A stretch of DNA of 64,000 bases, taken from the IMG/VR virus record IMGVR_UViG_3300029928_000003; one strand, 5' to 3'. A program made the position numbers and the translations under genes. Under the pieces are notes generated by a model, which worked only from the letters and a program-made list of their open reading frames with translations, searched no databases and was not told where the DNA came from. The DNA comes from a virus. Taxonomy: Duplodnaviria; Caudoviricetes. Within the stretch, counting starts at the first letter, position 1. Each line of letters opens with the position of its first letter. Positions 1-64,000 of this stretch are shown here, in pieces.

Positions 1-417
1 CTATCTCATAGCGTAATTATTGTTTCTGACTATATAAGTACGTCTGCCCTAACTATCTTTATAAATCATATCTTTAACAGATGCTCCTTGAACTGCTAAA
101 TTATTTACTAATAAAATACTTGGATTCTCTTTAAATTCGTAAGTACTTAAAGATCCCGGTAATAAAATTTTTATATTTTGGAAATTAGTGTTTCCAACTA
201 TACCCTAGTCTTTTATAGTTTCTGCGGTAATAGGTTCATTTGTACTTTCTAAAGTTAATACCGCCTTGGATAGCTATTCCTATATTCTACTGTTCTATAT
301 AAGAACTTTAGCAATTGAATCTACTGAAAGTTCTTCTAAATTTAAGGAAGTAGGGAGACGATCAATATCAATCGCCTCCGACTTTCCTTGTATATCAAAA
401 GTTATTATACATCCCAT
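1..417 (-). CDS. 5' part of the next gene in the virion RNAP cluster (runs off the left edge of the window)
   Basis: ATG at 417-415 overlaps the TAA of the RNAP gene (TAATG). Reads MGCIITFDIQGKSEAIDIDRLPTS... and appears open to the edge with TAG=Gln. Confidence 0.7.
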
Positions 418-3400
418 TAACAATCATATTTTAATAATATCTAACCTCTATTCATATAAGTATATAATGCTTCTGCAACTTCTTGTGCATTTTTAGATGC
501 TAGTAATGTTCTTTTTATTTCATCCTTCGCATAGAAAGGCATTTTATAAGGAGCATAATCTATAAAAGCTTGATAAGCAGCTAAGTATCCTAATGGATTT
601 TTTGCCCTATCAGTACTATTTACTAAAGTAATAGCCCCGTTATATTTACCATAAGATCTTCTTTTAATTATTCTCTAGCCATGTTCTATTTCTATAACCA
701 TAGGAAATGTAGTACTATTTTCAGCTAATTTAGAAATAGTAGGTGCAATTCTATATAACGCATCATTAGTTGTATATCCAAATAATTTTAAATCATCAAT
801 ATTTTCAATCTAATCATTTGGATCTGCGTTATAATCAAATTTACCTGTAGTTCTTAATATCTAAGTAATTGCAGAATCATCTTCAATCATATCAATAAAT
901 TCGTTAAATATGGTAGTCATGCGATCTGAACCATATTGATTTTTATTTACCATATAATTGTAAAGCATAAACCAATCACTTAATGGTATTCCATTTAAAG
1001 TATATGATCTAAGTTTTAATAAATCGGTTAAACAATCCTGATATAATTTAGAATTACTTGGAGTAGTATCAATATTCTACATATCTAAGTTTAATCTTAT
1101 AAATGGTGACGAATCGTTCTAAAAATCTATGATAAGATTATCAATGAAAGCATTATGGCCGATCTATTTTTCAACCATTTCAGGATGCCCATTTTCATCA
1201 AGCACTAATTTACCATCTTCTGTCTTAACATCTTTATACGATCCAGATTGTAACTAAGGGAGAATCTATTCTTCCATTACTTTTTTAAATATTGCTCTAT
1301 GAGCTTCGATATCTAGTGATAATAATTCTGGGTATTCTTCTTTATAAGTACTAGGATAGAAATTTTTATCAAGTATATTGTAACCTGTAAATATGGGAAG
1401 TTGATAGTTTCCTTTTTTAAAAAATCTCAGACCTATTAAATCATCTGCATATCTACTTAAATTTTTAATCTAAGATTCATCTATTGTAGTATTAGGATAT
1501 TTATCATAAATATCTGCTAACATTAAACGGAGCATCTTAAATTTCTTTATATTAGTTTCAAACATACTAATTGCGACACTTAGGTTTTTCCATATTGCAT
1601 TATAATGTGGAAGTTTATCTGCAATGTCAAATATGTTCCAAGTATTTTTAATTAAATTATAAAAGTCTGATACGGCTTTTCTATAACCTGGTTCATTTTT
1701 TGCCCATCTAGCAAAATCAAATCGTTTTATAATATCAAAATCTTCTGCAGTTTGTACTATCTAAGTTACTACATCAGTATCTTCTCCAGAATATTCAGCT
1801 ATTATCTGTATAAACTTTTTAGCTTTTATGGGATTTTTATTAAAATCTAATAACCCCAAATCAGTCATTCTTCTCATTATAATCTTATTAAGATTATATA
1901 ATTTATAGAGTAGACTTTCTGGTTTAACCGCTATTCCCTGATTAAAACTTAATATGCTACTACCTAATGTACTTGTTTCTCCTGCTTGTTTATCTATTTC
2001 TTCAAATTCATATAAATCTTTAAAGAAATCTTCTCTACTTTCTTTAGGAATTAAACTCTTTACATATTCGATATTGTCACTAAGATTAAGTAATCCCCTA
2101 ATAGATGCATTATCTTGGTTATTAGAACTTAGATATTCAGACAATGGCATAATATCCTCACCAGATTTCCAAGTTTCCCAATAATCGAATAGTAAATCTT
2201 GTAATTTATAATAACCTTTGGGCTTCATTATAGGTTTGCCGTTCTTATCTTTTTTGGAACTAGGTTCTTCTCCTATAGGTAATGTGTGTAAGAAATCTTT
2301 TAATTTCTATAATTTACTTGTAGCAGAATTTGCTGCAGATATAGTTCTACCAGTTTCATAATCAGTAACAGTACCTGGTAAAAAATTATCTACCTAAAAA
2401 ATACCTTTTAATGTATTTACTGCTTGCCATACTTTACTTTCATAGTTATATTCATCATACATATTTCCTTTAGATAAATTAACTATAGCCTGTACGGCTG
2501 GGCTAGTCATAAAAGCTACAATGTCTTTCATATCGAAGCCCATCATTATTAAATGAATATAATCTTTAGCAAGATCTGTATTACAATTAATTTTTGCTAA
2601 TATAAGCTCTTTAGCATTCAATTTTATTATTCTTATATTTTCATATAAGTTTAGACTATATCTTAATTCAATATATTTGAATTCTCAGCACTTCGGATTT
2701 CTAAATCCTATTTTATTAAAATAGTCGTTGCACCATTGTATGGCTCAGAGATTACCCCAACCTTAAATCTTGTTACTATAGTAAGGTAATTATTCTTACA
2801 AGTAATTTAAGTTTTTAACAGGGCTTTTCCTGAATTCACTGAGTATTTTTATCCCACTGACTCTGCTTTTAAAGTGCCAAATATTTTTTTTACAGTGTTT
2901 TAAATCAGTGGCAGCTGATAACAGCTAAGAAATTAAGTCGTCTGCATATATTTCAGATCTATATGAATCTATTAAAGCATCATATTCCTTTTTATATGCA
3001 ATATAATTTGGGTCTTGATCTGAAATAGTTTTTAAACTTTCATTAGAAAGATTATATTTAAATAATAATCCCTACTATTTATAACCTAATTCAGTAATAG
3101 AAGCTAGTGCTTTTTCGCATCCTTCAAAATTAATATTTGCAATATGATCTACTGTTTTTGGTACTATATTTTTAGAATACCTACCCTATATTCTTGTATA
3201 AGTATGGCTAAATTTCATATTGTTTAACCATGTAGGATTATTTCTACGTAAACCTTCATTACAATACCAACTAACATTAAAGAATACTTTTTCACCTACT
3301 GCCGCAATACCAATAACCTATTTACCTACCATATTTTCTTCCTACATTCTAAATTTAGAAAGAGGATTAAATAATGATATTTTAAACGCAGCCGAACCAA

Positions 3401-6400
3401 GAGGGCTAGTATTAGCGGCTTCACGCATAATATCCATATTTACTGGAGAGTATGCCATATCCATATTTCTTGGATCTTGTATAATATCCTAAATATTATA
3501 GGATACTATATTACGTAGCACAGCTTCTAAATCTGATTGATTTATATTTGTAAGACTATGTATATTTAAATCGTTTAAGACACTATTTCCATCTACAGTA
3601 TCATCCCAAGTTACATAAGTAGTTAAACGCTTTGTTTTCTAATCGTAACTAATTTTATTATCTAACTAAACTAATAAATCAGCTTCTAATCTAAGCCTTT
3701 GTGCTTTGTTGATAGCTGATTCAATAGCTCTAATATTATCTGTAATATCAATTCCAGTATCCGCTTTCACAAAAGTAGCTCCTGTAGGTAATGGTAATCT
3801 CTGAGAGGCTCTTAATGTTTCAGGGGATGAGTAATCAAATAAATTACTCCATCCTATATATTTACCATTATCATCAAATTCTTGACCCATTATGTATGCT
3901 TTATCAATATCCGATTTATCTCATGTCTTTCAACACAAGTCCGACTATATCATCATTATATTAAAATATAATGTCTCGCACTTCGGAACCTGACTCTTGA
4001 AGTTTTATAAATTCTTCCTTAGTTAAATCTTTTCTTATCTTATAGAGAAAAGATGGAACCTGTTCTATGTATGGCTTTATTATTTTAATAAATTTTTCGC
4101 AGTCTAACTCAGAACTAGAAGCTATAGAGTATGTATTCCTACCCTCTTTAAAGGGTCTAAAATGTATACCCCATACTTCGTCGAAATAATTTATTATAGT
4201 TTTAATAGTACTATCATCAACACATGTTGCTATTTTAATAGTGTGTTGAATAGAACTTCTTTGTTTTGACGTATTAACATTAATACATCCATCATCCATA
4301 TACCAGATAGCTAATCCTAGAGGATTTAACCATTCTAATAGTTTTCTAGTAATAGTTTTCTTTGGAGTATAAACAGACCTACGTAATGCTTTTATTGTAG
4401 GAGTAAGTGACATTTGAGAATACAAAACACTTTTCCCAGTATTATATCCACATTTTGATATATATTCTTTTACTCCATTATTCTTGATTCCGTACTTGTT
4501 TAATAATCCCACTTTCCATTCCAAGTATTCTCTTTGTAATGGGGAATGAGAAAGCTTAAATACATAATTACTAGATATTGTCCCATCTCCTATCAATAGA
4601 GCTATTAATAAGCTCTTTTGTTCTTTACTAAGTCGAATAAATTTTCTTTTTGTCATATTTCGTTTAATAAAATTAGTTTTACTTAAACGAAAGTTCCTAC
4701 TCCCTTTCGGGATAGTCTGTGAACCTTCATCCTTATAAATATATAGATAATTTTGTCAACTGACAAGTCTTTTCTAAAAATATTTATCTAGGACGCTTGG
4801 CTGCGGATTGTCCAATCCTACATGCTTTTTACTATGTCAGCAATAGTTAGTTACTGCCTTTAGATGTATTCCTACTCTAAATTAGTACATATAGGCTCTA
4901 AGAAGTTCTCCGCAATTCACGAGATTTAAAGACTACAACTCTGTTTATAGTCTGAACCCTATAACCACGTCTAAAAATGGCTAACATAAGCTACATTTTT
5001 TTCACTTTCTGATAAAGCTACTAATTTCATCTACATAAACGATTGCAGGGTCTGTGCTGGAATACGAGAAGATATAAAGTATATTGAATTAGCAAAAGAT
5101 GAATATAATTCCTAAGCAAAAATATTATAATAGTCTACTAAGATATTATTATACTACTTAGCATACTCTGGATCTAACATAGTTTTCTTCTCTTGAAATG
5201 CCTTATCATATAAATTAATAATATTATTAAGGCAAGTCTTAAGAGTATTATTTACTTTTATATTAGGAATAATATCTTTTAATTGATTAAAAGTGCTTTC
5301 ACGTAAGTTAGTATTAAATCTAATTCCATTATAACTATCTATGTTATATAAATCAGAAATGATATTACTTATTCTTTTATCAATGTCTTTTTTAAATATA
5401 TTCTATACTTCTTTATTATTGATATTACCATTTGTATAATATCCAGCTTCTATAGAATCCCTATTAATAGAATAGACTGTAAAAGGTATTAATTCTTTAT
5501 TTTTACCTTGTTCAGTTATTTTATATTTTGATATATGTTCAAAGTACTTTCCTACCTTATCTCCATCTATTATCTTTAATCCCTAATCTTTAATATCTTT
5601 GTCTGTTAATATTTCTCCTTTACTATTCTTTATATTATTACCTTCTACAGAATAATTCTATAACCAGCTATAATGACCTACTTTTAGTAATTCTTGACGA
5701 TTTTTATCTAGGGCAATTACATCCCAACGTTGTCTTTGCGAGTCATATTCTAATTTAGTGCGCTTCCATCCTACATATTTAGGTGCTTTTGGGTCTAAGT
5801 TATTTACTTTAGGTCTAGTTAAAGTAATATATGTATTTCTACCATTATTCTTACTTAAAATAATATCGTACTTATCTGAATTAATCTAAGTAATTCTTCG
5901 GACTTTAAATACGTTTGGATTATCTAAGGCTTCAGCTAATGATTTATTTCCTAAATTAAATTTAGAAGCATATAGATTGGACATTACTAATTCGGCGGCT
6001 TCGTTTGTTAAATTGGTAATTTTATATCCTTTATAAATACCTTTAGCTAAGCCGTCAAATACTCTCTATACAGCTTTTCTATCCTTAGTATCTGTTAAGA
6101 AAGTATTTCGTACTTCTTCTGTATCAAATATATTAGTAAAGTGAGTATTTCCTTCATTATCCTAATACTCCCAACTAATCCTTGCTGGAGCTAAGTCTCT
6201 TGCTCTAGTAACATTCATAGCATATTCTATATTACCTACAATAGGCTATATAGTATCTGTTAATGTTCCATTTTTAGCAGCAATTCTTCCAGCTAAGAAC
6301 ATTCTTATATTAGCATCCCTTTCTTGTTCAGTAGGGTTTGGATTCGATTTGTTATAACCTTTGAATTGATAATAAGTATCAAGAGTATCTAAATTAATGG

Positions 6401-9400
6401 TATCTTTATATTCCCCATTTATATACACATTTACTACGTCAGAAGGTATAAAATCATTATTATTATCAACTTTTTCTACTGATTCCTATTTAGAATTTAA
6501 AAACTGTGCTATTAAAGCTTTATTATATTGAGTAATAGATTCTTGAGAAGGATCAAAATCATGAAATGCTTTAGTAGTACGGTTCCAACTTCGGGCTTGT
6601 TTTAGTACATCTTGTACTTGAAATATTTTACCATCATATTTATATTGCTATACTATATGATATGCTGGAACCATTACACATCCAGAGCCAGGGTACTTAC
6701 GTTTAATAGCTTTTTTATTAATTTCAGATATAAACGCAGTAGTTACTGTAGTGTATAAACTTGAATCGCTAAAAGGTGCTAGTAATTCATCTAATCTATG
6801 AGATGTATTTAAATTAAATTTCTTCTTTAATTCATTAACTATAGATCCAGCTAAATCCATATAGTTAGGTTTAGGTTTGTAATTTTCAATTAATACCCTA
6901 CCTAATAAATCATATAGTTCAGATCTAATTAAAGTTGTTGATAAATTACTATTCTAAGCTTGGATATATTTTGTTACTGCATCTATTTCTAATTTAGAAA
7001 CTAATACTGATAATTGTCCTAATGATTTATATACAAGTTTAGTTCTATCATGCAATCGTCCACCTGCTTCTAGAGCGGCAATAACCTATGAGAACTCAGT
7101 TAACTCAGCTTCATCAATAGTATGATCTGCGTCCATCTAGATCCCTAAACCATCAGTATCTAATGTCATATATCGTAAATTAGAAGAATCAGTCCAGGAA
7201 GAAGATGGGTTTATATTAGTAGCACCATTTTTAACAGCTGTATGATTAGCAACATAGTTAATCTACATTTCTTTTAATGGTTGATAAACTTCCCGCTAAT
7301 CTATAGTACTATAGTTTATATTTTTTGTCTGCTTAAACCCTATTGTATTTATAAAATCAACTACACCAAATGCGGCTACATCTGTATAATGCAACTCTCC
7401 ATTAGAATCTATTTCTTCAGCATAGATACCACCTAATGCATTATAAAGCTAAAATAATGAGTTAATTGTATGAGTTCCTTGTGGTGCTTCAACCACTTCG
7501 GTATTCATATCGGCCTTAACTTTTAGATGAGTTCCATCTGCTTTATAAAAATGATATACCTTATATTTTGATATAGAAACATTTCCCGAATCCCCTGATA
7601 TTGTAGTAGGTGCTTCTATAGTATAATAATTACCGTTAGCATCTCTTTTAAAGTCTAGTATTTGGTAGTGTCTGCCATTTTCTTCGTAGTATAATTTTCT
7701 ACCTCTTAATATCTAATCACCAAATACAATTTCTTTTCCAAGAAAGTCAGAATGGGTTAAATCGATTTCTTTCCTCTGTTCATTTGTCCAATTACCATTT
7801 TCATCTCGCCAAGCTTTATCAGTCATTTTCTTAAAGACATCATATAAATTAATATCATTATCTTTAAGAGAATTTCTCATTCGTTCAGCGGTTATTGTAA
7901 ATGTTGCAAATTTTAATAATACAGCTGACATTGTTCTTGAATCAAAATGATGCCAAATAGGTTTTTTATCTACCCCTACTTCCTAATCAAGTAATGCAAA
8001 ATTTTCTAATATAGAAGTAAATATATCAATTAAAGCACTACCATCATGAGCATCTTCTGTTGCAGAATCTCCTCTAAAATTATATATTGGAGCTTTAAGA
8101 TCTTCTATAACTGCAACATTCATTTTATGCCTAGGGCCTTTGATATTATTGCTCTATACATATTGTAAAGTTGCAGGGATAATTACATTACGTTTTAGCT
8201 AAGTACCCTAAGCAACATTAGTTATTTCAGTAACAGTCCTACTGTATACATTCTATACTACTCTGGCTATATTTTTATTCTTTATAGTCTAGATTTTCTA
8301 ATTTAGCCATACTAAATCATTTACTCTATCGTTAAATTTATAAGTACCATCTTCTAAAATTTCAGATAATTCTGGAACTTTATCGGGAGTAACATTAGCC
8401 TCAATTAATCTTTCATTAATATCTATTTTAGATTTATCTGGATGTGCTATTTCAGAACCAGTTAATTCTAATCTTAAATTATTAGCTAATAACGAATCAG
8501 TATAGAGATACTTTTCTAATAATGGATTAAGTTCTACGCTAACACCTTCTGGGATAGCTTCCCCTTGAATATATTCTTTACCACCAGCTTTAGCTAAAAT
8601 TAATTTATTATTCTTTACCCATTTTTGATAATAATCGGTCCGTTCAGCTGTCTTAGGAAACATTGATTCTATAATACTTTTTACAACATTTACAGATTGA
8701 GATTTACTTCCAGAATCATCAAAATTAGTTGTATAGAATATAGTATGTGAAGCAAGTAAATCATTAATAAAATTAACGCTTTCTCTTCTAAATATATCTG
8801 CTACAGCTTCGGGTGATTTTAGCATAGTACCCTAATATACTAAACTTTCATTCAGTTTACATCTTTTCTTTCCATTTATAGTAATAGCCCTATAATGAGT
8901 ATCTAACATAAGATCTACATGGTGCTGCTCAGCTAACTATAATAACTATTCAGGAGATAGTTTACTAATCCGCTCATTAATAGCTTCTACTGTGTTATAT
9001 TGTGGCCCAAATATCTTTGTATAATCAGATATAACATTATTTAATGCATTTTCATACGCTTTTCCTATAGTTTCTGAGAATAAGTCTATTAATTCTTCTG
9101 TATTTAATTGCCATATTGTTTTACCATTGTATGATTTACCCGGCATATTTAATGCCATATCTACCCTTACTGGATAAGTTACAAAAGAAACCTTATCGGA
9201 ATAAGTAGTAGGCTATATTAATACAGTGCCTGCTAATGGGTTCTTTTTAGCATTAAATTTTGAACCGTCCCAAGTAGGCTAAAAGAAATTACTATAAAAA
9301 TTCTATATAATAGACTGGTAGGATAATTCTCCAAGACTCATTTGTCTAGTATTTTTCTTAATACCAAATTTACTAGCAGAATCTGTATTAAATACAGGAT

Positions 9401-11897
9401 TAAGTACTAAATCATTAACTTTAGTAAACAATAGCGGAGTAGTAGCTTGCCCTTTTTCAACTTTCTCAGAATCTCTATATTTATTAATGTAATAATTTAA
9501 ATTACCTCCTAAATAAGAAGTTCTATTATTAGCAATAGCGTTATTATTAATATCCTTAGTAGTACTTCTAGAAATACTGCCAGTTAATATAGCTCTTGCT
9601 TCATTAAGATTATCGATCCACGCCGAACTCTAACCAAGTAAATAGATATCTGGAATACCTACTGCATTAGATCTAAATACCCCTTTAGGAATTCTATCAC
9701 TTTTAGGGAATCCGTATGAATTTAAGGCAGTAACTTTTTTACTTATATAATCTTTAAATTTTAATTTATCCCCAGAATATTCTGGATGAGTATTAAAATC
9801 ACTATATATTTTATCAATGGCTGTGGCTCTAACAGCATCAATAAGCATAGCATTAAGGAATGTACCCTATTGTGTATATCCTTGTTTATATAAGTATAAT
9901 GTATTTAAACCATTTTCAGAATAAAGATCCTAGTGTAGATAATCATCTAAGAATTGTAAAGTATTAACAAATAACTACTTTGCAACATCATTCTATGTAG
10001 GATTAAGTAAATCTTTTACATTTTCTATAGTACCTAAATCAATATCTTTAAACGCATCATTAAGTACCTTATTTAGATTAGCTTCAGTACTTCTATAAGA
10101 TTTATTATTAACTATAAATCGTAAAGTGCCGCTTCTATTAGTTGCTAATTGTTCCCCTGAAACATTTACTGCTATCTATACTTTAAGTGCTTGCCTATTT
10201 CCATTAGGATCCGTATATACTGTATTTAATAAAGTTACTGCTGCAGTACGGTTCTAATCACGTAATGTAACTTTGTATTTATTTAAACGTTTTTCTCTTG
10301 TTTCTTGTAAATCCCTAATTAGTCTAGTATTAATATTATTTATTACAGTGTATAAAGACTTAGTATCTGTATATTTCTTTTTAATAGATACTTGCTACAT
10401 ATTAGTAGCTGAACTGTATATAGACTATAAATAACTTGCTTCCATAGTTCTATCAGCTACTCCAGCAAGTACATTTAATTTAGGATAAGCAGTTCCAGAT
10501 AACCCTTTTTCTGTTATGTCTACTACATCAATTTTACCTAATTCTATAGCATATTTAGCAATAGAATAAAGAGTGTCTATATAATTTTGAGGAATACCCG
10601 CTTTTTTTGCAGCTTCCTAAAAGTTACTATTTATTTTATTACCTTGTATATCGTATATTGCCAAACACAACTATCTCATATAGTATGTTGGATTACTATG
10701 AAAGTTTAAGATTATCCTCTGTAAAGCTGGCCAAGAGTTAAATGAACTAGAAGTAAAAGCTTTCTAGAATAGTATAGAAAAAGCATTAGTAAAGTCATTC
10801 ATAGAACAGTTTTTACCTCGATAACCTGTTTCTGTGTATATCTTAATATCTGTGACAAGCAATTTAGAATATCTAGATATATCTTTTAATGCATCTCTAT
10901 TTTCTGAATTTAAATGATCTTTATGTTTATGGTCTGTTCCTATATAGAAATTATATTTTAAATAGTCTCTATCAACCTCACTTCCTTCAGTCCCTTTTAT
11001 AGGTCTGATAATATTATCGGTCATCTACTTTAAGCAATCATCAAAATATACTAAAGAAACATAAGAATTTAACGCCTAATAAAATAAGTCTGTATTTCCT
11101 GATATAGTCTTATACCAGCCGTTAGTTATTTTACTATCAAGTTCTCCTTTTTCTTTATATTCTGATAATAAATTAAAGAACTTATTAAGAGGAATAATAT
11201 ACTTAGAGTCTAGTTTTCCTTTAGTATTAAATACTCTTTTAGTCTCTGGGGTATAATTTTCATCTATTGATTGTAAATACTGAATAATATTATTGTAATA
11301 AGCATTCTTTAAGTTACATATAGAAATATTTAACTCTTCTGGAGTGCTAATACTTACATTATTCTTAGTGTCTACTATACATCTATGTAAAATTTCTCTA
11401 CCAAACTCATCTCTTCTAAATTTAGCTGCTTTTATATTAGTCCCATAAAACCCCTCTTCTATTTCTTGCAACTTCATAGCAGTACGAGTTTGTTCATTTG
11501 GCATATCTTCAGATCCTTCGATAGAAGGAGAATCAGGTTCCGTAACCTAAGTTACGGAAACCTTACCCTCTGCAATTTCTCCAAGATTTTTAGTTACTAA
11601 TTCTTTAAGATTAGCTTTCATAGTATCAGGTACTCCTTGCTATTCATCTATTCCCTAATTAATAAAATCTATTAGATCATATACAGACTTTTTAAAATCA
11701 GGATTATTAGTATCTTCTAAATTCCATTCGGCGTCTATTTTATCTTTGATAATCTTATCATATATTTCCTAAGCATTATCAGTACTTTTTGATCTTCTTT
11801 TTAAAGTTCTAAGTAATCTATCTCTAGTTTGAATATTTTTCTTATATGTATCTGAATTCTATTCTGCTTTTTTAAATAAATTTAATATACAACTCAT
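417..11897 (-). CDS. Virion-associated two-barrel DNA-dependent RNA polymerase (fused beta/beta'-like), about 3386 aa. Exons 11897-4947, 3911-2904 and 2618-417; TAG=Gln.
   Basis: All ORF-track fragments within each exon share one frame and end at TAG. Motifs seen: DAHDGS...KKPIWH...LKFA (beta-like barrel), SRIPAQ, spliced GSDY|DIDKAY (DxDxD metal-binding loop) and spliced SAATD|NAKEL. Exon lengths 6951, 1008 and 2202 nt are all multiples of 3. Confidence 0.92.
2619..2903 (-). mobile_element. Group I intron without an ORF (285 nt) in the RNAP gene, inserted at AATD|NAK
   Basis: P1: exon CCACUGAU pairs with intron GUCAGUGG (U.G at the splice site). Core: P GUGAAUUCAGGAAA, Q AAUCUCUGAGCC, R GCAACGACUA, S AAGAUAUAGUC. 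Omega-G at 2619. Removal restores the conserved ATDNAK motif. Confidence 0.9.
3912..4946 (-). mobile_element. Group I intron (1035 nt) inside the RNAP catalytic DYDID motif, carrying a LAGLIDADG ORF
   Basis: P1: GACUAU pairs with GUAGUC (U.G wobble). Core: P GAAUUGCGGAGAA, Q AAUCCGCAGCC, R UUCACAGACUA followed by a CCCGAAAGGG hairpin, S GAUAUAGUC. Omega-G at 3912. Splicing joins GSDY to DIDKAY. Confidence 0.93.
3961..4656 (-). CDS. Intron-encoded LAGLIDADG homing endonuclease (two-motif, I-SceI/LAGLIDADG_2-like), 231 aa
   Basis: Motifs LIALLIGDGTI and LAIWYMDDGC; lies within the group I intron core. Confidence 0.92.
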   Translation of the reverse strand: MTKRKFIRLSKEQKSLLIALLIGDGTISSNYVFKLSHSPLQREYLEWKVGLLNKYGIKNNGVKEYISKCGYNTGKSVLYSQMSLTPTIKALRRSVYTPKKTITRKLLEWLNPLGLAIWYMDDGCINVNTSKQRSSIQHTIKIATCVDDSTIKTIINYFDEVWGIHFRPFKEGRNTYSIASSSELDCEKFIKIIKPYIEQVPSFLYKIRKDLTKEEFIKLQESGSEVRDIIF

Positions 11898-11902
11898 TTT
11901 AA

Positions 11903-14900
11903 TTAGTATTTACATGATGTTTTATTATCACTTACTTCTTTTAATAGTATGTCCATAGAATTTGATAAAGCTTCGTAATCATCCGCTATTTGCTCATTAT
12001 TTTCAATTCCTTCAGAAATAGCTTCTATAGCTTTATATAAAGAGTCTTTATCTGTAAGTGCCACCCCATTTCCTAAATGATCTTCTACTAACTGTTCTAC
12101 AAACTGTTTATCTTCCTAATTAGTCATACTATCCATAATCTGCTACATCCTATTCTTAATATAATTTAAATCTGGAACCTACGGTATATTTTCATTAATA
12201 ACAGGTTCTAATTCAATAAACTCATCATAATCTACAGAAGAATCCATATTAATACTTAAAACATTGTTATTAATAACTATATTATTATCAGAATCTACAT
12301 AAACACTATTTTGGTCTGTTGGATCTATTTTTTGACCTATTCTTTCTTCTAAATATTCCTATAACGTAATAGGAGCCTTCTCCCCATAAGTATACTTTAT
12401 AGGCATACTTAATAGTTTGTTAATATCTAAAGCCGAAGAAGCTTGCTATGATAAACTACGTTTTAAATTATTATTTATTTTTTCTTCCACATAATGCTCT
12501 CTTTCTTGCAAATTTTCTATTTTTCCAGCTTCTTCCTAAATAGAATTTAAAGCTGCCCCTAAATTAAGATTCTATAAAATTTGTGGGACTTGATAAGTCT
12601 AAATAGACTCTTGTGGTTCCTTTAACTATTCTTCTTGTTTTGGAGTTTGTAAATCTTCTTTTAATTTACCAAAATTTACGTAGAAAATAGGCATGTCAGT
12701 TTCTACATTTATTAAAAATAATCTAGGATCATTCAGACAGCCTTTTAATACCGCACTACCATTTACATCAATTATTAAACTACTGCCTATAGGGTCAGTA
12801 AACATACCATGTTTAAAGTAAGCATCCGTGGCTCTTAAGCCGTCTGTTTCAACATCCTCTGTAGTGCCATGGAATGCTAGAGCTAATGTTCTATCAAAGT
12901 CATAAGCTGGTTTAAAGTTATGCCCTGGCCCACCTATTGGGAATGTATCTAATATTTTATCAGAATTTACTTCTAATTTATTACCATCTTTATCTATAAA
13001 TTGGATCTTATCCCAATCTTCATAAGGCCCTTCTTCTAAACCTACTTTCTTAGATATTTTATAAAGTACTTTAGCTAATAATACTGGAAATCTCTTCATT
13101 CCAGTATCGTCCCCTAATTTAATAGTAGCTTTATTTATACCATCATCTACCTCAATATCTGCACCGCTCATTACTAAACTAACTGGACTTGTCTTTTTAA
13201 ATCCAAGTGAATTATCATCGTTAGTATTCATAGAGATAATACGATCATGTTCAAATGGTTTGCCAGTTTTACTGTAGATGGGTTCTCCTACTACTTGTTT
13301 AATAGGCCCTTCAAATAACTAATCTATTCTATTTAAATATTCTGCTGCAGTAGCCGGTTCTATATAAATACCTACTGGTGTTTCTCCTTTCTCTATATAT
13401 TTTTTATAGAATGGGTTATCCTATTTTATATTAGTTAAATATCCTAAATAAACACCTGTATCATTAACGGCTCCTCCTAAACGGAATTGTCTAACTTCTG
13501 TACTTAATCTATCATTAAATTTATCAATAAGATCACCTATTTCATTATAGCCTCTTTTAATTTCCTCTGAGGTAGAACTTATAATAGAATTTACATTATC
13601 TACTTCTTTCTATGAGACTTTATTTCCGTTATTAATTCTATCCTGCAGATTCTATTGTAAATAAAGTGCATTTTTGTATCGTAATATCTGAGTTATGTAA
13701 TTATCTTGCTCCTCATCAGTCTAAAATACAGATGTAAGTTTTTTAGTAGCCTCTTCTTTAAAGTTAGAATAAGCATCGCTAAATCTAAGCAAATTTGCAC
13801 GGAAATTCCATAAAGATCTATACATACGAATGCCTGCGGCGTCTGTTTCAAATGGAAATATATCTGTAACTTTTTTATCTTTAATGATTTGAGTTATTCT
13901 AGTGAAACTATCTTTTTTAGCCCATATTAAATCATGGAATGATATACCTCTATTCCATAAGGGAATCATTCTAACCCTTGGGGTCATTTCTCTCTAAAAG
14001 ACATTTACATCATTTTGAGCTTGGCTCTGTTTTTCTTTTATATATTCATCAACTAGTTCATCCTTTTTAAGTGTTGTATCATTAGATACAAATACTACCG
14101 CGTTTCCTCCCCAATCGCTAAGTGTTTTAATATCATTACGAGTAACAATATAAGGATCAGAAATTACAGTATATGGATGAGATTGTGCATATTCTTGTAA
14201 GTTTCTAATTGGAACTCTTCTTTCTTTATAATCTGACGTATATGTATATCTACGTATTGCAGTTAATCCAGAGAATTGTGGGGTAACATCTATTTCAAAT
14301 GTTCCATTATTATCATTAGCTTTCTAAGTTAACTATTTAAATATATTTTCATAGTTTTCTTTATTGTTTGCAAATGCTTTTTGATCATCTTCGGATAGTT
14401 TGCCAATATCTCTAATTTTATAACTTTCAGGATTCGCTAAACCACCTAGAGTAACTCTACAAATTTCTCCATTTTTATTTTTAAATTCAGCTACTACAGA
14501 ATATACGTAACCGTCTATAGATAATAATTCTTTTTTCAATCCAGTAAAACCATAGAAATTATCTGTTTCGTTCTATGGTCTAACTACTATTTTATATTGA
14601 ATTCCTTTTTGGAATGTATCTTCATCAATAATATCCTTTATACTTTTACTGAGTAATTCATAATCTCTTGCAGTTCTTCCATGATATAAAAGTACTGATT
14701 TAAAATTTAACATTGCTGAAGCGTATGCATTTTTATCTTCAGGGCTTTCAATAGTCTTATCAGGTTCAAGAAGCATTTGCATATCAGACTTGGGGCCGCC
14801 AGCCCAAGTATTTCTCCAGCGTTCTATTTTATTTTTACCTTTACCTTCTTCTTCCACAGCTAATCCAGTAAGATGTACTGATCCATATATTCTAATTGGA

Positions 14901-17900
14901 GTTTTAGATTTATCTAATAGTAAATTATTATTTATTTTAATATCGTCGTCTTCTGAAGCCCCAACTGACTATCCTACTATTTCTACGGCTTGCTCATTAT
15001 TTTCAATTATTGTGTTCTTATCAAGCGAATCATCTATAATAGGAACTTCTTCTGATTCAGGATTTGTTTGTTCGGGTTCAGGATTTATAGTACTTTTTGT
15101 AGCATTATTCTACGTAGGTTCTGGATTCTGCTGTGTTTCACTAGATATAGGTGATTCTGGATTCTAAGTAGTAGGTGGCTATGTATTTGGATTTTGTTGC
15201 TGTGTGGTCTACTAAGATGAAGCTTGCGGTTCTGGATTCTAAGTAGCCTATTGAGTAGTTTCCTACTCAGTAGGCTTTTGTGGCTACTTAGTAGTGGTTT
15301 CTCCTTTTAATAATTTATCAAAATCCTCATTAGAAATTAATCCCAACTAGTCAAGTAAAGCCTTCTTGGCTTTAATGAAGGGGTCTAAAGCGTTCTTTAA
15401 ATTAGGGGCTATTGCTTTAATTCTAGAAATAGTATTCTAACCTATATAGTTACTTAACCCATTATCTATAAATATAGAACCAGATTTACCTCGACTCATT
15501 AGTGTATATAAAGTAGATAACTAATTTAATTGATCATAAAGATCTGTTGGTACTTTCCATTTCGTATCTACTACAATATAATCAAACTCCTACCCCTATA
15601 TTTCTTTTGTAGAGGCAACTAACAATGTGCTATCCTTTGCTAAATTATTTTTTAACGTATTATATGCAGCCCCGTTAGTATCTCCTACAAAAGCTATAGT
15701 ACCATGTAATTTAGCAACTTGTTTAGCATCTATTGTTGGGGTAATTAAATCACCATTAAGTACATCTTCATTATAAACTGCAAATCTTAAATCAGGAATA
15801 TTTTTTACAATCTTTTCTGCTTTATTGTTTCCCTATGGATCATTATCTGATATAGCATTTAACTATTTTAATAGATTAGAAACCTTAGTTAAATTCTAAC
15901 TTTTTTGTAAGTTAACATCCCTTAAAGATATAGATAAATAAGAGGATCTTATTGTAAAGGCTCGGTCAAAATCAATATTACAAATACCTATATTACTTCT
16001 AAATCCCTATTGCATAGTATCTCCTAAAGCAACTACTGTTATGTTATGTTTTTTAGCAAACCAATTAATTATCTATAATTCTGGAACGCTAAAATGAGTT
16101 ATCTCATCAATAATAATTAATTTAGGAGCATTTTTTGGATCTGCTAATTTTACAGATGCTTTTAATTTTGAAATATCCCTATCTAAAGTAGTAAGTGTGG
16201 CTTTAGCTGCATCTGTTTCTAATTCAGATATAAGTTTTTCATAGGTGTTAGAGTCTATAAATTGTAGCATAAAATCTCTACGTGTTTTAGCTACTCCTTT
16301 TCCTATAATATTCTTAAGATTTTTAAGCTAGTCTTCTTTAGGGGCGGATAACCATATATCATCAGATGCTATATATCGTGAAGCATTTTTGGCAATTACT
16401 GTTGTTTTACCTGCTCCTGCACCCCCCTAAATAAATACAAAGTTACTTAAAATTGCTTTCGGGTTTTTCCCTTTAGGATCGACTACTTTTAATGCATAGT
16501 TAATAAAACCATTAAATATTTTTGGGTTTTTAATATGAGCTAAAGCTAGTCTAGATGATTGCTCTTGAATAGTAAGAGGAACTGTTACTTTATTTTCATC
16601 CTTAGATTTAGCAGAATCTTCTATATTAGATTTTACAAAGTTACCCATTTCATTAGAACTTATTCCTGAAATAGTAGCTAAGTAGATTAACTTATCATAT
16701 TCCGTAAGTTTTCCGTAACTAATATGGTCATCAAGATCCGCGGTAGACTATTCTAAAATTTTACTTAAATCTAATAATGTTTCTAACATCTTAGATTCAT
16801 TCAAAATTTCTTCAATAGTTATCCCACTATTTAATGCCTTATGCAGATTTATATAGAAAAGATTTTCTATTTTATGTAATTTAACTGCTGGATTATCATC
16901 TACTATCTTTTCAATTCCATCTAATAAATCAAAATGTATACCTTTAATAGTAAATCTTACAGCATCTCTATTAGCTTTAATAATATCAAAAAAGTCTAAC
17001 TTAGCCTTTACATATTTCTAATCAGCGACAAGTAACTTTCTTGTTTTATTTACCTAATTAATAGCCGATAAAGACGCCCAAGACATTGGGCTTTCAGGAT
17101 CTATTTCATCTAAAAATCTTTCAATTTCTAACATATACATGTTAGCTATATCTTGAGGTAATGTAGGAAGTTCTTTAAAATCGGGATTTTCTTTGGGATG
17201 ATTTTTAGCAAAATCATTCATTACTTTATTATGTCCTGCTGGAAATGCAATACCCTGATCAACTCCAGCTGCATATAAGTAAGCTCTTACTAATTTAAGA
17301 ATTTTGGAAGCTTCTTCTAAATCTTCTAATTCAGAATCAGTAAGTACAAAGTCTTCTACATTCTTCGATTTTAAGAATTTCTAATGAATTTTATCTAATA
17401 GTGATTCAATATTACCAGTATAATTTATACTTGAAGCAAACTTTTTAACTAAATCTATTATAGGATTATCAGTGTCTATTTTAGCGCGTATTTCATTAAA
17501 TAATGATACAACTGGATCATTTTGTATTTCCTGTCTTAATGAACCTAACTATCTATTGGCTTCTTCTATAATAGGTCGTCTAATAGCTTCTAATATACTG
17601 TTCTTTGTATCTTCATCAATACTTCCAATATAGTCTCCTTCTTTACTAGCTAATTTAGCTAAAATATTAGGATCAGCATTTTCGTTATATCCTAAAAATC
17701 CATCTAGTAAATTTTTAGTATTATTGACATCCCCAGTATATTCAAGTATTTTCTATTCTAGTAGTTTTCTAGCTTCTTTTGGGTCTGTACCTTTAGTAAT
17801 TAAATCTTTATAGTACTAAATATATTCAGGAACCAGATGGCCTACATCTGCATTTACTTTTTTTGAATCTGCGGTAGCACTGACAGTTAATCCAGAAAAG

Positions 17901-20900
17901 ACTTCTTGTAAACTGGCTAGCTATGATCTGTCTGCTTCATTAGCATTTGCAGAGGAATTAGCTATTATAATGTTAGCTATATTAGAAGCTAATTTTCTTA
18001 AGTCATTAGTGTGAATATTATATTTTCCTAAATGTCTAAATTCTGGAAAAATATCACTAAAATGCTTTCCACTATTAGGGTCACCATTAAATAATCCAGC
18101 TAAATTATGGTTATATTGAGTAGTAGTTCCTATTTTTTTATTAGTCCCATAAAAGCTATCATAGGGTTTTACTACTATATCTTCAATATAATTCTCTATG
18201 GCTTGTCTTATTTCATCTACATTAGATAAATCAGGTTTTAAATCTTTAAATATACCATATAAATCTTTTTCAAAACCTACAGAATTCTACTATAATTGTT
18301 TAACTGCAGATTCAATTATAGATTTAGCAGAATCATTTTCTCTTACTCTTAATACAGCATGCAATCTTCGTAAGAAAGCCGGATCTACATAATCTCCTGC
18401 TGTGTCAACTAAGTCTAATATACCGTCTCTTAACTTATACCAGGATTCTTTATTAAGATCTGCAATTTTATCTAATCTTTTTCTTTTTCTATTAAGAAAA
18501 TCTGCATCAGATTCTTTTTCTAATTTCTTATCTCTATTTTCAAAATCTTCTTCAGATTCGTCTGGAAGTTTTTCATCATAAGAATAAGATTTAGCATTAG
18601 CAATAGGCCCGTCTTGCGCAAATACTTTAGCTAAAGCTTCTGAATTATACTTAAACAATAAAGCATTATCTTGTAAAGTTTTAATATGTGGGTTTACTTT
18701 CTCTGCAATAGCTTTATATAAATCAAAAGCTTCATCTAAATCTAAACTCTATTTAGATTTCTTATAATTTAAATATTCAGTTTTATAAGCACGTTTTTCA
18801 GCTTCCGTTAATTTATCTATTGTTTTACCTTTATTAGCTTTAATCCACTATTCATAGGTCATAGAGGTAAACTCGCTATTAAGATAAGAGTCTATTGCAA
18901 ACAACATCTTATCAGTATATTTCATAGAATATTCTCCACTAAGAAATTTATCTCTTTCTTTTTTCAGAGATTCTATTTTATCTTCTAATACTTTTATATT
19001 TTCAAGTCTAGTTGGGTTATTCTTAACTTCAGAACTTACAGCATCGGGTAATTTTTCTCCTTTTACTGTACCATCTTTAGTACCATAAGCAATTTTTAAA
19101 TCTTGTTCTGCATTAAGTAACTTCTTAGTCATTTCTCGGAAATCTTGATGATATCTAGTAGAATATGCTACATCTTTTAACAGGGCTTTCATATTAATGA
19201 ATCGCTATTCTTTAGCAACCATCTATTCAAATAACTAATCATCACTTAAATCTGTCCCATTAGTTGATAAAATATCCTGTATCTATAGTACAGATTTTTT
19301 TAATGTGTTATAAACATAATCATTCTAAGAATCACCTTTATCTGCCGTTAAATATACAGGATTTCCATCTGATCCATATTCATAATTAGAAGCAGATATA
19401 TTTTTATTTCCTAATTTACCTTTATCGTGCCACTTATCCAATTCAGATAATACTTCATTAGTTTTTCCATTGGCAATGAGATAGATAAGTTCATCCTATG
19501 TAGTATCTCTATGAAATGGTACTTGGCCATTTGCAACGCTAACCCCATAAAATAAACCACCACCAAGACCGCCGCCAAGAAGGGACATTAAATATCTTTC
19601 CTACCAGTTTTCCCATGCTCCTACATCAGTAATTCCTGAATTATTTAAGAAGTTAGGAGAAAATTCACCTGCCAACTAATAAAGTTGTTTAGATAAGTCG
19701 GTTACAACTTCTTCAGTAACTTCTTCTAAACCCTCACCAAGAGCCTTACCAAAAACACCAGTTGTATGGTTTTTAATATCATCTGCATATTTAGATATAA
19801 ATCCTTTACCGAAATCTATTCCTTTTTGAATTAGTTTAAATTTACTTTCTTTTGTTGCAGGACTATTTATACCTATTTGCGTAAGATCTGTAGCTATAGA
19901 TTCTGATTCTTTCTTTATTGCACTTCGTACAGCTACCTTAGTTTCTTGACTTAATTCATCAAAGAACATTTCGCCTAAATGCATATACTTATCTACTGCA
20001 AACATACCTAAAGTGCTACCGAATGCTACTTTAGCAGCGTCTTCTTTAGATGCACCGTGTTCAAGCATAGTTTGATATACATCCGTATTAGAAATAATAG
20101 CCATATATGCTAAAGACGCATCAGCTCCAAGTCTAGCATTTTTCTAAGCTAACTCTTTAGCTGGTTCTACAAACTTACGTAACGCAGCTCTTCCTAATGC
20201 ACTATTTTGCCAATCCTTAGGATTGCCTACATATTGTATTGGGGCCATTCCTTCAATTTTACCCATCTTAGCTGCTTCTTGTGCATCTTTTAATATACGC
20301 TAACTTTGTATTGTATAATAAGCCTCTGCGTCCTTATACGCGTTTGCCACTGCTGACTACGAACCTTTTAATTTATTAATAGAATTAGCAATTCCTTTTT
20401 GCTGTCCCCATTGAGTAGCCACATCTGCAATTAATGACGCAATATTTTCAAACGCAAAAGTATGCTCCTTAGCGTAATCGGAAGTTCCACTTGTTAACTA
20501 TTGTCCTACAGCAGCAATAGTATTTAATAAAGTAGAATCCTAATCATTCCCCCATAATGTAGAAACCATTCCATAAAGCATAGGTAATGATTTACCCATT
20601 TCTCTTGCAATTAATGCCCCACTATATATTGTAGATATAGGACCACCTAGTAAGAGTGGTGCTACGGATAAGGCCATTTTAGCTACAGTACCAGTTGCCG
20701 ATTTATCTAGATCATCAGAATCTAAAAAATCATATTTATTAATACCTTCACCGTCTATCGTAAGTATATCTGTAGCTGATAATACATCTTTACCTACTAA
20801 AGATCTACCATTTAAAGTTTCATAATAATATTGTCCTTCATCGTTTAATTTTAAATCACCTTTATTATGATGCTCCATTTGACCCGTTATAGGATTAGGG

Positions 20901-21469
20901 CTATCACCTTCCTCATCCCAAGTAGCTTTTACTAAAGGGTCTGAGAATAATTGTTTAGCCCATCCTATAGGATTAGATGTTAGAGAAATATCATTAGGAG
21001 AATAATCTTCCCATTTCTATTCTGCGGTATTCCATATTTTAGACTACTGTGCCATTTCGCTTCTAGAAAGAGGACTGGTGGTTTTTTGATTTCTACCTGC
21101 TATACCAGTAGCCATTCTATCTGGATTAGATATTACTTCTAATTTAAATCCAGAATCTTTTATCCGTGATTTAGCAGTTCTATTTGCATCAAATAAACTA
21201 TATTCAAAATTATCTATTGCTGGCGTATCTTCATTAAAAGTTTGAAACTAATCTAATGATTTAGTATAAAAATCTTTAAATTTAGTTTCATTGAAAGTAC
21301 CGTCTGCATTCTTAAAATTTTCATTTTGAGTAATGAATGGACTAGAAGTATATGCTGAATATGGTAATAGCTAAGTGTTGTCCATATTCATATCTAGTAC
21401 ATCTTTAAAATCCTAATTAGAAAAATCAGGATTATTTATTGTTGCTACAATCCAATCGTTTTCTCTCAT
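11903..21469 (-). CDS. Giant putative virion cargo/ejection protein, about 3188 aa, with an internal superfamily-1 (RecD/Dda-like) helicase domain; TAG=Gln
   Basis: Ten ORF-track fragments from 20878 to 13231 share one frame between ATG 21469 (MRENDWIVATINNPDF) and TAA 11905-11903. Helicase motifs: IQGGAGAGKTT, IIIDEITH, ALGDTMQ, EIQGQEFDYIVV, LYTLMSRGK. Confidence 0.85.
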
Positions 21470-21471
21470 AA

Positions 21472-23400
21472 TTATCGTCCTATAAGATCCTTAGACGCGC
21501 TTTTTGCGCCAATCATTTTCTATAATCTTTGATATTTATATTCTTCTACTGTGGCGTCATCTTGATAAAGTTTTTGGCCTTCAGCGGTTTGGGCTTGATG
21601 TATATTAGAAGTAATTGGAATATAAATACTTCCTCTGTAGATATTATCATGACCATTAAAGTCATACCAGTTATCTGGGTCTATACTATATTTATTATCA
21701 TCTGTAGATAACGCCTATTCAATCATACTAATTATATCTGGATCATCATTGATACGAGATACATAATCACTATTTCCAAAATGATTTCTACTAGTATTAT
21801 CTACAGCATAGCCATCTACAATTAAGAATTGACCTAATTCACTGAGATCTATTGTACCAGAACTCATGTTAACTAATTTTTCTAGATTATGCTTAATAAG
21901 AACTTGAGCAATTTGTTTCTAATGCGTATCATCATATACTGAATTAATACCCATACTTCTCAACTCTTTATTGGCGGCTTCCCATCTATCAAGAGCTTCT
22001 AAATCCACTACTTTTCTGCCATTATCAGCCATTTTAGTTGGTAAGATAGCCATAGTACCACCGCTTCCAGAATACATAATATTATCAAAATCTGTATCTG
22101 ATAATGGTACATTACCAAATGTAATAGCATATCTATCAGTGATAATTCCTTGTAGACCAGAATTAAGTAAATTATCTAAACTAGTCCTTCCTACTGGTTT
22201 ACCTGTAGTATCTGGGATAGATGGATAATTTACACCATTAGCACTCATTTGATAATTAGTGCCCTTATTAATAGAAATATCCATACTATTACCACCAATC
22301 ATTCTTACCATATCTGTATAAGGTCCTGATTTAGCTTTAGTAGATAAATCATCATTGTCATTCGAGTCAGAACCTGATTTAGACCCTTTTGTACCTGGTT
22401 TAGCTAATACCTATTCTAAAGTACCTTCCCAAGTAGTATCTTGTTCATAAGTATTATTAATTCCAGAAGTAATAAGGTACGAAATTAAATTTGCAGCCCC
22501 CTATTTTGGGTTCTTTGTATTTCCAGATTTTACCTATAATAAAGTTTGGGCATTAGTTGGAAGGGTAGTATATATATAAAGTAAAGCTGCTTGAGCTTGC
22601 TCTTTCTAATCTTTAGTAATAATTTTATTTTTGTAAAGGCCATCTAATGTCATTCCTGTTTTACCTGCAACTTGCTCACTAGCTACTTTATCTAGTACTT
22701 GAAGACCTTGTACTATCTAGGATTTTTCTTTAACAGAATATCCAGATTGAGTCATACTGTTAGTTCCAAGATGAATTAGACGTTCTTTAATCATTTTATT
22801 AACTTCTCCAAGTCCTATACCATTAGAAACAGTTTCTAATATCTAATTTTTCATTGCATACGAAGAAGAATTACTTCTAAGGTATAACAAATTAGAGTTA
22901 GTCATTGCTTCGTATTTTCCTGTATTATTTAGGTATTCTTGCGGAGAAATTTGAATCATTTGTTCAGTATCCTTATCTAATGCTATAAGTCCACCAGAAG
23001 GAGTAATTGCATATTCATTAAGTCCCCCATTATTAGCAACTATTTTATAGGCTTTATCATATTCTTTTTTATTAAAAGACGCCTATTTAACTTGTATTAA
23101 ATTACTAAGATAAGCACTTGCTATATCTGAAGCAGTACCTCCTAACGCCTATAACTATAAAGAATTAATAATACTATTTCCAATAGCCTACATGTCATTA
23201 GGAAGACCATCTACTTTATTAAGTAATTGAATTAATTCTTTCTGTGAAAAGTTATCGTCATCTGCTGTTTTACTTGTGGTAGTTGTTTTAGTAGTATCTT
23301 CCTTAGAACTTGTTGCGGTTGGGGTTTCCCCGATTGTGGGTATATATGTTGTAAATAGGGAGGCAAAGCCCCCCTATTGTAATTTAGGTATTATTTGCAT
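21472..23400 (-). CDS. Putative virion cargo/structural protein, about 642 aa; TAG=Gln
   Basis: Starts MQIIPKLQQGGFASLF and ends at TAA 21474-21472. In frame with ORF-track fragment 21919..22311. Located in the cargo cluster. Confidence 0.75.
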
Positions 23401-26400
23401 CTTTGATTACTTTATTAATTAAATACTAACTATATAAAGATAGATTACCACCGTTTTTAAAGCGTAGCTTAGAATAATCGTTCATATTAAAGTTAGTAAT
23501 TGGTACATAAGGATATCCATAAATCTAACCATAATTCTTATAAGAATTCTCTTTATATCTATTCTATATTGCAGTTAATGCTTTAGAATACTGGCCGTCT
23601 GTAACAGTATCAAATTCTGACAGGGTCTTATTTTCATTTCCCGGAAGAGTTTTCCATTTATTATAACGGTCTTTTAATTCAGCAATATTATTAGCGTACT
23701 CTAATTGATTCTTAAATTGTTCAGTTTCCATTTGGAAGTTCTCAGCTCTAGTTCTATCAGTAGCCATCTTAGTTTTAGTTTCTTTTTCAATTCCTTTAAG
23801 ATAGTTATCTATTGATTGCCAATTCTATTTAAGTCTGGTTGCTTCTAGTTCGGCTGCTAATTTATTATTATCAATAATAGATTTCATATTGGTATTTCCT
23901 AAGTCAGAACGCCTCTTTATATTATCTTCTTGACGCGCTAAGGCAGCGGCTGCTGTATGCTAAATTTCAGCATCGTCTTTTAATGCTCCTTCAATTTGGG
24001 TGGTATTAGCTTTCATTTGGCCATCCAAGACCCTTGCAGCATTTAGACTTGCGTCAGAAGTGTAAGGTTGACTAGCTGTAGACATTAACTAAGCAGCTGC
24101 ATTATTATATTGCTAAGCAATACTAAATGCCCCTGTTACAGGAGAATATCTTTCATAAGTATTTTGCAATGCTGGCTCTAGAGCTTTATTAATAGTATCT
24201 GCTACTCTATTATTAGTACCAATAGAATATCCAAGTCTTCCTGCGCCTAATAAAGTTGTAGCGGCTTCATTCCAATATTTATTCTTTAATGCAGCAGCTT
24301 GTCGTTTTTTTAAGTCTACTTCACTTAGTTCATCAGGTTCTGAACCACCAGTAGGATTTTTATCACCGGTAGGTTCACCTTTATCAGGATTCTATTCTGG
24401 AGTTGGGTTCTATTCTGGAGTTGGTGTTGGCGGTGGTGTAGTGGGTCTTAGTTCAAGTTTACCTTCATTATTTACCCACACCTAAGAACCCCAATCATTA
24501 TCTGCTAATAATCCTAATCTGGAAGAAGCCGCTTCTTCATCATTATTAAAAGCTAGAGGGGTTCGGTTAAACATAGTTTGACCTAATACTGTTCTTAATT
24601 TAGGTTCTGCTCCTAAGAATCCTTTTTCGGGATCATACTTAGCTGCGCTTGATCCGTATAGCCAATTATAACTATCATAAAGTTCTCCAAAATCATTGCT
24701 CTTATAACCCTTTTCAAATTTAGTTCGAGAAATATCTCGGGCTTTTTGAACTATGCTATTATAGTAATCAACAAAATCCTAATAAGATTTATCTGAATTT
24801 GTAGTTTTCCAATTATTATAAGCAGAGCGTACATCTGGTATGATACTCCCAGAATTTACATATCTTCTCTACTATTCATACGCCCCAGTAATGGTGGGCG
24901 CAACTGGAGGAATGCCAATTTTAGAAGTTCTTCTATTATGTCTAGCACCTTCCCAACCCGTTAATGGGGTAGTTGCGCCATAAGGATGGCCTGTATCATC
25001 CCAACCAAAGTTTAACTGTGCCCACCCAGGTGAAACTAAATCTGGATTAAGGGTAGTACCTTCAGCAGCTTTTAGAACTCCACCGTTTTTCTAAGACTGA
25101 GTTTGCTAAGTAAAGAATCTTCCATATCTAGAACTAGTAACTGAACTATCTCCAGTGGCTTGCGCTTGTTTGTATTTGTTAATGATTTGTTCCTGATATT
25201 GCGGAATATCATTAACACTTACTTGTCGTACAGTATTATTACTTTTATCATATACGTATGCAGCCTATCCTCCGTTTTTTGTTTTAGATACAGAATGCGG
25301 AATAAGATATAAATTATCATTAGTAGGTAGTGGTTTCATAATACCCTTTTTTATTAAATTTTGTACTACATCTGCCATTACCGCCCCATTACTAAATTCT
25401 GGAGTATAAGTAAGAATTTTGTGCATATATTTACTATAATTTACATTATAGTTATCAATATTACTAAGATATTCACTTAACCAATGCACTAAATCATCGT
25501 TAGTTAAGTTCTTAAACCCCTAATAAAAGTCATGTCTAACATAATCATTTACAACATTTCCAGTAGTATTTAAAGATACTGCTTCATGCAATTTTTCTGG
25601 ATCTGGGTAGTTCTTAGCTAACCACTGGTTAAAAGCTTCATACGCAGAATTTGCATTATTGCCTACGGTACTGTTATTACCTGTGTTACCAGTAGCAGTT
25701 GTTGAACCCGCTACCGAACTTGATGAATAATCCGAATCTGGTGTAACATCAGTGGCGTAATAACTTCCTAAATTAGTAAATCCTAACTAACTTAGTGTAT
25801 ATCTATCATTATTTGCATTTCCGTCAGTAAGACTAATAATAGCTTTATCAATACGAGATCGCCAATCTTGTTCATCTTCTGGAGAATCAAAATCATATCT
25901 TCCTTTAAGTCCTTTTAAAAATGAAATAATAGTAGCATCTCTTTGTGTAGTTCCTCTTTTATTACCATTTGCTGGATCTAACATTACAAATGCAGTAGGG
26001 TCAGATCCCATTAATTCTTTCTATAAAGAAGAAGTAATAATAGGAGACCCTGGTGTATATTTAATTTTATTAGATGGTTTTTCTGGTTCTTTATACTTAG
26101 GCATTCTCCTAAGTACATTTCCTAAATAACCTGCTGCTGCTCCATAAGCATCAAATCCGCTGGTAGCATTAGTAATTCCAACAGTATTTTCAAAACCACC
26201 CCCTAGCTTAGGTGTAATTGTTTCTGGATTACTATTAATTCTATTGATTAAATCAGAATAAGCGGCTCTTACTGATTTTTTATCTTTATCTTTAATATCA
26301 ACACTATCTAACCAATCGTTGAATCCGCTTTCTGCTGCATCTACATATGCATTGAGGTCAATCTAATCATTACCTCTTTTGTATGTCCTAACAATAGGCT

Positions 26401-26431
26401 TTCCATCAGCCAATTTAGTAATTAATGCCAT
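23384..26431 (-). CDS. Putative virion cargo/ejection protein, about 1015 aa, with a Pro/Thr linker and helical C-terminal half; TAG=Gln
   Basis: Starts MALITKLADGKP. Fragments 26011, 25489 and 23767 are in frame. Its TAA overlaps the start of the next gene. Confidence 0.75.
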
Positions 26432-26433
26432 AT

Positions 26434-26472
26434 AAAATAAAATAGGGGGCATAGATTTTAGTCAATGCCCCC
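26434..26472 (-). terminator. Rho-independent terminator
   Basis: GGGGGCAT/ATGCCCCC stem followed by a U-rich tail on the minus strand, just after the 106-aa gene. Confidence 0.65.
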
Positions 26473-26489
26473 ATTAATTAAATAGTTTA

Positions 26490-26810
26490 TTATTTTCTAA
26501 TTCTTTTTACGAGTATACCGCCTTTGCGGAATACTGGTTCGCCTGCTTGTTGCTGTGGTGCGCCTTGACCCCCTGCTTGTTGTGCCATTTGCACAAATAC
26601 TTGACAAACTTGCATTGCAGCTTGACAATCTTGATTCTAGAGGGCCTACATTGCTATTTGAGCAATCTGCATAATAGGATCTTCTTGACCACCCTAAGGT
26701 GCAGCTTCTTGTTCTTGGGGAGCTGCTTCTTGTTCGGGTGCTTCCTGCTCTGGAGCAACCTCACCACCCATTTGAAATTTCTTAATACTGTTTCTAGGTG
26801 TAAACTTCAT
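26490..26810 (-). CDS. Small Gln/Glu/Ala-rich protein, 106 aa, missing from the ORF track; TAG=Gln
   Basis: MKFTPRNSIKKFQMGGEVAPEQEAPEQEAAPQEQEAAPQGGQEDPIMQIAQ...EPVFRKGGILVKRIRK, ending in TAA and followed by a terminator. Confidence 0.8.
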
Positions 26811-26899
26811 AGTTAACTATTTTTTATAAAATTTATAATTAATATTAATTTATCTTAAATTCTATTTTGGAGCTATTAAATATAGCTATTATAATTTAA

Positions 26900-27475
26900 T
26901 TAATTCTGTTTCTTATTAGGGTTTTCCACATATTCAGGTTCTCTATTATCTTGTGTTTTTAAACACTTAAACATATATTTCCCTAATGCTTTATAATCTT
27001 TATCTTCTTTAGACTAGTCAGCTTTTTTGGCTTTTTTTATAAGTACTCTAGAATTCTTTCTAGAGAAAATCCTCTCTCCTCCCCATAAATCATATTGATC
27101 ACTGCCATCCTAATTAAGTACTTTCATTACTGGGCCTCTATCATCAGGAAATTCTAAAGAATCTCCTATTTTTACACCAGAATCTTTATTAAGTTCGAGT
27201 ACGTATGCTATATCTTTTTCACTTATTGGTTTAGTACTATTAGGAGTTCCTTCTTTGACATTAATTACATTTTCATCTTCATCAATAAAAATAATATCAA
27301 GCGGAATCTTAGTATCTTTCATCCAAAAAGATACATCTTCTGGGGGAGTAAAATAAAATAGCATACCTTCATCTTTAGGTAGATTTTCTATATCCTGCAA
27401 ACCTTTAGATTTTTCGTCCTCGGTTATAGCCTATTTTACTTTATATTTCTTATTTCCTACTTCAATATTAATCAT
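26900..27475 (-). CDS. DUF192-domain protein with a C-terminal extension, 191 aa; TAG=Gln
   Basis: GL...LP.DEGMLF...FWMKDTKIPLDIIFID...YVLELN..G...GD is the DUF192 signature. Continues through TAG to LWGGERIFSRKNS...TAA. Confidence 0.85.
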
Positions 27476-28941
27476 TGTATAGAATCAGAGTTTATATCAT
27501 TAAAAGATGCTGAAGTCTAAGACGTAGATCTCATACCAGGAACTTCGGGAGTAGATTTTCTTTGTTGTACTCCTACAACAAAAGCCTTATTGCGTGCGGC
27601 ATTTTCAGCAGAATCTAGTTGCTATTTAGTATATATTGCGCTAGAATTAGGAGTTTGATTATTCTAATTAGGATTATTTGGGTCTACCATTAAGAAATTA
27701 TAAGCTCCTCCAAGTATGTTTTTCATTATTGGGTCAAATCTTCCAGATAAGCCTCTAAAAGGTCTTGTTGCGAGATACCCATACGGGCCGACAACGCGTA
27801 ATGTGTTCCTAATTACAGGTCCTTTAGAATTGCTGAATTCCCCTGGTTTTTCCCAAAACCAAGCTCTATAAGGATTAGCATCTCTATATTCCCACCAATT
27901 ATTATATTTTGGCGTACCCTCTGTAGAGTTATTTACAGGTGTTTGTTTATCACCTCTCCAAGCTCTCCAAAGTCTTTTAAAACGTCCTGGTTGTTTTTCA
28001 GGTTGTTCGTTAGATGGGTTATTTTCTCCCTTATTTTCTTCATCATTTTCTTCATCATTTTCTTCTTCAGAAGAATTATCATCTTCTGGTTCTGGATGAA
28101 TTACAGTCTATGTAGTATCTACAGGAGTTTGGATACTATCAGGTGCTCCACTATAGGCTCTTGCAACTGCAGCTGAATCTGGGTACTCTGTAAGGTTGCC
28201 TTTATCATCTAGAATAGATACTGTATTATAAGTTCGATCGTTATTAAGAGCTGCGACTCCTAATCCTAATGCCCCTGTTAATACGTATGGAGAATAAGTC
28301 ATTGCTCTAGAAGTAGCAGCCACAGGAGTTGCTATAGGAGTTGCTACAGATACACCTTCAGGCGTTACCATCTACATTACTGCTCTAGGAGTTCCTTGTG
28401 TAATGTAATTTCCTACAGGAGTGTCTGATAAACCTCTACCTACCCAAGATATTATTCTCGGAGCACCAGATTTTACTCCTCTACTAATAATAGAAAATAC
28501 TGGTCCAAGTGCTTCGCCTACAGGAAGTAACGTAGCTGCCATATTACCTACTAAATTACCTGCATCTGTCCATTGCTACATAGCGTATGGGTTGTGTTCC
28601 CAAGCTTGTTGTACCCCTCTTACACGACTATCCCCAAATAATGCGCTATAATCTGAAGTACCATAGAAATTTCTATTAAATTCAGGGCTATAAGCAGCTC
28701 CCCTTTGAGCATCTACTACATTAGTAGAACTATGTCTAGCATCTGACTAAGGGGCATTTGATATAGGAGTATACAAAGTGGGGTTAGTTATATCATAATC
28801 ACTTAACTAATAGCTAAATGGTATCTACCCTGTCTGGGGATCTATATAAACTTTAGTATCTGGACTAGCTGTTTTTCCAGCTGGTCTCATATTTTCTGGA
28901 AGATCCCCCCATCGAATATATGATATTTTACGTTTTGCCAT
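27472..28941 (-). CDS. Hypothetical protein in the cargo cluster, about 489 aa, with an acidic/Pro-rich linker; TAG=Gln
   Basis: Starts MAKRKISYIRWGDLPENMRP. In frame with fragment 28108..28371. TGA overlaps the next ATG (ATGA). Confidence 0.72.
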
Positions 28942-28943
28942 AA

Positions 28944-30794
28944 TTATATAGAATTATTTGTATTATCTTTTGTATTATATAATATTTCTTTCGTTAATAA
29001 TTTACCAGCTTGAATAGCTATTTCATCTTTTTCTTTTTGAGTAGAATCATTATTATACTTTTTGTACAATTCTTCTATTTTCTTAGTTATATCAAGTCTA
29101 AGAATTAATTCCTCTCTTTCTATTTCGGCTTGCTATTCTATATTTCCCCCATCAGATTCAGACACTACTGGAATTCCTTTATTAGTAATTCCTTCTACAT
29201 CCATATTATGCTTACGAGCATGTAGGGATCCTTCTGGAATTATATTAAATTTACCACCTTCTCTAAATATATCTGAAATTACTGGAAACTATATTTCTAA
29301 TAGAGTTGTAGTAAATGTACCTCCTTCTTTATGTAATGTAGTCTAAGAATCATTCTAAGTAGTAGTCTATAATGGAGTAGTTCTAGGCACATATTTATAA
29401 TACGGAGAACTTTTAATTAGTTTGTATTTATTACGAAAATCTTCAGCTTCATCAGAATTATACCAATCTAATTCCTTCTGTAATGAAGGATGTTTATCAG
29501 ATTTCATAAATTCTATTTCTCCAGTATCTGGATTCTCTGCGACAGAATATGCATGATACCCATCTTCATACTTAGTAAATAAGCCATTAAATACCCCAGT
29601 TTGAAAATCTTTAGGTTTACCATTATATTTCCAATAATCTTTCATTCTATAATCAGTAGTATCCTATAAGTTTTTTGGAAGACTCTCATAAAAAATTTGA
29701 TACTTTTCATCATCTGTTAATTCTTTTGGGGTGCTTATAGAGCTTCCCTTTTGATATTTAAGAGTTCTGGCCACTCTTCTTCCTCTATATAAATCTTGTA
29801 AAGAGAATCCGTTTCTGCCTACAGGGATCTATTGATACCCTCCTTGTAGATTATAGTTTCTTCTATTTCCGTTTATTGCAGACATAGAATTTCTTATATT
29901 AAATCTATTCATTGAATCATTAGCAATATCTGTTATATATTGTTGCTATATTTTAGCATTTTGTATTTCATCATTTGCTTTATTTCGGGCATTCTGACTA
30001 AATAATCCGTATTTCTTACCAGATTTTTTTAATGCATCATCTATTAATTTATTAGTTCCAGTATATGATGCTCCTACTTGTGAAAAAGCATCTTTATCTT
30101 TAGTAATAGTATCAGCTTTAGAACCTCCAAAACCATTAATTAATCCTAACGGGGTTAATCCTAAAAAAGAACTTCCTAAAATAGAATCTATGTTAGTCAT
30201 ACCATCAGTACCCCCTCCTATAGCATTTAATCCTTTATTTAAAACCGAACCTGCTTTCATAGTACCGCCTATAATAGAACCTACAGGACCAAATGCCATA
30301 GCAGCATCCGAGATACCATCGTATACTGTATCTAAAGTTTGTGTTACGTCTCCTTTTGTGCCGTAATATTCAGATTTCTGAGGTAAAAAGTTATTAATGA
30401 TATCTGAAGCTACGCCAATCCTAGCCATTGCATTACCAGCTTTACTTAAATTCTGCTAATGTTTTAATTGAGCCAACTATTTAGAATTTAAAGATGCTTC
30501 TGCTAAAGTACTTATTCCTGATGTATCAGGTTTAGTAGGTTTAAAAGTAGGTGCTACAGAAGCTATAGCCTATGATAGATTAGATACCAAATCTTGACCT
30601 ATCTATGGAGCAGTACTTATATTATCAGTAGAATTATTACTATTTTGAGAAGTATTATATAGCCACTATAATAGATTAAATTTATCTGTTAAATTCTAAA
30701 ACTAATTTTGCATCTAATTAAAATCTGGATAATCTCCAAATGTTAATTCTGGATTTGAAGTACCTAAAGGGCTTCCATTAAATGTATTAGGCAT
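28944..30794 (-). CDS. Putative cargo protein, about 616 aa, with Gly-rich hydrophobic (membrane-inserting-like) segments; TAG=Gln
   Basis: Starts MPNTFNGSPLG. Fragments 30428 and 29645 are in frame. Contains AAMAFGPVGSIIGG and FLGLTPLGLINGFGG, with a C-terminal GIPVV...AEIEREELI module. Confidence 0.75.
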
Positions 30795-33700
30795 AGCTTA
30801 TAGAAAATAAAGTATTTACTGCATTAATAATGGCACGTTTTCTGCCATCATATCTAATTCTAATTTTCATATATTTATCTTTTAATTTAACTTCTTGATT
30901 AAGAGGATTATCCCAAATTACTATTGCTCTATCTTTAAGGTCTTTTGGGATACTTAAAGTATTTGAAACGTCTAATGGTTTACACTAAGAGCCGAGTTCA
31001 ATAGGAACTTTGTTGGGATTTAAATCAGTGGTATTTGCTAGGTTTTCTTTATCCCAAGCAGGCTCATTCTTTTCTATTACATTTAAAGGATTAATTTGTA
31101 CATACCACTTATCCTCTTTATAGTGCATATTTCCACGTAGTCTACCGCCTTTGTTTAAGTCTATTGCTCTTGCATGATTCCATATATGATATTCTCCTGT
31201 ATTAGGATAGTATACTATTTCCCCACCAGCTAATTCAGAAAAATCTTTATTTAACCCATCCTTTGCATAATAAATATCTTCTATTAAATTATAAGGTTTG
31301 GTTCTCCAATAATACTAAGGTAAAATAGTAGATTTCTTATAATATTCAGAATTATCTATTAATTCATGAGTAATACCTTTTTCTAAAGTAGGATATGAAC
31401 TATTATAAGTTAAATTACTGCCGTTATACTAATATAGTTCTTTGGTAGCTTCCTATCTAATATACATTGTTTGTTTATTAGAAGAAAAGCTATAACAATC
31501 CCCAACTATTTCATAATGAAATGATTCTGGTTCAGCACTATTACTAACAATTTCTAAATTATCAAATATTTTATGATATTGAGCATCTTTATTTACAATA
31601 AACTCAAACTCAAAAGGATGTTGTTTACCATACCAAAATGTAGGCTTTAACTATTCTGCAGTATCTATAATACCGCCATAACCATGTTTCCAGAAAGATG
31701 TATTTAAACTATTTAGTCTATTATCTTTTATTACTGCAATAACTGTTTCAATAGATGGGTAAGTAGTATTTATATCATCCAATTTCTTGCTTATATTAGC
31801 TTTAATATTTAATAAATAAACAGGTTCAATACTATCTTCAGTTCCAATATATAATAATGTATTAGTTTCAGGATCAATCTTAAACTGTTTATAATTATTT
31901 AAATTATCTTTAATGAGTTCATAAGTAATTATATAACTATCATCATAACCAGAACAATTAAGTATTCCTATTTCCTATTGACTTGGTGTAATTACTACGT
32001 TAGATAATGTAATACAATCTGAAAAAGAATTACCGTTTATAGATGTACCTAATTTAGAAATATATTTAGAAGTATTCCTATCAAAACTAAAATATTGATT
32101 TTCTATATTTTCAGAATAACTTGGAACCCAACTATAGAAAGTTATCCATTTATTTAAGACCTCATTAAAACATATATTCCATACATTTTCTTCAAATCCT
32201 TCAAGATTGTCGTAGAATGTAAACATTACGTCCTATTTAAATGCATTGTAATGAGTCTTGATATTTCTAATACCTATTATAGGAGTAATTTCTCTTTCCT
32301 TTAAAGTTATATTTTTATTTAGAAATTCCTAAATTCTAAAATCAGATATACATTCAAAAGAACTGCCATCGGTTCTCCAAATCTTTTTAGTTACTGTATC
32401 TATTCCGTAAATTGCTTTAGGAGTTTTTATAATAGAATCTACCCACTAACTCCCATGGGTATCAGAAAGGATTTTAGGATTCTCGGGTAAAACATTGGAT
32501 GTGTTAATATAAATATTTCCTCCAGTTCCACTACCAGCTAAAGCTCGTTCATTAATTGGTATTAGGGCGATTCCGTGTTCAAATACACAAATAATATCTC
32601 CTCTCCATTCTTCTATTTTTGTAATAGAACCGTATGTTTTAGGATAATCTCTATAATTAGTTCCTAAGAATATTCTCCAACCATTTTGGAAAGCATCCTA
32701 TACTTGAATATTAGAATAACTTATCCTATTGCTAAATTCATTCTTAATCCAAGGTACATCTGGAAGTTCGTAATGATACTAATTAGATAAACTTTTACTA
32801 AATCCTTTATTATAGCATAAAGCTTCGGGAATCTTATATGAACCCCCATTATTCATAGGATATAATGGGAAAAATCCTCTATTGTGCCCAAATAGAGCTG
32901 CTTCATCAACCATAGATTCATCAATAGCTCTAATTGATAAATTCATAGAAGATCGCACAGTAAGAGTTACATACATTCCAAGTTGTACTGCATTGACATC
33001 TCCTAAATTAATCTTATCAAAATTTTCTTTTTTAACAACACCATCTTCTACTTTATAATTATCTGCCCAACAATTTGGATTAACTATTTTATCATTTGTT
33101 GGTGAAGATGGGTCTTGAAAATTTCTATTTACTCTATGAGTAAATTTGCATATATAACAATCTCCTCTATAAAAAGGTATTGTAGTCTTTACATTATCTT
33201 GTTCTTTAGTAAATAAAGATTCATCGTTAATATCATATCTTTCAGAGATTGCAAAATATGCCGATTTATCATTGGCTCTAATCTAGAAGTAATTTATCAA
33301 TTGTGCAATATCATATCCTGGGATTTTAATATCTATATAAGTCCCTACAGTATCAATTCCAGTAATTCCTAAATAAGAGCCATAAGAACCTCTTAATAAA
33401 TTAGAAGCTCCTGTTTTAATTTTCTTTTGTCCTATATATTCGTACCTAAATGCTTCTTCAGCTTCCCCTGCTCTTGCGGAGAACATTGTATTACCGATAG
33501 CAACTAATTTAACGTTATCTTCAACACCTAATACTTTAACGGTTCTATACTATCCATTTATTGTATATTCATCAGTATTAGGAATAAAGTGAATATTATC
33601 AGGTTGTTGTGCTAATATAACCTATTCACTATTTCTACAGACTAATTCAGAACTATTAAAAATAGAATTTAAATATGGGGAATTAACATCATAATCTGGA

Positions 33701-35412
33701 CAAATAGCTCCTTGTGCATTATACTATAAATTATCAAGCAGTACTTTTCTAGATTCAAAATTATGAGTTAATATTCTTTCGGCAATTATTTCTTTAGTAG
33801 AAGGTCTTTCTCCATTTTGTATATCTTTACCTATTTGAGATAAGAAACTTTCTGTAATACACTACTTATTTGCAATTGGTAATACTGGAGTATGGCTTTC
33901 TTTATCAATTCCTATAGTATAAGCCTAACATAATGTAGTAGGTATTCTATTTTGTCTTACAAAGAAAAATCCTTTTATTTTTAAAGTGTTCTTTAAATAA
34001 TTTAACACTTCATCAGGTACTTTAAATTGTATACCTATTACTTTATTATTTGGAACATCCTTTTCTATTTTAATAACTCCTTTAGCATTTTCATATATAT
34101 TTTTCTGAGATATTTGATAATTTTGTTCATTATAAGTAATATAGTTACGACTATTATCTTCTGAAATAAAATCAATATCACTATAGATAGGTTTATCTGT
34201 TAATAAATTCCCTCTGACATTAAATACTTCAGTTAACGTATAATCCTGCTATATAAATACAATTCCAAATCTATATATCTCATCATTCCAATATCCTACC
34301 TTATTATAAATATATTTAGTATCATAATAGGTATCTAAGATATTACCTTCGTAATTTTGATCTAAATTATTTATTTTACAAGTTTCATCTGTATTTAAAT
34401 ATGGTTTAAATCGTAATGCGCAATCAGCTAAATCTTCATAAGGTATTTTTGGTTTATCTACGTTAGCTAAAAATAATATATTCTGAGCAGCTGTTTGTGT
34501 TTTTGCGGAACCATAAATTTGATACTAAGTATTTATATCTGACAGAGGAACTTCTGTTTTTTCTTCATATCCAGTAATAATAAATACTGTATTACTTTCA
34601 GTATTTAAAGTAAAGCTATGATTTATTTTATATGCTTGAGTAACTGCATTCTACTGAATATCAGAAGTATTTATAGTAAAATAAATATTTACTTTATTAT
34701 ATCCTGTATCGGTATTATATAAACTGAATTGTACTTGCTTATGAGAGTTCTCATTTCTAAATCCAGAATAAATAGAATTAGGTTTATTTCCAATAAAAAT
34801 AGATACTAATCCAGATTCAGCAAAAAAATCCGATTCATTTCCATCTTCATCTACATATCTGAAATAGAAATGATAATTTCCAACTGATAAGTTTCCTCCA
34901 TAACTAACCCCATTAAATTTCAATTTAGGAATAGTATTAACTTTCTTATATAATGCTGTGTCAATCTCAAATTGATCACCCCTATCATATATATTAGTAT
35001 CATTATTACCTTTTCTATCACATATCTAATATTTATTTTTACCTATTGGGCTAAATCTAGAATTAATTAATTTAGGGGTATTTTCCCCATCATTAATAAT
35101 TAGATTTACTGAATTATCATAAGACCACTATGGCAACAAATTAACTGGGCTAGATAAATCAAATTGTAATTCATTTGTAGTAAAATCCACCAAGGAACCT
35201 TTTTGATATAATCTACCCTATTTCTTTTGTTCTTCGGTAAACTACCCAGATAATTCAAATTCTTCTCTTGTATACCATTTATCCTAATAACGATACATAT
35301 CTTGATCTAAGCGGTAATTATGAAATGGGTTATATTCCCAAACTAAATTACCTTCTTGAGGATGTTGTCTTAATACTACCCCAAAATTATATTTAGTTTC
35401 TATGTTGCTCAT
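30787..35412 (-). CDS. Tail muzzle/stabilisation protein, C-terminal part (P22 gp10-like crAss family), about 1541 aa; TAG=Gln
   Basis: Four fragments in frame from ATG 35412 to TAA 30789. Recalled crAss muzzle motifs: GDCYICKF, YGSITKI, FNEVLNKWITFYSWVP, HKIFDNLEI, LKDKYMKIRIRYDG. Confidence 0.78.
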
Positions 35413-38400
35413 TACTTATTGGACCTAAATTAATTATTTCTTTAATTGTAGCATTCTATTCTTCCTCTCTACCAATAGCCATTACATATCTATCTTTATT
35501 AACTGCTCCTAATGTTACTCTTAACATTTCATTTTGGGTATTAATTCTATACTAAGTATTAGCTAATGATTTAAAATCAGAAGAATTTCCTTCATCTTCT
35601 TTTAAATAATAAACTGGAGTGTTTTCGTCAATATATAAGTTCCTAGGAGATACTTCTAATTCTTTTATTTCGTATGAATCTTCATTAGGAATTTTAACTA
35701 ATGCTTTACTTGTATCTATATAAGATAACTAATTTATATAATATGACGGAGATACTTTAGTAGTAAAAGTTATATTTATAGTAGTATTCTAGATAGGATT
35801 ATAATATAAGTTTGGGATATTTTTATTAGGTTCAATGTCTATACCACATATAGATACTTTTATATTAGGATTTATAGCTAAAGAACATGTAATCTAATAG
35901 TTATAATCAGTATAATATTTAACATTATCCCATCTTAATTTCTAAACTTTATCAATAATACTAATTAATTTATGATAATTTTTAAATGGGGCGGTTAATA
36001 CATCTTCTGTTACATCTTTTTGATTTAATGTAATAGGTAATGGATAACCTGTTGGCCATTTGCTTTTATATTCAAATCCCTGCTATACAGATGTTTCATC
36101 GTACTACTTTATATTTGTATTGTACCAAGCAGACTATTTAAGCTAACCGTAAGTAAATAACTATACAGTATCATTAGAATCTTTTATAGCGTACATTATT
36201 AAATTTGGTCCATCACTTACTTTTCCATTTCCACTATAATAGTATAGATTATATAATCCGTGGGTAGTACTACTTGTATATAAAGTACCTTTTGCCCAAA
36301 TAGATATATTTTTTTGATTTCCATCTGTAGCAGAATCATGGGTTCTAAATCTTATTGCAAGCACGTCAGCTTTATCTAATTGAGAATCTAAGAAATTATA
36401 TAAGTCAGGATATACTTGTATATTACCAGATCTTCTTATATCATCCTTATAAGATATTTTAGCTTGGGGAGACACATTCGCTATATCATAATCATTATAT
36501 ATTCCTATACTCCATATATGATGCTGGCCTTCGACCATTATCCAGTAATCAGTGTTAACTACTATAGGAGTTAGTTCATAATCTACTGAAACATCTTCTT
36601 TAGTACCATAAGTTATACTTATAGGAGAATATACTTCTATAGCATAAGAAGCGGTTAATTGTTTATCATATTTTATATTACTTAATTTTACTGTTTTAGT
36701 AATAGCATCTAAAGAAGTAATATTACTTTCCTATCCCCCATAAGCTAATTGAATCTATTTAGCATTATTGCTATCCGTATATTTAATATTATCTGTAAAA
36801 TTTAACGATTCTATAGATATATTAATAAATGGCCATATATTAGAAGAATTAATTTCTCCAGAAATATCATAACTCTCTTTATTGAATACTTTATATTGTT
36901 TAGTAATAGTTTTAGAAGTATCATCTAGATATTTAGGTAAAGAATATATTTCAGTGTTTTCTAAATAAAGTTTATTATTAGAAGCCTAGTTAGTATAACT
37001 TATATTTGGAACACTATAAGTTGTATTATTAGTAATAATATCATTTAGATTTATATTATGATAATCATCTATGATATCAAAATAATTATTAAATATATCA
37101 CTATTATAAAGTAATCTATATAGATATCTATCTTCATTAGTATAATGGATACACAATTCAACTACATATAAAGAATTATTCTATAATTCTGTAATTCTTT
37201 TTGAAAAATATCCAGAATAACTAGGTCTTATATCTGTAAAGGATTGCTCTCTACTTTCTATACCTATTATAGAATTTGTAAGATACTCTGTTCCATTTTG
37301 TTCTTTATAAGTTTCTTTTATACTCGAATAAAGTTTTGGAGTAACTTTATAGAAATTAAAATCAATAGAATCTATTTTCTTATTCATTTCTGGATAAGAA
37401 TCAATACCCCAATATAATATAATTCCTTTATCGTCGTGTATATATTTATATTGTTTTAATATAATCTCCCCAGAACCAAGTTTACTTAAATCTATATCAA
37501 AATGTCTTTTAAAAATACTGATATACCCAAATGGCATAGCCGGATAAATATCAATAGATAATTCTTTATTTTCTCCAGTATCAGTATAGATAGGCTATTC
37601 AATTATAAAATCACTATCAGTATAATCATTCTTTCTAATATACTTTTTAGGTTCAGATGATTCATAATCTGGAGATAAATAGGTAACTCCTGTAATATGT
37701 GCATCTGGAGCTATAGTATCTATCTTAGCTATATCATTATTGTAATATATAGGGTATTTTAATTTTAATAGTATATTTCCTGTAGAATTAATATTATAAA
37801 TAATACTATTTAAATTAACTGCATTTTGGGCTTCTTCATTATCATAAGTCCAGTTAGTTGCTAAATAAATTTCATATTTATTTTGCTTGTTCTTTTTAGC
37901 GTCCCAACTTACAGAGAAAGAATTTATACATTCAAGCTAAACTAAAATAGCTAATTTACCACTTACTTTAGAAGAATATACGCTATAATTGAATTTATTA
38001 TTAGTCTATTCTGGAAGAATTTCTAAAGTACTTCCTACATTTATAAAGAAGTATCCGTCTTCATCTTTATAAGTCCATTCTAATGATTTTCCTAAATCTA
38101 TTATTTTACCATTATCTTGAACTGATACTACTGAAAACTTTATATATTTAGGAAGCTTATTTATATTTTTATCAAACCCATAAGCACTAATATATTTATT
38201 TAGAGTATTTATGTAAATTCTAAACTAATCTCCAGCATGTAATGTATTATCACTTAAATATATAAGCTATTTATTATTTAATATAGGGTTCTCTGGTGAA
38301 AACTAACCTGAATCTAAAGCAATTAACTTAGAAATATCTAATTCTGATTTTCTTTTACTTGAAAGTTCTTCAATATTACTTTTCTAAGGAGATGGAAATG

Positions 38401-38674
38401 AACCAATTTGTCCTTCATGTGTTAATGGATTATAAGAAGCAATATATATAATACCGCCTAATTCAGTAGTACCAACTGGGATAAATCCTGATGGTAATTC
38501 AGCATTAGGTATTTTTACATTACCCATATCATTCTGAAGTACATTATCATTTCCATTATATGTAAGTAATGTAGCATTAAGCGCATTACTTATTGTATTA
38601 TTTGGGGCTACTAATGGATTAAAATCCATTATTAATCCATCGGAAAATGTATTAGAAGTTGCATCTTTTTTCAT
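35393..38674 (-). CDS. Tail muzzle/stabilisation protein, N-terminal part, about 1093 aa; TAG=Gln
   Basis: N-terminus SNTFSDGLIMDFNP...NALNAT...LQNDMGN...GQIGSFPSP resembles the crAss stabilisation-protein start. Fragments 37537 and 36538 are in frame. Confidence 0.78.
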
Positions 38675-39246
38675 AATAATTCATATTTATTACAGTATGT
38701 TAATACATTTTTAAAATTTGGGGCATCCATAGTTTCTACAAATTCAGCCTTGTCTGAGATAAATTCATTAATTACTATTTGAAAACCTATTTTAGCAATA
38801 TAAGGAACTCTAAATATATATTTACCTTTGAATGCACGTAATTTACATTCGTCTTTCATTAAACACATATTTACTTTACCGTAATTAAAGATTTTTTTCT
38901 TTCGGCCTCTTTTCTTATTCTATTTTAAGTAATTCTAATAAGCTTCTTCAGAAATTGCAAAATAATAGTATCCATCCCAAGGGATGTGTCTTCTTCTATA
39001 TAATACTCGTAATCGAATTATCAGCCTTCTTAAATAATAAGAAAAGTGTTTTATAGGGTCATTACTTACATTACCTATATAACACCAAAAATCTTTATTT
39101 TTTATGAAAGTATCTCCTCCGTAACTGTTGTGTAAATATAATGAACGAAATCCAAAATTTAAAATCCGTTTAATATCTTGTTTAGGAACATCTGGAAATT
39201 GCTTATATAACTATTCATAATAATCAGATATTTTAGTTAGTTTCAT
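38671..39246 (-). CDS. Basic IHF/HU-like protein, 191 aa; TAG=Gln
   Basis: Starts MKLTKISDYYEQLYKQFPDVPKQDIKRILNFGF. Very basic. Occupies the position of IHF-like genes in crAss tail modules. In frame with 38671..38868. Confidence 0.6.
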
Positions 39247-39250
39247 AATA

Positions 39251-39697
39251 TTAACAATATTGCATACCTTTATTGGTATTATCAGTTATTTTATTTTTTA
39301 ATTTACTATTAACATAGATATTCTTAACTCTAGGAGTTCTGTTGCCGTACATAAATAATCCTAACTAATATCCCGTAAACATTGATTTTAAAAAATCTAC
39401 ATCTTCCCATTTACCATTTTTCCTTAATTTTTTAAAAAGTTCCCCTGTAAATTTCTGCATGTGAATATCGCTTTTAACATTACCATTTAATGGTAACTAA
39501 AAAGTGGCATTATTATCAATTACATCATTAAGTACTGCTTCTAAAGCAGCCTTGAATATTCTTTTTACTAATTTATCTCTATGTCTATCATTAATAATTT
39601 TTTCACAATCATTACAAGTAATTTTCAACTTTTTATAAGGAAAATTCTCAAATATATCGTCTATAGAGAAAGCGCATCCAGTACTCCAATATTTCAT
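39251..39697 (-). CDS. IHF/HU-like protein, 148 aa; TAG=Gln
   Basis: KLVKRIFKAALEAVLNDVIDNNATFQLP resembles the HU/IHF helix-2/strand-1 pattern. Reads through TAG to TAA 39253. Confidence 0.6.
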
Positions 39698-40383
39698 TGT
39701 ATAGGTTTATATGATTTATTATGAATTTTTCTATTCCAATTACTTTTAGCATCTAATATCTAATCCATTTGATTTTGATTAAGATATTCTGTAACCCTTG
39801 CTTGATCGCACTATGTTATCCACTATGATTTTAAAGTGTTAGCTACAGAAATAATTGTAGCATTATTAGTGGCAATTCCTTCTTTATATTTAGTTACATA
39901 GGCGCAATAAGTTGCAATAGCTAAAGCTTCTTTATCTGTTAATTCTGGCAAGCCATTATCATCCAATATTACTCCTTTATATAGAATATTAATCTACCCA
40001 TAAGGCTCATTAAAATAAAGAGTATCTCCAACTCTTTCATATTTTATATATTTGCCCCCTTGATATAAGGGGTGTTTAAATCCTTTTCTACTTTCTATAT
40101 AAGATTCAGTATAAGCAGAAGTAATATCTCCATCTGGTAAAGTATTAGTTACATGATTCCAATCTTCCCAACCTGTAGTAACTGCTTCTATAATATCTGC
40201 ATTACAAGGTAGATTAATTGGGGTATTACAATCATTTACGCATACTTTATATTGATAAAGTTTATATCTTTTATTTCCTATAAGATTCCAGGAAACCAAA
40301 CCAATCTCTTCAAAAACATCTTCTGGCATTGTAATACCATATAATGTTTCCATTAAAGTTTCAGCATAATAGAAATTATTCAT
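39694..40383 (-). CDS. Tail tubular/ring protein, 229 aa; TAG=Gln
   Basis: Extends the 129-aa fragment through TAG (ILYKGVILDDNGLPEL...AIATYCAY). TGA overlaps the next ATG. Crassvirales tail synteny. Confidence 0.7.
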
Positions 40384-41075
40384 CCTGCAGTATATTGTTG
40401 ATCGTTAGGTAAATTATTTGGAGCTTGTATTCTATAATAATTTACTTTTTTAATAGTTAATCTTTTTTTAACTTCATTATCTATAAAACTTATATTGTTA
40501 TCAGATAATGAATTGCAACTAGCACAATTCTTTAATTCCTAAAGCTGTCTAGGATCTTTAAATATTGCTGTAATAGATACTGATTTTAATAATGGGGCGT
40601 TGAATACAAAGCAATCATTCATTCCATTTTCATTAGGGGTTGAATCTATCCATACGTATGGTTTATTTTTACCTCTTTTACGATACTTATGTAATCTAAA
40701 AGATTGTGCAGAAGTATAATATATAAAAGGCAATTGTCTATCACTTGATCCTATATAATCAATAGATTTTAAACCATAATCATTAAGTAGTTGTGGTATT
40801 TCAAAATGCGCCGTTGGAGTTAAATCAATATCAGAATTACACTTACATCTTTCAATATCTTTGCAATCTATAGGTATACAATTTATAGATATATATAAAT
40901 CTTTAGCAGGTAATATTCCTTTTATAGAATATTCCTTGATTACCTATAAACGTTCATCTACTATATCTTGTTCTAATTGCTCCATTGAAAGGCTAAAGTT
41001 TGTGTGATACCCCCGTAACCCTCCAATAATATCATTATATATAGCAGAAGCTAACTTCTGAATTTGAGTCCACAT
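40380..41075 (-). CDS. Tail ring/structural protein, 231 aa; TAG=Gln
   Basis: MWTQIQKLASAIYNDIIGGLRGYH...SITAIFKDPRQL...PNDQQYTAG, ending in TGA. Confidence 0.72.
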
Positions 41076-41087
41076 AATATTAAAAGT

Positions 41088-41118
41088 AAAAAAGGCGAAG
41101 GCTTCAAGCCCTCGCCTT
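41088..41118 (-). terminator. Rho-independent terminator
   Basis: AAGGCGAAGGCT-TCA-AGCCCTCGCCTT hairpin with a T run on the minus strand, after the 333-aa gene. Confidence 0.75.
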
Positions 41119-41139
41119 CATTATAATATTGATTAATTA

Positions 41140-42141
41140 TTATTCGCCATCTTCATGAGTATCCTTTTGATCTGAATTTGCTTTCTTTTCCGCAGGAACT
41201 TTTACAATTCCGGCATCAGGAGCAATTACAGTCAACCCATTTTCAAAATCTGATGCAACTGCTTGATTTACAAAGAATACATGAGTAGTAAGAGATTTAG
41301 TAACTTCACCAACTGCATCACCACCCATAATACCACGATTAACGCAATAACGAACTACATATTCATTATATTTTGCCCCAAGAACAGGAGCTTCATCTGC
41401 GTTAACTGCACCATAAGAAAGACGAGCGGCGGTAGGAAGACGAAGATTCTTCAAAATATATTGATAAGTACCGAAGCCTTCAACACCTTGTTCAATCTTG
41501 AATTGTTCGTCATAATCAGGATTCTTAGTTTTACCGTCTTCAAGATATTGCATAGTAGTAGGAAGTGCCGATTTAACAACTTCAAAACCGCCAAAAATAG
41601 GACAAGTATCTTTCTTAACAAATTCTTCAATATCCATACGAGTAAAACGTTGATATTCATCAGCACCCTTAATAGTTACAACTGCACCAGAAACACTTAC
41701 TTTTACAAACTCTTTCTCATAAACAGTAAGCATAAACTTCTTAGTCATTTTCTTGATACGTTCTGCAACTTTGTCGGCGGTTTCGCCTTTTTTCCAAATA
41801 AACTCAATATAGAAAGGACGGCCTTTAAATACTAAGTCATTTGCATAGTAAGAATTAGCTGAATCCGAAAGACGAATGTACATTGCGATACGGAAAAGCT
41901 TATCTTCATCAATAGGGGCGGTTAATGCACCAAGATTAAGAGTTGCTTCAGGAACTTTAGGTTCAGTATATTCAGCTTTAGTAATTGAAACCACATTGGG
42001 CTTTAAGAACTTAAGATGACGTTTAATATTAAAGCTGGCGACATTTCCGTCTTTAGCTTCCTGTGAACTCCACAGGGGAGTTTCACCAGTTGAGTAATCT
42101 TGATTTGCGTTGATTACTGTAGTTGTTGTAAATTGAAACAT
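41140..42141 (-). CDS. Abundant virion structural protein (auxiliary capsid protein-like), 333 aa
   Basis: Intact ORF with no TAG and its own terminator; third gene downstream of MCP, as in the crAss head module. Confidence 0.75.
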   Translation of the reverse strand: MFQFTTTTVINANQDYSTGETPLWSSQEAKDGNVASFNIKRHLKFLKPNVVSITKAEYTEPKVPEATLNLGALTAPIDEDKLFRIAMYIRLSDSANSYYANDLVFKGRPFYIEFIWKKGETADKVAERIKKMTKKFMLTVYEKEFVKVSVSGAVVTIKGADEYQRFTRMDIEEFVKKDTCPIFGGFEVVKSALPTTMQYLEDGKTKNPDYDEQFKIEQGVEGFGTYQYILKNLRLPTAARLSYGAVNADEAPVLGAKYNEYVVRYCVNRGIMGGDAVGEVTKSLTTHVFFVNQAVASDFENGLTVIAPDAGIVKVPAEKKANSDQKDTHEDGE

Positions 42142-42149
42142 AATTAAAA

Positions 42150-43097
42150 TTATTTAGTTGTACTCTATTGCTGAACTGGATTTGCAATAGTTTGTGTTAC
42201 TGCACTGTGTGTTTGTAATCTAGGATCTGCGGTATTTTCCATTACCAATGTTACCAGTTCATTTATTATCTCTTGACATACATAGTCTGGAAATTCCATA
42301 ATCTATGAAGTGTCTTCTGTAAGATCTACCTATTGCTAGGTAAGTCTAATTGTTTGTGGAGCTTTTATATAATCAATAAGTACGTGTTTTAATGCAAAAA
42401 TACTATCATCTTTGCCGTACCGAATTTCACATCTAACTTTCGATGTATTACCATATCTTACTGCAGCTTCTTTTTCTACTAAACTACTTTTATGACCATT
42501 ATTACCAATAATTACTCGGTCTAAGTTTGTATTATTACCTTCAGTCTTTTGTACCGTATCAGGCACCTAACCTACTTCTACATTATAAACTCCATTCATA
42601 TCCGTATCAGGATTTGTAGGAATTTTAGTATTAGTATTTACATTATGTAAATAGTAGTAAGGTCTTTCTGGAAGCGGCCTATTATAAAAATCATTTACTA
42701 TAACTGACCAAGCGTCGGCTGTTAATCGTTTAGCAGCAAATTCAACTATGTCTCCTTTATTATAGCATTTATAATTTTGATTTAATTCATAGACACATAT
42801 ACAATTAAGCATGTGTAAATAATCAGTGGGTAAATCAAATTCATAAGTTGCTTTAAATAAGGGTTGAATAGTAGTGCCGTATTTAGTTGTATGAGTAGGA
42901 TCAATTACTGCAGTAGCTTTTAATACACGAAGATCATCAGTTGTTTGCTAATTGACATCGTAGATGTTATAGCGTTTATTTATATATTGATTAATCGCTT
43001 TATTAATAAAATAATTAAAGTCTTGTAAGAGCATACTTGGGGCATGAACCTTACTAAGCTCCGTTAGCAATCCTTCAAATACCTATCTAGATGTCAT
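42150..43097 (-). CDS. Head-tail ring protein, 315 aa; TAG=Gln
   Basis: MTSRQVFEGLLTELSK...FNYFINKAINQYIN...TTDDLRVL...FDLPTDYLH...DYIKAP...MEFPDYVCQEII. Joins fragments 42812 and 42566. Confidence 0.8.
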
Positions 43098-43120
43098 AAT
43101 TAATCAATTTATTATTAAAT

Positions 43121-43972
43121 TTATTGTTTATCAATGACTAAATCAGGAAAAGTATCCTTTTTCATCATTTCAACTACTTGTTGATTGCTAGGAGATTTCA
43201 TCCATTCTACTGCGGCTTCTTCTGTAGCCCCAATAGGTCTTGTACCATAAAGATACATTTTATTTTTTATAGTAACAATCTTTTTATCCTTAGCTGTTAC
43301 TAATAATAATCTGAGGTCATTATCGTCTCCAGTATAAAGTTTAATAATTCTCTCTGGATCTTTTTCTGCAACAGTAAGTAGATAATCTTCTACATCTGCT
43401 GTGGGCATATTAGTCATGTGCTTACCAAGCAGTTTAGCAATCATTAATCGTCCATCGGCACCCTTTGGATCATTAGTAATAAAGTTACAAGCTTCCAAAA
43501 CTTTCTTCTTTCTAGATACGCGTCTTTGTGTTTCTATACCAGGACGGTCAATATAAAGTTCAGCTATACCATAACGACGATGTTTCCATTCTTTACGATT
43601 CATCGTGCCGTGAATCATATATGTACCATCACTATTTTTAGCTGTAAGTTCTGGTGCAATAAGAGGGCAATTCTTAATTGCCTCCCAAGTAGCGGCATCT
43701 TCAGGATTCTTTAAATCAAAAATCTTACCATCTGTAATTACAAATACCGCTGTCTCTGGGAAGAATATTTTCTTCTTGCTTGCATAATCATTCTTCTCAG
43801 CATCGCTGAGAATCATATCTCCATGAGAATCTACTTTCTTTACACACTCGGGATATCTACCTAGTTTATCTTTACAAGGTTGAATGAAGTATTTCATCCC
43901 AACTTTACCATAAACACTTCTTAGAATTATTTTATCATTAAAAATTAAATCAGTTTGTGTTACTTTAGTCAT
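43121..43972 (-). CDS. Conserved crAss-like protein immediately downstream of MCP, 283 aa
   Basis: Intact ORF; synteny with the Crassvirales head module. Confidence 0.75.
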   Translation of the reverse strand: MTKVTQTDLIFNDKIILRSVYGKVGMKYFIQPCKDKLGRYPECVKKVDSHGDMILSDAEKNDYASKKKIFFPETAVFVITDGKIFDLKNPEDAATWEAIKNCPLIAPELTAKNSDGTYMIHGTMNRKEWKHRRYGIAELYIDRPGIETQRRVSRKKKVLEACNFITNDPKGADGRLMIAKLLGKHMTNMPTADVEDYLLTVAEKDPERIIKLYTGDDNDLRLLLVTAKDKKIVTIKNKMYLYGTRPIGATEEAAVEWMKSPSNQQVVEMMKKDTFPDLVIDKQ

Positions 43973-43990
43973 ATTAATTCATATTATCAT

Positions 43991-44030
43991 AAAAATAAAA
44001 TGAGGGGAGGGTATTAAGGCTCCCCTCATT
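43991..44030 (-). terminator. Rho-independent terminator after the MCP gene
   Basis: AATGAGGGGAG/CTCCCCTCATT stem with a U-rich tail, about 15 nt after the MCP stop. Confidence 0.75.
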
Positions 44031-44045
44031 AATCTAAAATCTGTA

Positions 44046-47000
44046 TTAAGCTTGTCTTAAAATAAAGCTTCTGTAAGGCGCAAATACGCCTATTCCGGCA
44101 TCAATACATAAGTATTAGTAGACTATATCTTTAATTTAATCCAAATATTTATATCGAAATCCCTTCGCAAATTCATCTCTTCCTTGTAATACATGAATCA
44201 TTCCAGATCCATTAATTCTTTTACATTCTGTTAAGGATTTATATTTTTCTAATAAATTCCAATTTTTATCAAATTTCCCAACTGGGCGAGATTTTCCATT
44301 TTTTGGACATATTGAAGGCATCTTATCTAATTTTTCAAAACTCCATTGAAAATTTCCAGCAGTACGTTTTAATTTAATTGCAGTATATATATTGCTTGTT
44401 ATTCCAAGGGCTTTCTTTGCCTAAGTCATATTAGGATAAGAAGCAATATAATTTCCATTTAAATCATACTAATATACTTCAAATGATTGGACGGACTCGC
44501 TTCTTGATGTACTGTATTTTTGGGAATAGGTTATTGTAAAATATTTATTCTTACAAATTCCACCAGTTTTGATAGCAACTGAAAGATTAGAGCTATTAAT
44601 TTTTAAAATTTCAGAAGCTTTCTTTATAGATTCATAACAGCATTCAAAATTTCCATCAAGTCCATACTAAAATACTGGAATTTTACTATGGCCTTCATAT
44701 TGATGCATTTTAGATAAATCTAATTTGTCGTATTTTGTTTTAGTCCAAAAAAATCCACAACATTTATGTTTGTTTATCAAAGCTCTTTGTATTGATTTTA
44801 AGTTTCTATTAATTTCAATAGAAGCTCTTAATATTGACTAATGTTCTTTTAAAAAATTTCCATCAGCATCATACTAATATACTTTGATTCTCTGTAAAAT
44901 CTATCCCCCAACTTTACCTCCTAACGCCATATTATATACATCATTCCGTTTTAGAAACTCTTCCGTTACTATATTAGCTTCTAAATCGAAAGCATCTTCT
45001 TCATTATCAAATATAGCAATAGTATTCCTTATGAATTTATCAGGACCATATTTTTTTAAAGCATAATGAAATAAATTTTTACTATGCTAATACGTTGAAG
45101 GGCGATTCGCGTATGCACCACATCCCAGATACTAATCAAAATAATCTGGGTTAGTCATGTGTACTCCGATATAAATTTTTTTATTGATAGTATTTGTTGT
45201 ACAATATACTATCCATTTTAAATTATTATTCATTTCGATTATATTTTTAAATTAATATATCTACGGCGCACTGCCTAGTCGTTGAACTTTCTTATTATTA
45301 CTGCCTAAAGGCACTTAAATAATATTTAGCTGCTGATTGTCAAAAGAAATTATTTTTTAGCGATTCATAAAGATATTGTAGCATAATTTCCGTTTAGGTT
45401 TTCCAGCAATTAGAATATTTTTTAGATGGATCGTGCCGATTATTCAACCCATCATTATCAGCTTAGAACCTGCTACTGGAGAGCTAACTACTCCCGATTC
45501 TACTCCTGAAAGGCCGCCTACACCAGGATACTTTGATGTCATGATGTCTGCACCTTTAAGTGAGAACATAGCAATTGCGGGTTTACCGCTAGCAAGGTCT
45601 GCCGTTAAATCAATGCACATTCCATAACCCTTATCACCATATTCACGAGTAAATGTACGATCCACCGTAAATGTGATAGAGTTACCTGCAAATTCATAAG
45701 TCGAGAATGTTGCACCTACTTTTACGTAGTTATTTGCAGCTTTAGAATACATATAAGTACCATCTGTCTTGAAATCAGCCAGATAATGACCTAATGTATA
45801 TTGAATATCATTCCACAATTTTTCATTGCAAATGAACATATAGTGATTTCCAGTAGCTTTTTCAGCCTTCTCGTTCATTGTCTGCATTATTGTGTGGAAT
45901 ACCTCAACAGTAGGCTTATCGTTATATACATACTTAGATGCAAAACGTTCTACTTGAGGGATCAATCCGTCGCCAATATAAATCAATTTTGTTAGTCATT
46001 AAGTTTCCTTAATGTTCAGACTATATCTTTAACTTAATCAATATATTTAAAAATATACCCACCTGTTGTTTTTCTTGTACCATTACATACTTTTCGACAA
46101 GCTGGAAATTCTTTTTGACATGCAGAAATCGTATCCCAAATCTTTATAAGATTTCCATCTTTATCATATTGAGCTATTTTAATAGGAGTTAATTGTCTTT
46201 CTTTATAAATTGGAATTATATTATCTTTTTCATAACTCCATTTGTACTCAGAACAACAAGATTCATTTTTGATAGCTCTTATTATATTTCCAGTACTTGT
46301 ATTATTTTGTCTAGCTGCTCAGATAAAGATTCATATTCTTTATCAAATTCTCCAGTTTTTAAGTACCTGTAAACAACAGTTTGATTTCTCAATTTTCTAG
46401 AATTAATATTATTAATAACTTCATTTATATCATCATTAGAGTGTAGAAAATAATAACCGCTATATTTATGCTTTTCGTAAATTGCACTATTAATAGCTTT
46501 AAAATCTAAGTCCAATTTTTGGGAAGTTTCTTTAGCAGTCCTAAAAGAATTTAATAACATTCCTTCAGAATTATATTGAAATACTGCTTCTCTAGCACTT
46601 AATCGGTATTCTTCTATATTTATTGCATCAGACTCAGACCAATAATTATTATTAAAACTTCTTTTATCATTAATACACATTATTATTCTGTCCTTATTAC
46701 AATTAAAAGTTTTAGTAATACTTATAATAGAATCCCATTTTTTAATAAGATTTCCATCAAAATCAAATTGATAAATTATTTTAGATCGGGTTGGAGAGAT
46801 AAATCCTCCCAAAGTCATATTATAAGTATCTTCTCTTTTAATAAAGCTTTCATTAACTAATTCTGCTTCTAATTTAAATGCTCCCTCTGCAGAATCAAAA
46901 ACTTTAAAAGTTTTTCTAATAAAATTTTTAGGACCATATTTTAAAATAGCATTATGTAAATGATATTTAGTTTTATTATAACTTGATGGTTTATTAGCGT

Positions 47001-49611
47001 AAGCACCACATCCTAAATACCCATCGAATACATCAGGATCTTCTGTTTTGTGCACTCCAATATAAATTTTATTATTAATTTTATTAATTGTTTGATATAC
47101 TATATATTTCATAATATTGTTAAGTTAGTTCCCATTTCCACTAAAAAGTGTACGATTAAATAATCTAGTCGTTAAACCTCTATCTCAACTACCTATTGGC
47201 CTGTTATATGAGATATTTGGCTGCTGATTGCCATATCCGTAGATTTAGGTTTCCAGCAATTAAAGAACTTTATTTGTATAAGCCTCTCGACTTACCGACC
47301 CGTTTATTAAGCGGCGAAACTTAGTAAAAATTCAGGTCTACCAGTATCTGGATCACAGATTGTGGCCTTACCATTAGCGTCAATATTAGTTTTATTGAAT
47401 AACAAACCCTGGTTACGCGAAACAAGGAAGTTATCAAGGAGTTCTTTCTCCTTCTTATTCATTTTATAGATTGTTTCACTAAGACAACCTTGATTCTTGC
47501 CTTCTGCAATGCTTACAAATACATCTTCATGAGCAGCATAAAGCGAAGACCACGAGATATCATTACGGAATGTAGTAATATAATTGCGATGCTTCTCAAT
47601 ATTGCTTTGGCTCTTAACGTACCCTTCTTCAGAAAGTTCGGGCATTGCATTAGACTAGAATCTTGTAGTCATACCGACCTAACATCCTGATAAATCAAGT
47701 TCAGATGAATAATCATTATCAATTAAGCGAACAACTACCTCCCAGTAATCCATTTTATAGACTATATCATTTATTAATTTTAATTATATTGTCTTTAAAG
47801 TATTTATTACCTTGTAATAAATCTTTAATATTCTTTTTAGATAAATCATAATCTTTTTGTAAATCTTCAAGATTACTATATTTTTTTATAAAGTTACCAT
47901 ATTTATCATATACACTTATACCCTTATTAGTACATTGTGGCTCTAAATAAATATAGAAATCTTGATACTTATTATGATATTCTTCAAATATCTTACTTAT
48001 TTTGTTCCAAGAATGTAATTTAATTATCTTCATTAATTCTTTTCCTTTGCACTTTGTAATAAAATTCATATCAGAATCATATACATAAAATTCTGCACTT
48101 TTATACCTAGTCCTAGGTTTAGAATAGAATAGATCACACATTTTGGTAGAAACAAAATATTCATTATCTATAAGATTTTGAGATACTATATATTTCATTA
48201 ATTCTTTAATATCTAATTTAAGATATTTAGCGCAACTAAGTTTGGAATTAAATTCTCTTAATAGTTTACCATTCTTACTATATACATAATAATAATTAGA
48301 ATAAGTTTTATTTATAAATTCATTCAGTTTTATTTTATTATTAGTACTCCAATACGAATCTAGAAATAACACTTTACTATTAACCGCTGATTGAAATTTA
48401 AATGCAGAATAACCATAAAAAGATTCTGCTTCTCTGTAATTAGTCCATTTTTTAACTAATAGTCCTTCTTTATTGAATTGATAAATAGGAATATTTACGT
48501 GATCAATAAAAGTATTAAAAGTTCTAGCAGATTTAATAAAGTCTTTATTTAATAATTGATCTAATTTATTATATGCTTCTTGTTCATTATCATAAACATA
48601 TAGTACAACTCTTTTAAATTCTTTTGAACCGTATTTCTTAACTGCACATTGTAAAGGCGTTTTCGGGTATTTAAAACTAGAATTGGAATTAATCCAACAC
48701 CCTGCACCTATATAACCATCAAACTTATCTGGGTTTTCTGTTTTATGCACTCCTAAATAAATACGATTATCTCTTAAAGAGATAGTTAAAAAGACAATAT
48801 ATTTCATTTAATAATTCAGTTTTTTAATTTATTAATTTATAGGTTTCCCTTAGTCGTTGAACATTTCTATATAATATAGATATGCTGCTGATTATCAATT
48901 TGACTTTCCAGCAATTTAAAGAATTTATTTTAAAGCGAGACAATTAACTGGGTTGTTTATCACGCTTTCTGGTAGGCCTACTAACTACTATGCACTGTTG
49001 CATTGTTGCATCAATTTTAAAGATATCATACTTCTCATAGTAGCGTTCCTTAAATGCCATTACAATTTCGCCGCCATTCTCACCAGTTTCCTGGGGAACA
49101 TCTGCGAATTCAATACGTTTAATAAAGTTAGTTTCTACTTCCCATTCAAACATCATTGAATCTACTGATTGGAACTTATTTGCTCCCTTTACATCATTAT
49201 AGAAGATATTCTTTAATGATTCAGTAAGATATGTAGCGGTGTTTTCAGGATAAAGGCGTGATACTACGCCAAGCTTATGAGGGCGTGCGCCCAAGAACTT
49301 ATAGAAATCTTCATAAGTTCTAGTTTCTGACATCGTAGGTCTATTCAATATTGTTATCCTGTATCTTTTTAATTATACAGTTCTATTAGTTTACCATCCT
49401 AATAGTTCAGACTATATCTTCTATCTTCCGCGCTCGTGTCAATATTATTGATTGAGCTATCTCAATTGTTAGTCGTTGAACCTATTTCTTACTTCTATGC
49501 TCTTCAGAAAGTTGGCTGCTGATTACCCAAGAAATTATGAGGGAGGGTTTCCAGCAGTTCACGGAATTTAACGTCACCAAATAGCTCAGTGACAAAATTT
49601 GCAACTATCAT
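44046..49611 (-). CDS. Major capsid protein (HK97-fold, crAss type), 473 aa after splicing. Exons 49611-49588, 49345-48959, 47750-47334, 45983-45446 and 44101-44046.
   Basis: Spliced product MIVANFVT|NRPTMSETRTYEDF...RKRD|DYWEVVVRL...DPDTGRP|IYIGDGLIPQ...KLIMMG|YAGIGVFAPYRSFILRQA. Exon lengths 24+387+417+538+56=1422 nt. Two TAG(Gln) codons in exon 3. Lies between a scaffold-like gene and a terminator. Confidence 0.93.
44102..45445 (-). mobile_element. Group I intron 4 of MCP (1344 nt, phase 1) with a homing endonuclease ORF
   Basis: P1 GAUGGGUU/GAUCCAUC (U.G); P10 UCGGCA/UGCCGG. Core: P AAUUGCUGGAAA, Q AAUCAGCAGC, R GUUCAACGACUA, S AAGAUAUAGUC. Omega-G at 44102. Confidence 0.92.
44136..45233 (-). 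CDS. Intron-encoded GIY-YIG (Seg-like) homing endonuclease with NUMOD1-type repeats, 365 aa; TAG=Gln
   Basis: MNNNLKWIVYCTTNTINKKIYIGVH...YLGCG...YNMALGG followed by repeated VYQYD..GNF modules. At least eight in-frame TAG codons; ends at TAA. Confidence 0.87.
45984..47333 (-). mobile_element. Group I intron 3 of MCP (1350 nt) with a homing endonuclease ORF in P8
   Basis: P1 GACCU/GGGUC (U.G). P/Q/R/S elements present. P8 AACUUAA/UUAAGUU; P9 CAUUAAG-GAAA-CUUAAUG. Omega-G at 45984. Confidence 0.92.
46034..47112 (-). pseudogene. GIY-YIG/NUMOD1 homing endonuclease, apparently frameshifted near 46320 (the first frame 47112-46282 gives 276 aa)
   Basis: N-terminus MKYIVYQTINKINNKIYIGVHKT...YNMTLGG. 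After YESLS the domain continues in another frame as AARQNNTSTGNIIRAIK...IAQYDKDGNLIKIWDTI...GGYIFKYID, ending at TAA 46036-46034. Confidence 0.75.
47751..48958 (-). mobile_element. Group I intron 2 of MCP (1208 nt) with a very reduced ribozyme core and a homing endonuclease ORF
   Basis: P1 AAAGCGUGAU/GUCUCGCUUU (U.G); P10 CCCAGU-UAAUU/GAUUACUGGG. Core: P AAUUGCUGGAAA, Q AAUCAGCAGC, R GUUCAACGACUA, S UGAUAUAGUC. Omega-G at 47751. Confidence 0.88.
47767..48807 (-). CDS. Intron-encoded GIY-YIG-like (Seg-like) endonuclease with NUMOD1-type repeats, 346 aa
   Basis: MKYIVFLTISLRDNRIYLGVHKT...FDGYIGAG, paralogous to the ORFs in introns 3 and 4. Repeated IYQF/YVYS/YVYD...G.(L/F)(V/I)K modules. The TGA stop overlaps the S element. 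Confidence 0.85.
   Translation of the reverse strand: MKYIVFLTISLRDNRIYLGVHKTENPDKFDGYIGAGCWINSNSSFKYPKTPLQCAVKKYGSKEFKRVVLYVYDNEQEAYNKLDQLLNKDFIKSARTFNTFIDHVNIPIYQFNKEGLLVKKWTNYREAESFYGYSAFKFQSAVNSKVLFLDSYWSTNNKIKLNEFINKTYSNYYYVYSKNGKLLREFNSKLSCAKYLKLDIKELMKYIVSQNLIDNEYFVSTKMCDLFYSKPRTRYKSAEFYVYDSDMNFITKCKGKELMKIIKLHSWNKISKIFEEYHNKYQDFYIYLEPQCTNKGISVYDKYGNFIKKYSNLEDLQKDYDLSKKNIKDLLQGNKYFKDNIIKINK
49346..49587 (-). mobile_element. Group I intron 1 of MCP (242 nt, no ORF), after codon 8
   Basis: P1 GUCACU/GGUGAC (U.G); P10 CUAUU/AAUAG. Core: P GAACUGCUGGAAA, Q AAUCAGCAGCC, R GGUUCAACGACUA, S AAGAUAUAGUC. Omega-G at 49346. Confidence 0.92.
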
Positions 49612-49632
49612 AATTTCTTATTTAAAATGTTC

Positions 49633-50691
49633 TTAATCTAAATCATCAATACTTAGATGATTCGTTTTTTTGTTTTGTTTATAAACGGTAACTGGTTTTT
49701 TATTCATCTCTTTAACTTTTCCAGCTCTTGCGTCTGCAACCCCTTTATTATAAGAGTCCCTACGTACTTGTGTAACTGAATGACGAACGTAATCCGAAAT
49801 ATCGTCCAACATTTGTTCTCCATGTAAAGCAAACCAAGCCATTCTTGTTAAGATAGCTGGATCATTCATTGCTTTACCTAAGATACTTACACCGGCTTCG
49901 TCTTGTCCTACAATAAAGTCATAAAGTTCTTCTTTATCATTATTGTCCATATTAAGATCAAAGCCATTAAACTCATTAAAGTTTATTACCTGATCTCTAA
50001 TTGCATTTGCAAACTGGTTAAACTGCTCTTGCTATTCTTGTTGCTACATATACTGTGCATACTGTGCATTTTCATCTTCTACTTTTTTATATTCATTACG
50101 AATAGCTTCAACCTGTTTTTTAAACAAAGTTTCATTAGATTTAGCCTTATCTAAGGCTTCTTGAATCTCATCATCCGTTATGTTGTTTCTACCCATTCGT
50201 GAAATAAGATCTGTCGCAAAGACATCTTCGTCACTGAACTAATCTATATTATATACTGGTTCTGAATTGGCTTGCAAATTTTGAGCGTAATAATTTGCAC
50301 CCTGATTAGCAACATAATTTAGATATTCTTGAGGCGACATCCTACTATTACGAATAGCTGAAATTAATTGTTGTTCAGACTAATCTAAAGAACTATTATT
50401 TGTTTCAAGATTATGCAGAATAGAAAGCTTTTCATTAGATCCAAGTGAATCCCAATTTACTTCTTCCTCGCTGCCATCGTTATCTTCGTACTTAATCTTT
50501 GAAATATCAGAAATTCCTTTAGATTTTAAAAACTCAGAAATAATCTCTCTATCGCTAAGATTCTAATCTTGCGAATCATCTTGATCCTAAGTATCGTAAT
50601 TAGATACTTCTGATGTATCTTGAGTTGTGGTATCTTCACCCTAATTTTGATCGACTTCATCGAAATCAATATCATTAATTCCTATTTCCAT
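49633..50691 (-). CDS. Acidic putative capsid scaffolding protein, 352 aa; TAG=Gln
   Basis: MEIGINDIDFDEVDQNQGEDTTTQD... Highly acidic with a Gln-rich coiled coil; directly upstream of MCP; in frame with 49633..49950. Confidence 0.75.
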
Positions 50692-50717
50692 AAAATTACA
50701 TTTAATTAAAATACATA

Positions 50718-50725
50718 CAAATATA
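50718..50725 (-). promoter_or_regulatory. Candidate Bacteroidota sigma -7 element (TAnnTTTG)
   Basis: TATATTTG, 26 nt upstream of the scaffold ATG, in an intergenic gap. No clear -33 TTTG. Confidence 0.4.
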
Positions 50726-50782
50726 TAAAAACTATAATTTTATAAAATATAAAATATTCGCTAATTATAAAATTATAGACTA

Positions 50783-52096
50783 TTATTCTTTAATTAATTG
50801 ATCTATTTTGTAGTAACAATTAGAATACGACATATTATAAATATTATAATCAGGCGTATCTACGATATTTCCTATAATACTATCTTTATTACTAAATTTA
50901 TAATTTAATAATTCCTATATGTTAATATTAGTAAAGGAAAATAAAATAATATTATTATTTTCTATTATTTGTCCCGATAAATTATTTATAATTAAGATTC
51001 CATTATTTGAAACTGCGTTAGCTGTCCAATAACCTACATTTCCGAATGATTTTAATGGGGTATTAAGATCCCATTCATTATTATAATATTTACTATTTTT
51101 AGATAATATCTAGCATAGTATTACCTATAAAAATGTTTTCTGCCATATTGGGTTACTCCAATTCTCTTTAGTTCCAGAGTCAAATATAAAGTCATTAGTA
51201 GCTTCTGTAATAATATTGTTGTTATCTACCTTCCACAATATTTTATCATTTAGTAATGTAGAATTAGTCCAATTATCATTAGAAAATGCTATTTTAGATA
51301 GATAAGTAATATTATTAGTTATTTTAATATTATCAACTTCTAATATTGACTCATTTCCGTTCTAATAAAGGTTAAAAGAATTAGATTTAAAAGAGGGGCT
51401 TATTATAGGAACTTCACTAGTTATTTGCTAGTCCGAAATAGTTAATTTATTTGAGTTTCCTATTTTAATTACTAAATTAGTTTGAGAATTTATAAAAGAA
51501 TTAATATCTTCATTATAAATACTTAAATTATCAAACTATATAGAATTATCTACACCCTTACCTTTAATAATTAAAGCCCCAGAAGAAGTATCTGTATTAG
51601 CTATAGTAAATGACGTATTTATTATAGATGGAATTTCAGTAGTGTACTCTTTAGTTGTTCCATCTTGTACTATATATAACTTCTTTTCAGATTCTACATA
51701 AATAATACCATTCTTTAATGATTCATCATCTAACTATGTTAAATCTTTATATATAAATCCTATATTCTATAAAGCTATATACTTCTATTCAGCAGTAGAT
51801 TTCTGCTCTTTCAATAAAGATACATACACATTACTATCTTCATTTGTAAGAGCTATAAGAGAGTCTGATGTTTTTAAATAAATGTCTTTATCTACTATAT
51901 AAAAACCATCAGATGTTCCAATTTTATCTTTAGAATCTACTTGTTTAACTATATTAATTTCAGAATTAATTTTACCTTCTTTTATAAGATCTATAAATTT
52001 AGAACCCCATTGTATTTTAACTTGTCCTTTAGTTTTTATTAAAAAATCAGAATTAGATGAACCTACAGAATCATAGTTTCTTCCAAATAAATTCAT
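50783..52096 (-). CDS. Hypothetical (possibly tail/fibre-associated) protein, about 437 aa; TAG=Gln
   Basis: MNLFGRNYDSVGSSNSDFLIKTKGQVKIQWGSKFIDL read through TAG. The 3' end is set by coordinate frame and is less certain near 50950-50990. Confidence 0.62.
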
Positions 52097-52098
52097 AA

Positions 52099-52548
52099 TT
52101 ATTCTATTGTTAAAGTGATAGATTCTTTAATAGGTAGAATAGACATTAACCGCTTAAAAGTAATTTGTGAGTTAATAACTTTTCCTACTACTTTATTCTA
52201 TCCTACAATTATACAGCCAGAGGTACTATTCTAGTCTGTTCCAGGATGTATGAGAACTCCGTCAAATCCTGGAACGTTTATAAGTCTTGGTATTTTCCCG
52301 TTATAAGGCTTCGCCCAAGTTCTATCTTTAAATTTAGGGCTTACAATATTCATATTTACAGAATATGTCCCAGTTGGAATTGCAGTCTCATTCTTTACTT
52401 TAATTGAAGTAATTTCTTCTAAAGGCATTGTCTATTTAAGGCCTCTGTCTTTATCTTCTATTGTATCTGCGAAATATTTTCCGTCTATATATAATTTACC
52501 AATCGTATATAAATTCTTTTTTGCTATACGTTTTAATAAAAGTTTCAT
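52099..52548 (-). CDS. DUF5675-family (L,D-transpeptidase-like His/Cys) protein, possible cell-wall enzyme, 149 aa; TAG=Gln
   Basis: MKLLLKR...YTIGKLYIDG...DTIED...TAIPTGTY...VPGFDGVLIHPGTDQNSTSGCIIVG; the H...GC motif is completed only by TAG read-through. Confidence 0.85.
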
Positions 52549-52580
52549 AAATTTTAAATTTTTTAAACTATAGTAATAAT

Positions 52581-52623
52581 ATAAAAATAATGCACATTAC
52601 CAAAATATATTGATAATGTGCAT
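52581..52623 (-). terminator. Hairpin, probable terminator closing the five-gene cassette
   Basis: ATGCACATTA.CAA/TTG.TAATGTGCAT inverted repeat followed by TATTTTT on the minus strand. Confidence 0.5.
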
Positions 52624-52631
52624 ATAAAATT

Positions 52632-53006
52632 TTAAATCATTTCTTTCCAATCTATAGGAATTCCCTACTTTGCCATATCAGCATACCATCTATTAAATAT
52701 TAAATGCTACTCTGAATTGAGTATATCTCTTATAAATAAAATTAAGTGCTATTCATCAGTAATACTGGAACTATAAAACACGGATTTACACCAATTCGCG
52801 ATATAAACAATATCATATAATTTACTATCCGGCATTTCTATCTAAAAACTTTTAATTAAGTTGTCTATTTTTTCTTTAGTATAATCCTCAGACTTTAACT
52901 ATTTACATGCAAATTGACAGAGCTTTCTATTAAAGTGTTCTCCATAATATCTAAGATAGTTTAAGAAACCTTCTGGCTTTATATCATAATTAGTAAAATC
53001 TTCCAT
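52632..53006 (-). CDS. Conserved hypothetical protein of Bacteroidota phages, 124 aa, missing from the ORF track; TAG=Gln
   Basis: MEDFTNYDIKPEGFLNYLRYYGEHFNRKLCQFAC...YDIVYIANWCKS...FNRWYADMAKQGIPIDWKEMI, ending in TAA. Confidence 0.78.
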
Positions 53007-53014
53007 AACAGTAT

Positions 53015-53050
53015 AAAACAAAATAGGTGGCAGAATATTTCCACCACCTA
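53015..53050 (-). terminator. Probable rho-independent terminator/attenuator
   Basis: TAGGTGG/CCACCTA stem followed by TTTTGTTTT on the minus strand. Confidence 0.5.
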
Positions 53051-53058
53051 CCTATTAA

Positions 53059-53223
53059 TTAATAATCATATCTAGTTCTACGAGATTTTTTAGAATCCTC
53101 CTCGTAGATATCTGAATGCTCAGAAAGCATTTTTATAAGCTTACAAGCTAACATTTTAATTCTGTTAAGATGCTCAATAGTGTCATCATAAGAATCTTCC
53201 GTTATTTCAATATATCCTCTCAT
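53059..53223 (-). CDS. Small hypothetical protein, 54 aa
   Basis: MRGYIEITEDSYDDTIEHLNRIKMLACKLIKMLSEHSDIYEEDSKKSRRTRYDY, ending in TAA; fills the gap exactly. Confidence 0.65.
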   Translation of the reverse strand: MRGYIEITEDSYDDTIEHLNRIKMLACKLIKMLSEHSDIYEEDSKKSRRTRYDY

Positions 53224-53225
53224 AA

Positions 53226-53699
53226 TTACTTTGATTCTTTAGCTAAGATAGTTAGTATCTAATCCATTTTAGATTCAATACCAATCATTTTATCTTTGAG
53301 ATTATTTATATCTTCATCTCTTTCTTTCTCTTTGGCATATTGAGGATTTAATTCTTTTAAAATAGATTCATACGCTTTAGCAGCATTTGTGTGATACGAT
53401 GCACTATCAACAATACTTCTACTTCTCTATAATTCATTATTAATCTCATTAGACATAAGTTCTTTAGATTCAGAAATAATTACATTATTATATGTAGCTA
53501 TTCCTTGATTTCCTGGCAAGTTCTTAAAATCCATATTTGAATCATTAACTTGTGTACTTATATCTATTGACTAATTCATTAAAAAATTGCTATTATAAGT
53601 AGGTTGTGTGACATTAATCACCGTACCTATTTTTAATTTAGCATTTTCTCCTTTTTCTACAATGTATACAATACTTCCCTATCTTAAAGCTGAAAACAT
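53226..53699 (-). CDS. Conserved hypothetical protein with a C-terminal coiled coil, 157 aa; TAG=Gln
   Basis: MFSALRQGSIVYIVEKG...LKELNPQYAKEKERDEDIKNLKDKM...TAA. Confidence 0.75.
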
Positions 53700-53703
53700 A
53701 ATA

Positions 53704-54042
53704 TTAAATATTTATTAAATTTAAAGTATCAGTTTGACGTTCATACCAAACCAAATAAACACCTGTACCTTTAATAGAAGCTACAGTAATGGGTTCTCCA
53801 TTAACTCCAAGTAAAGGCTAAGCATTAGTGCCACCACTAGTAAATACTATTGGTAAAGTTTCAGTAGTTCCAGTTGGAATCTGCTATGCAAGATTTACTA
53901 CAATTAAACCTCTAAAAGGTCTACCAACATTTCTATGATTATTAAAATCAAAAGCAACTTGTGTAGTTGAAACATTTACTGATAGAGATTTAATTGCAGG
54001 AATTCCATTTACGTTTACATTAATATAAGCAGGTAATAACAT
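53704..54042 (-). CDS. Small beta-rich hypothetical protein, 112 aa; TAG=Gln
   Basis: MLLPAYINVNVNGIPAIKSLSVNVSTTQVAFDF...GTGVYLVWYERQTDTLNLINI, preceded by AGGAGG. Confidence 0.75.
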
Positions 54043-54057
54043 TTAGAACCTCCTTTC

Positions 54058-55026
54058 TTAACCCCACAATGTATTTACACCGCAAGTATTTAAATTAGAT
54101 AATCCATACCCATATAATAAGTTAGTAGGTACAGCCGTAGCACAACTATAAGGAAGAGTTACAGTTTCTGGTAATTTACATTTAACACTGTTTACATCAC
54201 CTTGTAATGTAGCTAATGCGTTAACTAATGGGGTAGTAGCATTCTGTATCATTTGATTAAATACAGCAGTCTATTGCCCATTGTTAATAATTACATCCTT
54301 CTAAGAACTAGCTTCTCTTAAAGCATCAATCTTGTTTTGCATTTCTCTCATTTCGGCATCACGTTGCCCTGCTAATATAGATTCTGTAGCGGATCTTATA
54401 CTATCACGAATATCACAAGTTTGTTTTTGTGTCTCATAGGCTACAGAAGAGAAACCACGTTCTTGCCCAGTTGCTACGGTATTGATAGCATTTTGTAAAG
54501 TGTTAGTTTGTTGACAAGTTGCTAATCTATTTTCACAACAACAATCTGCAATCTTACTTGCAATCTAACAATTACCAGATTGAATTGAATTTATTATCTG
54601 AGGAACAGATAAGCCAACTTGATTACCTACATTTGATAATTGTGTCATAAGTCCTGTAAGTGCACTTTGAACGCTATCAATAGAACAATTAAGATTTGAA
54701 GACAACTAATTGATGGCAGTACCATTCCCTTGAATTGCTTGCATTAAAAGTTCACGGCCAGAATCATTATTAATTAAATTACCAAGTTCTGCTCCAATTG
54801 GGCTTCCATTGCGATTTCCAAAACCATTCCAACCATTTCCTCCCCAACCCATTAAGAAGAATAAGAAGATAACCCACATAAACCATCCGCCTTCATTACC
54901 GAAGCCATTATTACGCTAAGCTAATAATATATTAGGATCAATACCCTTTTGAGAAAGCATAGGACCTAATAAAGACATTAGATTACTGTTTTGTTCTGGA
55001 AACATAAATACTTTACTGTCCGACAT
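54058..55026 (-). CDS. Conserved phage protein with a TM helix, a Gly-rich linker and a Gln/Cys-rich coiled coil (CCCEN), 322 aa; TAG=Gln
   Basis: MSDSKVFMFPEQ...GGWFMWVIFLFFLMGWGGNGWNGFG...IASKIADCCCENRLATCQQTNTLQ... In frame with 54058..54252. Confidence 0.82.
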
Positions 55027-55088
55027 AAATTAAATTATTAAAGTTTTTAAATAAATAAGATCTAAATTCTACAAGTACTTGTTTGTAC

Positions 55089-55096
55089 CAAATGTA
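55089..55096 (-). promoter_or_regulatory. Candidate Bacteroidota sigma -7 element (TAnnTTTG) for the five-gene cassette
   Basis: TACATTTG in the 200-nt intergenic gap, downstream of a terminator and about 60 nt upstream of ATG 55026. Confidence 0.45.
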
Positions 55097-55164
55097 TTAA
55101 AAACAATTAACAATATAATTTATTTTGATAGAAGATAATTCTACAAATTGTTGAATATATTTAT

Positions 55165-55204
55165 AAAAAAAAATAACCCAGACCAAAAATATAGCCTGGG
55201 TTAT
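55165..55204 (-). terminator. Rho-independent terminator ending the fibre gene block
   Basis: ATAACCCAG/CTGGGTTAT stem followed by a T9 run on the minus strand. Confidence 0.75.
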
Positions 55205-55228
55205 AATTAATAATTAAAATATAGTAGA

Positions 55229-56818
55229 TTAGAGAATGTGCCAATCAATACCACCATCTACAACGAGATTTCCCTCTGCGTCAAGTCCTACATTACGAAC
55301 ATCATCAGATTTAAGTGCGGCAGTGCTCTTAACAGCTGCTTCAAATACAGGATCAGTGGCTGTGCCAGTGTTTTTAACACCATTCTTAGCTGTAACAGAT
55401 ACAACATCACCAACATGATTTACACCGGCAGGAAGAGCAGTACGAGTAACATTTACTTTATAATTTCCAGTAGTAGTATCAAATGAAGCACCAACACCAG
55501 ATACATAAGTATTTGCAGTTGCTTTATCGTCCGAAGCAATAGTAGGAAGTGCCTTAGTTTCACCAGTAAGCTTACCATCAGTAAGACTTACACTTGCTAC
55601 ATACTTATTAGCTTCAGCAGCAATCGTGCCACTTACTGCACTTTTAGCAGTTGCAATAGCATCGTCAATACCTTTGGTCTGAAGATTTCCATCAGTACCA
55701 ACAGTTAAGTACTTATCAGTAGTAAGATACTTAAGACTTACTGCATTATCTACTATATTAATAGCAGTACCACCAGTATAAACATCAACAAGACCATTTA
55801 CAGGAATGTAAATAGGAGTTTCCTCTGCATTGGAAATAATGAGTTTAATGTACTTTTCACCTGCCTTAAGAGATGCATCAGCTTTTACATCATCTGCAGT
55901 AGCAGTAATAACACTACCAGACTTAACTACTAAGTCCTTAGGAATGTCAATAGCTACACCAACTTGCTTACCATTTTGCTTTACAACATAACGTTTAGCA
56001 ACGCCAGTAGCTTCAGCATCAGTTTCTACAGTAACTACCGAAGAATCAACAGCTTCTTTCTTAGCTGTATTCATTGCAGTAATAGTAGCATACTTATTAG
56101 TAAATGCAGTATCATCAGCTAAACCAGCTTTATCAAGATCAATAGTAACAGCACCTGTAGCACTATTTACACTAAGATGACTTCCATCAGCAACGGCTGC
56201 ACTAGTTACTCCTGCATTAGCTGCAGCAGCAATAGCATCAGCAACTGTACTTTTAGCACTATAGCTACCACCGAGTTTATCATCAATTTCCTACTTAGCT
56301 GTACTAATTTTGTTTTCCGTTTCTTCAAACTTACTAGCTAATCCAGAAACCTGACCAGTAGTAATTTCACCTACAGCAAGACTACCATCAGTATCTACAA
56401 TAGTAGTACCATCAATAGCTAACTTAACTTTAGCAGCACCAGTAGTTGTAGGAACAGTTAATGCGGTAGTAGTGCCTTCAGCAGTACCAATAGAGGTTAC
56501 ACCAGCTTTAGCTGTAGCGGCATTAACCTTTTCAGTTAAATCGTCAACAGCCTTCTTTACTGTATTAGTACTATCAAAACCAGTACCAATTTTACCATCA
56601 ACTCCAGCAATTGCGCTTGTATGATCAGTAATATTAGATTCAGCTGTACTTAATCTGCCGTCAAGACCGTCAATTATACTGTCATAATCAGAAATAGGAT
56701 TACCTTCATCATTATAAAGTTTGTAAACCTTTCCGTCTTTGTCAGTTGTAAAAAACAAACCACCTACTGCTTTAGCTTTTTTAGCGGCTTCGCCTTTGTA
56801 AAATATAACTTTTGCCAT
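55229..56818 (-). CDS. Fibre-like virion protein (Ala/Thr/Val/Gly-rich), 529 aa; TAG=Gln
   Basis: ORF-track pieces 56291..56818 and 55229..56074 are one frame separated by TAG. Composition and short beta repeats are typical of fibres. Confidence 0.78.
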
Positions 56819-56861
56819 ATTAAAAATTTAATAGATTGAAAATATATAATTTGTAAGGAAA

Positions 56862-57146
56862 TTATCCCTTACTAAAATGAAACATAATTAACCAAAGAAT
56901 TGCAAATATAATACCTACTGCATCTGCAATAATATCATACCAATCCCATCTATTATTCTAGTTTACTTCATCACTCCATTCTTTAGTAACTGCAGCAACT
57001 AATCCGCAATAAATTGCAGCAATTGTAGCAATTAAAAAATTAGAAGATAAAAGTAAAAGCAATGTACCTATACAGGCACTAATTAAAAAACAAACTCCTA
57101 CGTGTTTAAGTTTGTCTATACCAAATAAATTAATCAACCAATTCAT
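56862..57146 (-). CDS. Small three-TM membrane protein (DKxxH...KE..D...D..AD..G; YfiM/VanZ-like), 94 aa; TAG=Gln
   Basis: Read-through adds QNNRWDWYDIIADAVGIIFAILWLIMFHFSKG, completing the family motif and the third helix. Confidence 0.72.
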
Positions 57147-57155
57147 AGTATTTTA

Positions 57156-59840
57156 TTATTTTATGAATTTATTATAACATAACTCAAAGCATTGTATTAT
57201 AGAATCATGAGAGACTATACTTCCAGACCAAGTTGAACCACAAACAGTATATGCATATTGCGTAGCCCCGTTTTTAGTATATTTAAATACCACTAAAGAA
57301 CTAGGTAATATATAATAATTAGGATTTGTAAATTCAGCATAAGCAGTACAATCAAAATTAAATATTAATGCATACTATAGTGGTATTGTATTAGAAGACC
57401 TATTGTCTTTAGTAGTTTTAAATATAGCATTAATATTACAAAACTACTCATTTTCAGTAGAACTCATTCCGTTTCCATTTAATTTCATACGAACTGAAAA
57501 TTCTGATGGATTGTAACTAGTTATACTATTTGATATAGAATCCATCTTAGCTTGTACATTTGTATCTGTTATATTTCCCCAATCACAAATTGGTTTGCCG
57601 TTCCATAATACAAATATATCTGAACCACCTAATTTTGATAAATTATAAGTAGTAATCTTATTTACTGGTTTCTTCTAAGTATAACCAATATAATGATTAG
57701 TATTTGAAACTCTTTCAAGTACTTCCCATAATTCACTACTATCATTCTAAATTATATAAAGACCGTCTTTTGTTGCTTCTGATTCAGAAGATATTGTTTG
57801 AGGATTAAAATTATTTAATTCGTCTCCTATATAACAATATTGGCTCTAATCTTTAAAATAATTATTATTAGTATTGGCACCAGAATTGGTCAATAATGAA
57901 AGCTATCTTATTTCCGCATCAAAATATGGTTTCTCATAATTACGTACATAATAAGATCCTAAATCCCAGCTATTTTGAACTTTATCTATTCTTACTTCTT
58001 TATTATTGGCTAAGTACATCCAATCATAACATAAATCTTGTTCTGATTTTATATTAATCTTATAGCAATCTATAATATTAATCATTTTATTGGTTGCACT
58101 ATAAGGAGCTACATTATTAATACAATTTTTAGCAGTAGTTCCATTAGGTAATACTGGAGATACGTCGTTAAAAGATCCTGCTATATCAAGGTTACTATAT
58201 CCTACACCCTTCATGTGTACTACTCTATATAATGCACAATCTGCAGTAAGTACTCTAAAGTCAGAATTAATTTTTCTTCTACCAGTATCATCAATTACTG
58301 TTAATATAGTAGAATCTGTTTCATTAACTAATGTATTAGCGATAGCAGTTGGATTCCATCCAACACTATTTGTCTGTAAAAATAGAGTGTTGTTATTATA
58401 GAAACTATTAACTCTAGAACTTACTGTAGTACTTCCTATTGTTGCGGGGGCAAGCCATACATATACTGGATAAGTAGCTATCACAGTTCCTAATGTTACT
58501 ATATTAGACATCCACGTAGTATAACCACCAGTAAGATAATCTGAACTAGCATAATACCCATATTTGAAACCCATTATAGTATTTACTGTTATTCTTGCGC
58601 TATTACCTCCAAGATGCTTAAACGCATAACCATTAAACCAACCATAAGTAGTTGCTTGATCCGCTTTCTAAATAGTGTTAGTATAATCACGACCTTTACC
58701 AATTCTATTTATATAAATATCAGTATGACGTTCTGAATTACACTATACAGCAATATCAGCATCTTTATTTGCAACAATTGCTCCATCACATTTAAAAGTT
58801 AATTCTGACATATCTATATCAATAACAGGGCTTGCGTTGGGGCCTCCCCAAAGAGAACCTTTAAGAAGAATTTGCATTCCGTAATGCCCGTCATTAATAT
58901 AATTAGCTTCATCAGAATCAGCATTAATATTAGATACTGTTTCTTTTAAGATTACAGAGCTTGCTACATAATAACGTTCCGCAGTCATTAATATAGTAGA
59001 CCTACCTGCGGCTTTAAAGCAGGCGTTAATTGCAGCAGAATCGTCAGTAGAACCGTCTCCTTTAGCACCCCACCATTCAGGATAAATAAATGGTGTATTA
59101 AATTTACCAGTAATTACAGTATCTGATGTAAAAATCTATTGTCTTGGATCTGCGATAATATGTGTATTATTTAAAATTAATTTAACATTAGATTTTAAAA
59201 TACCTTTAGGCCCGAATACTAATTTAGTATTATCAGAAAACTAAATTACAGTAGTATCTCCTGGCTCTATAGTTTCGTTAATAATTACGTAATTGTAGGT
59301 ATTATTAGGAATAACAATTTTATCAGATAAAATACTTGCAGTAATTTGTAAAGCATTAGGATATAAATCATTTAATTCTAATTTACTCTTTAGCTTATTA
59401 GTAATTACTTTATTCTATACTGCGTTTTCAGAACTTTCTGAAAGAGCAGCGTCTATTTCTGTAGGTGTTTTAATAATTTCTATAGATCCACTAACACTGC
59501 CATTATCTGTTAATATTATTGTGTATTTTGAAAAAGAATCTTCTCCAACAAATTTAATATTAGCGGCATTAGTATCATTTAATATTTTATAACAAAAAAT
59601 ATAAGTATCTGCAACCAGTCTAATAATATCTGCTTTACTGTACTTATTACATTCTGCTTCTGTAATTTCTACTAAACCTTCTTGATAACTTAAATCTTCA
59701 ACATTTAATCCTGGGTTATAATTAACCCCATTTAGCATTAAAGGATATCTTCCATTGCTATCCTATGAAGTAGAAAAGAATATTGAATTATCATCTTTTA
59801 CGTACTTTGTATTATCACCTTTTATAAAATTTACTTTCAT
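57156..59840 (-). CDS. Tailspike/receptor-binding protein with a probable beta-helix (pectate-lyase-3-like) depolymerase domain, about 894 aa; TAG=Gln
   Basis: Contains YPEWWGAKGDGSTDDSAAINAC. Fragments 59738, 58988 and 58574 are in frame. Confidence 0.8.
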
Positions 59841-61117
59841 ACGAATAAAGTTATTGCATTTTTATAAGAATCATTTGAACCGGACTTAGTTTCTGCTGCT
59901 ATTGCGTATTTATATGCGATAGTTGTAGACTCCCCAGCTATGCTATTACTAGTATATTTCATAAGACATAGTGTAAATTGTCTATTCTAGTATGCTACTG
60001 AAATGGCCATAGCATCAGAATCTTTAATTGGAACAGGCATATAAAAAGTAAACGCTATAAGCTTATTTATATCTACATCTATTTTAGATGGTTGAGTTTC
60101 ATTTTTAGTGGTTACAAATACATTCTTAGTAGTAATCTTCTAAATATCAGAATCTCTTGTAATAGTAAATGAGAAAGCTTTATCATTAGTTAAGTCTTCT
60201 GCATAACTAAATAAGGATTCTGCTAATCTTGTGGAGTAATCCCCAGAAGCTGTTAAAGTTGTTTTATCTATATCTATAGCATTTTGGAATATATTAAGAT
60301 TCTTAACAGATGGAATATCTGTTTTTAATGCTAATGTAGTAGATCTAATATCCCCAGTACCAGAAGTTCTTGGTAATAAATATTTGTAAGTTACTGAACC
60401 ACTATCTTCTGTAATATGCTTAGATAATAAGTAGCACTCGTTTCCTTTTGTCTCAAATGAAATCATACTATTAGTCCCAGTATTTCTAATATAAAAATCA
60501 GTTGGATTTACGCAAACACTTTTGGCAACACTCAAGTCTGTGTAAATTACAGCTTCTTTGTTATCTTTATAAGTAAGACATAATGGGGAAACTGCTGCCG
60601 TCTAATCGCTAGTGAGAAATTCATCATTAGATAAATCCTAATTAGCGATTAAAAAACATCCAGTAGGGGTATCATTAATATTACTATTTATCTATACTTT
60701 ATTAGTTACTAATTTATTAATAGATTCAGTAGCTAAATCTCCAGAAGATTTCTGAACAGTAACAGAAGTCGGAGTGATTTTAGCAATTTTCCCATCTTTA
60801 TTAATTACTGTTATGGATTCTGCAGAAATAAATAAGACTTTGCATTTCTCATCATTAATAATAATAGAATCCTCCCATAAAATCTAAGAAAGATCTAAAT
60901 TAGTAATTGATTGAGAATCAAAACTGTTCCAATTAATTTCTTCTGCTATTGTATAATCTACAGGAGAATATGCAGGAAACTTAATCTTATGTGTGTATAT
61001 AAAAGGTTTTTTATCTTTTACATATACAATTGATTGATCTAAAATTTGATCATTTTTAATAGCGTCATCAAACGACTATTTCTTTTTAAAAAAAAGAAGT
61101 TTTTTATTTATAGCCAT
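59837..61117 (-). CDS. Putative tail fibre/adaptor protein, about 426 aa; TAG=Gln
   Basis: MAINKKLLFFKKKQSFDDAIKNDQILDQSIVYVKDK...IYTH, an N-terminal module shared with neighbouring fibre genes. TGA overlaps the next ATG. Confidence 0.7.
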
Positions 61118-61170
61118 TTTAAAAATATTAACTTATTTTAAATAAAACTATTTAGTTTCGCTAATTATTA

Positions 61171-61219
61171 AAATAATTAATAAGGGAGTTGGAAATATTA
61201 AGAATCTTCAACTCCCTTA
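61171..61219 (-). terminator. Rho-independent terminator
   Basis: TAAGGGAGTTG/CAACTCCCTTA stem with a U-rich tail. Confidence 0.65.
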
Positions 61220-61224
61220 AAATA

Positions 61225-62307
61225 TTAATTTAATTCTTGCCAAGCAATTGCATTATCTACATATTGTTTTACCTAATATGCAGAAGCTAATGCTTTAACT
61301 GTTTCAGTTGCATTTGCGATAGAATCAGCCACATTTACTTTGGCAGATACTTTTGCACCATTATCAGTAGTAGTTACTTCTGTCGTAACATAATCAGTAG
61401 TAGCATCACCAGCTAATTCATTAAGTTTTGCTTTAAGAGCTGCATCATGTTCTTGCTATTTCTTTAGAATCTTACCAAGAGCAGTATCCATGCTATCACC
61501 TTTAGCAGGATCACTATATTGTTCTGGAATATCAATATTTACTACCTTAACAGAACTACCATTATAAACATCTATTAATTCGGATAAATCAATAGAAATT
61601 GGGTCTTTACCAGCATCAGTATTAAATGTAAGAGTAAGACTATGATCTTCAGAACTATATTTTGCGCTATCGATCATTCCATCCTTAATAAAATCTTTTG
61701 CATCAATTTCACTAATTACTGAAGAATCTTGACCACAAAGTTTAATCTTTTTATTCTCAGAATCATAGGTCAAACTAAGAGTGATAGCTAAACCTTGATC
61801 ATTTACTTGTAATGGACTACCCGTATTAGTTGGATCAATAGTAAATGTAAGCTTATTACCATCTACAGCAATTACTGCATTCTCAGAAGTAATACTTTTA
61901 AGAACCTCTGTATTCTTTGCATAAGGAGTTAAATCAATCTTAGCAATCTTATTTGATACAACAGAAGTTCCATTTACTTGTACATCATCTATCTTACCAT
62001 AATCAGTGCCGATATATACTTCCTACCAATTAAGAGCAGTAGTAGGATCATTCCAGGTAATTAATTTATAGTACTTATTAGTATCTTGTACATACCAAAT
62101 TTGACCTATTGCATCATTACCAGTAGGCGTTCTTCCAGCAGCTAAATCTCCTGCATAAGAGGACGATAAAATACAACCTGCTAAGCTATATAAATCAGAT
62201 ACAGTAGCTACGGATCTATGACCTGAGATTTCATTTGCGTCAACAATACCCCAACTTTTAGGATTAGCTGAGGCAAGTTTCGCCATTCTTGTCAATTTAT
62301 TTTCCAT
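61225..62307 (-). CDS. Fibre-like virion protein, 360 aa; TAG=Gln
   Basis: Fragments 62023..62307 and 61456..61773 are in frame; IDAKDFIKDGMIDS module; ends AIAWQELN, TAA. Confidence 0.75.
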
Positions 62308-62324
62308 ATATTACCCTCCTTTTA

Positions 62325-63704
62325 TTAAGAAAAACTAAACGATGATTTAGAGCTTACAGCACCTGCACCACTATAATATACTTGATATGAAATAGCTGGA
62401 GCACCAGTACCAGTATCAATACTTACAGTCTTAGTAGAGAATGCACTAATTACAGAATCTACTCCATCTTTTTTAATAACAGTTAATACCCCATAAGAAG
62501 CAGGATAAGCGTATACTAAACGTTGTGTGGCAGAAAGAGCACTACAATCAATTGTGGCTGCTTTACTAGTTTGATCTTTATAAGTCTTTAAAGCTTGAAT
62601 TTTAGTATTAGTAACATCAGCACCAGTAGGATCACTAGAATCAATTATACCATAGAAAATTCTATCTACAAAAGATACAGAAGCTGAACAAGACTTTGAA
62701 TCAGTACCCGAAGCAGGAACTACTTTACTTCCAGAAACCATTAAACCTTTCTTAGCGGCTGTAATAGTTTGAGTATATGTAGTGTTGGCAGATACCTGAG
62801 TACCAGTAAACGAATCACTAGCAACCCCGCTTTCTGGAAGGGTCGTTCCCCATATTCCACTAGTAGCTTCTGGATCTTTCTTAGAAGAATCAGAAGTCCA
62901 TTTCCAACTACCAGAGAACTAGGCTTTATACCCTTTAAGTAAAGTAATATTACTAGTTTCTTTGATTTCCTTAGTATCAGTACCGTCATTCTTAAAGATA
63001 GACCATTGAGGATTAGTAATTACAGGGGTTACTAATTCCTTGTCTCCTTTAAGAATACCATCTACATCATCACGAAGTTTTTTACCTTTATCTCCTGCAT
63101 AAGCAGTAGAAGAAGTTTCTCCAAGTGCTAATGAAGACCCAATTCCTACATACTATGTTCCAGACCAACGATATGTTTTGTTATCGTCTGTAGATACATA
63201 GATTTTACCAGTTTCGCCAGTTTCTGGAAAACTATTATAAGTATCATATTCAAGAACATCATCTACAAATGAAGGTAATTGAGAAGCAGGAACTTTACCA
63301 TCTTCAAGTGTCGCAATAGTAACACCAACATCGGTTTTATTTACCTTAGCATTTAATGCATTTTGAATTGCATCATCGTTACTTTCAATAGTAACTGCTC
63401 CAGTAGCGTCTTCTAAATTCTTTATAAAACTTCCCTTTGCAGAAATACTTTTTACACCAGCTGCTGAAGTTGCAGCTTTGACTTGTTTATCAAGTTTAGC
63501 AATAGCTGTTTCAATAGAATCACCTGCTGCAAGCACACCATCTAATGCTTGATATTCAGCACTTAAAGCATTATAAAACTTTCCGTGAGTATAGATTTCT
63601 CCAGTCTCATGACAGAAAGCAATAGCACCGTCAGGAAATTTGCCTGCTATGTCTTCAGTAAGCTTGGCTTTAGTTTGATAATATAAAAATTTTACGTTAG
63701 CCAT
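62325..63704 (-). CDS. Fibre-like virion protein, 459 aa; TAG=Gln
   Basis: Fragments 63153..63704 and 62325..62741 are in frame. GKVPASQLPSFVDDVLEY...FPETGETGKIYV...YRWSGTQYV...LGETSSTAYAGDKG is a recurrent phage fibre module. Confidence 0.8.
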
Positions 63705-63709
63705 ATAAA

Positions 63710-64000
63710 TTAATTTTCAACCCAAGTAGATTCTCCTCCAGAAATTTTATTATTTCCAAAGTAAAAATAAGGTTTATTTTTAATATAATATATTGTATTA
63801 TCTTTAAACTCTGTTGGATCTTGATCTAAATATTCTATTTCTATTGGATTACCAGTATTCTTAATTGGGAATGTAGCCTTTAATCCTTTATCTGTAATAT
63901 CTAAATTAATATTACTAGAATTGTCTACTTTAATTTTAGATTTAACAATTCCTTCTTCTATATAACTTTCAATAGAATCAGAACTGTTATTAGCAGAAGC
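63710..64000 (-). CDS. 3' end of an upstream fibre-region gene (partial)
   Basis: Open frame with TAG=Gln ending ...PYFYFGNNKISGGESTWVEN, TAA. Confidence 0.6.
   Translation of the reverse strand, partial: ASANNSSDSIESYIEEGIVKSKIKVDNSSNINLDITDKGLKATFPIKNTGNPIEIEYLDQDPTEFKDNTIYYIKNKPYFYFGNNKISGGESTWVEN

What the first reader, a model, noticed from the sequence alone, without database searches (positions are those of the whole stretch)
47751..48958. Ultra-minimal group I ribozyme apparently lacking P9
Seen: outside the ORF only 167 nt remain (151 at the 5' side, 16 at the 3' side). After S (GAUAUAGUC) there are just 9 nt, UAUAAAAUG, to the splice site, leaving no room for a P9 hairpin. P5 is reduced to GUCA-AAU-UGAU and no P2 is evident. 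Known: the compact Azoarcus intron is about 205 nt and keeps P2 and P9. Inference: since MCP is essential this must splice, so it is either an unusually small natural group I ribozyme or depends on its encoded protein as a maturase or on help in trans from sister introns.
Basis: partly seen in the sequence, partly recalled or inferred. Interest (0 to 1): 0.78.

Follow-up and report, generated by a model that had tools for sequence, protein, structure and literature searches.

The report
Phage capsid intron that lost P9
A self-splicing-type intron in the essential capsid gene of a gut-type phage has really lost P9, an RNA hairpin usually called mandatory, as have dozens of relatives; stronger pairing with the downstream exon probably makes up for it, and its catalytically degenerate but conserved nuclease may help it fold.

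Summary
Confirmed. This is a 1208-nt group I intron (48958-47751, minus strand) in the major capsid gene of a TAG-recoded crAss-like phage. P2 and P9 are absent: only 8 nt follow P7. It is identical in 8 independent assemblies. The junction is fixed by a U·G P1, a 10-bp P10 and intronless homologues. Corrections: the ORF overlaps P8 and J8/7, so the ribozyme is about 183 nt, not 167; P7.1 and P7.2 are kept; 179-197-nt introns occur in related phages. P9 loss is a family trait: 19 of 21 introns at this site and 12 of 13 at a neighbouring site, with covarying cores and probably several separate losses. Within the clade, P9-less members have stronger P10 (-8.7 vs -4.5 kcal/mol), the likeliest compensation. 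The GIY-YIG/NUMOD1 ORF lacks two catalytic residues yet is under purifying selection (dN/dS 0.26), and ORF-less members always sit beside an ORF-bearing sister. A maturase role is plausible (about 0.33), but P9 loss also occurs with intact nucleases. Splicing was not shown: no RNA run was listed. No paper describing this was found. This scan noted the same kind of intron in other genomes.

The parts
47751..48958 (-). Group I intron (second of four in the major capsid gene), 1208 nt, lacking P2 and P9
   Evidence: Rfam Intron_gpI partial hit 48916-48849, E 1.7e-4, 32.6 bits, below the gathering score; boundaries from spliced protein versus intronless homologues; identical in 8 assemblies
48959..48968 (-). 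End of 5' exon, exon strand of P1 (ends in the U of the U·G pair)
48942..48952 (-). Intron strand of P10 (pairs with the first 10 nt of the 3' exon; one bulged U)
   Evidence: duplex -11.0 kcal/mol, 10 bp
48932..48941 (-). Internal guide sequence, intron strand of P1; followed directly by P3 (no P2)
   Evidence: P1 hairpin z = -3.8
48918..48925 (-). P3 5' strand
   Evidence: 100% of cells paired, one pair with a compensatory change in 2 relatives
48861..48913 (-). P4, 4-bp P5 (48904-48894), P6 and P6a
48851..48857 (-). P7 5' strand (R element, bulged C, guanosine-binding G)
   Evidence: role from established group I structure
48826..48850 (-). P7.1 (3 bp, GAAA loop) and P7.2 (4 bp)
   Evidence: all 7 pairs show double-sided changes
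48808..48822 (-). P3 3' strand and P8 5' strand, directly before the ORF start
47767..48807 (-). 346-aa GIY-YIG plus NUMOD1 ORF in L8; conserved Tyr6 is Phe and Glu82 is Leu; its end overlaps P8 and J8/7
   Evidence: dN/dS 0.26
47759..47777 (-). P8 3' strand, J8/7 (holds the UGA stop) and P7 3' strand (S element)
47751..47758 (-). 8-nt tail replacing P9, ending in the terminal G; at most a 2-bp P9.0-like pair
   Evidence: no hairpin predicted
47741..47750 (-). Start of 3' exon, exon strand of P10 (codes DYW)

Best explanation
It is a working phage-type (IA-like) group I intron from a crAss-phage clade in which P9 has become dispensable. Shown by sequence and comparison: intact covarying core (P3, P4, P6, P7, P8, P7.1, P7.2), U·G P1, 10-bp P10, 8-nt tail. 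Inferred from standard group I chemistry: free guanosine bound in P7 attacks the 5' site; the short tail then loops the terminal G straight back into the P7 pocket; the long P10 holds the 3' exon in register for ligation, taking over the 3'-site selection normally shared with P9.0/P9. The lost L9-P5 and L2-P8 braces are tolerated, perhaps offset by the conserved GNRA loop on P7.1 (speculative) and by general cellular RNA chaperones. On this reading no intron-specific maturase is strictly required, and the degenerate nuclease is kept for another, probably DNA-level, job or only assists.
For: Junction restores the capsid protein to the intronless length. Core covariation: 95.6% of cells paired, 18 pairs with double changes, slid controls at most 48%. 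P9-less tails of 5-14 nt in 19 of 21 site-A and 12 of 13 site-B introns, whose ORFs are only 37-74% identical to the window's, so the state is old. At least 3 changes of P9 state are forced on the ORF tree. P10 is stronger in P9-less clade members (-8.7, n=22, versus -4.5, n=7) and strengthens as the tail shortens at site A (rho 0.61). A paper reports that removing P9.0 or P10 alone does not block step 2 but removing both does (PMC11417360). P9-less introns with intact nucleases are common (16 of 29). ORF-less P9-less introns exist (222, 225 and 197 nt); the 197-nt one lies in a complete genome whose closest ORF is only 37-40% identical to its lineage's.
Against: No direct evidence of splicing. 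The P10 trend is not significant at other capsid sites (-7.7 versus -6.6, n=5 versus 42, p=0.25), rows are related, and strong P10s also occur with P9. All 5 ORF-less clade members lie beside an ORF-bearing sister. The degenerate ORF is under purifying selection, which this reading explains only loosely. P9 is called an essential region in PMC3873408.
Confidence: 0.55

Rival explanations
1. The intron-encoded GIY-YIG/NUMOD1 protein has become an RNA maturase for this clade, acting in cis and in trans. It replaces the lost P9/P2 braces, which is why nuclease activity can be lost while the protein is kept, and why one copy per gene suffices.
For: Tyr6 and Glu82 are kept in 106 and 101 of 120 homologues but lost here. 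dN/dS is 0.26 (0.18-0.38) at dS 0.62, 0.15 in the nuclease domain, and 0.07 in a second degenerate pair; neutral drift would give about 33 stops in the pair and none is seen. Glu loss falls in several branches, in 13 of 29 P9-less versus 0 of 7 P9-bearing ORFs. All 5 ORF-less clade introns sit beside an ORF-bearing one, and two related genomes (L053, L065) lost opposite copies. Degenerate LAGLIDADG maturases acting in trans are the precedent (PMC3073962).
Against: The association with P9 loss is not significant once near-copies are collapsed (p=0.11). The one-copy pattern also holds for two P9-bearing introns and fits co-conversion during homing. Most solitary introns were found through their ORF, which biases the count. 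The papers read name only LAGLIDADG maturases for group I introns. NUMOD1 and the fold matches are DNA-binding modules. RNA binding was not tested.
Confidence: 0.33
2. A sister intron or other RNA supplies a P9-like brace in trans or by long-range pairing.
For: The gene holds three other group I introns, each with a hairpin after P7.
Against: The P9-less intron at 74% ORF identity lies in a gene whose 313-aa downstream capsid part is uninterrupted (L015-L017). No conserved sequence in the 5-14-nt tails could recruit a partner.
Confidence: 0.05
3. P9 exists after all, through a 3' splice site further downstream, a hairpin made from exon sequence, or an assembly deletion.
Against: Any later 3' site would delete conserved DYWEV residues. 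The junction region folds no better than shuffles (z -0.16 and -0.46), and its best fold would disrupt P7. P10 pairs the very first exon bases. Eight assemblies are identical and dozens of diverged relatives agree.
Confidence: 0.03
4. The intron splices poorly or not at all and is a tolerated, decaying relic.
For: The Rfam score is below the family's threshold (32.6 versus 50 bits); peripheral elements are lost.
Against: It splits the capsid gene after about 130 codons; core pairs are almost invariant or compensated; both exons stay open and conserved.
Confidence: 0.04

Closest known systems
Group I introns in capsid and other core genes of Delta/Zeta crAss-like phages (Yutin et al. 2021, PMC7886860)
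   Same: Host gene, several introns per capsid gene, nuclease ORFs, stop-codon recoding; complete relatives of about 152 kb fall in the 145-192 kb range given for the intron-rich family
   Different: The passages read locate introns by protein domains and describe no RNA structure or loss of P9. The phage family was not tested by phylogeny here.
Phage subgroup IA introns with nuclease ORFs (T4 td/I-TevI; SPO1 DNA polymerase intron)
   Same: P7.1/P7.2 between P7 and P3; ORF in P8 with overlap into the core as in SPO1 (PMC3073962 Table 1); N-terminal fold matches the I-TevI catalytic domain (Z 8.3, rmsd 2.7, 85 aligned) and a middle domain matches the I-HmuI and I-TevI DNA-binding modules
   Different: From my own knowledge these keep P2 and P9 and encode active nucleases; here both helices are gone and the nuclease lacks two conserved catalytic residues.
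Azoarcus pre-tRNA-Ile intron (about 205 nt; size and class IC3 from own knowledge)
   Same: Compact bacterial group I core
   Different: Keeps P2 and P9 and has no P7.1/P7.2; the core here is about 183 nt, AU-rich and carries an ORF.
Prasinoderma mitochondrial Pa.rnl.1 intron (PMC3873408)
   Same: The only natural group I intron described as lacking P9 that my searches found
   Different: It is trans-spliced, class IB, a single case, and the authors allow for a missing third piece; here it is a cis intron family with dozens of members and intermediates.
LAGLIDADG maturases (I-AniI, bI3, Thermotoga 23S intron protein)
   Same: Degenerate homing nuclease kept inside a group I intron, possible action in trans
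   Different: Different nuclease family; maturase activity is shown for them and untested here.

Membership tests
Group I intron | P4-P6 and P3-P7-P8 core with P, Q, R, S elements | tested here: met
   Rfam partial hit; covariation
Group I intron | U·G pair in P1 at the 5' site and terminal G at the 3' site | tested here: met
Group I intron | P10 between guide sequence and 3' exon | tested here: met
   10 bp, -11.0 kcal/mol
Group I intron | P9 hairpin after P7 (part of the textbook P3-P9 domain) | tested here: not met
   8-nt tail, no hairpin; same-site relatives L053/L065 keep it, so this is a derived loss inside the family
Group I intron | Guanosine-initiated two-step splicing | not testable with these tools
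   needs an experiment or RNA reads
Subgroup IA (phage-type) | P7.1/P7.2 insertion between P7 and P3 | tested here: met
   7 of 7 pairs covary
Subgroup IA (phage-type) | Best score against subgroup-specific covariance models | not tested
   subgroup models not on hand; IA2 assignment rests on own knowledge
GIY-YIG homing endonuclease | GIY-YIG fold plus DNA-binding modules | tested here: met
   I-TevI domain Z 8.3; NUMOD1 E 2.6e-10; TIGR01453 below its cut-off
GIY-YIG homing endonuclease | Intact catalytic Tyr and metal-binding Glu | tested here: not met
   Phe6 and Leu82 where 106 and 101 of 120 homologues have Tyr and Glu; equating them to I-TevI Y6 and E75 rests on motif position, and Asp83 as a substitute is not excluded
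Group I intron maturase | Binds its intron RNA and promotes splicing | not testable with these tools
   only indirect signs
Crassvirales major capsid gene | Homology to the crAss capsid family | tested here: inconclusive
   exon fragment E 0.044 to PF23898; weak precomputed hits on the longer homologous exons; spliced protein not scanned whole

The most novel reading that the evidence does not exclude
A widespread clade of phage group I introns has shed P9 (and often P2 and most of P5) because its GIY-YIG/NUMOD1 protein has become a trans-acting RNA maturase. This would be a non-LAGLIDADG group I maturase, with a natural series from complete ribozyme plus active nuclease to P9-less ribozyme plus catalytically dead protein.
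Probability: 0.3. Interest if true: 0.82.

Novelty: new variant of a known kind. Interest (0 to 1): 0.58.

Why it matters
P9 is treated as part of the group I catalytic domain (PMC3984707) and has been called essential (PMC3873408). A family of natural cis introns in an essential gene, with tails as short as 5 nt after S and same-site relatives that keep P9, gives a ready series for testing the minimal ribozyme and the trade-off between P9/P9.0 and P10. It also explains why standard models under-call such introns (this one scores below the Rfam threshold) and offers compact ribozymes for RNA circularisation. If the degenerate nuclease assists splicing, it would be a new class of maturase.

Tried and rejected
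No whole genome was held. An exact junction pattern found nothing in viral contigs; a looser one found 3. GenBank phages gave only distant Seg-like nucleases. The sequence search of PDB gave only a chance hit. The promoter scan was at chance level, 16 versus 13.5. The GTDB pattern scan was mostly chance matches; 4 real clade loci. My first reading that P3 pairs directly after P7, with no P7.1/P7.2, was wrong and was replaced after covariation. P5 length does not track P9 loss (p=0.74) and P1 strength does not either (p=0.25). The automatic splice-site caller mis-called short exons; only calls checked by eye were used. The site-A test column had a faulty pattern and was redone. Classic deletion papers (sunY mini-ribozymes, Tetrahymena minimal core) were not held, so they are not cited as evidence.

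Full report
Setting. The region lies on the minus strand in a capsid gene with TAG read as Gln. Exon fragments give weak crAss capsid hits, and identical loci sit on contigs of about 152 kb. Rfam finds three group I hits in the gene; the one in question scores only 32.6 bits because its 3' half is a kilobase away and P9 is missing. Intron-rich capsid genes with recoded stops are known for Delta and Zeta crAss-like phages (PMC7886860).

Observation. The intron runs 48958-47751, 1208 nt, identical in eight assemblies from three archives. Splicing at the proposed junction gives RPTRKRD|DYWEVVVRLID, exactly the length of twelve intronless homologues. P1 carries the U·G pair and folds at z -3.8. 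The guide region also pairs with the first ten exon bases, a P10 of -11.0 kcal/mol. After S come nine bases: one closes P7 and eight remain, with no hairpin. The 3' junction region folds no better than shuffles, and any later splice site would remove conserved residues, so neither an exon-made P9 nor another 3' site is tenable. P2 is absent and P5 has 4 bp. P7.1 and P7.2 are kept.

A family, not an oddity. Searches with the ORF and with DNA patterns gave a clade of capsid introns with one shared core at four nearby sites. Across 29 members, 95.6% of cells pair and 18 of 32 pairs show double-sided changes; slid controls reach at most 48%. P7's last pair swaps A-U to U-A in three members. At this site 19 of 21 introns have tails of 5-14 nt with no P9, and two keep P9 and a GNRA-capped P2. 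At the neighbouring EV|ETN site 12 of 13 lack P9. Another member keeps a canonical GNRA-capped P2 and P9 (L127). Other lineages at three sites also lack P9. On the ORF tree the P9 state changes six times, at least three forced by strong branches; many forks are unresolved, so the number of losses is uncertain. Small size itself is common: ORF-less introns of 179, 185, 195 and 197 nt occur with and without P9.

What compensates. Within the clade, P10 is stronger when P9 is absent (-8.7 kcal/mol, n=22, versus -4.5, n=7), in the same direction at each of three sites. At this site shorter tails go with stronger P10 (rho 0.61). Rows are related, so the p-values overstate, and at other capsid sites the difference is not significant. 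The direction fits the reported redundancy of P9.0 and P10 in the second step (PMC11417360). P1 strength and P5 length do not track P9 loss. A GNRA loop caps P7.1 in 26 of 29 members, with or without P9 (read); that it provides a substitute brace is speculation.

The protein. The model is confident (pLDDT 90). Residues 1-100 match the I-TevI catalytic domain (Z 8.3, rmsd 2.7, 85 aligned) and 168-224 match I-HmuI and I-TevI DNA-binding modules. Tyr6 and Glu82, kept in 106 and 101 of 120 homologues, are Phe and Leu here; the first tyrosine is the proposed general base (PMC3384342). Loss of activity is inferred, not shown. Yet against its 74%-identical relative dN/dS is 0.26 (0.18-0.38) at dS 0.62, similar to intact pairs (0.09-0.27), while a crude neutral simulation gives about 33 stops. 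So the protein is still selected. Glu loss is seen in 13 of 29 P9-less and 0 of 7 P9-bearing ORFs (p 0.03, or 0.11 with near-copies collapsed). All five ORF-less clade introns lie in genes that keep another clade ORF, and two related genomes lost opposite copies. This is what a trans-acting maturase would leave, as for degenerate LAGLIDADG proteins (PMC3073962). But it also holds for P9-bearing members, fits co-conversion during homing, rests on small numbers and is biased by how most loci were found. More than half of P9-less introns have intact nucleases, and a 197-nt ORF-less, P9-less intron of another lineage has no close ORF in its complete genome.

Mechanism. Shown: boundaries, core helices, absence of P2 and P9, long P10, conserved degenerate ORF, family-wide spread. 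Inferred: normal guanosine-initiated splicing, with the short tail returning the terminal G to P7 and P10 setting the 3' site (0.55); a dedicated maturase role for the ORF (0.33); RNA help in trans (0.05); a decaying relic (0.04); a hidden P9 or artefact (0.03). No RNA run was listed, so splicing is unobserved.

Novelty. Literature searches found one natural P9-less case, a trans-spliced algal intron whose authors call P9 essential (PMC3873408); the library lacks most subscription papers. Earlier notes of this scan reported the same kind of intron in other genomes. I had reached the P9-less clade and degenerate-ORF reading before seeing them, and they are not counted as support. Verdict: a real, new variant of a known kind; interest 0.58.

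Noticed in passing
window 49611-44100 (-): The capsid gene appears to have four group I introns and a 24-nt first exon (49611-49588); the other three introns all keep a hairpin after P7.
   Followed up: partly
window 47112-46282 (-): The third intron's nuclease ORF keeps the catalytic Tyr and Glu but ends early, 276 versus 283 aa among strains with a 1-nt length difference: a decaying intact-site nuclease beside an invariant degenerate one.
   Followed up: partly
L027:2093-2134, L058 near 2115, L178 (-): ORF-less clade members keep the ORF's first codons; in L027 and L058 a mini-ORF of about 13-18 codons runs in frame from the original AUG to the UGA inside J8/7, hinting that the start and stop positions matter for folding.
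   Followed up: no
L053 and L065/L127: Two related genomes carry the same two clade introns, each having lost the ORF from the opposite one.
   Followed up: partly
L094:1813-2009: 197-nt ORF-less, P9-less intron (5-nt tail, strong P10) at the HR|VD capsid site; a good construct for direct testing.
   Followed up: partly
L115 near 1310-1336: A different-lineage intron at the EV|ETN site, P9-less with very short P1 and P6, perhaps more reduced than the one studied.
   Followed up: no
L015:3948 region: The closest relative lacks P9 and has essentially no P5 (10 nt between the P4 strands) but keeps P2, so peripheral helices are lost in different combinations.
   Followed up: partly
L069:5395-5573 and 4091-4275: ORF-less capsid introns of 179 and 185 nt that keep P9, both shorter than the Azoarcus intron.
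   Followed up: no
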